A stretch of DNA of 62,168 bases, filler included, from Choristocarpus tenellus KU-1152 (lineage: Eukaryota; Protista; Phaeophyceae): the NCBI GenBank assembly GCA_964200185.2. It is 10 parts of 10 records of this genome, joined end to end, with 100 filler letters (N's around TTAATTAATTAA, not from the genome) between each part and the next. Parts side by side here need not be neighbours in the genome. Positions count along the whole stretch, not along the records: positions 30,769 to 37,344 come from CAXNAD020007836.1; positions 37,445 to 42,441 come from CAXNAD020012234.1; 8 more parts are not named here. The stretch is one strand, 5' to 3'. A program made the translations under genes and the position numbers. Shown here one piece after another: positions 1 to 62,168 of the stretch. Position 1 is the stretch's first letter, and the number at the start of each line of letters is the position of its first letter. A model generated the notes under the pieces. The model was not told the origin of the DNA. It saw only the letters and a program-made list of their open reading frames with translations, and did not search any database.

Positions 1-144
1 CATTTGGGGCCAATTTTTCCATGTCGCGATTTTTGGGTGATTTGGTTCCATACGTTGGATGGATAATGAAAGTGCACTTTTCCTGGTTTTGGTACAAATG
101 GACACTCTGGTGTAGACCCCCTCCCCCCCCAGATACTTTGGGTC
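1..144 (-). mobile_element. MITE family A (~180 bp, poly-G TIRs), truncated by window start, nested in a family B element
   Basis: Ends CCCCCCAGATACTTTGGGTC. Nearly identical to 11800-11979 in reverse. Followed directly by the last 40 bp of a family B element (145-184, ending TACTTTCACTC). Confidence 0.9.
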
Positions 145-817
145 AAACAGGGCAAAACTCGTACCCTTTAAGATACTTTCACTCAGTACTTCAAAGTATT
201 TCATTTACGAGAGCTCTAACCCTATTTGGAGACTTCTCCATACTTAGTGTCAACACCAGCTACGCTCCTGATACAAACCAGCGTGACCTGCTCCATTGTT
301 TAGGCCCCTGACGATTTACCATGATTGTGGTGGTAGGTGCTTCAAAGCATTGATTATTACACATGGGTAATTGCAAAGCCCCCAACATCCGGCAGTGGAA
401 AGAGCTCTTCGAAAACGCGAAAGGATTGGGTTCTTTTTCCACTTTAGAGGTATCTGCAGTGTGCACTCTGGAGTTGATGATTAGTGGCAAGATTAATATA
501 TGCACGGGGGTGTCAATCCAGCCAATAAATGCCTGAGATATTAAATAACATCTGAACAAACTCCTGCTTCTCAAACGCTCCACCCAGGTAGTATTGGTAT
601 TTGTGCATTGGATGGGGCTAGCCAGCAAGGAATGAAATATTCCCCTCTTCTTCTTCCTCTCCCAGACAATTATGCTGTTAACATTCCAGACCTGGAACCC
701 CTCAATGTTCCATACCAAGCTCTTCTCTTGTCCCTCTAATCTGACTCCTCCACGTACCTTCAATGCCTCTGTTTGGTTATTTGCACACTTGGCCGAATAT
801 TATATTATTGTTTACAG

Positions 818-3800
818 GGACCCCGGCAGAGCACCAGGACCTCCTTCGAAGAGTTTCCATGGGACGCACAACAGAACAGGCTGAACTCCTGCAGAGGGCC
901 TTTGATGTTTTTGAGGGTGAGTATGCGCAAAATTGATCACAGAAGTGTAGCAGATATAGCGTTTGGGCACCAACAATGATAAAATGATACTCATAAGCTA
1001 TGTTGATCACCCTTGAGTGAAAACTTGAGCCAAAGTAAATGAGAACTACCCAAATTTTCACCGTTTTGCATTTTAAGACACTTTTTCATCTCTTGCAATT
1101 CACGCTTATTTCTAAGGATGGAGTACTTAGATTGACTTGGGAGTGTTGAATTCTCTATAATTTGAAAAATTGGGCAGGGTCCTGAAAACTCCTAAATGTA
1201 TTTGTACAAAAAGTCGAAATTTGCACAAATTTGTCGGCGTCCTTAAAATGCAATCTTGAGTACCTCTCATTTACTTCGACTCACTAATGTAAAATGAGGA
1301 GGGGGGCTAGAGATCATAGAAATATACTCTTCTAATTTTCTTTTTCTCCTTTGTCAAGTCTGTCATTGGAATGAAACGAAATATTTGCAGGTAATTCTGA
1401 AGCCTTCTCCCAAGCATGATATGTCAAGAAGCTTAGATGTGAAACCGTCAAGAGGGGGTCAACTTTGGCCCCTACGAATTTCGAGGCCTTTTCAAACCCT
1501 ACTCAATTACACCATCCTTGTACCTGAAATGCAGTTAACCCCCCTTGGAGGGTGTGATTGAAGAAGAAGAAGATTAGCTGTGACCACATTGTTATCCGAA
1601 AGCACGGTTCTCCAAACACATGTATCACAAGGCAGTCAAAGGGGACCTTAATTGCTCACAAATGCCCCTCTTAGATGGTATCACTCTCAGGGGAGGTGTA
1701 TGCCTGAGCTTAGCTGGAAATACTTCACCTTTTCCTATTGCATGTGCACCTCACACATGAGGCATACCTACAAGCACAACCTTACCAAAATAATCCTTAA
1801 AACACATTAAGGAAGAGCAACCATGTTGGTGCAGAACCGCCCAGGATGTAAATGTATATATGAAGCCAGCCCTGTAGTATTCTCATTGCTGAGTTTGCAT
1901 TCACCACATCATAAATGCATCAATCTTGAACTTCCCCGGTAGGCATGACCTCCTGACTGTCATCAGTGGTCTACATTCTTAAGTATTACCCCACAACCTC
2001 TCAACATTCTATCAACACTTTCCTCCATCTTGTTCTTGCCTTCCTCCATGGTTTTTACATCACACATAAGTCGACCCTAGCCCAGCCTTTATCCCCATGA
2101 TTTTCTTCACTCCTTATCGATTCAATTTTGGAACGTATTCTCCTCGTTGTTACCTCAGATCTGGATGAGGATCAAGATGGGGAAATCCCTCGGCGGGAGA
2201 TTTCAACATTCTTGAAGGCTGTGGGCAGGGACCCCAAGCCTCTTGCAGCTCAGATAGAAGCATTCTGCTTTGGGAGTAAGGGGAATGCCAGGGGTATTGG
2301 CAACGGCGATATAACAGGGAATGGTGTGGTGAACAGTGGAGCTAGGCGTGCCGATCGGCATGAAGAAGCCAGGAGAAGGAGGGGAAAGAGTGAGGGTAGA
2401 GTCGATGGTAGAGAGGAGCGGAGTTGGCGATCTACAGCTTGCCTTGCTGAGGTCTTGGCTTCCTTTGGCTTTGTGTTCGAGGCTGTGGGGGCACCATCGA
2501 AGCCCTCGGTGGCTGCTGCGTTTGCCATGTTGCGCCTGTGTTCATCACCGACAGAAGTTAGGGTTGCCGGAGAGACTGCAATCAAGTGAGCACTGCTCTG
2601 AAATCCACTAGGTTGGAAGCAGGGGTAGGGTTGTTCAAATGAAGAGAAAAATTGGAGAAGGATGACACATATAGAAGTGGTTACGTCATATCTGAAGGGA
2701 CTATGAAATATAACAACAAAAAAACACAGTCTATGAAGGAAGGTGGAAGGGTTGAAGGTAGAAGCTGAAGAATCAATGTTATTGCTTTGAATTTTGAATC
2801 AGAGACAGATGTTGAGCTTTACACCGCGTAAGGAACGCACCTTCATGTATCATTTGCATTATCAGGCAATGAAGTGGGTGAAGAGGGTTAGGTGTTTGGG
2901 AAATCAGGTTGAGTTATGGAAGGTTGATTGATGGAGTTAAGGTTTTTTTCATTGCCAAAGTTGTTGTGTGATCTTCATCCTCACATGTGCTGTTGATGTT
3001 GATGTAGGGTCGTTAAACTTGATGATCTTCTGTAGTTGAGGGTTGTGTTGTGTTTAGTGAATGTTTAGTGCGATTCTAGAATTTGGGTTGTTCACCTTAG
3101 ATTTGGGAAAGAGAGGGGGTAGGGCTTTGTCAATTGTCCAATATAGGATGGGATCAGAGCTGAGAGTTTCGATGAAGTTTCTGGCTTGAAATAAGCTTGG
3201 TTTTGACAATCTTGTTGAAGTAAACCAATGGTTGGGAGCTGGGGATGACTAGGTAAGGGTAGGATTAGTGCTAAAGGTAGACTTTTCAGGGGGGACTCAA
3301 TCACTGTGGTTATAGAAAGTATTGGTGTCTCTATATTCGTGGCTACACATTTTTTGGTGCGCATCAGGTGTAGGAGAATCGTGGTTTAGTCCTTTGTTTC
3401 TGGCGACAACTTTAAATTTTGGAGGGACAAAGATCATGGTCTAAGTAATGTTCCTGTATGATACGGTAGCCCTCCTTAGTAATCTTTGCTGGGCAATTGA
3501 GGCAAATTTAGGAGAAGCTGTGCCCAAGGAAAAACGATGGATATCATCAGTCAAGGAGTTAGTTTAATGTCATCGTCTACTTTTCCCTCCCTCCCACATT
3601 ACTCCCTCCCAAACATCCACATACACGCACCAGTACATATATATATATATATACATATGCGACCTCTTGACCTAACTTTTGAACTCAAATTCAACTTCCC
3701 CTCTGTCCCAAATGTGGACATCTGTGGGGACACATTGTTGCACCAAACAGGTACCTGGACAACGTATTGACCGACCCAAGGGATTCCAGTCGTTGGAGAG

Positions 3801-6800
3801 TAAACACACAGAATGATGCGTACTTCACAAAGGTATCATCTGCAGTTTGCTTGTGCTTCACAGTGATGTAAGACGAGTCCTTCACATACTCTGCACTGGG
3901 TTATACATATGGTCATGTCTGAGTGCAGGTGGTTTGAATAACTCCCACTTCATACTCTATGAGTATTTCTGTCAGTGTATGGAGTAAACTGGGGTATAAT
4001 GCATATAGTCGTGTCCCTTTCATGTTGGTGAGCTGTGGGTCAGCTCTATTTCTGAGGGAGAGAAGGGCAACATAATTTAGCCTTTCTCAATAAGGTATCT
4101 TCAACAAAGTACCACAACCGTGGAAATTTCGGGTGGAAATTCTTGAAAATATAGTGTTTGCACTGGATACTTTTAATTTTTTTACTGGTGGTTTGCAAGA
4201 ACTTGGAGAGTTGTATGAACAGAATTCTGGAGGATGCCCTCTAAGTTGTACACAGAGAGGTGGGAACGATGTGAATCCATTGAAAAGAATCATATGCGGA
4301 AACACTTCAAGGAAATCCCAATCTACCGCTGAGCTTGTAGTTGTACTACTCATCAATTTGTGACATGTCCATACATATGTACTAACATAACAAACACACA
4401 CACACACAAACACATAAGTTAATCTCTTTCCCACTCTTATCCTAACCAAAGGTTGGGCGGCATAAGGGAGGCCGAGAGCTTCTTGCAGCAGTTGGGTTCA
4501 GCGATGAGTTCCAGGCAAACCCGAGCCTTCATGGGGGTTCATGGGTGGGTAATACAGGGGGTCATATTGTTCAGGAGACAAAGATGGTAGGGGGGATTGG
4601 TGAGAGAAGCAAAGGAAGAAAAGGTTGGCTTGTGCTGGAGGGGACAGTTGGAGCTGATGGGAAGCCCAATCCCTCGGTGGGAGAGACGCAACTAAGGGTG
4701 TTACGAGCAGCTAGAGAAGAGGTGAATGGAACGACTTTATTGGGCTATTTGACTGGTGGGGATGCACTATGTGAAGGACTGCAATAAATATTGCATACAT
4801 TTGTTGGTGAAATCACAGTTGCCGCAAAGAAATTCATGTTGCCAACTACTGCAGTGATTCTGCACATATACTCTGACTTGTAGTAACATAGCATAAAGTA
4901 GGGGGTGGAATCGAAGCTGGGGATAGTGGAGGGGGACTGAAACGTGTTGTGATTTACCTCTCACAGTAATAGTGCTTTGCATTTATGTAAAATAATATTG
5001 CACATATATTCTGGTAAGTATTAGAAGTCGTTACTAGTTACAGCAGGTTGATGAGGTTTAATTTGAATTTTGTACTCGAGTAGGAAATTTAATATTTTGG
5101 TAAATCCGAGGCATGCAAGAACACATCAAAAACAGGCAGGGATAAATTTGATAAGGATACGGGAAGTGGGACCATTTGTGATTAAGCAAGAGACTGCTGT
5201 AGAGATACTTGTTGCATCCCAATCACAAGTTTAATTGCATGGGAGTATTTGTCATATTTTCTGACCTCTGTACAGCTTAGAGTACTTCAGGACGACAACA
5301 ACATTCTTAAGATGAATTACACAGGGTATTTCCACTCAAGAGTATCATAATATTGGGAATCAATTTGCTATGGCTGCAGACTTCCTCGAGTCAACAAGAG
5401 CCTTGAAAATGGTTCCTGTCGATTTTGTAGGAACACTGACATCGTACATCCTGTGTTTCCTTGTAAGTGGACAGAACCACTTTCTGTATGTACTTCCTCC
5501 ACTATAGAGTGGGCAGTGCACTAAGCTGAGCAACAGTCGACCTTGTGCACTTAGTTATGTGTTGGTCTAATCAGAAGCAGTACCCAATAGCAGCTGTGAA
5601 GACGCTGTGCATACCGCTTTTACATTGCAGGGTCAGCATATGTCCACAAAACAATACAATAATACTATGGAGCTATTAGCAAGTACAAAAGAAAAAAACG
5701 CCTTCCAGAAAGTTATTTTGTTGTTAGTGAAGGTACTTCATTACAATGTCATGTAGAACTCTGGGCAGCTGAACTCTGTAAACAGAGTATTGTACCTTGG
5801 ACATATCAAGGCATTGAAAAAGAAGCAAGTCAAGGACCCTGGTGGAGATATTTTACCTACTCCGACACAAAAACATGGGAAGTCAAGCCCCAAATTGACA
5901 AACAGGGCAAAACTCGTACCCTCTAAGATATTTTCACTCTTTGGCAATGTTTTTTTTAGCACACTTGTGATCCGCCCTTTTCTACAGGTGGAGGCAGAAA
6001 TCATGGCTCTTGAAGGAGCCCCAAGCATATCGGCAGCCCTCCGTGAGCTCTCCCTCAAGAAAGAAGCAGAAGCGCAAGGAACAGGGACAGAATCAGAGAC
6101 ATGGGAGTATTCAAAGCCATCCCCAAAAATTGTACAGGCGGCAGCTGAACTTCTCTTGACTTATGTAGTAAATGCCCTCCAAAACCCAAGAGATCCTAGA
6201 GTGCACAGGGTCCGTGCAGCAAACCCAGTATACCAGAGGAATCTGGGACGACTGGGTGGGTGTGAGGGAGCCATGTTGGCTGTAGGTTTTCAGGCACGGG
6301 ATAGGGGGACTGTGTTTGTGTTACGTAGGCTTGGAGTGGACAGTGAAGGAGTTGGTCAACAAGGGGGAAAGGTTTCTTCATATGTCAAGGAGAGAGGAGA
6401 GGTGAGAGATGGGCACATCTCAAGCAACCAGATTGGATGGTGTAACAAAGTGGAGGTTGAAGAAGTTGAAAAATATGCACTCAAGTATCAAAGAAGGGTA
6501 ACAAGTAACCTAGCCACACCCCCATCACACATGCACACACCTTCCTTTACGATCCATGAGAGAATAGGTTGGCACACAAGATTTCACATTCCCAGCCTTG
6601 GACACTGCCACTGAGGCCTTCTTGTGGCGCAGGAAGGCGGATCTCGAAGCTGCCATTGAAAGTCTGTGCACTGCTACTGATGATGATGGCAAGGCGGCTG
6701 GAGCAACTGGGGGGGTGCAAGGAGCTCCTGGTCGGGCCAAAGCTGATCTTGCAGATTCCCGTGTCCTTTTCGAAAATATGAGGGGGACAGAGCTAGGGCC

Positions 6801-9800
6801 TAGGAAAATACAAGACGTGCCTATTACTAAAGCTCTTGGGACACAAAATACTAGAAGGAGAGGCACGAGCCAATGTGGGACATCCATTCCATTGGGTAGG
6901 CGAGGCAAGTTCAGGGGACGGGGGCGAGGTTATGGAGGAGGTAGAGGGAAGAAACAAGGACAGCTAGTTGTCAAGGGTCTGTCTGGTGTTCACCAGTTGC
7001 AGCATGCCCTCATAAGGGAAGCGTTTGTACAGCTGGATGTTGATGGTGATGATATCATTAGTGCTCAAGACTTACGAACTGCATTCCGAAATATTGGCAG
7101 GGATGCCAGTGACCGTTGGTGAGTGAGAGCCTCAACATAGCCAGTCCCCTTTGCTTGAACTCTACCCTCTCCTCTTCGAAATAATCACATTCCCAACTTT
7201 GCCACATGTGCAGCGTATGAAGTACATACCCTGACTGTTAGGGGACATGGTGGGAATACTCTGGAGCATATAGCACAACAATTTCAACAAATGGGAATAT
7301 GTGCCTCTCAGAATTTGCTACATAACCTCTCAATGTTGGCATGACTCCTTTGAAGCATGAAGTATTTCGTAACTTTGAAATGAACTTGCGCCTTATATCA
7401 TTACAAGGTCATGAGCCTACCTGAGACCTTCTGAGGAGAAAGTGTGTTTGTGTTTGTGTTTGTGTTTGTGTTTGTGTTTGTGTGTGTGTGTGTGTGCGTA
7501 TGTGTGTGTGTGTGTATCATGTCCATACCTCAGTATCCTTACAACTTACATCCTGTATACCATTATGATTTTATCACCCTAACATCCATTGTGTATCATG
7601 ATGTCACATAAATTGCTTGCCTTGAGTTCCTCCAATCTCTGTCAAGAATGAAGTTCTAGATGGAACCTAACGCTACAATGTTCTCAGGATTTCCTCTTCT
7701 TCCAAGCACATTGTTCTTTTCGGCATACACTTGTTTCCTTTAACATCCATTGAGGTTGTGTTGTGAGCCAATTCCGTAGAGTTACATGTCACTGAGAAAA
7801 TCCTTAGGAACCTGCCTCTGATATTGCTTCCTTTACTACACCTGATCCAAGCTTTGGGGATGCTTATCATGCTCGTCAAATATCTCATTTCCAGTGTACA
7901 CCAGCTCAGCCACTACTTTCTCATTTGATGTCATTAATTCAGTATATATGGGCTATTAATGTGCAAGTAACTGCACCCATGCTCAACTTCCTGAACCCAA
8001 ATTTTGATGCAAGGTCAATCGTACCTGAGTGAAAGTATCTTAGAGGGTACGAGATTTGCCCTGTTTGTCCATTTGGGGCTTGGCTTCCCATGGTTTTTTT
8101 ATGACATTTTCCTACTCCGAAATGTTTCCAAGTGGGTAAATTGTATACGTTGTGAAAAGTTGTGTCCGAAACATAGATATTGACACTTCCTAACAAACAC
8201 GACAGCTAAAATTACATCAAATTGCAACATTGGATTTTGACCCCCAAATGGACGCGGCTCTACCCTCTAAGATACTTTGGCTCTACTAGATAATAACAAA
8301 GGAGTTCTTCTCTGCTAGAGCTAGTCAGCAAAATCTAGTACCTACATGTTGTTATGCTCCTCAGATGCCATATGTCCAACCCATAAACAACTGGCAATAT
8401 GAGCTCTCTCTGGAGTGCCACCATACTTCGAAAAGTTTGTTCAGAACCGGTCCGTAACAACTCAATGATGAAACTAATGATTTAGAGCTAGGTCTTTGTT
8501 TTTTGTTTTTCGCAAATCACTATGATGGCACCAATTCAAGAATTCCATTAGTAATTCATTCACTAGTATTCCCCGGAATTTTGACACATCCAGATTTTGA
8601 TTCCCTCACGAAAAAATGTAACAATGCACCTCTCCGTTTTTCCAGCAGAATGGTACCCCAGTTCAAATGAGCATGTAATCAAGCAATATGCCTCCCCTTC
8701 AACTCCTTAATATGCAATCTGCCTTGCTACCTCTCTACCCTCCCCTACAAACCTTATCCCTTGCCAAACCAGCCCCACTCATCGTACAAAACTTCCCCTC
8801 ACCACATTTGCAATTGTTGCCCTCCACAAAGCATCCATGCCTGGATCAGGAAGCGCGACATATCCCAAAACGGATGTGTCACCTTCAAGGAATTCTTGGC
8901 CTCCTTTCACAGCCTTATACCCCCAGATAATCCTGGTTGGGCCACCATCTCTGATGTGAACCAAAAGCAGAACAGGGGCAATAGTGGGGGGGGGGGGTCA
9001 CAGACCGGCAAGGATAGGAGGAAGAATTGGGATAGGAGTGAAGATGAGGTCAGGGGTGAGGACAACGAAAGCGATGACTGGGAGGATGGTGCATCTCCTG
9101 TAGCTGCAGCATTAGGTGCTCTCCGCATCTCAGCATCACTACCAGAGTGTAAGGTAGCTGTGGAATATGCTCTGGATTATATAAGGAGGGTAAGGGATGC
9201 TCCCTCAACCCCTGCGCACTGGCGGATACCCTTGGCTTCAACAAGGTTTAAGACTGCAGTGGGAAGGTACATCTGAGTGGTGGTGTTGAATGAATGTTTG
9301 GCATGTAGGTATGTTTTTCTGTCAATCTGCTGTTTGTTTTTCAGACATCTAATGCGTAATGATAGAGAAATGTGAGTACAAGAGTCACAGATAGGGAGAT
9401 GGTGATGATAGGATGGGGCAACAAGTGAATTGTTAACAAGATTAGAGAGCCAAAGTAAACGAGAGATACCCGTGATTTAGCCATTCTGCATTTTCAGTCA
9501 ATCTTTCATCGTTTGCAATTCGCGCTTATTTCTATGGATAAAGTGCTAAGATTGGCTTGATATTTTTGATTTCTCTATTGTTTGAAATTTTCTGACAGAA
9601 TTATAAAAACTGCCTACATATAGTTGTACAAAATGCGAAATTTGTACATGTTTGTTACCACCCTTAAAATGCAACCTTGGGCACATCTTGTTCACTTTGG
9701 CTCAGAGCTATTCATGACTATTTTTGGTTGACGTGAGAGGGTTAGGACTCCTTTTAACATCCATATACTGATAACATGATGTTGTCCCTGGTCTACTCCA

Positions 9801-11461
9801 TATATTCCTAGGAACAGGATTTCTGCTCTTCTCATGCTATGACTGGATAGTGGTTTCTGTTGTGTACTCTAGCTCTCTCCTCTCAGTCACTACCATATCA
9901 CAGTGTCATTTTCACAAACCTTCAGCAAGTTTTTTGTTGAAAGAATGAGGTTAAACATGGCTTATCCTCACACATATTATGTATTTCTAAATGCCAAATT
10001 GCTTTGTAGTGGTAGGCATGTTATTAGAGTCAAAATCGCGGATTTCTTGGGAAATAGTGGTTTGCGCGGTTGCCATTCACATGTCAAGGTAGAACATGTA
10101 AATTTCTCTATAGTCGAATTCCAATTGTGACAACCATAACCCCCACCCTTTGGCCAAACAACTCAGTCCAATCTCCTCAATAGAGTTGTGAGTGAGCTCC
10201 CCTCTCCAATATTTTTCTGCTTCTGAAAATTTCTGAAGGTCTGAGGTTGAATTCCAACTATTAGGGATTTTCGTGCATCTTTAACAAGATCTTGTTGACC
10301 ATGTGCCAAGTACCAATTTTTGTGGCACATTCGACTCAGGAAGTTACTGTGCCTGATTTTCATTGTGTAATTCGCAGTCTATGGGATATAGTGGTTGTAT
10401 CGAGTTTCTCAAATTCCGTTTGATTCTTAGACAACTTGGGAAAAATCCTTGCATAGTTCTAAACCCCCTCCTACTACTCCAAGTATTATTTTTTTCACCC
10501 TAACCCCGCTTCAATTAACCTTCAAAATGGACATTGGGAAGACTTCTTGGGGGTGTTGGTCTCATGCAGTCTCTCGGCATGGAACTTGAGGAGAATGGCA
10601 CCGTATTAGCCCTGCGTGAAATCACTGGGAGAGGTACCAAGAACAAAGGAACGGGTGGGGGTTTGGGGGCCAGTTGGGAGCGGGTGCCTGCGAGTATCCT
10701 TGAGAGGTTGGACAAGGCAGCACAGGTAGGAGAAACCCCTCAAAGTGTATTTTCTGTCCACACTTACCACAGATCTGATCACATTATGAGGATCTTGTCA
10801 CATACTCCGGAGTACTTAGTAGTCCTGGCATTTACTGTGGCAGTGAATTTGTTGCTCTAGCAATGTCTGTACCACCACTTGGCTGGGGAAAGGAAGAGGG
10901 AGGGAAGAAGCACAATTTCTGGATTTCTTACACTGATGGAGATTGGTAAGCTTGTGGAGAAGAGGGGAGTGAGAGTTGACTCCTAGCCTTCATTGCCAAG
11001 GTCAAGCCTTGCATTTTCATTTACAAGGTTGAAGTATCTTTTGCCAGTGACAGCACTACTGAAAGTTACTGGGCAAACAGAAAATATGTGTCAAGATTGC
11101 AGCATCCATTTTTTTGTTCATGAGGGACTGCACTAGCTCACCCAGTCATATGGCTCAGAATATGGGTTGGGGCATACGAAAGTTGAAAATGTGATTTCCA
11201 CTTTTCCTAACAATCTTGGCACAAGACTCATCCATCCCCTTCCTTCCTCTACTCTTTTTCTGTGTTCTGTGGGAACTGGTTCAGGCACTTGAGGCTCAAG
11301 CACATGGGCTTGAACACCCAGAGGTGCCGGACCTGGCTGGTGTATCGGCTGCAGTTGGACGCAAAAGGGGTCATGGGGGAAGGATTGAACCACCCATGCG
11401 ATGTGTGGAGGCAGCAATGCGTTATGCTCAGAATATCTTGGATCACCCTGGCAGAACGCAG
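818..11461 (+). CDS. Partial spliced gene: EF-hand and multi-PUB (p97/VCP-binding-type) domain protein, 5' and 3' incomplete
   Basis: Ten GT-AG, phase-compatible exons: 818-916, 2159-2585, 3751-3832, 4452-4721, 5988-6401, 6568-7118, 8832-9266, 10542-10725, 11285-11461 (nine listed here; boundaries at 6401/6568 are my best choice among alternatives). EF loops: DLDEDQDGEI, DVDGDDIISAQDL, DISQNGCVTFKEF. PUB-like blocks: YLDNVLTDPRDSSRWRVNTQNDAYFTKVGRHKGGRELLAAVGF; YVVNALQNPRDPRVHRVRAANPVYQRNLGRLGGCEGAMLAVGF; YIRRVRDAPSTPAHWRIPLASTRFKTAVGRLLGGVGLMQSLGM; YAQNILDHP (truncated). Confidence 0.85.
1027..1282 (+). mobile_element. MITE family C (256 bp)
   Basis: TIR GAGCCAAAGTAAATGAGA...TCTCATTTACTTCGACTC. 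Homologous to 9447-9703 and 31860-32243. Flanks ACTT/ACTA. Confidence 0.8.
5851..5938 (+). mobile_element. MITE family B, partial (3' end), intronic
   Basis: CCCCAAATTGACAAACAGGGCAAAACTCGTACCCTCTAAGATATTTTCACTC matches the family B end. Confidence 0.8.
7442..7515. repeat. (GTGTTT)n/(GT)n microsatellite
   Basis: Directly visible tandem repeats inside an intron. Confidence 0.9.
8027..8283 (-). mobile_element. MITE family B, full length (257 bp)
   Basis: GAGTGAAAGTATCTTAGAGGGTA...TACCCTCTAAGATACTTTGGCTC terminal inverted repeats. Reverse copy of 48257-48516 and 60396-60651. Confidence 0.9.
9447..9703 (+). mobile_element. MITE family C (257 bp)
   Basis: GAGCCAAAGTAAACGAGA...TCTTGTTCACTTTGGCTC, colinear with 1027-1282. 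Confidence 0.8.
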
Positions 11462-11799
11462 GTTGGGAGGTTGCAAGAAAATAAGCTTAGCTTTAGGATT
11501 CCTTTGATTTGGATTTGAGTGGGAGTAGGGGTGGAGGTTGGCCAGAAGTTTAAAATATTCATTGACTTTGGCAACGATTTTATAGAGCTAGGGCTGTGAG
11601 GGAGGGCTGATGGAGTTGGGGCTGAGATAAACTTTTGGAGATGAAGCAATCTTGATATTTTGACGAGGGCAAATCACATGGTAAATGGAATAAGATGATA
11701 GGCCTGCAATTTGAGGTTGGAATGGTTCTACAGTACAAGTTACATGGTGATGAAAGTGAAAGACTAATTCTGTATCTGCAAATGACCATGGTGCACACA

Positions 11800-11979
11800 G
11801 ACCCAACGTATCTGGGGGGGGAGGGGGTCTACACCAGAGTGTCCATTTGGACCAAAACCAGGAAAAGTGCACTTTCATTATCCATCCAACGTATGGAACC
11901 AAATCACCCAAAAATCGCGACATGAAAAAATTGGCCCCAAATGGACAGCCGCCACCCCCCCCCCCAGATACTTTGAGCC
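11800..11979 (+). mobile_element. MITE family A, full length (180 bp)
   Basis: GACCCAACGTATCTGGGGGGG...CCCCCCAGATACTTTGAGCC. One of 11 copies or fragments in the window. Confidence 0.9.
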
Positions 11980-11981
11980 AC

Positions 11982-12081
11982 NNNNNNNNNNNNNNNNNNN
12001 NNNNNNNNNNNNNNNNNNNNNNNNNTTAATTAATTAANNNNNNNNNNNNNNNNNNNNNNNNNNNNNNNNNNNNNNNNNNNN
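11982..12081. other. Artificial contig-joining linker (44N-TTAATTAATTAA-44N)
   Basis: Identical 100-bp spacer with stops in all six frames. Also at 18161-18260, 24866-24965, 30669-30768, 37345-37444, 42442-42541, 45622-45721, 55311-55410, 58216-58315. Confidence 0.97.
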
Positions 12082-12428
12082 GTCTCCATTTAGGTCAAAA
12101 TCAGGAAAAGTGTATTTACAGTATCCATCCGACGTATGCAACCAAATCACCCAAAAATTGCGACATTAAAAAATTGGCCCCAAATGGACAGCTGCCACCC
12201 CCTCCCAGAATCTTTGAGTCAAAAAGATGTCATTGTACGATCAATCGTGGAAAGAGCCTTCACAGAGAGTTGTGGTTTCACTTTGTGTGTGGAAAGGTGG
12301 AATATCAGTTTTGCGTGCACTGTTGTGCACGCAAAAGAACGAAATAGAGTGTATTGCACAGGGTAAGAATAATGGCTTAGAATATACAAAAGGGTTCAAA
12401 TCTGCCTACCTCTCAATTGGTTTGGCTG
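12082..12428 (+). mobile_element. Family A fragment (12082-12220) nested in a family D MITE (remainder 12221-12428)
   Basis: The A end (CAGAATCTTTGAGTC) is followed by sequence colinear with the middle and end of family D (58483-58741), ending CTACCTCTCAATTGGTTTGGCT. Confidence 0.75.
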
Positions 12429-12996
12429 TGGTTCCGTTGGGAGTGATACAGGACTCGAGAAATACAGCATTTACTACCAGAGTAGCAGTGAAGTACTAAG
12501 AAGTATTACTTTTAAGGCACGAAAAGCAAAGAGAACAGAGATATTTGTTGCATTCTACTTGTGGGAGACACCAATAAATAAGCATCCCTGTATGTCACTG
12601 TGTGGGACTGGCCTTCCAAGCCGTGTTCATTAATATTTGGGTCACTGAAGAACTGAAGCATTGAAGTGTTTTGTGCTCATTCAGGCTCACAATTTCTTTT
12701 TGTGTGTACACAGACTGTCATTTCTTCACCTACCTTACCATCCACATCTTCCTCCGCATCTTCCTCCTTTTCGCCACTCTCTCTTTTACATCCTCCCCAA
12801 CCTCTAACAATCGAGGAATACCACCCTCAGGCCCAGGGGAAGCAATGAGACTATCCTCCCTCAGCTCGCTCTCTTTATCCTCCTCGGTCGTGTTCGGCTT
12901 CAACTTCTTTGTCTTGCATACTTGGCAGTTTTACTCAAGGCTAGCAATTCGGCCTTGGTCTTCTTCCCATTTAGTGCATTTTGATCCCTCACCCAC

Positions 12997-13250
12997 GAGC
13001 CAAATCAATTGAGAGGTAGGCAAATTTTGACCCTTCTGCTTTCCAACCCGTATGTCTTACCCTGTGTAACACACACTCTTATTTCATTGCTTTATGTTCA
13101 CAAAAGTATATGAAAAGTTGGTGTTTCCCCTTGCCACATACAGAGTGACAACACAATTCATAGAAGGTTCTTTCTGAAAAATGTACAAAATTGATTTTTT
13201 TTTCCCCTTTTCGTTGTATCCTTAAAATACAACCCTGCTTAATTCTCAGT
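12997..13250 (-). mobile_element. MITE family D, diverged copy
   Basis: Starts GAGCCAAATCAATTGAGAGGTAGG. Reverse-complement homolog of 58483-58741. Confidence 0.7.
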
Positions 13251-14449
13251 CAGCAGAACGTGGACGTTTTTTCCGAACTTTCCCTTCCCAATGATCCATC
13301 CTATCGTAAAGCCCTTGGAACTCAAGTTTTGATACCCATGTGTAGAATCGCTTGTATCTCGTGAACCGCTTTGAACTGTGTGAGTCTAAGACGATGGGGG
13401 CGCAGTACACAGCTATCATATGGAAGAATCCGTTGCTCCATTGGACACCATCAGGTCGAGATTATTCCCAACCCGATCGGCCAACTCCTATTCCAGCCTC
13501 TCGACTTGTAGGCACCACGAAAGGTATATAAACTAATGGAACCCAGGGTTCTGATCATTCCAATACACAGCGTCTGTAGATTGTGAGACCGGGTCTTGCC
13601 ATTCGCCGTGATCTACCCTGGCGCAAAATCCCCAGAACCCCAATTGCAATTCCCCTATGAAGGATCACATATAGCTTGTACCCTGCTTTGAATAGTGAAG
13701 AAAAACCCTTGTACCCTGTACTTCGAAGTTCTCAACTATCACATCCAAGATTTATTAAATGGGCATTGTCAGGTCGAGATTATAACGCCCTCGATTTGTA
13801 ACCCTCTAAACAGACCATTCAATTTCTAAGTGCCACGATGTGAACCCTACATTCGTGTAAAGACGGAAAGTAGACCTGTGAAACGCCAGGTTCCTGATAT
13901 TCCCAATGCTCCACATACCATCGACAGATGCCCTAGTGATGCAATGATAGGTGACAAAAAGCAAACTGAAATTTTTGGTGTTCCCATGAATGGATAGAAT
14001 TAATGAGTATTAGATTAAAATCGGTTTGAAATTTTTTTGTGTACTCAATAATAGTCTAACCCTCGACGACGTACAGAGACCAACGGAAATACGTTTCCCA
14101 GACATAGCCCTCCCCGAAGTGTTTTTTTAGGTACTCTTCATTTACGTCCTCTTTCCCCACTATCATGCTCTGATGTGTTGTTAAGATAAGAGAAGTTTTC
14201 TTACATGTTCATTAATGATAATTTCCCAAAGAAGTGGACTGAAGAGTTGTGAAGAAGAGTATTATGGAAAGAGGAATTATGCACATTATTTTTTACACGA
14301 ATTACATCACTTATCTATTATGGTGTGTGGTTACATATTGTTCCTACAGTCTTAAGAGGATATTGTTTCTGTTGCATTTCTTCGCAGTTCCCCACTTAGT
14401 CTTCTTCATCCAGGTGTTGTGAACTAACACAAAAAGAAGCTAAACATTT

Positions 14450-17400
14450 TCTGGGTTCAGTGTGTTGTGCTTGGAAGTCGCAATATCCCCATCACCACTT
14501 GATGGATTGAGTGGGTCGTAAGCTTCAGTCTGAATCAGTTTTTATTGTCATGTCTCCTGCAACCTTCAACACACAAACTTCTGCCCGTGTTTCTTCCTCC
14601 ATGTGCTCCCTCATTACAGTGTGCTCCAATATTTCGCCACCAAGACCTCAACCCCCTCCCCACATTGCAAGGGAGGCTCTTACAAAACCCTCCCTATGTC
14701 TTTTCTGGGAGTAATGCCCCCGCTCAATATTTTTATTACACGTATGTACTTGAGCTTGGTTCTACAGCAATATCAACAAGTTTATTCTCTTCCCCCTGAG
14801 CTCCGCGGTCCTCTTCCACAACGCATAAGGCTTCCAACTCCACTGGCCTCTAAATATGCTTACACTCATTGTCTGGAATGCCCTAAGGGATTTTGGTTTT
14901 GGTGTTTAAACAAGTAGTCAGATATTGTTCCGCTTGATAAATCCTCTTGGCCACCTTTTATTCTTGCCGTCAGAGTACTGGGCAATGTTCCTGCCTGTAT
15001 CAAAGCGGTTCAAGAAATAATTCATGATCACTCCTGCACACTGCATACAGCGTCAAATTATCTTAGAGGATAGAGCTGCGTCCATTTGGGGACCAAAATC
15101 CTATGTTTCGATTTTGGTGTATTTTTGGCAGTTGTATTTGTTAGGAAGTCTCAATATCATTGTTCTGGAGACACCTTTTCATAACGTATACATTTTACCT
15201 ACTGCAAAGAATTTCAGAGTAGGTAAAATGTCATAAACAAATTCCGTGGGAAGCCAAGCCCCAAATGGACAAATAGGGCAAAAATCGTACCCTCTAAGAT
15301 ACTTTCACTACAGGATTTTTTGCTTCCACTTTTCAGGGGTGGTGGCTTTGAAGGCGATGCAGGCTTGCACTGATTTCTCCAGCTCCATTCGTACGTCATT
15401 GATAATGGGATGACTAGAGACACTGTCACAAAATATGTGTCTTCCGTCAAGAGTCTTCGGTGCTTCCATAATGGGATCGTGTAATTTTTCCCCAAAATCA
15501 TCACCTGAGTGTGGCAAAAGCAGAACAAGTAGACACGGGGCGAGATAGGAACTGAGGAAGAAAGGTTGGTGATGAGATTATTGGAGAGGTACTTGAGTAG
15601 GCAAAAAATAGAGAAGCACCTAAGAATGACATATAATGAAAATGTGTTTGTAGTTGTTAAATACCAATATAAAACTCTGAAAGACTTCCACTAGGTGGTA
15701 GTGGTTGCATTTAGCATGTGACAGGTGACTTCTTCACTCCTCCAACAAGATCTTTCAATTTCTGTTTTGACACTCATATACCAACAATTTGGTACACTGG
15801 CGTCAATCTCTTAGGCTTGTTTCTCGGCATTCTACACAACATATAGTCTAAGCGCCAACAGGTGCCCGGGCTGGTATCATGGCTTATTTTAACCCATCAC
15901 TGCTGAAGGCTGTACCTGCCACACATTCCAAGCGTTGATCCTCCAGTAAGTGATCCATCGTCGCTATCAATGGCTCACAGTCTGCCACACACTCTCCACC
16001 CTCTTCCACAAAGTCCTCATTTTTTTATTAGTTCATAACGATTTCAGTGAGTCGTCTCCTGTCATTCTGGCTGAGTCCTTGATGCAGTCCAGAGAGAGAG
16101 AGTGACAATCTTGAACACATCACCGATGCAGGATATGGTAAGATAGGTAAGTTGAATATAGATTTTTGGAGGCTGCACACAGAGGAGCAAGGTCAACACC
16201 AGAAACACAAAATCAGGTTAGGAGACAAACAGGCCCTGTTCAAGACAGTAACTGTCCTCTTTTTAATGGTAAGAGCTCCGCAATAGCCACCTTCAAAGTT
16301 GGGCGATGACTTGCTGCATCATCATTTCGATAAAAAATTCGCATTCATCACAAACTCCCACAAGGTAAGGAAAGGTGTGAGTGTGATACCGAAATTCTCC
16401 CAAACCATACTAAACGAGCAACGAGAAGGCCTGCCTGGAGACACTTCACTTCTTGAACTGTCTGGAATCAGCAAAGTCTTCCCAAGAATCCGACTAGCAA
16501 TCCGGGGCACGAAACTGTTTCTAAGATACAAAACAAAACCATTGATGACATCAGGATTAAATATAATGGGAATATTTGTGATAAGATCCTTTGTGATTAT
16601 TTGGTTATATAAATCCGCACAATTTCTAAAGTAATACTTCAATCTGCAACAATGAGAACTAGACCCTCTAGTCTACAGGCAAAACAGAAGCAGTCCTTGT
16701 TTGTGGTGTGAACCTCTTGATGTAACTACAATGCTTCGAAATGGTAGAGCATACTGCTACTTCCCAAGATAAGACGTCTGGTTCCAACACTCCATGACAC
16801 CTATTGTTTCAATACATTCGGTGCACCTGAAAAAAGAAATATCATCTTTGCCAAGGTGTACTCTAGGTGAAGTAGTGATTTCAAATCCTACAAACCACAA
16901 AAAAGGAAATAGCTAAGTGGGCAGAGATAGCAATAAAAATACAACTATTAGAACCATTTTGGGGAATTGTTCATGTCACAGCCAACAACACACCACACTC
17001 ATGAAGCAGTGGCTGAGAATGTTATCGCACCAAACATGTGCAAATAGCCACATTCGGTACACCCTGCCAACATTGAGTGTCTCTAAGATGGATATTGGGG
17101 AAAAGGTTATTCCGCCAGTCCAAAGGAAACACTGCTAACATAATGATAAGACAGAAATTAAAATTTCAACATGCACAACATGCACGGTTCACAGTGACAG
17201 ATGACCAATCAGCACTGTTCAAAAGTCCTCTTTAACCACCAAATGAGCACACCAAGTACATACATAAATCACCAACACTTAGGGTGGTCCTTTCTTGCAC
17301 ACCCTAGGAGAGTCCTTCTTGTGGTTTGGCGGTGATAGAAAGTAAGCCCAACAGGCAATTATCTCTACTACGATGGTTGTTAGGAACTGGATATCCACAC

Positions 17401-17510
17401 CACTCTAGCGTACCCAAGCAATAACCAGGGTATGCTCCATAAATTGCCGCACAACTTTTTTGCCTCTTGATGGAGGCCCCATCGCAACCACCATGCCTGA
17501 CTGAAAGAAG
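14450..17510 (-). pseudogene. Decayed, probably spliced coding remnant of unknown identity (possibly a transposase)
   Basis: Several minus-strand open stretches (15308-15505, 16322-16642, 17304-17510), some after AG acceptor-like sites, broken by stops and frameshifts. Removing the B element and one TACA TSD restores the frame ...KQKILYAVC... No family recognised. Confidence 0.3.
15050..15308 (+). mobile_element. MITE family B (259 bp), TSD TACA
   Basis: GCGTCAAATTATCTTAGAGG...CCCTCTAAGATACTTTCAC, with TACA on both sides. Confidence 0.85.
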
Positions 17511-18264
17511 AATCAGGTATCTAGGGGAGAGAGTGGACCAATACAAGTCCGCCTACTAGACTAATTAAACTGATGTGTGAAATTAAATCAAGTCATCATT
17601 ACACTAGTAGAGACTTCAAAATATGGAGCGGTTGATGTTGGGAAAAGCTAACAAAATACACAAAAGGACAAACAGAACCTGTGCCTCTCTAAGGACACAT
17701 CAGGAGGCACACTTGATGTGCTAGGTAACTGTGCTAGACTCACCACAGGCCTCACTACATTGTTATCAATTCTTAAGACAACTCAAAAAAACGTACCAAA
17801 GAAAGAACGATACCAAGGGTAGAATATAACTATCCTGTCTGCCGTCCAGCACAAACCACTGCCTGTGTGTGCCCTTGGGAACACAGCACTTTGCAAATAG
17901 GACAAATTTCACTGTTAAATAACTCACAACAAACTACCCTACGCTACTCATATCAGTTGCTGCTATCTAGAAAAATTAACATCTGTGCATTGTGGGGGAG
18001 GACAGGGATGGAAAAAGGGTGACTGGAAATCATTCCAAACACCAACCACAACCACATCCACCTAAGTGCCCCCTAGTAATACCCCTTTCCAACTCTACAC
18101 ATCCCCAGGAAATCAAATGGTGAACCGAGGGGAAGGGGAGGACGATCATTGGTTCGATGANNNNNNNNNNNNNNNNNNNNNNNNNNNNNNNNNNNNNNNN
18201 NNNNTTAATTAATTAANNNNNNNNNNNNNNNNNNNNNNNNNNNNNNNNNNNNNNNNNNNNCATC

Positions 18265-18445
18265 TGTTCAAAGTATCTGGGGGGGGGTGATGGCTGTCCA
18301 TTTGGGGTCAATTTTTTCATGTCGCGATTTTGAGTGATTTGGTTGCATACTTCGGATGGATAATGTAAGTGCACTTTCCCTGATTTTGGCTCAAATGGAC
18401 ACCCTGGTATAGATCGCCCCCCCCCCCCCCCAGATACTTTGGGTC
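18265..18445 (-). mobile_element. MITE family A, full length
   Basis: CAAAGTATCTGGGGGGGGG...CCCCCCAGATACTTTGGGTC. Confidence 0.9.
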
Positions 18446-18856
18446 ATACTGCTACATTTCTTCATGCCTGTTGTCAATCCTTTGGTGACGAGGCAGGACC
18501 GAGAAGAGAAACAAAGGGATACTGAGCATATGACCACCATGCAAAGCAATAATCGTCTCATTTGCTGTGCTGTCTGTGTGATGTGCCTCCATATACGTAT
18601 AGGTATTATGATGTTGCTGTTCATGTACCTATTTATGATATGTATGAACTACTCGCGACAACTGCTATTATTGCTAATATTGTTCCTCCTGTTGTTGTAG
18701 CTCAAACGACAATGCTCATTGTATTTGTGTCCTCAAATTGTCGCGTCAAACTTCTCGTCATACAATAGCATAATATCACTCATCACATAATTCATTCCAA
18801 AAAGGAAGAGATATTTAAGATCATCAGGGATGATTTTGGCTCTTTACAAATAATTG

Positions 18857-20787
18857 ATTCTTGGGATGCCTCCCTAGCTCCTCGCCCACTTGTATAGGGC
18901 AAAGAAAGGTAGGAGGAATAGCAGTATTGTACACAGAACAAAGAAATTACCAACCTTTAAGGGAGTGTTGTAGTAAAGGTGGTATTCAAATAGTAGGTAG
19001 ATTTTAAGCGGTGTTTTCACACTTACGACAACAGTTACTTTTACTGGGGGTACTTGAGATATTGGTTTGGCTTTTCCCCTGGACATGTTCAAAATGTCAG
19101 AGAGGGCATACAAATTTGAAATGAAGAACTCCCGATTTCTACTCACTCCCTAATAAATGGTTAGTGGGCAGTGCAGTATGATGTTATATTTATCACTGCG
19201 ATTGGTATAAATAATTGCAAAGGAGAACAGACCTTCACTGTCGAGTAATGTAATAATGGGGTGGTCAAGAAATCAGACTTACAAATGTTGGCCAGACACC
19301 TGGGTGAGATGGAGGATAGAAAAGGTTGCCCAGCTCCTCAGCTCTTGATCCCCCTCCTCCCGTTTGGGTTAGTTGGTGAGGGCCATTTCCCCTCCACCTG
19401 GCATACTCTACCATAGAACAAGCTGGCAACACCTCGCTGTGGACTCTGGAGAAGATAACAGAGGTAGAGTATCTTTGATGGTGCGTGTGAAAATTGGTCT
19501 CTCTTGGCTTTGAAACACATCAACAATTGCAAGTACAGACGCCCACAAGTTCAGGGGGCCTAGGCCTATCCTCCACAAGACGCCACCAGCATGCAGCTTT
19601 TGTGGTATCGCTAGTGCCCAATCTCCCTGCCCTCCTAGCCTGTCAACAAGGGCCCCTCGTCGAGGTTTGTACCCAGGCCATTGTGAGAGTCCCACAGTCC
19701 AGGGTCTAGGAACATTGATCTGTACTCTTCTCAAGGCAGGAGTCCTTTTGGAGGACTTGGTGGGGATTATTGGTCAAGGCTGGGCAGAGAAACAGTCGTT
19801 CCTATTGGCGTCCAGGAGAGTCACATTATGTCTGCTCATGATGCCAGGATCACAAGGAGGGCACAACAGAAGATTACCTGTCTTCTGAGCAGGATCTGAT
19901 TTGGCTACTGTTCGGTGCAAATGGCCAACTTTCCAGATGATGCAGAGGAACAAGGGAGGGAACGTTCTTTGCTACCTCTAGCCCCACACCGGTGGAAGTG
20001 TGGGCAAGGGGCCAATGCTTGGGCGTCCACACAACCTTATAACCAACATGCTGTTTTCCACTGGTAGAGTTTAGACTTGCCACCAGCAAATCTCTAGAGT
20101 GGAGGAGGCCCTATCCAAGGTGCCCAGTGGTTGAGGGCAGGAGGGACAATGTTTGCACCTGATATGCCCACACCTGACCTAGGGCAGGAGGAAATGTACA
20201 CCAGCACATGCTTATGGTGAAACGGCTAGCCCAAATCTGCACGGGAATAAGCTTTCATTGCACTATGGTGGATAACAGCCCGTTTACAGTGGACGGGAAC
20301 TTCAGCATGGACGTGTTGTTCCATGCTGGGACAAATTCAGACACTGATTCAGCTCCCTACTGGGACATAGGCCTCCTTCTCGATGTTTCGTTCCCCGAGA
20401 TCCAAGCAGTATGTCACTTGCCACAGTCATTAACCAGGAAAGGCGTAGCTGCTACTGCAGCCAAGGTGCAAAAGTGCACCTACTATATGAGACATTTTAC
20501 CCTCGTAGATATACAATATTGACTCCTTTGCAGTGGAAAGGTTTCCGCATCTTGGTAAGCAAGCAGAGAGTTTCCTGGATGAGTTAGTCACCCATCCAGT
20601 AGGATGGAGAGTGACTGGAGGGTATTGCAGGAAAGAGACTGTCAACTCTCGTTTGAGGCAGATTGTGCCAGTAACTGCATCAGTGCCTCTCTCAAGACGC
20701 GTCATGCGTTTCAAAGTACACATACCATTGAGGTGGGCGAGGAACCTTAGAGATTCTTGGGATGCTCCCCTAGCTCCTCGCCCACCT
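18857..20787 (-). mobile_element. Probable degenerate LTR retrotransposon remnant (gag-like interior)
   Basis: A ~32-bp direct repeat (TTCTTGGGATGC..CCCTAGCTCCTCGCCCAC) at 18857-18888 and 20753-20785. On the minus strand the upstream copy ends ...CCTCA and is followed by TGGTATG (PBS-like). A broken Cys/His knuckle-like NDCGK*HTAWI lies near 20400-20430. Confidence 0.4.
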
Positions 20788-20789
20788 TC

Positions 20790-23700
20790 ATACGGTCAAC
20801 CTAGGCTAGAAGCATCACAGTAGTCTGAGGGATCCCAGACCCATGGCCACACACTGATTGAGAAAAGGAGAAAGGACTACAAAGAAAAGCAACTCAGCGA
20901 AGGAAGAAAGAAAAAGAGAAGAAAGAATTCTAAGGTGAGACAGCACTCCCACCCACAAACATACGAAAGGGGAAGACAAGAAAGAGAGAGTGTCGGATGC
21001 AAAAAATTCACCCCCTACAAGGAGAAAGATAGATTCAACAGAAAGTGATGGTGGTGGTATTGGTGACTTGGACGACCTTAGATGCTGCTTGGCATGGCGT
21101 ACATTAACTATCACAGCTTCCATGGAATGCCACTTTGCCACAAAGCTCGTTGTGCCAGTGGCCACACAATCGCACCACGTTGATTGGTTAGAGGCCTCAT
21201 TCCCCCACCCCTCAACCATAACCCCAAACTTCTCAAGGTTGTCTTGGAGGCGTACCCACCAGTTCTTCTACTGCCCACCTTGCTTCTATTTTCATATAGA
21301 AGCTCTCCAGACACCAACACCTTAGGATGTCACTAATCCCCCATGCGTGCAACTGACCCGGCAGATAGGATTCTCCATTTAGGCACATTTGGCTCGATAC
21401 TCTCACACCCAGTCTTGATAAGGGCATCTTTGTATGGAAGGTCATGATTGGTGCGTTCTAATGCTGAACCCTATACGGTAGGAGGAAGAATTTGTGGTGA
21501 TTGGAACGAAGCTTTGGATGACGGACCTGACGCAGTGTCTAAGTCATACAATCATATGACAGAACGGAAACAACCTCACACTTGACAGCTCAAATGTTAA
21601 ACTCATGCGATGCATCTGAGACCCTGACATACAGCACTTGCCTGTATTTACAAAAACAACTCCAGGCTTTCTGAATCGTCTGGCTGATCTCAGCTATGAT
21701 AGCGGGTTTGTCACTGAGGGTGTCCCCAAGGTAAACAAACTTATCAGCCTGCTTGCAGGTCTGGCCCAGTGCCTGGATTTGCATGATAGCTGCGGCCTGA
21801 TTAGGACGCCGAAGACACATGGCCTCCGTATTCAGTGCCATGGCCGGAGGGAATGATCTGACCACCTTCACAATCACGGTCATCTTTGGCCAGCCTCCTT
21901 GGGTGTTGGAGAAAATGCCCGGATCATCAGCATACAGCATACCCAACAAGAGTCGCTCAGGTGATGTCACAATATCTAGTAACTCTCTTCCTTTGATCTG
22001 GTTGTTGTGATCGCTTTCTTGATGACAACGAGGTCCTTGGAGATGACAGGGTCAGAGGTGAACTCATTAACTCATACACGCACTTACTTGGTACTACAGT
22101 GAAGAAGGTATCTAACTCAAGAGGATGGGATCAAGAAGATACCCTTTTCAAAGGCCCTGCCCAACTTCCAGCCACTCTGTTCACTCTTCACCATCCATGC
22201 GAACACATGCCCTCATTCTATCGTGGAATTGACTGACGACAGATATCATCTTCTTAGGAACGCCAAAATTGGTCAGCACAGGTCATAACAGATCACGATC
22301 AACAGAGTCATAAGCTTTTGTAGATCGATAAAACACATTAGTAGGGGTACATAATTTTCCCGACCATACTCTTCGAGGGCATCAGCAGTGTACATCATAT
22401 CCACAGTTGAGCGTCGGGTCAGAAACCATGATCAGGGCTGGAAATCATGCTGTTCCTCCTAAAGTTTGTTCGCCCGTTACACTGTTGCGCAACAACTTTG
22501 ATAACTACTTCGCCAGCATGTACCATTAATGAGATGCTCCAATAGGTACCACAGTCAGTTAGGTTGTTCTTCTTGTGGAGCATGCTTGTGATTTCCAGAT
22601 GTGAGGTACTAAATTTCACAAAGATACAATGTAATGGTACGTGAGATGAGGGTGGAGAAACTATTGGCACGGAGAAAAATGAGTTGAGTCTAATGTGATT
22701 GGCTGCTGTAGTTATCCCGCGGAGTGAAACTGGAGTACAAATTGGGGACAGGTTCCCTCTTTCCCTTGTCGCCCATTGCTTGTACCTAGGCATTGCTTGA
22801 AAAGGTGAAGGATTAATCTCCTGGGTACACTGATCACGAAGATTTCATTGGCAAGGCCTTTAGCACGTCATCCCCGTCAGGCTTTATGATGGAGAGTGCT
22901 TGTACCTCTCGATCACAACTAATTGATAATGGAGGAGGAAGCAGCGTTCCGTGGGTTCTGTTGCTTCAATATATGTCTCTATCACGTGGGAGAGGTGCTC
23001 AAGATGGCTTTAGGTCGTGCCTGTGAGTCGTGGTCTGAGTGTAGGTTTCAAGTACCACTTGACTTTGAATTTGATGTTGTGGTCGATCTACTCTTGTCCA
23101 TGTAAACCCTGAGTGATCAGTACTCAAGTGATCTTGAAAAGTACTCTATCTGACTCAAAGTCTTAGGTTGTGTTGATCTTCAACTGCAGTGGATACTTCG
23201 GGATGAAATGGAGCTCCTGTACTTGTTGGTTTCTCCGGGGCCTCATAGCCCATGGAGTGTAATGTCATCTCCGAAGAGTGCCTTTCTCGGTCAACCTGCA
23301 CATGCCGAGCGATGTTTCACCAACAAAGCTCACGTTGACTTGTTGACATTTCCCACGCGATCATGAGAGATGCACTTAATCTGGGTTTCCTGACAAAAAA
23401 ACACCATCAAATCTAGGGAAGAATCCTGCAGTTTACTCGCAAACAGGTCCTGAAAACTAGCGCGCTTCACACGTTGGCACCATTGCCGCCACCCTCGATG
23501 GTCGGATAATTTATCATTCCATCAATTCCATTCCTAGATTTAGCATAATGCAGTGACGAGTCAGCTGTCCACCCACTCTATTGAAACACATGCTGTGTGG
23601 GTGGATAGGAGACGGCATATACTGCGTAAGGCGATGCCCTGATGGTTGTGTCAACTCTTACTCACATGCAAGTTGATGGAGGTCAATAATCCATCATGGA

Positions 23701-23900
23701 TGAGGGTTTTTCTCAGGTTATCGGTGACCCTCCCTTCTGATTTGAGAGCTATCATAGCTGCTGTGGGGATTGTGGATTGCAATGTAGGCTGCAACAATTG
23801 CAAAGGCGAAGTGGAAAGAAAACGTTGGGATCTCCTTTGGACAGGACTACGTTAGGCTCCCTTCTTATGTCTATCCCTAGCCCTAATATTTCTTGTTGAT
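20790..23900 (-). mobile_element. Degenerate non-LTR retrotransposon (RTE-type LINE; APE endonuclease + RT), internally deleted
   Basis: Minus-strand motifs: QET (APE, ~23385-23395), CFIDLQKAYDSVDR (~22295-22340), FGVPKKMISVVSQFHD, GQGL, MLYADD (~21925-21945), KFVYLG (~21725-21745). Many stops and frameshifts. Boundaries approximate. Confidence 0.85.
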
Positions 23901-25160
23901 GGTTGTGGTTGGTTCCGTTGCTTGGCCCTACCCAACTTGAGGCAACTCCAAGTTCATGATGGATGCTTCATAAACCTTTCTCGCCACTTTGTACAATTGT
24001 CTGTAAGGTTAAAAAGGGAAGGATCGTCCCCAAGGAGTCACGTGCATGCTAATCCCTGCACACAAAACAGAGTTGATGATATTTGTTTTGTGGATCAGAG
24101 ATATACTTCCTACTTCGAATGTCACATGCATAAGACATTGTTTGCTTGGTATACTGAATCAGTGTGTTTGTATGCACAATTGGGAAACAGCGTTTCTGTA
24201 GCACAATACATTTGAGTACTGTACCCATGGGCATGTTTGACATGTAACGCCATGGTTCTATCCTGGAATCAGTGTTCCTATCAGGATTCCTCCAGTTATT
24301 TGAAAAGATATTGAGGAATTGTTAAGATCAAGACTGGCCAGGGTTAGGATTTGTTGAGAAGCTGGAAAGATGAGGCTGTCGAGTTTGGTGTGCGGGGATA
24401 GCCCTTTGGTTGATTTTTTGGGGGAGAAAGATTTGGCGAAAGGGCTCAAATGAAGGCTAGGGGATGATAGAGCAACACTTATTGTTGAACACCTACATTA
24501 CATGTACAATTGACATAAGCTTCAGACCTGGTCATGAACCTCAACTCCTCTTACCAAATTGATACGTGATGCGATTAGACTCTCTGTGTGATACTATACA
24601 CAAATTGACTTGGAATTTCTGAAGTGTGTGTTTTTTCAATGATTGGAAGACCAGGACACAACATCCAATGGAGCTGTTGTGCCAGGATTAGAGAGGCAGA
24701 AGAAATTTCATGAGGAGCCACATTGACGCCAATAGATCAGTATGCATGCCACCCACAACCAATGAGATACATTTGAGCTCCAACCTGCCTCATCCCCTAG
24801 CCCTAACCCATATATACTTTTCCCAACATTGTATTTCTCACTGTACACTTTGATCCCTCTCCCCCNNNNNNNNNNNNNNNNNNNNNNNNNNNNNNNNNNN
24901 NNNNNNNNNTTAATTAATTAANNNNNNNNNNNNNNNNNNNNNNNNNNNNNNNNNNNNNNNNNNNNTATTGGGTACCCCTTGACCCAGAGCTCATCGTGTA
25001 TTTGAACCCTAAACCTACGTAGTCTTTTAACTTTGATCTTAGCCAGTTTTTTTTTTTTCTGTCTCCGGAGGGCATGGTTGTGTGGAAGATTTTTTTTAGT
25101 GGCCGTATGCCGATACGTGCTCATTACATTGTTCCGTGTTTTCCTAAGCGTGCGTGTGTC

Positions 25161-25193
<33 letters not shown>

Positions 25194-26739
25194 GTGTTAT
25201 TTTTTTTATCTCTATTTTTTTTTAATATTGGTTTTACATAGTACGTGATGACCTACTCTTTATTATCACATTCGAAATGCATGCACTGTTCATACTATAG
25301 TGCATGCCTGTTGATCAATGTGGTGTAAGGTACTGGTACAGAAATGGTCAAGAAAATTGCACGTTACCAATACTTCTATAGCAGTGTTGAGTTGTGTTCT
25401 CAGCAGGAGGCTATTGTTGGACTAGAGTACAATTGTGTACCATGAGATGGGCTGGTTTGTGTGGGATGGTATGGACTTCTTCGCAGAGTTCGTTTGAGGT
25501 GGTAAAATTATGTTTTTTTTTACTTCTTGATGTAATACGACATGTGCTACTACCGTGTCAGAGCATAAAATGCCTCCGAAGTTTGACGCTAGAGTTTTCT
25601 CAGTAATTTGAACTGAGGCAAACATAGTGTGCTTGGTGCAGTATTGCTTCAACTACTCCAACAGCAATGAAATACCACAGTGTGGGTGTTGATCCTACAA
25701 GTGTAGGAGGGGGGGGGGACAAAGAGGGAAGGGGGATGTAGCATTATTTTGAGTGTGGAGGAGCCTGTTGACAAGTGGAAAGTATGGTAGTAGTTGCTTT
25801 TGTTGAAACAACGGGATACCTACTCTGTCGATCCCCATCAACATACCACATTGCATTTGTGGCTATTTCATTTTCCGTTGTCATCCTCCGCATCTCAATT
25901 CCAGTTCTTCGCTACAACTTCACATTATTAGTAGTATGTTCGAAGGGATTACTGCTGCATGATCCCCCCTCTGTGTTTTTTTTTGTTTTGTAACACCTTT
26001 TTAGTACTATCTTTTTTTTTACTTGGGTTGCAAGCATCGCTGTGTTAATAACGCTCTACGTAATTCTTTTATTTTTTTAGTGTTTTATTTTTTTTAATGT
26101 AGTGCTTGCTGCAGGGGCATGTCCCAGCTGCCAATCGGAAGAATGTTTTGAATGTGTATTTGCTCAGGCGTGTGTACTCCTGTCCAATTTGTTGATTGAA
26201 TTGACCTAACCAGGGGGGCAAATGGAGGTTATGATTGAAAGAATATGTAATGAATATGAGCGGTCCATGTATTTTGTATTTTCTGCTAACAACAAGTCAG
26301 TCCCCTTTGGTCAATGAAGCAGCACACTGTGTTACCCATCCTGAGTCAGTCACCCATGCATTGAATTGATCCATCCTGAGTCAGTCACCTATTCACCGGT
26401 TCACTCGTTCATCCAACGTGTGTTGTGTGTTTTGATGACATGCGATACATCTGACGTTTGAGCAAGAAATTCCTCTTAAACTTTTTTTTTTCAGATCTCT
26501 TTTCTTTTCTTTGTGTGACTTTCCCAGCTTTTCATGTATCCCTTTGATGCTTGCTGTAGGGGTCCTTTTGAAACTCATTCACTACACAATTTTGAAGTAT
26601 CAGGGAGGTCTAACCTCTAAACCTTCCCAAACCCTAACCCTAGCTGTCTCCATGCCGCTAACCCTGACCCTCACCACATGTTTTGACCTTTCTATGACAC
26701 CCCCTCCCTGCCTCACCTTTCCCCCTTCAATTTTTTTAC

Positions 26740-26776
<37 letters not shown>

Positions 26777-26829
26777 TTACATCTTTTATCGATACCGCAT
26801 TTCATGTGTGTAAATTTTGTATACGCAGC

Positions 26830-26982
26830 GGCACCATGGGAAAACCCACGTGGAGGCTGTGGGCCTTTGCTGATATACTAGGAGATTCGTACATGAGGAG
26901 GAGGGATAGCCCTAGGCCTGACATTGGAGCTTTGACTGCATCTGCAGGATTTGTTGCACGTGCCCTTGGACAGCTTGGCGAG
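26830..26982 (+). CDS. Isolated candidate exon of an unidentified gene
   Basis: GC-richer open stretch (MGKPTWRLWAFADILGDSYMRRRDSPRPDIGALTASAGFVARALGQLGE) bounded by CAG and GAG|GT in AT-rich surroundings. Confidence 0.3.
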
Positions 26983-28201
26983 GTTTGTGGGTTTTGACTA
27001 CTCCACTTGGTATATATATGTGTTTATGTATATATGTATATATATATGTATACATATATATATACATATATAATTAAAAAAAATCTGGAGTCTGTTCCAG
27101 AGTAGCGTGTGCCCTGCCTGTGTAGTTTAATTTATTTAATTTTTATATATATGTGGAGTATTTGTTTTGTTGTTCTTGTTATTGTTTTTGAGTGTGTATT
27201 ACTCCAATGGTAGAATGTGGTACGTAATCTATTGGCAGGCGATGCTGACTTCTTTTTTTTTTCGCTGTTGCTAGTGCGTTTGCACGTGGAGAGATGCGGG
27301 GATGGGGATTAGGTCGGTTTTGATAGTACTGGGGCGGGATGTGAAGGCTACCTTGGGGGGGGTTGAAGTTGGTGTCGCATGGTTCTGGATTTGACTCTGT
27401 GTTGAAAAATGGTAGTGTGTTGAAAAAATTGAAAAAAGGTACTTTTAGTGGGAGTATGTCGAAGTCATTGGCATTGTCCCACCTCCCTCCTGCAGAGACA
27501 AAACTTCAACCTGAACAAAAAGATGACCCCTCAGCATCAAAGGTTTTTGCCTCCGGTGGTGAAGCCCACACTAACCCTAACCCTTGGTCTTTTTTTTTTG
27601 TCATTTGATGTGTTTCACGAGGGACACCATGGTCTTGGATTGGTAACATCTGTAATTTCATTGGGATAGAGGGTTAGGGTTAGGGTTAGGGTTAGACGTT
27701 TTTGTAACTTTTTTTTTTAATGTCCCAATTCCATATTTGGTTTGTTGCTCCCCGCCCATCTAATTGTGTTTTTAATTTTTTTTCTTAAAAAAAACCCAAA
27801 GAGAAGACCTCTTTCTCGAGTGGCAGGTTTTGAAAATCAGTTGAAGTGGGGTCAGTGGTGGTTTTTGGTGCGATTGGTGCACGTGGGATTTGGCTTAGGG
27901 TAAGGGCTAGGTTTTAGGTTTATCTAGGTCTTCCAGGTTTTTGGATGGGATCACAGACTTACTTCTTTTTGCGATATGGTCAAGGTTTGGTGTTCAACTC
28001 CAACGATACTGCTCTATGTCGAGTGCTACTGGTAGGTATTGATGTCTCTACTGCATCAAATCGAGATGAGGAAAGGAAAATGAACTATGCATAGAAAGAG
28101 TGTACGCTGGAAGGCGGTGCTTGGGTCTTACATTTGCTTGTGCATGAAGTTTTTTTTTTAATGAGCTTTTACGGCAGTTTTAATAAAAATGTAAAATGGT
28201 A

Positions 28202-28248
<47 letters not shown>

Positions 28249-28256
28249 ATTGTTTT

Positions 28257-28289
<33 letters not shown>

Positions 28290-28620
28290 TCTCGTCAGTC
28301 GATCAGACTGGAAGGATGGCGTGTTTATGTATTTTTTCATTTGTTACCAGGATGGAGTTTCTGACTCAAATATAGTTACTCGAAAAGGAATCTGTCATTC
28401 TCTTCTCGTACCATATTTGAATATCTAGACTATCTGCAAGGCCTTCCTTAGACAGGTTCATAGAATCGCAGAACCGACTGACTGGACTGAGCCCACAGGC
28501 CGGTCCTGTTAAGACATATTTTACCGGTCCTGTTAAGACATATTTTACCTGCTTTGATCCGTGGTCCAGCCCTATTGAGCCACATTGTACCTGGACTAAT
28601 CTGGTCCGATTGTACTTCCT

Positions 28621-28707
28621 GATGGTCCTGGAATGGTCCTGGAATGGTCCTGGAATGGTCCTGGAATGGTCCTGGAATGGTCCTGGAATGGTCCTGGAAT
28701 GGTCCTG
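28621..28707. repeat. 11-bp minisatellite (GGAATGGTCCT) x ~8
   Basis: Near-perfect tandem units. A 25-bp tandem duplication (CCGGTCCTGTTAAGACATATTTTA) lies just upstream at ~28500-28549. Confidence 0.95.
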
Positions 28708-29251
28708 TCAAGAAATTTTCCACGTGGACCAGACCCTCCGCCAGTCCCCATCAAATTTATCTGGTCTGGCGAAAGGTCCCCATGAAATTGCATGGTTTAG
28801 TTCATTCAATCTGTAAAATGTGTGTGATGAGTATGAACTTTTTTTGGCAAGGTGAGTTTGGTGAGTTTTTAGTTTTGTTTTGTTGTGAAGATACATCGAG
28901 GATTGTGGTATGCTGGGGTCAATCGGGTAGAATGGGAAATTGGGGAAGGGGCGAAAACATTGCTGGGACCATAGCCACCTTCCTTGCATTTTGGTTTCTC
29001 GTTTTTCTAGACCACACAAGTAGGTGCTTGTGTGCAAGTAGTGATATACCGTTCTGTATTGAGAGTTGTCGCTGTAGCAGTAGTAGGTTTCATATGCTGT
29101 GGCACAACAATGTGTCTGAGTCAAAAGTATCCGAGAGGGGGTTGTCGCTGTGTTACAAGGGTCCCTCCCCTCTGACTCTCTGGTCACATGTGTTTGGAGC
29201 GTACATTTTTTCCATGGACGTGGTGGAGGTTAGTTTGGGTTTTCCGTGAAT

Positions 29252-29674
29252 AGGTTTCAGTTTGTAGAAGTAGATTCATTTTGTAAATGTAGGTTTATTT
29301 TGTAGAAGTAGATTCATTTAGTATAAGTAGGTTTATTTTGTAGAAGTAGATTCATTTTGTAGAGGTAGATTCAGTTTGTAGTAGTAGATTCATTTTGTAG
29401 AGGTAGATTCAGTTTGTAGTAGTAGATTCATTTTGTAAATGGAGGTTTATTTTGTAGAAGTAGATTCATTTTGTAGAAGTAGATTCATTTTGTTGAAGTA
29501 GATTCAGTTTGAAGAAGTCGATTCAGTTTGTAGTAGTAGATTTCAGTTTGTAGTAGTAGATTCATTTAGTAAATGTAGGTTTATTTTGTAGAAGTAGATT
29601 CAGTTTGAAGAAGTCGATTCGTTTTGTAGAAGTAGATTCAGTTTGTAAAAGTAGATTCATTTTGTAGAAGGAGG
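29252..29674. repeat. 19-bp minisatellite (GTAGAAGTAGATTCATTTT and variants) x ~22
   Basis: Contiguous 19-bp periodicity with variant units and no spacers. Confidence 0.95.
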
Positions 29675-30041
29675 TTTTCCTATTCTTGTCAGCATCCTTT
29701 TTCAAAATATCTTCTCACCTTCTTTGGTGATGGTTGAAGAATTGCTTGTGAACTCAAGAGATTCAAGGTGCACTCATGTCGGTTTCTCTCACACTCTTAC
29801 TTCATTTTTTTTTCCCCATCAACCACCGTGGTTAGCCTACGAATTAGGATTAGGGTTAGGGATGGTACTATAGGAAGCTACACAACCGTTTCGTTTTTAG
29901 TGTTTGGTTTTGATAGAGGACAAGAAGGCGTATGTGATACGAGAGGAAAATCGGGAGTCTCAGTTAAGGATATATAGTTGTACCCCCACAACAGATAGAG
30001 TCCTTTTTGCCACAGGGCAAATTCAAAACGCTCTCAATTCA

Positions 30042-30115
30042 TTGTTAATTAGAGTAGTAAGGATAGTAGATATTACTTTTTTGTTAATTAGAGTAGTAAG
30101 GATAGTAGATATTAC
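30042..30115. repeat. 39-bp-period tandem duplication
   Basis: TTGTTAATTAGAGTAGTAAGGATAGTAGATATTAC occurs twice. Confidence 0.9.
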
Positions 30116-30600
30116 ATTCGGAGATAGTTTCATGTCCCATCGCTTTGCTTATTCTACCATCCATGATGATAGTGCTCCAATAGCTATTGTACTCTAAAAA
30201 AGAACTGTAGTGACATTCAATTGGTCATTCCGCTACCACCTTTGTGCTTTTTACTACCAGAGAGGTTGCACAATTTATTTTATACGGTACACTTTGGGGT
30301 TAGGGTTAGGGTTACACTTTGTTGTTGCTCGCAAACAGTCCCCTTCCCTGCCCCCCCCTTCCCCACCTCCCAACTTTTGTGTGTTTGACCACGATGTTTC
30401 ACTCGCCTTCGAAGGTGTCTGGAAGCCCTATTCAACGGGCTATCCATGGCAGTATGCGTGATTGTGTTGACATCTGTGCTCATCTACCTGCTGGAAGGGG
30501 AGACGATCAGCTCTTTGTGCAGGTGGGTGCCGTTGATTGTTCGCCTAGACGGACTTCAGCTTTTGAGGTGTGTGTGTTCAGCTTGTGATCTTCGTTTCCT

Positions 30601-30656
<56 letters not shown>

Positions 30657-31859
30657 ACCCACCCCCTCNNNNNNNNNNNNNNNNNNNNNNNNNNNNNNNN
30701 NNNNNNNNNNNNTTAATTAATTAANNNNNNNNNNNNNNNNNNNNNNNNNNNNNNNNNNNNNNNNNNNNCCCCCGTGAAACAGGAGGAAGAGCGAACAGAT
30801 CTAGTGTTGATTGCTGCCTGCTGTTCGGTTGAGGAATTGTCGTATGTCCATGTGGCTTGCTCTCCAACTAGAACAGCGCGATTTTTGGTCAAGGTTGTTG
30901 AGGGTCGACTGTTATCGGGGTGGGGTTGAGTCCCTTGGGATGAAAGCACAACCGTGATGAAAGTGGAAGGGGTGAACAAGTCACACGAGGGGGAGTTGAA
31001 CCTGTGCTTCCATGGTTACGTTCTTGCTTTGTAGAGGATGCTGTTCACTGTTTGGTTGGGAGGGAGCAAGTGATCTTGGCAGTGGTGTAGAAGTAAATCT
31101 TTGCACATATAATAATATGACAAACAATGATCTTTGAGCATCAGCCCAACAGTGGCCCGAACAATTGATTGAGCCGAGGAGGGTATTGGTCGGGGGCTGT
31201 AGGTGGCTGCATTGATTGTTATCGGTGATTGAGATTGCCTTTACTTGGGGAGGGGAGGGGGGCACAAATGAGATGGAGTGTTATTGTGTTTTTGTGTGTG
31301 TTGAGCATCGTTATCTAGATAGATAGTACAGCAATTCTTTGGCGTCCTCGAGAGGGGTTGCTGCGTCTGTCTCTTATCTAGATGGAGGAGGTGGTTGCGG
31401 TTATTGGAGCACAAGCTATCCTGTCCTTCATACAGTTTTCCGCTTGTTATTGGGATACTTGGCTCATCATCATCAGCAGGCTGTCATGGGTGGGTTGGTT
31501 TGTGATATAGCACCTAGCTGGAGTGAGAGGGAGAATGGCCTGTGAGGTGTGCAGTATATATATATATATATGTATATGTATATGTATATTCGTACGACAT
31601 TGTTTGGCCGGCTCTTTCTTTGTTCGGTCCAGTTGGTGTATACTTGTATTAGGTGGTGAAGAGATACCATACTAATAACGGAAAAAACGCACTGTTGGGT
31701 CATGTATGTATAATTTTTTATTAGCCAAGCTTGCTTGCACCCAGTGACAGTCCTTGCGCTCTGACATGCTGAATATGGAGGAGGTGGCGATAACTTAATA
31801 ATGACGATCTGGTCTTCATAATATATATATTATATATGAAGCGGCGTGTAACACACACA

Positions 31860-32243
31860 GAGCCAAACTAAACGAGAGGTACTCAGGTATTGGCCGTTTT
31901 GCATTATAGGCGAGTAATTCAATCTTTTGCAGTTCAACCATGTTTGGCTTAAAGAATCTGGGGAGGGGGGCGGGGTAGCGGTTTTCCGTTTGGGGTCAAT
32001 TTTTTCATGTCGCGATTATTGTGTGATTTGGTTGCATAAGTTGGATGGATAATGTAAATGCGCTTTTCCTGATTTTGGTCCAAGTGGACACCCTGGTGTA
32101 GACCCCCCCCCCAGATACTTTGGGTCTTTCTATGGATGAAGTGCTAAGTTTGGCTTGAGAACGTTTGATTTCTTGGCTGGTTGAAGCCTTTCGACAGGAT
32201 CAGGAGAATTTCCGGTAAGCCTTTGTCAAAAAAGTCGAATTTT
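31860..32243 (+). mobile_element. Family C MITE interrupted by a full family A MITE (31946-32126, minus)
   Basis: C start GAGCCAAACTAAACGAGAGG. The C sequence resumes after the A element at TTTCTATGGATGAAGTGCTAAG. Confidence 0.8.
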
Positions 32244-33073
32244 GGATCATCTTCTTAAGGTGCTGAACCAACACATGTCCGCGGGCTGGACCAGATCAAT
32301 TGCTTCCTAACATGTCCGGACCATATCCATTGGGTATTGTTTCGGTCCATGTCATCCAACTGGACTGGGGCAAACATTCTCTAACATGTCCGGACTAGGT
32401 CCAGTGGGTGTTTGTGCTGGTCTGTGTCCGCCAGCCTGCAAGTCTAACCCTTTCTTGCATGTTGCTATTTCTCGCTTCTTTCAGGCATGTCCGGACTGTG
32501 CCCACTACTAGGTGTTGTACTAGTCCATGGTGACAAACGTGTACTCTTATGTGTACTGCATGCGAAAGGTTACGTTATACTCCAGTAAAAAAAAAAGTGG
32601 TTACGTTGTACTCCAGTATGTGGATATAGATTCTATACTCCTTGAAATATTCTCTGGGTTTCTTTGTCGGTTCGATATCATAAAGAATATGTCTTATGCA
32701 CGTGGGGTGAGAATGTGAGGAGGCATAATAAGCGTATTGATTATATCTTTTTAATTTATGTATTTCCTACATATTATAGCCTTGACGAATGAGATATGAA
32801 ACTACACGGTGTAAAATGTCCAAAATCATATTTGATTCACTATTCTAAAGGGAAAGTTTATGAAGTAATATCTGAGTTTGTGGGCGGGAGAACTCTGGTA
32901 GGAATGATGTATAGGGCGGGGAGAGGTGAGGAAAGAAAAAAATAGTAGTCAAGGGTTGTGGTGGTGAATGGGGTTGGGAAGCGGTAAGTGAGGGAAAGTC
33001 TTGTGGTGTTGAGTAGTGTTGAGTTGTGAGGTGGAGCGGTAAGTGGTGTGGGGTTTTGAGTGAGTTTGAAGGG

Positions 33074-33607
33074 TGGGGTGGTAACTGGAAATCAGTGACA
33101 AAGGGGTCGCACTGGTTGGTCATCAGATGGGGTTGGTGACTGGAAATCAGTGGCCAAAGAGTCAAAGTAGCTTAGAGGGTGAGCCGCGTCCGTTTGGGGG
33201 CCAAAATCCAGTGTTGCGATTTTGATGTAATTTGGGCTACCATGTTTGTTAGGAAGGGTCAATACCCTTGTTGCAGACACACCCTTTCATAATGTATACG
33301 TTTTACCTACTTCTAAACGTTTCAAGGTAGGAAAATGTCATAAATAAACCCGTGGGAAGCCCCAAACAGACAAACAGGACAAAACTTGTGCCCCCCGAAA
33401 TACTTTCACTCAATGGAGTTCGCATTGGTTGGTTATCACATGGGTGGGGGGACTGGAAATCAGTGGTGAAGGGGTCGCAGTGGTTGATAATCGGATGTGG
33501 GTGGTGACTGGAAATCAGTGGCGAAGGGGGTTTGCACAGGTTGGTCATTGCAGGGGGGAAGGTGACTGGAAATCAGTGGTGAAGAGGTTACACTGGTTGG
33601 TCATAAA
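33074..33607. repeat. ~55-bp minisatellite (GGTGACTGGAAATCAGTGG...CACTGGTTGGTCAT) x5, interrupted by a family B MITE at 33159-33411
   Basis: Five units share the CTGGAAATCAGTG core. Unit 2 is split by GAGTCAAAGTAGCTTAGAGGG...TACTTTCACTC. Confidence 0.85.
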
Positions 33608-33917
33608 TGGTGTTACAATGGGGGGGGAGTAGGATGGGTGGAATGCAAACATAGAATAGAATAATAATAATCCAGAATTCGTGAACAAAGGAAACACAAC
33701 GATGATTTGTATTCAGTTTCAAATGATTAGTCTCTAAAATAGTTGAATACAAAATGATACAGAAATATCAATGTATATATTATATTCAAGTACTACAGCA
33801 GTAGCATAAGATACAAGATAGAAGTAGATTGAAGGGTAAATAGGGAGCCATGGCCATGACGTGGCTGCCCCAAGTGTCGAAAAAATATTAGCTGGCCAAC
33901 CATAGACAAAATATTTT

Positions 33918-34113
33918 GACATGGCCGAGTCCATGGCCATCACTTATTCAACATGATCAAGGCCACTGGCTGGTCATATACAACCAAGAGAACATGGTCG
34001 AGTCCATGACCATCACTACTCAACATGATGGCTGCTGGCCGGTCGTGTATGACCAAGTTTGGACATGACCAAGTTCATGGCCATCAACTATTTCAACATG
34101 ACTGGGCCGCTGG
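33918..34113. repeat. ~73-bp diverged tandem repeat x ~3
   Basis: ACATGGCCGAGTCCATGGCCATCAC..TTCAACATGA recurs three times. Confidence 0.8.
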
Positions 34114-35433
34114 CAGTCCCCCGACTATATGACCGATAGTGGATATGGTAACTGCCCAGCAGGGTGAAAAGTCCTGAAAAAATTAACGTAAAAAATAATA
34201 GTAGGTAAGAAGAGGAGTCAAGAACAACCAGACATGGCTCCGTAGCACCCAGTAGCCGTGACAGGATGTCATTGTTGCCAACATCCCTGGTCCTATCGTG
34301 GGGAAAAGGGGAAGGAAAAATGAACAACAGGCGGGTCGAACACCTAATCTGAACGCCTCTTATGACTTAGACATCAAGCAATGGAAAGAGGAATACAAGA
34401 ATAATTTCGCCGAGCAAGGAGTGATGGCGTGATTGTCAAACATTGAGATGCCACTACGAATACTACTGTCCCAGGGGGGCAGAAAACTCGAGCAACTATC
34501 TGCTCCAGAAGAAAAGTGGAGGTATCTCAGCCATTGTTTGATAGTGCACGTGCCCTGATCTTCTTGAGTCGCCTTACCTACTGCATTTCATGGCATGCAT
34601 GAGATGACACAACTTGGTATGTCACTAGTTCATGAAGCCCATGGTTCTATCAACCATACACTTGTGCCATCTGACTGAGTTGCTGGTATATTTTCTTATA
34701 TATTATAGTTCTGCGTCCAAAACTTCAATGTCTTTCGGAATTCAGCTACATGTCCCATACCCTCAGTTGGAAAGTGTGGTGGCAGCATTCATTAATAATG
34801 TAAGAGTCAAACCAGAGTTAGGGTTAGGGTTTCATTTTACGAATGTCGAGCAAGGTAATATATATGTCATTTTGTACAATCGCAAAAAGAGTCTTTGCTG
34901 ATTTTGTGGTGTCACTATGCATGGGGAAGGGGGAATATCAATGTTGTGTACAATATTCTTGTGGACAAGAGGCATGAAACGGATTTTTTGGATAGGGTAA
35001 TATGAAAGATGGATTGGAATGCGAAACGGTCCAAACCTGCCTCCTTCTCAATTGGTTCGGATCAAAAACCATTAATGATTGCATCATACTCATAACATGC
35101 TGTCACAACTGCAAACAGAAGAATTTGTAAATACTGAATGTGGGTCACCTCTCTTAGCCTCTCTGTACGTTGTAGTGCTGGACAAAACAATTCAAGTCCT
35201 GAATCGAAAACGGCAGTAAGGCATAACCTTACAAACGAACAGTCATAGATAATTGAGGGAAGATTCTAAAAAAGTAGAATTGACAATTACTCAGAACTAT
35301 TTGCTAGTGCTGCTGTGATTCTCTTCCCCATAGTGGATCCAGAAGTCCTTGCCAAAGCCCAACATGAGCAATATGAGGCATTTATTCAATATTTGATACA
35401 CCCAGAGAAGGCAGTATCACCTCTTAAAGAAAC

Positions 35434-35603
35434 GGTCTACACCATGTCATATTTTTTTCTTACAACGAGAAACGTATTGAAATCTTCTTACAACTGAATA
35501 TACTGCTCTTACCAGGCTGGTCTACACCATGTCATATTTTTTTCTTACAACGAGAAACGTATTGAAATCTTCTTACAACTGAATATACTGCTCTTACCAG
35601 GCT
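35434..35603. repeat. Perfect 85-bp tandem duplication
   Basis: GGTCTACACCATG...CTTACCAGGCT twice, with GG microhomology at the junction. Confidence 0.95.
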
Positions 35604-36124
35604 GGCCACAGTTGAAGAAAAACGGCCAATTTTGCGATCAGTTAGTTGCCCCAACCGAGGTCCAGAGTTAAACTTTTTGCACGTCCTTCATGACCACCGA
35701 CCTTGTAAAGGTTGGTTGCAATCTCGCTTTAACGACATATTTAACTGTGTAAGAGACAGACAGATAACAGTGGATTTTAAAAATTGAGGATGGAGCGTAC
35801 TATTAAGGATGGGTTTGACCGAAAATGGCGCGGAAAAAGCGCCGATATGCAGCACTTTTTAAGGGCCCCTTTTGGAATGGGAATCCATGCCGAAGGTGGT
35901 AGTAGGACATACTTAATCGATCTTGTACGTTTCCAATGTCCAGAAACCAAAAGGTCAAAAAAAAAATGACACCCTCCAATTTTTTGAGATACAAAATCTG
36001 AAATTGTTGGACATTTGCATTCTTCAAGAGTGAAACTATCTTAGATGGTACACGATAGCAAAAATTACATCAAAATCACAATATTGTATTTTGACCCCCA
36101 AATGGACGCGGCTCTACCCTCTAT

Positions 36125-36332
36125 TAGTCAGGTTGTTTACCCTAATAAAATTATCATAGTCACTTTTTGGTTTATCACCGGTTATGTAGACAACGGGTGC
36201 ATATCCTAGTTTTAAAAGCTGGGCTCCTACATATAATCTTTCCTTATTTCCACCATACACTACTATAGCTTGAGTGATATTCCTATTTGTATTGGTAATA
36301 TTTTTTGTATAGCTAATAAAATAGAAAAATCC
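36125..36332 (-). pseudogene. Bacterial YdcF/ElyC (DUF218) family gene fragment
   Basis: 69 stop-free codons: GFFYFISYTKNITNTNRNITQAIVVYGGNKERLYVGAQLLKLGYAPVVYITGDKPKSDYDNFIRVNNLT. This fits the DUF218 N-terminal pattern (hydrophobic segment, AIVVxGG, R, LxxxGYAPxxxxTG). AT-rich and intronless. Recognised from memory, not searched. Confidence 0.7.
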
Positions 36333-36374
36333 TGCGCTGCGCGACTGTAACAGAAATTAGCCAAAAAGTCAATT

Positions 36375-36535
36375 TCTGAATATATATATTAACAACCTTT
36401 CCGTGTTAGCTATACCATTTAGTATTTCCAGCAAAATATCGTAAAGCTGTAATCGATGAACATGTCGATCAAGTTATGAAAAATATATGCCTAGAAATAG
36501 AAAAAATATACCAAATCAAGTTTTTAGAAATAGGA
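36375..36535 (+). pseudogene. tnpA: IS200/IS605-family TnpA (Y1 HUH transposase) N-terminal fragment
   Basis: SEYI..NLSVL/LYHLVFPAKYRKAVIDEHVDQVMKNICLEIEKIYQIKFLEIG carries the YHxVxxxKYR signature. Frameshifted near the start and truncated just before the HUH motif. Confidence 0.85.
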
Positions 36536-37987
36536 GAATAATTTTACCACAAAGAACTATGATTTACTTGTCTTGTTTAACATAAAAATCCACTTAATAA
36601 AATAATTACACTATTCACAGTTTAGGGAATGGGTATTATTAAGTTCAATAAATAAAAATATATTTGAAAAATTATGAAGATTGTTGCACTTATTACCTTA
36701 TGATTGATTGTAAATAAGCTTGCTATTATCTCTAATACATCATTTCTCACTTTTCAAGACTGAAAGTAAATCCTCTAATTTATTAAAATCATTATACTCC
36801 AGGTTAGAACTATTAAAGCTAATAATTCTTAGAATATTAAAACGATGATCAGGATATATTATTGCAATGTCTGTTAAGCCAGAGATACTTTGGCTCTAAG
36901 AATACTAGAGACGACAAGAAGCAGTTCTTGAGTTTCGGTGATTTCTCTTTCTGTCGACAATTGTGTTACATGAAAAAAGGAATATCGAACAGCATACGAT
37001 TACATAGTGAAAAGAGACAGAGAGTAAACGTTTTTTGTGACCTTTTCGTTTCGTACGTTTGAAACATAATGGGTCAATGAAGGATGTGGTTTCTATTTTT
37101 ATTTGTTGGTGTAAAGATTAGAATATCATTCTAATTTTGGAAAAACCCTAACGCACGTCTTTTGGGTGTTCAATGGTATTCAAGATTACCGCTAACCTTG
37201 AATACCGTAGATCCGCTTTTTTGTGGTCTCTAGTGTTTATTTAAATACTAAAGACGCCAAAAAGCGGATTTAGTATTTAATTAAATAGTGGGTACCAGTT
37301 GGAAAGACTTCTTAGGGTTTCTGAAAATTGGAAACGTGTGAGACNNNNNNNNNNNNNNNNNNNNNNNNNNNNNNNNNNNNNNNNNNNNTTAATTAATTAA
37401 NNNNNNNNNNNNNNNNNNNNNNNNNNNNNNNNNNNNNNNNNNNNGCTTACACTGAGGTCAAACAGAGGGGGGGGGGTTCCTCAAATTTATAGGTCACATC
37501 AGAAGGGATGGGTAAGTGGTTGAAGGGAAAAAGTAATGCACTAGACAATACCTATGTTTTGTTGATGACGTTGTTGTCCTCTGGACACAGCAAAGTTGTT
37601 TGATACTGGTATATCGATCTACACACCTCCATCCCCACTATATTGGGAAGCAACAAAATCCAGTTGTTTTTTCCGATCACTGAACTAAATATAGGAAGGC
37701 TTCACAACAGACCAACAGTTAACCAGCCCGAAACCTTCTCCATGACCCAGCCAAATCATATTTTATCAAGCACCTCAGCCAGCCCTAGTGAAATATCCAC
37801 ATTGATATATTACGCTGCAACAGAACTAACCCTAACGCTCAGAAACAATTAGATACACACACAAACACACAAAATGCACTCCTGCATGATACCAGCAACA
37901 AGACAATCACATCAGACAAGTGCTTGACCTGAACCTGTCAAAACACGCCGTATCATCGAACTGGTCCGCAACTCCTTCATGTACAAG

Positions 37988-38034
37988 AACATCCAACATC
38001 CAACATCCAACATCCAACATCCAACATCCAACAT
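37988..38034. repeat. (CATCCAA)n heptamer repeat
   Basis: About seven tandem units. Confidence 0.95.
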
Positions 38035-39003
38035 CAAGAACACATCAGAACTGCACACTAAGTAAAAAATAAAAAAAATTGCCAAGTTGACCCTAGATTC
38101 AATTCAGCCCCCGGTTACAGTAGAGTTCGTTACCCAGTCTGGTGCAAAGCTCTGAAATACCGCATCAAACGGCAAAATAAACCCACAAAAAGTCGGGACA
38201 TATCATCTGACAAAAATATCATTACAGCCTATTGAACCGAGCCCTTCGACCCGATTGCGGTCGACTTTCCTTCAACTCATTGAATCGCTACAATTCTAAG
38301 GAGACTAAACTTGGGGTTAGGGTTAGGGTTAGGGTCAGGGTCAGGGTCAGGGATAAAAACTAAACAGGAGAGTTCGACTCAAGGCCCGTCGCCGCACCCC
38401 ACGATACCGATACAGAAAAAAAGCTGTGCAGGGCAACATTCACCTGACGGAATGTTTCCTTCAAATGCAACAACGGAGGTTGATGAGAATAGTCTATGCA
38501 TAGATTTTTAAAATGTGGTGACAATCGGTTGACTACATGAATCAAGAATTGCATCACGTCGGTCGCTCAGAACATGGCATACAGTACCAGTAGAAGGGTA
38601 CACGATAAACACAGACATTTTTTTTTTTAATCTGCTCGCATAGTCAACCACTGCCGAGTCTAGTCAATAGGATTATGTAGTTTAATTACCCTCTACTAAT
38701 GTCACAGTAGCACCTCAAGTTGATCTTGACATGCCAAGCCCAATTACGAGTGCTACTTGGTAATAGTATCCTTCTTCTCCTATCAAACATGTTTCCAATA
38801 CAGTACCAGTTTTGACACCTGTCAGTTACCCTAACCCTAATCCTAACCCCACAATGCATAGAGTGGAAATAAAACTTCCGTTGTTGATGCGATTCTGCTA
38901 TGAGTTGGTGATACATCTACTGGTGTACTTCATGACCTTGGAGGTAAAAAAAGAGTACCATGGGCCAGAGAAAAATTGCATTTGACGAGAAGTAAGGGCA
39001 TCT

Positions 39004-39066
39004 ATGCAGATAAACCCTATCCATGCAGATAAACCCTATCCATGCAGATAAACCCTATCCATGCAA
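39004..39066. repeat. 19-bp tandem repeat (ATGCAGATAAACCCTATCC) x3
   Basis: Three identical units. Confidence 0.95.
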
Positions 39067-40979
39067 CAACCCTGGCGCATCGATCACATACCAGGGGTGG
39101 TGATGACAGAAACACCTGCATCTCTTGCGTTAGGTACGCAAGACAGCGATGGATACGATGCCACTCCTTCTACCATCTTGAGGAGAGGATGGACCCCTAC
39201 CACCTGATCACCCAGGGCAGTTGAATTCAGTGAAGGTGGATTCTGTTTGGTAGAAAAAAACAGTGGTAAGCTTCTAATCTCAGTTGGAAACGCAAGTACG
39301 GTTGTGTCGCAATGCAGATGTCTTGTCACTCTGATATGTGCATTACTGCTACGCTGCTTGAGGAATCTGCAATATACTTTGAACTACAGGGTAGCGTCTG
39401 ATCTGCTTGGTAATTAATATCTTTCGAGGTGTATTTAGAACCATTACGTAATCGAAATGTAACCGTTCTGTATCTACCCTCGAACTTGGTAATTTGTTCC
39501 AAAATAGTAATAGTTCTGTGGCCGGTATATTTAAAAGGTTTAGCTAACTTTTTAGAAAGATACTGCCTTGGTCTACTGATTATCTCCCAATACAACACTA
39601 TGACTTAATTTGGCGATTGGATGTATGCTTGGAATTTTCTCAATTTTGTTTTGATAATCGAGCCTGCTAGGTCTGCCTGCCTCTCTATTACTCAAAGTGC
39701 AATGAATGTCAAGTGAACATGCAATACTTTTGAAGGTCTTTTGGAGAAGCTAAGAAACACGCAAGTCTTTCCACACTTGTTCCGGAGAAACCTGAACATG
39801 AAGGCGTGTGCATGCATGGGTAATACTCTGATTAAATATGACTTTCCCAACAGACAGGTCACTACCCTTTTCCCACGATACTCTGGAGTATCAAAGAAGA
39901 CTCCACCATACCACACTTAGGTGGAAGAGAGAGTAATTCTTAAAGGGTGTAACCCTTCAATGCATACAGGAATACATCTATTAATACCCTCATAGAATAC
40001 ACTCAACGTACCTCCTTGCCGTGCTGCTGGTAGCATCGAATTACCTTGTTCCCCCACTTTTGGCGGCGAGCGCTTGCCCTGCCCTTTCCCCGGCCCAGTC
40101 ACATGAATGGAAGGAGAAGAAGAGGTTAAGGCTGATTATGATATAGTATTGATATCGTATTGCAGGTCATGAACCGTTTAGCAGAAATGTATCATGGAAA
40201 AACTACCGAAGAAATATACGTATCATAGCTCCGGAGAAGGAAACTTGGCGGGGGTGATGGGTTGGGGTCTACAAAATTCCTCAAATATATCAACGTAACA
40301 CATCTCAATCATTCGTAATAGGTCGACCTCATCAATAATCAAGACAGTAAAGTACCCCAAAATGGCAACCAGCAGGAAATCAGAAGTCCCGGTGTTTAGT
40401 AGTTCTCAAAAGTACCACGCCCGATATTTCCACCGCTGCACTGGGTATTTCACTCACCCCACCACAATGAACCTTGTTGCCTCAAGAAAATCTCGAATGG
40501 CTTTACTGGGTGATGGAGGAGGTGGTAGGGGTGCTACAAGAGAAAAAACTGGCTCCCCCTTGACCATCACAGAGCCCATCAAGACTATGGCGATCGACAG
40601 TGCCTCGATGGCTGTCCACATATTCTTGCACCTACTCCACTCTGTCGTTTCCCTCACCCTCCACAATTTAGTTCAGTTTCTACTAACAAACTCTGAGATA
40701 AAATGTGTGATTGATATCGTTCTCAATAATTGTATCATGAAAGAGTTATCAAAACATCACCTTAACGACGTTTGTTCAAACAGATCCTGCAACAAGCGTA
40801 ACCAACCAAATCACACCTTGACACGCCGAGGTGTTAGCATAATTCTTAGTTACCAATGGCTTCAACTAGAGTTATTTAGGGTAAGTAGGACCATGTCCCA
40901 CGCCTTCCCAGAAAAATATTGACAAAAGTTCGATCACATTCCTTAATCAATAAAGGTTGAAAGAGGTAGGTCTACCTAC

Positions 40980-42420
40980 TTACTTACGGGAGAATGGGAA
41001 AAGAAGTTTCCTTTGAGTGTAGAGAAGCGCATTACCAAGCAAATGTGGAGCCCAACCAGGAATCGCTTGAGACTGACGTCGAAGCTCGTGTGGATAACCG
41101 AGAAAGAGTCCCACAAGGCTGTGAGCTGTACTTGTCCCAGCGCGAACAAAGCTTTGAGAGACAAGATCGAATCGGTATGCTCCCAAATTAGAAATCAAAT
41201 GGAATGGAGTGCGAATAAAGCTAGTAACAATACAGATGGACAGGAGGAGGAGAAAATGCTCCTCACAAGGAGTGCCAGGTAGTTGGACAATAGAGCGAAG
41301 GTATAGTTATTCCATATCATGCTCAGGAACAACATCAGACTGGTCTTTAATGGAGAAGATATTACTTTCCAGGAGCTCAATCATGGTTGCCCTCCTCTGT
41401 GAAAATCCCCATACTGGTTAAGATGGATCAGAAAATTGTCCTTCACGTCCTCATACAACCCATCAAATCCAGCTAGGGGAAACCCACACTCCCCCTAAGA
41501 ACCAACAACCTCTGCATTCGGTGCAGTATGTGGCCATCATTAATCCTCGTACACCCAAGATCAAGGCATACCAGCTTGTGGCACAACCTCGAAGCATCCT
41601 CATTGTTTAACTCCAAAAGCAACAGATGGCAGGCAGGAAAAGGCAAATTTTCTCCAATGCCCGGATACCTACTGCTAACTCCGGTCTCCTCCATTGCCTC
41701 TTCCCCCCTGTCTCATACTCCTCAAGTATCGAAGCTGCATCATCCCTCAAGACCCAAAGTATCTGGAAGGGGGGGCTGGGTCTACACCAAGGTATCCATT
41801 TGGGGCAAAATCAGGAAAAGTGCATTCACATTAACCATCCGACGTATGCAACCAAATCACCCAAAATCGCAACATGAAGAAATTGATCTCAAATGGACAG
41901 TCACCACCCCCTCCCAGATACTTTGAGCCTCAAACTGCTCATGTCTTCATCGTCCAACAGGGAAACTGTGGCACCAAGGTCGTCCTTATAAGTAAGGTCC
42001 TCGTCATCATCAATGTTCTGCTCATTCCAATCTGCTTAGGAATTTATGATCCGATGATGCACCTTCACACTGTCCGGCACAGCTCATGCTAGGAACCTTC
42101 TCCTTCTCTTGTACGAACTAAGCTTGCCCGCCGTCGCTAGGGCCTCCGATTTGGCTGTGGTTGGCAAGGGGCAACCTTGGAACCTCCCACCTCTCCCCCT
42201 GGTGCAACAGGGAGGGTAGGAAATGTTATTGTCATCCAAAGCAAATACTCAACCTACCCCTTTCGTTTCTTGGTCAAGTTTGTGATTTAGCTCGGAAGGG
42301 CTGGGTCCAACCTTCAACCACTTCGACTAAACACCCTCTGTCAGAGTCTGTCTCCCTAGCGTCAGAGCAAAATTTTGGATGAGGTGTTAAAGTATCCCCA
42401 AAATCATCAAAGAGGATAAA
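40980..42420 (-). pseudogene. Decayed coding remnant of unknown identity, interrupted by a family A MITE
   Basis: Overlapping minus-strand ORF pieces with few stops, an acidic low-complexity stretch, a Cys/His-containing segment, and a GTAAGT donor near 40980. Confidence 0.3.
41751..41929 (+). mobile_element. MITE family A, full length, TSD TCAA
   Basis: TCAA|GACCCAAAGTATCTGG...CCCAGATACTTTGAGCC|TCAA. Confidence 0.9.
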
Positions 42421-42575
42421 GGTGATAAACCCGGCGAGAGTNNNNNNNNNNNNNNNNNNNNNNNNNNNNNNNNNNNNNNNNNNNNTTAATTAATTAANNN
42501 NNNNNNNNNNNNNNNNNNNNNNNNNNNNNNNNNNNNNNNNNGCTCCGCCGTTGGCGCCCCCCCTCCCTAAAAAAA

Positions 42576-42608
<33 letters not shown>

Positions 42609-42873
42609 GAGCAAATCCGTATGTGTGTATGGGCAAAGGGACATTACAAGCAAGCAGCCGGAAAAAAACAACCAATTTTGGGAAAAATCAATGCGGATGT
42701 CGAAAGAGTTGCCAATCATCCAAGTACGCACATGGTCAACACGAGATAAGCAGGTGTGGTATGTACCTCAATCTACAAGCACCTGGAATACATCAACACA
42801 TGTCAAGTACTCCAGAGGTACAGAACCTTGAATGATATCTATGGTACCACAGCACGTGGACTCTTAGTAGTAC

Positions 42874-44577
42874 CTGCTCCCTGAACCAGGTCAGGCACAT
42901 ATGCATGCTCTGGTGTGTGTGTGCCCCGTCCAAGTACAGTGTCAGCTCTGGGAACTCCCTTGGTTGAACAACCTTGGAGTTTCGCCACAGGAAGAGTCCA
43001 GGGTGCAAAGGGTGACGGGTGGTAGATCATTGCATTCCGACTCAGGATCGGGCTTGGCAGAAAGAAACATGTCATAAAGCAGAAACGTCAAAGCCAGACT
43101 GGGCTGCACAGATATGGACAAGGAAAGACTCAGACTACGCACTGACTGGTACGCTGAACAAAGAGGTTCGATAGCTCTCAAGCTCGAATCCTACGTATTG
43201 AAGTGTGTGTGCAACAGCTCAGCCCTCTTCCAACGCGCCACACTGCAAGAGGTCTGTGTCCTTTCAATGTCCAGTTCCATCAACCCTACTACGCCTCTGT
43301 CACCTGGCATCGCCCTGGCCAAGCACACTCCCTGAGCCCATCATGCACATAGGGTGAGGACAAGAACCTCTCTCGATTCCGCAAGTATCGCTGGTTCCCT
43401 GGTTTGTCCCCAGACTTCTGGTTAGCCCTTCCCTCTACCTCATCCTCGCCCTCCCCTCCACCTGCTGCCGCCGTCGCTGCAGGCGTTATGAGCCATGCCC
43501 AGCAGAGCTCAAGAGCTAGAGCGGCGTTGTCACGCTGGTACTCACCCCGAAGGCCACAGACATAGGGGGCACCCTTTGAGTCAAGCAAGGGCAGTGGAGG
43601 CACCACAGTGAGGTGGGCACCGACATCCAATGCACACTGCTCCCCCGTGGTTGTCAGGCACAGTGCATGTTGCGGAGAGGTGTGGCATGAGAGGAGTGAG
43701 TCTTCTTGTGGCGTGCATTGTTTGTGCTGAGGCCACGTCTGTCTATATACAGACATGTATATATGATTCGAGTGCCATGATGTCTGGGTCTACAACAATA
43801 GGCTGGTGGGGAAGAAGAGAGGATAAGACAGAATCTACACTCACACAAGGGTGGAGTAGACAGCAGCTCAGATAGATAGCTCTTTCTACACACAAGGAGA
43901 CAAACCCAACAGGTGCAGTATGGGAAAGGCAATGGAATGGCAGATGCAGGGACACGGTGGAGGAGAGTACAGGTGAAAAGGTCATCGGGGGAAGGACAGT
44001 CGAGAGGGGGATATGTTGGAGACTTTACACGCGCAACAGTAAAAAAAAAGTGGATACTTCTTTATGGATAGGCGTCCCTTCTTGCATGTAGAGTATATTG
44101 GGTTCCAAATCGACCAGCACCTCAAGTTGCCCATGCACCCGCCATCACTCCTTTAGCCTACTTGATCTGCACCAGAATGAAAATGACAGAAAATACGTAT
44201 ACCAAGTAGCGCACAACAGACAAGGAGGCCGGAAGCCCCTCCCTCTCCCCCTTCTCCTTCCTTCCCCCATACCCATTGAAGGGTGCAACACAAAAAAGAG
44301 TGTACACCTAACACACCTAACACACCTAACACACACACAACACACACACCACTGTTGCTGCAACCCACTTTCGTACTCCAAAAGCAAAGGAAACAACGCC
44401 TTTCAGATACAAGGAGGCGTTCAATTTCTAATACGGCCGTCTCTTGGTTGTATGTCTTCTGACCTGTTGGAGCACACCCATCCCACCCCTTGGCTGTTCG
44501 ACTGTTAGCGCAGCACCCCCTCGCTTGAATATGCCCCCCTTCTCCCACGCAATGCTCTCCAGGGAATCTCCCAAGAT
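42874..44577 (-). CDS. FPGS: Folylpolyglutamate synthase (FolC/FPGS family), three internal exons
   Basis: Phase-0 GT-AG exons: 44577-44464 (ILGDSLESIAWEKGGIFK), 43636-43304 (GLRGEYQRDNAALA; WPGRCQ), 42972-42874 (LYLDGAHT). All are diagnostic FolC/FPGS motifs in the correct order. Confidence 0.92.
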
Positions 44578-47380
44578 CTGTAGGCAAGCAAGGGTCGCAT
44601 GGCTGCAGGGCATGAGATTAAGGCACTGGTAGTTATCAAGGGTGGTGAGTGAAGGGCTGGAAGGTTGTAGTACAATAAAAAAACGAAACTTAAGTGTACT
44701 GTGAACCATTCCAAAAAAGGCGAACCACTTCGAAGCACCATACAATTATATATATATATATACATATACCCTAACCCTAACCCTAACCCTAAATATATAT
44801 ATATATATACTCTGGAGTAGTAACTCGGCTGAGTTGAAAGCAAAACGGTACGGAAATTTACTCCAGCTAAATACCTCCAAACTGTAGTATTGTTAGCAGA
44901 AATACTATAGGAAGAGGAGGAGGAGGAGGAGGAGGAGGAGGAGGAGGAGGAGGACACTTCTTGTTTGGAGGAGGCCCGCCACTCGATCAAGATCAAAATC
45001 CCACAAGAAGCACGGCATTCACTCAATTAAAAAAAAGAAAAAAGAATGAGCAAACCAAAGGGTAGGGCCAAAACACCCGTCGCTTGAACTCTGACCAATC
45101 AAAAGGCTGCGCTAGAATCGATATCAAGGCACAAGGATCAATCAAAAGGGAGAGGCCTCCAGTCGATCTGCTCAGTTGTTTTTCGAGAAGAACACCCACA
45201 TATATCTGAGCGAGATCAGTTGAGGGGTGGCCTAGGTATTTGAGTCTACATTTTGGGGGCGTTACTTCCCAAGGATGAGCTGGGGGAGTTTCTTCTGGGG
45301 GATGTTGCCAAGTTGATGTCAAGTTGATGTCATGGTTCAGGGGTGACAGCCTGAGTAGTTTACAGCAATGATCCCAACAAGGAAAGGAGGTGGTGGCCGT
45401 GGTCCACCATCAAGTGTTGTAACATATTTTTGTTGATGACAGGAGTGCTGTTGGACCTGGGTTAGGGTTAGGGTTAGGGTATCAACTGGCTGCACAAGCA
45501 CCGAGGCTACTGATCAAAGTGAGGTGAAGACACAGCGCAACTGTTAATACTCTGGGTAAGGGGAAGTTGCAATTCCCACCTCACATAGGGGTCAAAGTAT
45601 CTGGGGGGGGGGGGGGGGCGGNNNNNNNNNNNNNNNNNNNNNNNNNNNNNNNNNNNNNNNNNNNNTTAATTAATTAANNNNNNNNNNNNNNNNNNNNNNN
45701 NNNNNNNNNNNNNNNNNNNNNCCCCCCCAGATACTTTGGGTCAACTACCGTGTTGACATATAATGACATATAAGACATTTTAGATAGTGAATTACCCTTT
45801 GTGCAAACGCCCTAACAATGAAAAACAATATGACCTAACTCTGCAAAAGGTGTACATCAATGCACACCTGGATTAGATATTTCCGAGTTAATTCATTCAC
45901 AACTTCCTTTACAAGGTAACAAGCCTCTACTCGGACTATGCAACAATATACTGGACTACGGCACTGAATAGTGCTGTACTGTACACTATCAACAAGTCTC
46001 TCCGCAGAGCACAACATCAGAATTATCGCATTGAATTCCAACAGTACTTCAGTGCACTGGGTCACCTCTTCGCAATACAAGGCTTCAAGCCTCTACATAG
46101 AGCTCTTTAGCAGAACCAACGATTGATCCAATTCAAGGTATTGACAGAGTCTGTGTTGTTGTGTCCTCCTGTTTCCGAGCTGGGACCAGCCCCATAGTCA
46201 TCATGAGCTGATCGAAAGTCTACATGTTGGCTAATATGGGAGGAGGGTATGTGTGAGGATTTGGATGTTTTGTTGGACACAGGTACGTTGACAGTGGTGC
46301 AGATGTATCCACGGGACTTGAGGCTATTGGTTCTAAGTGGATACTCAAGTGGAAGAATAAATATATTGGAGTGTTTAACGGGGCTAAGACAAGACTAATG
46401 CTCAGGATTTGGGCCAGGAGTATGGCCTTGATTACTTCGAGACCTCTTCCCCCACACCTTCCACCTCATTGATTTGGCTGATGGTCAGTATGGCACGTGA
46501 ATTGGATCTGCGAATGTGGTACCTAGATGCAGAGCAGGCCTTTATCCAATCTGACTGGGATGAAGAGGTGCCCAAGTGCCTCTGACAGGGATGCGGAAAT
46601 TCTCTCCTATAAGACCGCACTCCTCCACAGGTCCCTGTGTGGCTTGAAGCAAGTCACTAGGACTTGGGTAAACGTTCACACAAACTCTGAATGTAGTTAG
46701 TCTGGGTGATGGAGAAGATACCAAGCTTCCACTCTCTAATGTATTCAACTAGATGGCTGATACAATAAGCCAAGCTTCTTGGTGGGGAACTCTGCATTCA
46801 TGGAGGCACAGAGATCATTACAATCACCACCAGAAACCAAAATCTTCATGCCACCTATATGAACTGCAAGGACTATCTTGAAAACACCATTCCTTCTGAA
46901 TCCGAGGATACAAGGGTCAATCAGGCACTGCTCAAAACCATTACCCACGAAATAAAGAGTCCCATCCTTGCTGCCCCTTCTAGAAAGCTCAGGATGCGAT
47001 AGGAAGACGATATTTTGGGGGATTACCGAGAGGCGGTTAGGATTGATATGGGACCGCAACACGACAGGCCAGATATGGTTATTTCAGTGGGAGCTGTAGC
47101 CTGTCATTTGCATTCTCTCGGCCATGTGTACAGGAGAGCAGTGACCCAGATCCTCAAGTACCTCAAGGGGACACATGAGTGGGGCCTGACCTACCAGAAA
47201 GGAGCAGGACTGGACTTGGTTCCCTACGCTGATGCTGACTTCGTCAACAAGGCATTATGTAGACATTCTGTATCAGGAGAGGTAGTGATAGAGCGGTACC
47301 TGACTTTCTAGGACCCAGCGTGTCATTGTGTAGTCCACTGCAGATGCAGAGTACATGGTCGTGGGAGAGTGTGTGAAGGG

Positions 47381-47654
47381 GAACCCAGAGCATTTAAGAG
47401 GGTAGGGGCGCGTTCGTTTGGGGTCATAAATCCAATGTTGGGATTTTGATTGATTTTGACTATACTGTTAGTTAGAAAGTGTCAATTATGCTTGCTCCGG
47501 ACACACTTTTCATAGTCCTACTACACATTATCCCTACTCCGTAATCCAGAATGTCCACACAGAAAACCGAAGAAGGGTATAAAACCCTGTGGAAAGCCAA
47601 ACTCCGAATGGGCAAACAGGGCAAATCTCCTACCTTTTTTCAATGCTTTGGCGC
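47381..47654 (+). mobile_element. Diverged family B-like MITE inside Copia RNase H
   Basis: AGAGGGTAG..GCGTTCGTTTGGGG..AAATCCAATGTTG and GGCAAACAGGGCAAA are colinear with family B. Confidence 0.7.
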
Positions 47655-47856
47655 GGGGTAGTTGCGTTTTTGAGGGGTGTCTTAGAATTTGTACGACCTG
47701 ATATGATTGGCGTTTGCTACAAGGTTTTATGAGGAGTATATGGGGGGCATCCATTTGGTAAACAATCCCCTGAGTTCAGGCAGGACCAAGCACATTGATG
47801 CCCACCATCACTTTCTGAGGGACTTGATAGCAAATGATCAGATACGGAATATCGGT

Positions 47857-48041
47857 GACCCAAAGTATCTGGGGGGGGGGGGGGGGGGGGTCTACACCAG
47901 AGTGTCCATTTGAACCAAAACCAGGAAAAGTGCACTTTCATTATTCATCCAACGTATGAAACCAAATCACCCAAAAATCGCGACATGCAAAAATTGCCCC
48001 CAATTGGACAGTCGCTACCCCCCCCCCAGATACATTTGCCC
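47857..48041 (+). mobile_element. MITE family A, full length, TSD CGGT
   Basis: Removing the element and one CGGT restores the Copia RNase H frame IRNIG-VTSGEQHADML. Confidence 0.92.
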
Positions 48042-48256
48042 CGGTGTGACATCAGGTGAGCAGCATGCAGATATGCTGATTAAGCCTCTTTGCAGACGAA
48101 GCTCTTAGGAGACATGCAACTTTTTTCTGAACTTAGAGAACTATGTGTAGTAGTTATTTCTTGGTGTGGATTTGAGTTCTTCGTATTTGTTTGGATTCAC
48201 TCTTCGGCGAGTTGGGTACCTACTTGTTGGAATGACCCTGATAGATTTGCTAAGAC

Positions 48257-48516
48257 GAGCCAAAGAATCTTAGAGGGTAGAGCCGCATCCATTTGGGGGC
48301 CCAAATCCAATGTTGTGGTTTTGATTAAATTTTGGCTATCGTGTTTGTTAGGAAGTATCAATGTCCATGTTCTGGACACACCTTTTCATAGCGTATACAC
48401 TTTACCTACTCCTGAACATATTGGAGTAGGAAAATATCATAAAACAACCGCATGGGAAGCCAAGCCCCAAATGGACAAAAAAGGAAAAAATCGTACCCTC
48501 TAAGATACTTTCACTC
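48257..48516 (+). mobile_element. MITE family B, full length (260 bp), TSD AGAC
   Basis: AGAC|GAGCCAAAGAATCTTAGAGGG...CCCTCTAAGATACTTTCACTC|AGAC. Confidence 0.92.
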
Positions 48517-50320
48517 AGACGCAAAATTGTACCTAGTGATCGCTCAGGTGTTTGAACTAGGGAGAGGACTCGATTAGACTCTTCCAACTCTAATGAAGAG
48601 TTCTGTTATAATGCATATGGAGTCAGAGCAGAACTGTTAGTGGATAGTAGGATCAGAACTATTTCGCATATATAAGGAAGTTTTACATATCTCAGGGGAT
48701 ACTGCATACCCTACCCTACCTTAAGCAATCACCCTGCACAACATTCGGTAATATACCTGTTTCTATCACTCAAATCTTTCATGAGGCGGGCGATACTTCA
48801 ACACCGCTACCTGAGCAAAAACAAATTTGCAACCCAATTGTTTCTGGATCTTCAAATATAAACCTGCAGCAAATATTTCCTGAGTAAGATCAACTTACCA
48901 AGTTGTGGATATGTAGGGGACAAGCATGGCCGCTTTTACGAAAAGATGGAGGTAGAGCATACCAGTAAGGCACGTGAAGGTTTGATACACCTGAAGACGA
49001 CTGGCGAGTACCTGATCACCCCACCGCGCCGTGTAACCGTTTCAATGGATTGTGCACCTTTGCACACTGCACAACTGTGTCGAGGAGGTCCCAGTGCGCA
49101 CCCAGTCCAACAATGGATACTATACATTGCCACGTACTTGAAGTACATTATTCAGCTTCTAATGTGCACATTAAATAATATCTTCTATATAACCAAGTTC
49201 ATGTGTGCCCACTTGCCCTTGATCTTTTTGTGCTGCCTGCTACCACCACCTGCACCATCTTCCATCATACTCCCCTTCCACGACTCCTACCAACAAGAGG
49301 AGTGGAGAGGTATGGGAATTAGAGGGAGTGTTGCTTCTACCAATTCCCTCTTTTGCATAATCGGAATGGTGAATCGTGAACTCCCAAATCAATGGTACCA
49401 GCACGTTCAACTACTCCCATGTTCTCTTGCTCTGTTTGCGCTGTCAGTTGTTTTCATTTTGAAGGGGGTGTTGTGTTGAAGGGATTGTGCCACTCCTTTT
49501 CCTGGTCGCCAAGACACGGTGCCTTTACATGTCGAGTGACATGTAGACATAATCTTGGCCTGTGTTCACTGAATTTCGGTGTTGAGAGACTCCAAACAAC
49601 AGCAACGGTATGGGAGCTAGACGAAGTCTCTCGCTCTTGCCAATACCCTCTTTACAAGCTCGGAATCGTGAACCGTGAACCCCCAAGTATGAACAGTACC
49701 ACCAGGTTGTTCCTCTCAGGCTCAACCACTTTCTCTCTTCTCTTGTTTTGTTTCTGCAGTCAGTTGACAAGTTTCTCCCTTCAGGAAACAAGAACAAATA
49801 TATTGAACAGAGTGTTGTGTCCTTGAGGTCACCCTACTTCTTCCTTTGCTTAGTCGCTGAGTATCCATCTACTTCTAGTTGAGATCTGTGAGGAGGTTAC
49901 GATACATATTATTTATATATTTCAAAATGTTAATTCTGTTCCATACAAGTTGAGGGAGGTGATACAGCAATCCTTTCTGTGGTAATGTTTATTGTATTCT
50001 TTACATGTTCTTTCCTCTCCTCTGGCCTCTATTGTTTTATCAACTCTTGTTGTCTTCTCCCCGTCGGATTTCTTGCTTGGCCTATCGGACAATTCCTCCA
50101 ATATGTCACGACGTCAATAACATATATACATAAATATTTGAACCTTAACATGTTTGCGGTAGAGAGTTTCAGGCGTCCTAGCACACAGGCTGAGCTATTT
50201 CTAGATGAGAAAACGACTCGTCACATAGTAGGAGGTGGGGAGGCAGGGGTTCTACAGAAGAGCTGTAAAACCACATGTGAGATATATTGTTTTAGCGATT
50301 GCTCACTGATTCTTGTGTTT

Positions 50321-50860
50321 CAAATTAGAGGGGTACAGGTCAACGGGCTAGGAGGGACTTGATGGATTCGTGAGATTCTTCCCTTGAAATTTCACCCCCC
50401 TTGTGCATAGAGTCAGTTTAGGAGTTGCTTTTGGTTGTTTTCTTTGTTTTTTACACATATGCACTACCTCTCTGTGTAATTGGCATTACTGATATATGAC
50501 CATTCGTTTCTATTGTCGTTTTGTGTTTGTTGTGTTCCTTGCATATCTCATCATGTTGTAAGAGGGTAGGGGACAGAGCCTTTCAATACAAGAGAGCTGA
50601 AAAATCATATATAAAGGACATTGTTTCAGTATCCGCCCAACTGGCAACCTCAAGGTTAGTTTTGTTCTTCAAATTAGAGTACAAGTCAATGGATAGGAGG
50701 ACTTGACAGTTTCGTGGGTTCTTGGAAAATTCTCGCCCCCTTCCTCATAGAGTCAGTCAGTTTTGGAGTTGCTTTTGGTTCTTGTCTGTAGTTCTGCTTT
50801 TGTATACACTACCTCTCCCTCTCTCTGTTGTATTGGTGTTTCTGGTATATACTGAATATA
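50321..50860. repeat. Diverged ~350-bp-period tandem duplication
   Basis: CAAATTAGAG..TACA.GTCAA.GG.TAGGAGG.ACTTGA and CATAGAGTCAG..GGAGTTGCTTTTGGTT occur at ~50321-50440 and ~50670-50785. Confidence 0.7.
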
Positions 50861-51180
50861 TATAATATCCCCCCATCTCCAGAGATTTTTTCCCTACTGT
50901 CTCTAAATTGAGGACCCAAACTACATGTGAAGAGTGTGTATTATTTGTTCTATCACGTTGTAACAATCTTTGTGTATTATCAGTTGTGTCCTCGCTCTAT
51001 CTGACTCCTACATACGTGTGTACACAATTTCGTGCTGTATCTATTGCTAATCATCACCCAATTTCGTGTTCCTCGTGAGAAGTGTGAGGATATCTCATTT
51101 CTCGAACGGGCGTTTGCTAAGTTACGTGAGCGAGCGAAAATTAAGTGAGAGCTTGAACACAGTGCTGTTAGGCGACGTGT

Positions 51181-54100
51181 ATGATGACCGATAACTCCGG
51201 GCACGACGATTATAGTTTCTGCCAGGAACATCTAAACATTAACGCCAGAGTTACGCTCTGTGACGGTCATCACATGCCAGGTCTAATCACTATGTTTGAT
51301 CATCAATCAGCTCTATTGTCCGACCATATATGTTTTGTGTTAGCATCATCTCCAGGTCATTTTGTTACCTTGACCTTTATTCAAGGACTGCCCACGATCC
51401 GTTTTCTGCCTTGTCTTGACAGTGCTGGCTCTGGGTACCACGGGAGTGCAGATTGAGAACTGCCACCAGGTAACGGTAGTTTCTGAGTGAAGCTGTGTTT
51501 CTTAACTATGGGATAATGTGATAAAGAGTGCTCCTGCTGATGCCCTCGCACTTTCTATTCTTGGTGGGAAATGTGGGAAAGTGATAATTGCACTATTCAA
51601 TGTTCCCGTCTGCGCCTCCGTTCTTCTTGGCATTGTTAACAATGTCCACAATGATAGCACTAGCGGGTAAGGGCATACCGATATCAGTGTTGAGAGTAGA
51701 CTGAATTCACTTCAAATAGGTGCACATAACCCGAAAAATCCTTACTTCGAAACAGGAGGTGTCGAGCGCTATCCGGATGGGATACTTTCACGTGGACTGT
51801 GCCATGGTTGACGGCAACCTTCGAGGAGTGAGTGGTGCTCTCGATCTCGAGCAATGTCGAAAGGGAATCTCAGTCAAAGAGATGTACTATATATTGGAGC
51901 GACTGGGTGCGATTCACACGCTGTCTTTTTTTCCTTTTGTTCGTCGTGTGGTATAATCTTCTTCCGGCACCGTCTCAGGTCGGTCTTGGTATCCAGCAAG
52001 CCCTGCGTGAAGGTGTTGTATCTAGGGGTCATATTTTCGTCACTAGTAAGGTGAGTATGCATTCTGCAGTGATTTTCTGTCACTCACTGTTGACACTATT
52101 CTCTCCAGCTCCACCAGATGACACATGTTTCCTTACGTCTGCTGTATCGTGTCCCTAGTGGGATTATAACCGTGAAAAGGAGGAATACTTTTCGGAAGCA
52201 CAAGTGCTCTTTCAACAACTAGTGCACCGATAGAACACCGACGGTCAGCAGAGTCAATTGTATAAAAAACACTATTCCTAACTTATCCCCCTCCAGCTGT
52301 GGATGACTCACTATGCCCCATCGAACGTGAAGCCGGCTGTGGAAACATGTCTGGACGAGCTTGGATTGAAGTATCTGGACCTTCTGCTCTTGCAGGTACA
52401 TAACAATGTCGAAATCACACAACTGAGAGAAGAGATGCATTGAGCGAGAAAGAGATTATGGCTGAGTCGAACACACCACCCATCATCTATCTTGCTCTTT
52501 TATGCAAGGTGTATTTATTTTTGTTGGAAACACAATTTCATTTTCTTCCCTGACACGCAAACACAGCGAAAGGTCCCATTTCCCCTGTGGCCGCTCCTCT
52601 CTTCCACTCACAATAGTGGCCAGTGGCTTGGATCAAGGATAAGACCCAGCCCAAGCCATGGTGGCCAAGAGACGAGATGGGACACTACGCGGTTGACCAT
52701 AATGTATCAATTGCCGACACCTGGTAAATCTAGACGTAATCTTGTTTGCAGAATGTCCCTAAGTGATTTTTTTATTGTCTTATTCCCATGGATCATTAAT
52801 GAAGTTTAGTTGGTTGTAAGTGGTGTGGACTTGGGTGCTTGGTGAATGATTTGGAAGGAGTCCTCAATATTTTACGATCTGTTGTATATTTTCTGTATGC
52901 CCAGGAAAAAAAAGTCGCAGTTGAAGTGTCCATGTGATACTCAGACTAGTCTGAGGAATCGTCATTCGGTCAAGGTTTTGTATAACAGAATGTGATTGGT
53001 CTGCTCTCAAGGGGTGTAAATTAGTTACCCAATTGTGGAGCCAACAGATACGAATGGCAGAGTAGTATGTTCAAGTTCTGCAGTGCCAAAATGTGTCCCT
53101 GTGGTGTTTAGGTTAGGACTTGCCTACGTTGTCCATGGACAGTACTATAGTATTCAAGTGGACAGCATCAGCTGAATTGAATGAAGAGTTGGCTTAGTAT
53201 TTGTTACATTCTTTGACCCACTCATTCAACTGTAAATAATCAAGTTCAAATGAACTATCCACATCGACTAGTACCCACTGTGAGTACAAGATATATATCA
53301 GCAATATAACATCCAAACACACCTTGGATCCCAAATTCGGATCCAGGAGGGCTATGGAGGACCTGGTAAATGACGGGCTGGTACGTTCAATTGGTGTAGC
53401 AAATTTCACAGTGGAAGACCTACAGATGCTTGACACTGGAAGATGTTCCATGAAACCTGTAGTCAATCAGGTGAGATAGGTACAAGGAGAATTTACGTTG
53501 AGGGGAGAGTGTCAAATGGGGTCTCTGAAGGGGGGAAAGAAGATGTATGCAAATTCTAAATATATATATATATATATATATGTTGACCTGATGCAATATT
53601 ATGCCCACGTGCAATGATATTGTCGATTGCACCTATGTAGCTATTCATTCGTACTAAATGATGTTCCCGCTTCCTTCCAGTTAAGTTGTTCCCTGCAAGT
53701 AGGGTACATGCATTTGTCCCAATATTTTGCTTCAGAGAACTCCTGCAAGGGTATACCTATCTATGGATTTTGTTTCATTGTTTCTGAATCCAATCATATC
53801 CATATTGGCAAGGATAAAATGACTAACATGCTATGCTTCGCGTCAAGGACGGAGTAAGGTTAGTGCTCATTGGAGTTAGATTTTATTTTGCAGCAGAAGC
53901 ACATAAAAATGTGCAACAACCGCACTAGTCAACAGAAAATTTCAATTTTTCAACAACCTTCCCAGTATCTGAGCGACACGTACCCATTCTTTGAACTGTT
54001 CCGCCACCTCTTAACTTGCGGTTTGGAGGCCCAATCTTGTAGCATTCCACATCTACCGTTAATCTATATAATGGAATACCAGTCAACAATACAGAGATGG

Positions 54101-54279
54101 CTGAAGGAGTTGTGCTCATATATTCTGCCTATTCTGCCTATTCTGCCTACTCTTACGCCAATACTTCGTAGGTCGAGTTTCATCCTTATTTGCCTCAAAA
54201 GAACTTAACTCACTTCATGGAAAAGGAGGGAATACAGCTCGTGACACATACACCTTTTGGAGGGGTTAACACTGCTCCG
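51181..54279 (+). CDS. Aldo-keto reductase superfamily protein with atypical active site, 3' incomplete
   Basis: Eight GT-AG exons in one open frame: 51181-51280, 51423-51469, 51756-51827, 51979-52050, 52297-52395, 52617-52723, 53347-53470, 54172-54279. Motifs: MPVLALGT, GYFHVDCA, IFVTSKLW, YLDLLLLQWP, AMEDLVNDGLVRSIGVANF, PVVNQVEFHPYLPQ. Confidence 0.92.
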
Positions 54280-56101
54280 GTGAGTCATAAATCTTATTGT
54301 TACAAGAACATTAAGGGCTCTGATACTCCTATGCTGCCCTCAATAACCCACACAACGATGGGGCACTAGCAATTTGGATTGGTAGGGTATATGATGTTAC
54401 GCTCGTCCTAGCAATTGATATATGGTGTATCCCAGGTAGAGATGTAGTCCGATTATCCAATTTGCAACAAGAGATAGAGACAGAGAGACAGAGAGACAGA
54501 GAGACAGAGAGAGTCCCATACCACTGAGGACAGAGACTGTCCCTAATGTAGGTCGTATCATACACCACGTGCCCCCATACTACCCCTCCTTCTGTCCACG
54601 ACGTGAGCAATGAATCTCAAAACCACAGACTATCGCCCATGACCTGTAGCCTATTCTGTCTCAGTACCTTTGAAAGACGTATATTGTGTGTTCTGGACTT
54701 GAGCACTCGATACTAGTCTCGACCACTCTGATTTGTTGGGGACAAATGGGCAAAACGGTGCTACTTTTGGTCAAATACCCCGCCTAAATATCCTGAATGT
54801 CCCGCTCTAGAATGGTATCTGGCGGAGGGGATGTTCGATACAAGAGTGGGGTTGTCTCCCGTGAGTGTGTAGTTGCTAGTCGTGGAGGAAGCAGTAGGTC
54901 TATGACGGAGACCTATGGAAGAGGTAGTCACAGTTGAACTGGGTTCACCTCTGGTACCCAATCGTGACACCTGAGCATTGGTCTAGATCGTCAGAATGCT
55001 TATACTCATCGATTGATAATAAAAGCTTGATTGGTATATAGAGTATCTCACAAAGTGTGATCCTTCTCTGAAACCTGTTGTCAGACAGAGCACGAAGAGC
55101 AAAAGTATTCCGAGACACAGCTTATAGTCAAGAAATAAATCGAAATTCTCTAATAGACTGGGCAATACTACTATACTTCACCATGCATAGGGGGCTAGAA
55201 ACTACTGGGGAAAGTATCTTTGTAACATTGGAGAGTACTTGTGAACTTTGAGAATTAGAGCACTGAGTTGAAGCGCTGGGATAAATTTTCTTAGTTTCTG
55301 GAGGGGGGGGNNNNNNNNNNNNNNNNNNNNNNNNNNNNNNNNNNNNNNNNNNNNTTAATTAATTAANNNNNNNNNNNNNNNNNNNNNNNNNNNNNNNNNN
55401 NNNNNNNNNNCTCGAGGAGGAGGAGGATGATACCCTTTGAGATGGTTCTATCCCCTCCTGCACCACTGACAGGCTGCTATGACCATGGGAAGGGGTTACA
55501 ATGTTAGAGGGGGATGGAAAGGAGTACACTGTGGGAGAGGCAGGGGCGGGTGATACATACAAGTTGTTCGGAAGGGATAGAAGAGAGAGGGGAGAGAAGG
55601 GGCGAGAGGTGGAATGTACATACAAAATCATCTCAGCCAGCAAGCAAAACAACAATGAACCGAACAAAACATGTGTGTAGGGGCTAGTGCAAAAAAGTGA
55701 AATATACGTGCTCCCTATGAACTGGGACGCAAGGAAAGGCCCAAAAAGTGACCCCTGTGTTAACAATCGGATAATTTTTTCCCCTGCTTATCACAACGTC
55801 CAATAGCCCACAAATATAATATAGTGGTACGCAGCATGTTTAACCAGAACACTCTCGTTGTTTTCCAAGGGCTGTTCAGGAGGAGCACAAGGTGAGATCT
55901 CAAACGCGACGGCCCAAAAGGAAATAAGCAACAGGGATGCATACCGCTTGCTTGCTTGGTACTTTTGTCTCCCCCTGTTGACCTGCAGACCTGCACCTAC
56001 ACTTCGGACTACTCGAGGAAGACTTATCAGCATCGAGAAATAGCTCAGTATGTAAGTCAGAGTTCGAAGGAACCATTCCAAAAACCAAGTAACCCACACA
56101 C

Positions 56102-58215
56102 CTCGCCATCATCCACCCCATCAACCTCAGCTGTGCACAGAAAGTCCACCAATGCCAGCACTGCCTTCCCTTCCCCATATCGGGCCAGCACTTGAGACAC
56201 ACTTGAGGACACCCGGCAGGTGTGCAGCAGTATTTGCAGGGCTGTTGACCTCAACGTCCTTGGTGAGTCCTCCTCAATCTTGGCACCATTTCCGGCGGAT
56301 GCTGCCATTGAAGGCTTTGTTACCGCCAACACCACCTCATCACCTCGAAAGCACTCACACAGCATCCAACATAGACTTGCCATGGCGCTACCGTGAGGGG
56401 CCTCCTCTCCATCAGTGTTCCAACCTCTACTTTCCAACCCAATCCAGTCGCGATCATCCCCACCCTCATCGCCACCCTCATTGCCCTTGTCATCACTACC
56501 TGACTCCAGAAGCCGTATAGAAACCTCCTGCCAGACCTTGTTCCCAAGGTTCACTAGCGTTTGCATACCTTCTGCTCTAGGGTGACCTGGTGACATTTGA
56601 GTCACCACCCCGACTGCACCAGCCTCTGTACTACCCTTAGGTGGTGTGCTTGCTCCCAATGCTGCAAGGGCCCAGGTAGCCTCAGTGAGTGGCATAGCTC
56701 GAACTGGGCCCCACTGTGACCCCGAGGAATGCACCATAAGGGCCAGGGTGTGCATTGCAAGGGATGATCGTCGTAGCCAAGCAACAGCAATCACTCTTTT
56801 CTGCTCAGCATTATTGCAGTCATTCCTTCCCTTGCTTCCACCTTGCCAAAAAGAGGAGGGAAAGGGACGCCTCCGGAGGCAAGCACATAAGGTAGATGGC
56901 ACATGATGTGCCAGAAGCATCTCCATTGTTTCTGGGCCGGCTTTGGTTATTATGGCACTGAGACACTTCAGGGCCTGCTCCTGCATCACAAGGACCTGTA
57001 AAGATAATATGTGGTGACCATAATACACGATGGAGGGTGTGGGGTGAGCAGGAGGGGGCTAACCAAGAGAAGATTTGTAAAAGAAATTTTCAAGGCACAC
57101 GTACTTGGGCTACATTCAGTAGTACTGGTAATCAGTCGATTTACAATGAAAAAAAACCATATGGACAAAGAAGACAAGGTACATAAAATGTTATAGTGAG
57201 GAACCATGAGCTGATGCCATAATGCACACTGCATATGATACTGTTACTAGGTGCAGCCTCCAGGCTCCGCACCTGTTCAGACACTTTTTCAGCAGGAGCA
57301 AAGGCCTCAGCGTTCAGCATGGTAGTCAGGGCAGAGAGGGTAGTCCATCGCTCACTGATGCCAATCACACTCCTTCGACCCCTGTGCCCATCCATCCCAT
57401 CGGCCCCACCCCAGCCAGGGCCATGAGCACAAGCTCCAGACTTGCTGCCATCCCCTGGTCTCGCCTCAGTCCACCAGGGCAGGGCGACCATTGCAGTGAG
57501 AAGACTCACAGCTTCAGTCAGAACAAGTGGTGCTGCCTCAAGCCTCTTGCTATCCCTCCCCCTAAGCATAGCCTTGTCACACACACCCACAACCAACAGA
57601 AGAATGTGCAAGAACCGTTCCGACACCACTGAAGCTAACAGCACATCATTCTTATCATCACCTGCCAGGGCAGCTCCCTGTTCCCCAAATCCACTACCCG
57701 AACTCAATAATGTATCATCCAATGCCTTTCCAGTGGCCAAGGCCACCTTCTCTGCAGTTCGAAAGGCCCTATGTGGCGGCATCTTTGTTCCTCTTGGACT
57801 TGTCCCTCCTGGCACCTGCCCCAGCCCCCAGTACCAGGTCTCTGGACTGTCAAGGGCGTTAACAAGGGCAGCAAAGAAACCTTGGGTGCTTCCAACTTGC
57901 ATGGCCGCAGGGATACCCTGCTCAGCTGTGCATTCCCAATCTTCCCACGGTGGTGCTGGGAGCTGCTCTGAAGGAGAGAGGTCAGCATAGCCAAGACCAC
58001 TATCACAGCTATCACCACTACTCCTGCTGCTGTCATCGCATGGCTGATCAGGCCCACTAAGGTGCCGCTCTGAAAGACTTTCCTGTGGCCAAAACATCCT
58101 TTCATCAGGAGCTCTACCACCCCCCTCCCTTCCTGTGCCACAATCTTCAACACGGTCCTCCTTCCGACCTGCCCCCACTCTCCCCATGGTATCTTCATTC
58201 CAGATCCCCCCCGCC
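56102..58215 (-). CDS. Partial gene for a large alpha-helical (ARM/HEAT-like) protein, possibly the non-kinase region of a Fused/STK36/TIO-type kinase
   Basis: Two long in-frame exons (~58215-57273 and 56995-56102) joined by CAG|GTGCGG...TACAG|. Leu/Ala-rich helices alternate with Gly-rich loops. The family assignment is a weak impression only. Confidence 0.6.
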
Positions 58216-58482
58216 NNNNNNNNNNNNNNNNNNNNNNNNNNNNNNNNNNNNNNNNNNNNTTAATTAATTAANNNNNNNNNNNNNNNNNNNNNNNNNNNNN
58301 NNNNNNNNNNNNNNNCCCCCCCTCCCAGATACTTTGGGTCAAGTACTTCATCCACATTACCAAAAAAAATCCATCTCATTGCAAGGCTTGTGATGAATAC
58401 TTTTGCCAAGAGGTGGATAAAACGCATTTGGTGACCAAAATGTGTGACAACAACTCGCCGCAAGTGAAGGCGGGCATGTTGT

Positions 58483-58741
58483 GAGTCAAAACAACTGAGA
58501 GGTAGACAGGGTTGCATTTTAAGGATCCCAAGAAAGGGCAAAAAGATTCAATTTCGTACTATTGCAGAACGAGCATTTGCTGAATTGTGTTGTCATTTTG
58601 TGTGTGGAAAGGGGGAATATCAATTTTGTGTGCACTATTGTGGACACAGAGCAATGAAATAGAGCGTATTGCACAGGGCAACAAATATAGCTTAGAATGC
58701 AAAAGGGACCAAACCTGTCTACCTCACCATTCGTTTGGCTC
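58483..58741 (+). mobile_element. MITE family D, full length (259 bp), TSD TTGT
   Basis: TTGT|GAGTCAAAACAACTGAGAGGTAGACAGG...CCTGTCTACCTCACCATTCGTTTGGCTC|TTGT. Confidence 0.88.
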
Positions 58742-59221
58742 TTGTGACGTTTCAGTTGCTGGGCAGAAAGGAGAAGTTAGGAACAAATGGTTAATGCCCT
58801 TCTACAAATAGAGTTCAACCTCTTATGACTCCTCTTGCCAACCCATCTCAGTCCTCCTACCTATAAATCAAGCGTTGATTTATTGTGCTTCAACATAGCC
58901 TGTGACACCCCAACTGAACTATACACCATTATTTACGCGCTCCATGCACATGAAAATCCTGAAGTTTAGGATGAGGTGCAGAATACCCAGCTTTCTCATC
59001 AGTGTTGAACTTAAATGTTTGGTGAGGATTGACTGCTCCATAACAGTTATCCCATCACAACATATGAAGGAAGAAATGTAATATTATGCTGCAATTTCCA
59101 TCTCAACAACTTGACCGCATTGCCAAAGTTTAGTTGAGTGACGAGGATGCTTGTCTTCCCATCCCACCCATTTCAAAACTACTTCCCCAAACAAAATTTG
59201 TCACTATGTAGGCGAACCAAC

Positions 59222-61855
59222 CTGAAACATAGCAGAGGTCCGCGGGCCAATATCAAAAGCATGAAACCCGCGTGGTATACCTTCCTCAAGGCTTTTGTCC
59301 ATAGTCTGAATCACCCAAAGTGGGCCAGAAAGTGTCGCCATGTGGACATGCACAGTTGTAGTGTATTTGAATGGCAGGCTTATGGTGTTGGGAGGACATC
59401 ATACTTCTTCTGTATCAGACATGGGTGTTCCTCTCTGGCTCTCTTCATCAAGAAAGTTTTAATGTTCAGGGAATGGGTAAGCTATTATACCTTGGTGTAT
59501 CCTCAAACGAATCGAATTCAGCACTTGAGAAAACAGGAAAACCTGTCAGTGGCAGCAATATCCTAGTTTACTCGTTTCTCTCTCGTTCCCTTCGCTCTCA
59601 TTGAAGTCTCACCTCGCCATCATACTCGAAACCTGCTGCCAGATCCTCATCTGGATCACCCACTGCTCCCCCCATCTTGGACCCTTCTGCGACATCTGAA
59701 GTGTCTAAGGGGCTTCCTGAGAGCTCCTCCTCAATTGTCACCTGACCTTCTTGGTCATCCCCATCCCCAAAATTAGCTTCTCCGCCCTTACCACTGGGGT
59801 CTTCAGATTGACCTTTTCCTTCACCCAAATCTTCTTCCTTTGTGCCTGCCTCCTCTTCTTCAGCAGGGGAGGTTTGCCCTGGAATGACACCATACTCGTT
59901 GACCTTGAGGTCACCCACTACAAAATCGACCGGGAGGAGGATCTATTGTCGATGGGGGCAGGGTGGTGTCAAAGGTCGCCAGAGAAAGGGGGAATGGAAA
60001 TAGATTGGAAAGGGTTGCTGTTAAGTTGAGTTTATATTTCTGCTCAGTCTTGACTTAGTGAGATAATCTGCATCAGACGGGGCATATCTGATGAGGTCAT
60101 TTCTGGTGCCCTATTCTAAACACTTCAAGAATCAACCTGAGACGTGAGTAAGAGAAGATTTCCACTGCTTTTTATCCTTAACCAGTTACCTGTCTTCTTT
60201 GGAAAAATCGTTAGTCAGAAAAAATGGATTTTTTTCTCTGTTGATCATGGACGGAAAAAGCAACACCAAAGTGCTGAATGTACATTTTGATATGATCTAA
60301 CCCTAACCCTAACCCTTGAAAAGCAATTATGGAAAATATAAAACACAAAGGAGTGGGCTTAATATGGTAGTCCCTAACTCCACCCTCCCCCTTCTGAGCC
60401 AAAGTATCTTAGAAGGTAGAGTCGTGTCCATTTGGGGACCAAAATCCAATGTTGCGATTTTGATGTAATTTTGGCTATCATGTATGTTAGGAAGTGTAAA
60501 TATCTATGTCCTTGACACCTTTTTATGACGTATGCATTTTACCTACTCCTATACATTTTGGTGTAGGAAAATGTCATTAAAAACCCATGGGAAGTCAAGC
60601 CCCAAATGGACAAACAGGGCAAAACTCGTACCCTCTATGATACTTTCACTCTTCTTCGCCCACGGTTACTGAAGAAATCCCAAGTTAAACCCCAAATCTT
60701 CCCCCACTCCCTACATTATTTCTTATCCCGGTCCATCTCACCTGAACTCCTCGCCTTCTGGCCTTTTGGAGCAACTTCCGTGCCACTATTCGTACCTCGA
60801 CTGGGTCTGGAAGTCGCCCAATGCGAGTCCTACCCCTTCCCTTCCGCGATTGACCTACACATACATTCTTTCCTATATGAGTGCCCCCACCCCCTTTGCC
60901 CTTGCCATTGCCCTCAAAAACCCCACCCCCAACCCCGTCCCTGTCCCCACACCCACTCAAGCCCTTGCTCAACAACCCACTATCCTGGGATGCCGCAATA
61001 AGTGTTAAAGCTAATCCCCCACCAAGGGCAAGGATGTCAACAAGATCAATGAGGCTGTCCAGCAGCTTGAGTCGGCTTTCTAGGACATCACCCCCAAGGA
61101 TGGCTAGAAAAGGTCGCTTTGGGGCCTCCGTCAAGTAGGCGAGGGAAAGTAGGTCAGAGCTGAGAGCTGTTAAAGAGTTAGTGGGGCGGAGAGGAAGGGT
61201 AAGGAAAAATCAGGAAGGTGGTCTTTTGGAATTTGGATGCTGAGTGTTATCTAGAAACAGTACAAGGCATTTACCATATATTTGGATCATACCCCCAACT
61301 ACTCTTTCATCCATGTTATCCAAATCGGAATCACACTTGAGTCATGTGAAGGTTGTTGGGTAAAGAAAATGTTTTTTCAATATTCCATCAATAAAATAGC
61401 ATATACTAGTGCTAGAGGTACTAATATAGTATTAATCCTTACACCACATTGATCCAATAGGAGCTTTTACCCTAACACACTGTTTATCCCCTAAATGACA
61501 TTTAGTGAATATTTTATTGCTCATTCAATAGCATCTACTACTGAAGTCTTGGTTGTTTGTGAGCAATCCAACCTTCACTAAGACAGCATGAACATGAGGC
61601 AAAGGGGTCAGTTTTGGCCTTCATCCTGACCCTCTGTATCCAGCTTTTTACCTGTCCCGGCCACTGTCAACCCTGTCAAGGGGACAAGGCCCCGTGGAAA
61701 CTTCCTGGCCGGGTCGTAGAGCGCCTGGGAAACATCCAATACTGCCACATCTACTGCTGACTCCAGCATGGCTCCAAGGTCCCCTTCAGCCACATTCTTG
61801 GGTTCTTCGTCAGTCATTCCTCCTTCCCGGACAGCTGGAATTGGAACTTCTTCCC
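59222..61855 (-). CDS. Phosphoglycerate kinase-like protein with degenerate catalytic motifs, four internal exons
   Basis: Phase-compatible exons 61855-61652, 61166-60742, 59942-59613, 59305-59222. They give PKRPFLAILGG, VDILALGGGLA, KARRRGVQILLPVDFVV and GIPRGFHAFDIGP, which are PGK motifs in canonical order. Confidence 0.88.
60396..60651 (+). mobile_element. MITE family B, full length (256 bp), TSD TTCT, intronic
   Basis: TTCT|GAGCCAAAGTATCTTAG...TACTTTCACTC|TTCT. Confidence 0.92.
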
Positions 61856-62137
61856 CTGAAATCCCGACATTAAGAAAGTAGGGGAGTTTGTTGAGTGACT
61901 GTATTATATCGACTCAGTGGGATAATTAAACTGTTCTATTGGTCTATATCTCGCTTTTCGGATAATGCCATCTAGCCCCTCAACCTTCCTGGTATTTCCT
62001 AATCATCTCGACATACGTTTTCAGCTCCTGCTAAATCCTGAAGGGGGGGTATACTCGAGAGTGTTTTTGACCCTGGGTTAGGGTTGTGATTAGGGTATTA
62101 AAGGATAGGGCGAAGCTCTATTGACCCCTGCATTGCA

Positions 62138-62168
62138 GGGTCAAAGTATCTCGGGGGGGGGGGGGGGG
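62138..62168. mobile_element. Family A terminus at window end (similar stubs at 45589-45621, 45722-45742, 58316-58340)
   Basis: GGGTCAAAGTATCTC followed by a G run. Confidence 0.8.

Follow-up and report, generated by a model that had tools for sequence, protein, structure and literature searches.

A small mosaic of Rickettsiaceae-like DNA, probably captured by end joining, within the end of a high-copy inverted-repeat element of Choristocarpus tenellus

One copy of a high-copy inverted-repeat element in the DNA of Choristocarpus tenellus KU-1152 (Phaeophyceae) is interrupted by an AT-rich block of 759 bp (36124-36882), whose content points to a bacterium of the Rickettsiaceae. Positions are those of the window, i.e., the whole stretch of 62,168 nt that was analyzed. 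The explanation we regard as probable is that non-functional fragments of Rickettsiaceae DNA were end-joined into a clean double-strand break in this repeat copy. The insert, its pieces and the host sequences that define its position are the following:

36124-36882, no strand assigned: the whole insert, of apparent bacterial origin (junction sequence, G+C, empty-site alignment, unitigs rec5 and rec7)
36125-36337, minus strand: piece A, roughly codons 19-90 out of some 186 of a Rickettsiaceae DUF218-family gene downstream of mutL-lipB, an internal slice (phmmer, DNA identity, tree)
36338-36347, no strand assigned: putative linker of 10 nt, unique, between piece A and the multi-copy IS200 part (placed from the end of unitig rec5)
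36348-36541, plus strand: piece B, 5' part of an IS200-like element (Pfam Y1_Tnp, NCBIfam transpos_IS200)
36542-36684, no strand assigned: piece C, without an open frame and AT-rich (21.7% G+C), found like piece A in the marine metagenomes X1 and X4
36685-36882, minus strand: piece D, AT-rich (27% G+C), of donor-like composition (open-frame scan)
36050-36123, plus strand: host high-copy repeat (MITE-like), subterminal part left of the insertion (85% complementary to 33181-33245; depth in run X20)
36883-36897, plus strand: terminal 14-15 bp of the host repeat, right of the insertion (junction sequence, X20 contigs, empty-site alignment)
33159-33245, minus strand: uninterrupted copy of the host repeat end, the empty-site reference (inverted-repeat pair I1, alignment)

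The part of the window in which the insert lies (30769-37344) is repeat-rich and has a G+C content of about 43%. The insert itself has 28.3%, vs. 43.3% for 30769-36123, with values of 40.5 and 35.5% in its immediate flanks and of 32.7, 29.4, 21.7, and 27.3% in pieces A, B, C, and D, respectively. Host sequence ending in GGCTCTACCCTCTA (36123) passes directly into the insert, which runs from TTAGTC to GCCAG (36882) and is followed by AGATACTTTGGCTC; the interruption point, between CCCTCTA and AGATACTTTGGCTC (36883 onward), is located 14-15 bp inside the end of the host element. Once joined, 36030-36123 and 36883-36910 aligned without gaps over the junction to the copy at 33159-33245, with about 87% identity (CCCTCTA followed at once by AGCTAC), and in run X20 the AGATACTTTGGCTC sequence came directly after the 36123 position in 166 contigs of other copies of the repeat. 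Therefore, no host base was lost or duplicated at the insertion, as the earlier note had stated on reading an AT-rich block of this length that splits the repeat without base loss and without a target-site duplication (TSD). The placement of the junctions is unique, given that the neighboring bases (A/T at the left joint, G/A at the right one) permit no other position, and microhomology at the left joint amounts to 1 nt at most. Both flanks are high-copy repeats of nuclear type, and the location of the insert is presumably nuclear. An Rfam search returned no match within the insert, nor did blastn of the insert against phages.

The joints were also recovered from sequencing reads. Logan unitigs derive directly from the reads of a sequencing run and do not depend on the assembly that was submitted. 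In X20, which may be the assembled sample itself and would then be independent of the assembler and not of the library, unitig rec5 covers 36097-36377 at a depth of 33.6 and unitig rec7 covers 36655-36939 at a depth of 35.7, both with no differences and at about twice the depth of the only unique host stretch (18.6). In these unitigs 57 host letters lie beyond the right junction and 27 beyond the left one, the limit for 31-letter words in a high-copy repeat, and the internal joints A/B and C/D are continuous within the same two unitigs. The one run of raw reads, X21, comes from another organism of the same study, and none of its reads mapped. An assembler chimera seems unlikely, because read-derived unitigs cross both junctions at a depth that may be host-like, and the earlier argument that simple contamination does not account for the block finds some read-level support, within one run. 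A chimeric join of the host repeat with contaminating or symbiotic bacterial DNA, arising in the assembly or in the library, would find some ground in the nature of both flanks, high-copy repeats being where assemblers err, in the abundance of IS200-like sequence in X20 and in the few host letters at the left junction. It would nonetheless need two separate misjoins that happened to fall on neighboring bases in a single copy of the repeat, and it is opposed by the exact crossing of both joints, by the continuity of A/B and C/D, and by the absence of the native bacterial context of piece A from the X20 contigs, so that we hold it to be very improbable. No second contig of at least 88% likeness over piece A or D was found in X20, and the depth over piece A is exactly that of the single unitig; therefore no native bacterial copy of A at least 88% alike is present in that run. 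The absence of the native context of A may hint at an insert that persists without the bacterium.

Piece A carries the clearest trace of the donor. Its minus frame is stop-free over 80 codons (36117-36356), of which 70-71 are homologous to DUF218-family proteins, close to the 69-codon DUF218/YdcF piece described earlier from the sequence; Pfam recognizes only the full-length relatives. The 80-codon fragment gave no match to Pfam DUF218 (PF02698) even at E up to 10, but two of its full-length relatives, P0005 and P0009, score 31.3 and 40.4 bits, respectively, and exceed the cut-off of 27.6, so that its homology to the family is indirect. An exhaustive phmmer search against 1.8 billion proteins yielded 33 relatives, a family of about 186 residues, the best being P0001 (92% identity, E 7.7e-39), which is encoded directly after mutL and lipB on L002, a marine metagenome contig of 3.4 kb. 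At the DNA level piece A and L002 are 96.2% identical over 213 nt and the similarity ends abruptly on both sides, with the native gene extending beyond piece A both ways in L002, in L003 and in the X4 contig; piece A does not comprise a complete DUF218 domain or gene. MutL of L002 is 89, 84, and 77% identical to that of Rickettsiaceae metagenome-assembled genomes (MAGs), 72% to that of Ca. Megaera venefica and 65% to that of Ca. Megaera polyxenophila. The small DUF218 gene follows mutL-lipB, intact and syntenic, in every locus (L002-L014; 13 of the 13 Rickettsiaceae loci examined), and its identity to piece A falls in step with the MutL gradient (91, 76, 58, 53, and 42%). In a maximum-likelihood tree piece A grouped with L002 (100/98), then with L003 (100/99) and L004 (100/100), while the named Megaira species branched further out. 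Both the tree grouping and the conserved neighborhood expected of a Rickettsiaceae orthologue were thus found, and on this evidence a Rickettsiaceae origin is assigned to piece A. A bacterial source and a Rickettsiaceae-type donor, both proposed earlier, are hence upheld, the former also by the IS200 piece described below. The nearest relatives are uncultured marine Rickettsiaceae, and two Rickettsiaceae MAGs stand closer than the Ca. Megaira species that have names. For the insert, an origin from an organelle or a giant virus was rejected on the strength of the synteny and the tree, and tblastn of piece A against plasmids gave no match. The two nearest genome records are the Rickettsiaceae MAGs L003 (CBDBTV010000014.1) and L004 (OZ247586.1), one of which is a closed chromosome of 1.48 Mb; their hosts or sources might indicate which hosts the donor lineage naturally occupies.

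The state of piece A bears on the age of the event. Eight differences separate it from L002, and both non-synonymous ones are peculiar to L002; against the outgroups, piece A has no amino-acid change in 70 codons, no stop and no frameshift. This suggests that the slice has hardly decayed since leaving a working gene, and the insertion looks recent because the slice is free of amino-acid changes with respect to its bacterial relatives.

Piece B is joined to A across a short stretch in which TGCGC occurs twice in tandem. Unitig rec5 is unique up to 36377 and, with words of 31 letters, the start of the shared repeat would fall near 36348. Pfam and NCBIfam were run on all open pieces of the insert and IS200 was the sole match: a transposase (TnpA) pseudogene fragment on the plus strand at 36410-36538 scored 31.3 bits against Pfam Y1_Tnp (cut-off 23; profile positions 7-46 of 121) and also matched NCBIfam transpos_IS200, which bears out the TnpA N-terminus noticed earlier and, from the profile matches, supports the assignment of piece B to IS200. 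The fragment lacks a start codon, carries a 1-nt insertion directly ahead of LYHLVF, and loses its homology after FLEIGE, short of the HUH motif (DEDHVHF in relatives); an intact frame with the HUH motif and the catalytic tyrosine is not found, and the copy is dead. The nearest relative of the fragment, a truncated IS200 transposase (93% amino-acid and 88.5% nucleotide identity), is encoded on L071, a marine metagenome contig of 34% G+C; the first 25 residues of this relative are identical to those of a Ca. Megaera polyxenophila plasmid copy. Ca. Megaera plasmids and cyanobacteria or cyanobacterial plasmids tie at 76% amino-acid identity to the fragment, and therefore the IS alone does not name the donor. 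In blastn of the insert against plasmids the IS200 part alone was matched. On L071 (160-2179) the truncated TnpA (76 aa) is immediately followed by a DDE_Tnp_1 transposase of 551 aa. Two roles for the element were considered and set aside. Insertion of an IS200 into the donor DUF218 gene, as the cause of the A/B joint, was rejected in view of the approximately 10 unique nucleotides that, judging from the unitig ends, lie between the two; IS200 transposition as the vehicle was excluded since the element is a 5' stump placed, from the unitig end at 36377, about 10 unique nucleotides away from piece A.

The comparison with metagenomes brought out the composite nature of the insert. Twenty runs from 10 studies contain part of the stretch, those with a low share being mostly marine and some labelled plant metagenome, and contigs of X1 and X4, marine metagenomes that belong to separate studies, were compared with the insert. 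Both match 36123-36337 (piece A) with 5 differences in about 213 nt, and both match piece C with an identity of about 93-98% (36542-36684 in X1, 36542-36616 in X4), yet they run into unrelated sequence at 36123, 36337, 36542, and 36684. On either side of piece A, X4 reads as the native gene does in L002 (0 and 3 mismatches in 30) and in L003; X1 and X4 therefore carry the intact bacterial gene. The depths of A and C are 3.9 vs. 4.1 in X1 and 4.3 vs. 3.3 in X4, as expected if the two belong to one genome in each metagenome. Since the X1 and X4 contigs diverge at the piece boundaries, the insert is best described as a mosaic of at least four pieces (A, B, C, and D with 214, 204, 143, and 198 bp) that lie apart in the related bacteria. 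The single captured bacterial block of the earlier note is thus foreign as claimed, and composite.

Pieces C and D gave fewer clues. Neither matched the 10-kb mutL neighborhoods of 12 Rickettsiaceae loci, and an exact 32-nt pattern from piece C was absent from JGI metagenome contigs. The third open piece reported earlier corresponds to a 51-codon frame on the minus strand in piece D (36743-36895), of which the insert contributes 36743-36882, the first 4-5 codons being host repeat; no relative of it was detectable. Piece D had no relative in Pfam, in NCBIfam or in tblastn against plasmids, and no homologue in a search limited to proteins of 26-82 aa; a metagenome scan with the 51-codon frame returned pattern matches, none of which was confirmed as a relative. 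The ESM Atlas look-alikes of this frame (DUF4837, DcrB, PsbP) shared only 125 features and were taken as chance. Overall, none of the four pieces is predicted to encode a working product.

The mechanism we favor can be outlined as follows. The source would be the genome of a marine Rickettsiaceae bacterium, of an uncultured lineage related to Ca. Megaira. Several short fragments of it, of about 140-215 bp each (a slice of the DUF218 gene adjacent to mutL-lipB, an IS200 5' portion whose transposase is broken, one stretch that is non-coding and another that is unassigned), would have been linked one after another and sealed into a clean double-strand break in one copy of a very abundant host inverted-repeat element, 14-15 bp from its end. 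End-joining capture of loose DNA at double-strand breaks is known for organelle-derived inserts. The lack of a TSD and of host base loss, a microhomology of at most 1 nt and several short, internally truncated fragments arranged head to tail argue for such a capture, and the zero loss or duplication of host bases is likely a signature of end-joining repair and not of transposition. That a break was repaired, and that the fragments came together when they were integrated, is probable. One donor may have supplied all four pieces, but piece D is without a relative and piece B is equally close to cyanobacterial IS200.

The mosaic could instead have pre-existed in the donor, a contiguous stretch of 759 bp being captured whole from a scrambled, IS-ridden and pseudogene-rich region of the chromosome or of a plasmid of a Rickettsiaceae symbiont. 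Truncated IS200 copies are indeed nested with other transposases in related AT-rich marine contigs and in Ca. Megaera plasmids, and the TnpA piece is already frameshifted in an insert whose piece A is free of decay. However, an intact DUF218 gene stands at the syntenic position in each of the Rickettsiaceae loci examined, the A/B joint would not be at an IS end, with about 10 unique nucleotides intervening, and the four pieces, all short and much alike in size, are each broken off within a gene or element; we therefore deem a ready-made mosaic unlikely. It is also rather improbable that the pieces were copied, by templated filler synthesis or ectopic repair, from older Rickettsiaceae-derived DNA in the nucleus and not directly from a bacterium: the second context of piece C in X20, whose extra depth of about 19 equals the unique host depth of 18.6, and the excess depth of the IS200 part over A and D would agree with such secondary copying, yet no second copy of A or D at least 88% alike occurs in X20, and piece A lacks the neutral decay expected of an older nuclear copy. 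Direct capture of separate bacterial fragments by end joining thus remains the explanation that we prefer.

As to the recipient sequence, a copy of the host repeat of about 175 bp (31950-32125) has both ends alike in inverted orientation, and the summed contig depth over the repeat in X20 is 10^4-10^6, up to 1.2 million, vs. 18.6 at the unique flank. The element is small, ends in inverted repeats and is present in a very large number of copies, the features by which miniature inverted-repeat elements (MITEs) are recognized, and from the inverted ends of the short copy together with a depth of 10^5-10^6 the MITE label already given to this repeat is therefore reasonable. The cargo-bearing element shows no depth sign of multiplication, the insert being present in 1-2 copies vs. 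tens of thousands for the repeat. The surrounding host DNA holds further repeats. A perfect tandem duplication of an 85-bp unit (35434-35605, 2.0 copies, 100% identical) suggests a very recent event in host DNA. A 55-56-bp tandem repeat (units of the ACTGGAAATCAGTGG type, 62-83% alike) is split into two blocks, 33072-33178 and 33416-33613, between which lie the repeat copy 33159-33245 and about 170 bp of other sequence, as if that copy had been inserted into the array. A near-palindromic hairpin at 37198-37297 (arms 37224-37257 and 37264-37297, 76% complementary), with weak microRNA-precursor-like Rfam matches far under the gathering scores, is probably another small inverted-repeat element, and a 27-nt inverted repeat (35927-35953 and 37311-37337, 85% complementary), which brackets the interrupted element and its flanks, may represent the termini of some larger element that contains the MITE copy. 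A 71-73-bp unit rich in CATGGCC/CATGACC occurs three times (33914-34092, 71-83% alike), and a (GTATAT)6 microsatellite is located at 31554-31589.

Depth in X20 was uneven along the insert. The IS200-like part, from 36348, has a summed depth of 200-500, i.e., 6-15 times that of A and D, and piece C forms a unitig of its own (36541-36684) at a depth of 54.3, about 19 above its neighbors. Judging from this raised depth, the sample contains B in further copies and C in another context as well, and these may belong to other integrants or to a bacterium. Tentatively, and with considerable doubt, the insert could be the tip of a larger body of Rickettsiaceae-derived DNA in the host, or the host could currently carry a Megaira-related lineage that sheds DNA into the nucleus. 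In the former case the host would hold many such integrants, possibly spread by or clustered in hyper-abundant MITEs, and in the latter it would be an unrecognized current host of a widespread marine Megaira-related lineage.

The insert has no evident function, and its value would be historical and mechanistic. It appears to record a past or present intracellular association of this eukaryote with a marine Rickettsiaceae lineage, and would offer an unusually clean example of DNA entry, in which fragments of about 140-215 bp were stitched together with no base lost. It can serve as a marker for junction PCR, for population surveys of presence and absence and for dating, and it is a caution for contamination filters, by which such a contig might be discarded or the insert missed.

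The passage of DNA from an intracellular bacterium to a eukaryote genome is a kind of event already known, and what is notable here is the small composite structure, the clean junctions, the place within the end of a MITE and the donor, a lineage represented by marine metagenomes and MAGs alone. Mitochondrial and plastid inserts in the nucleus (NUMTs and NUPTs) that arise by non-homologous end joining have no TSD and little or no microhomology, and consist of non-contiguous fragments concatenated before or during ligation. The present insert resembles them in the missing TSD, the scant microhomology and the concatenation of several fragments, and differs in its bacterial, not organellar, source and in that no host base was lost. 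Transfers from Wolbachia to the host nucleus (nuwts) form a large class in insects and nematodes, mostly non-functional, often with IS elements and of sizes up to whole genomes. The insert shares with them the presence in a host genome of non-functional fragments of a Rickettsiales endosymbiont, IS included, whereas the bacterial family and the host group are others and the insert is a very small composite. In a fern mitogenome, Rickettsia-like DNA including transposase-related pieces was verified against contamination (PMC10027690); that case is similar in its content and in its presence inside a eukaryotic genome, but the recipient there is mitochondrial DNA, while the present insert is flanked by high-copy, nuclear-type repeats. 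For Volvox carteri, a stretch of about 9 kb in the nuclear genome, which derives from a Rickettsiaceae endosymbiont lineage and holds four gene-like regions in collinear order, was described in 2015 (PMC4324946). Both cases concern DNA of the Rickettsiaceae lineage in a eukaryote that possibly no longer harbors the bacterium, recognized by phylogeny and by synteny with symbionts; in contrast to Volvox, the insert of C. tenellus consists of 759 bp in four non-adjacent fragments inside the end of a transposable element, and its donor appears to be marine and nearer to uncultured MAGs.
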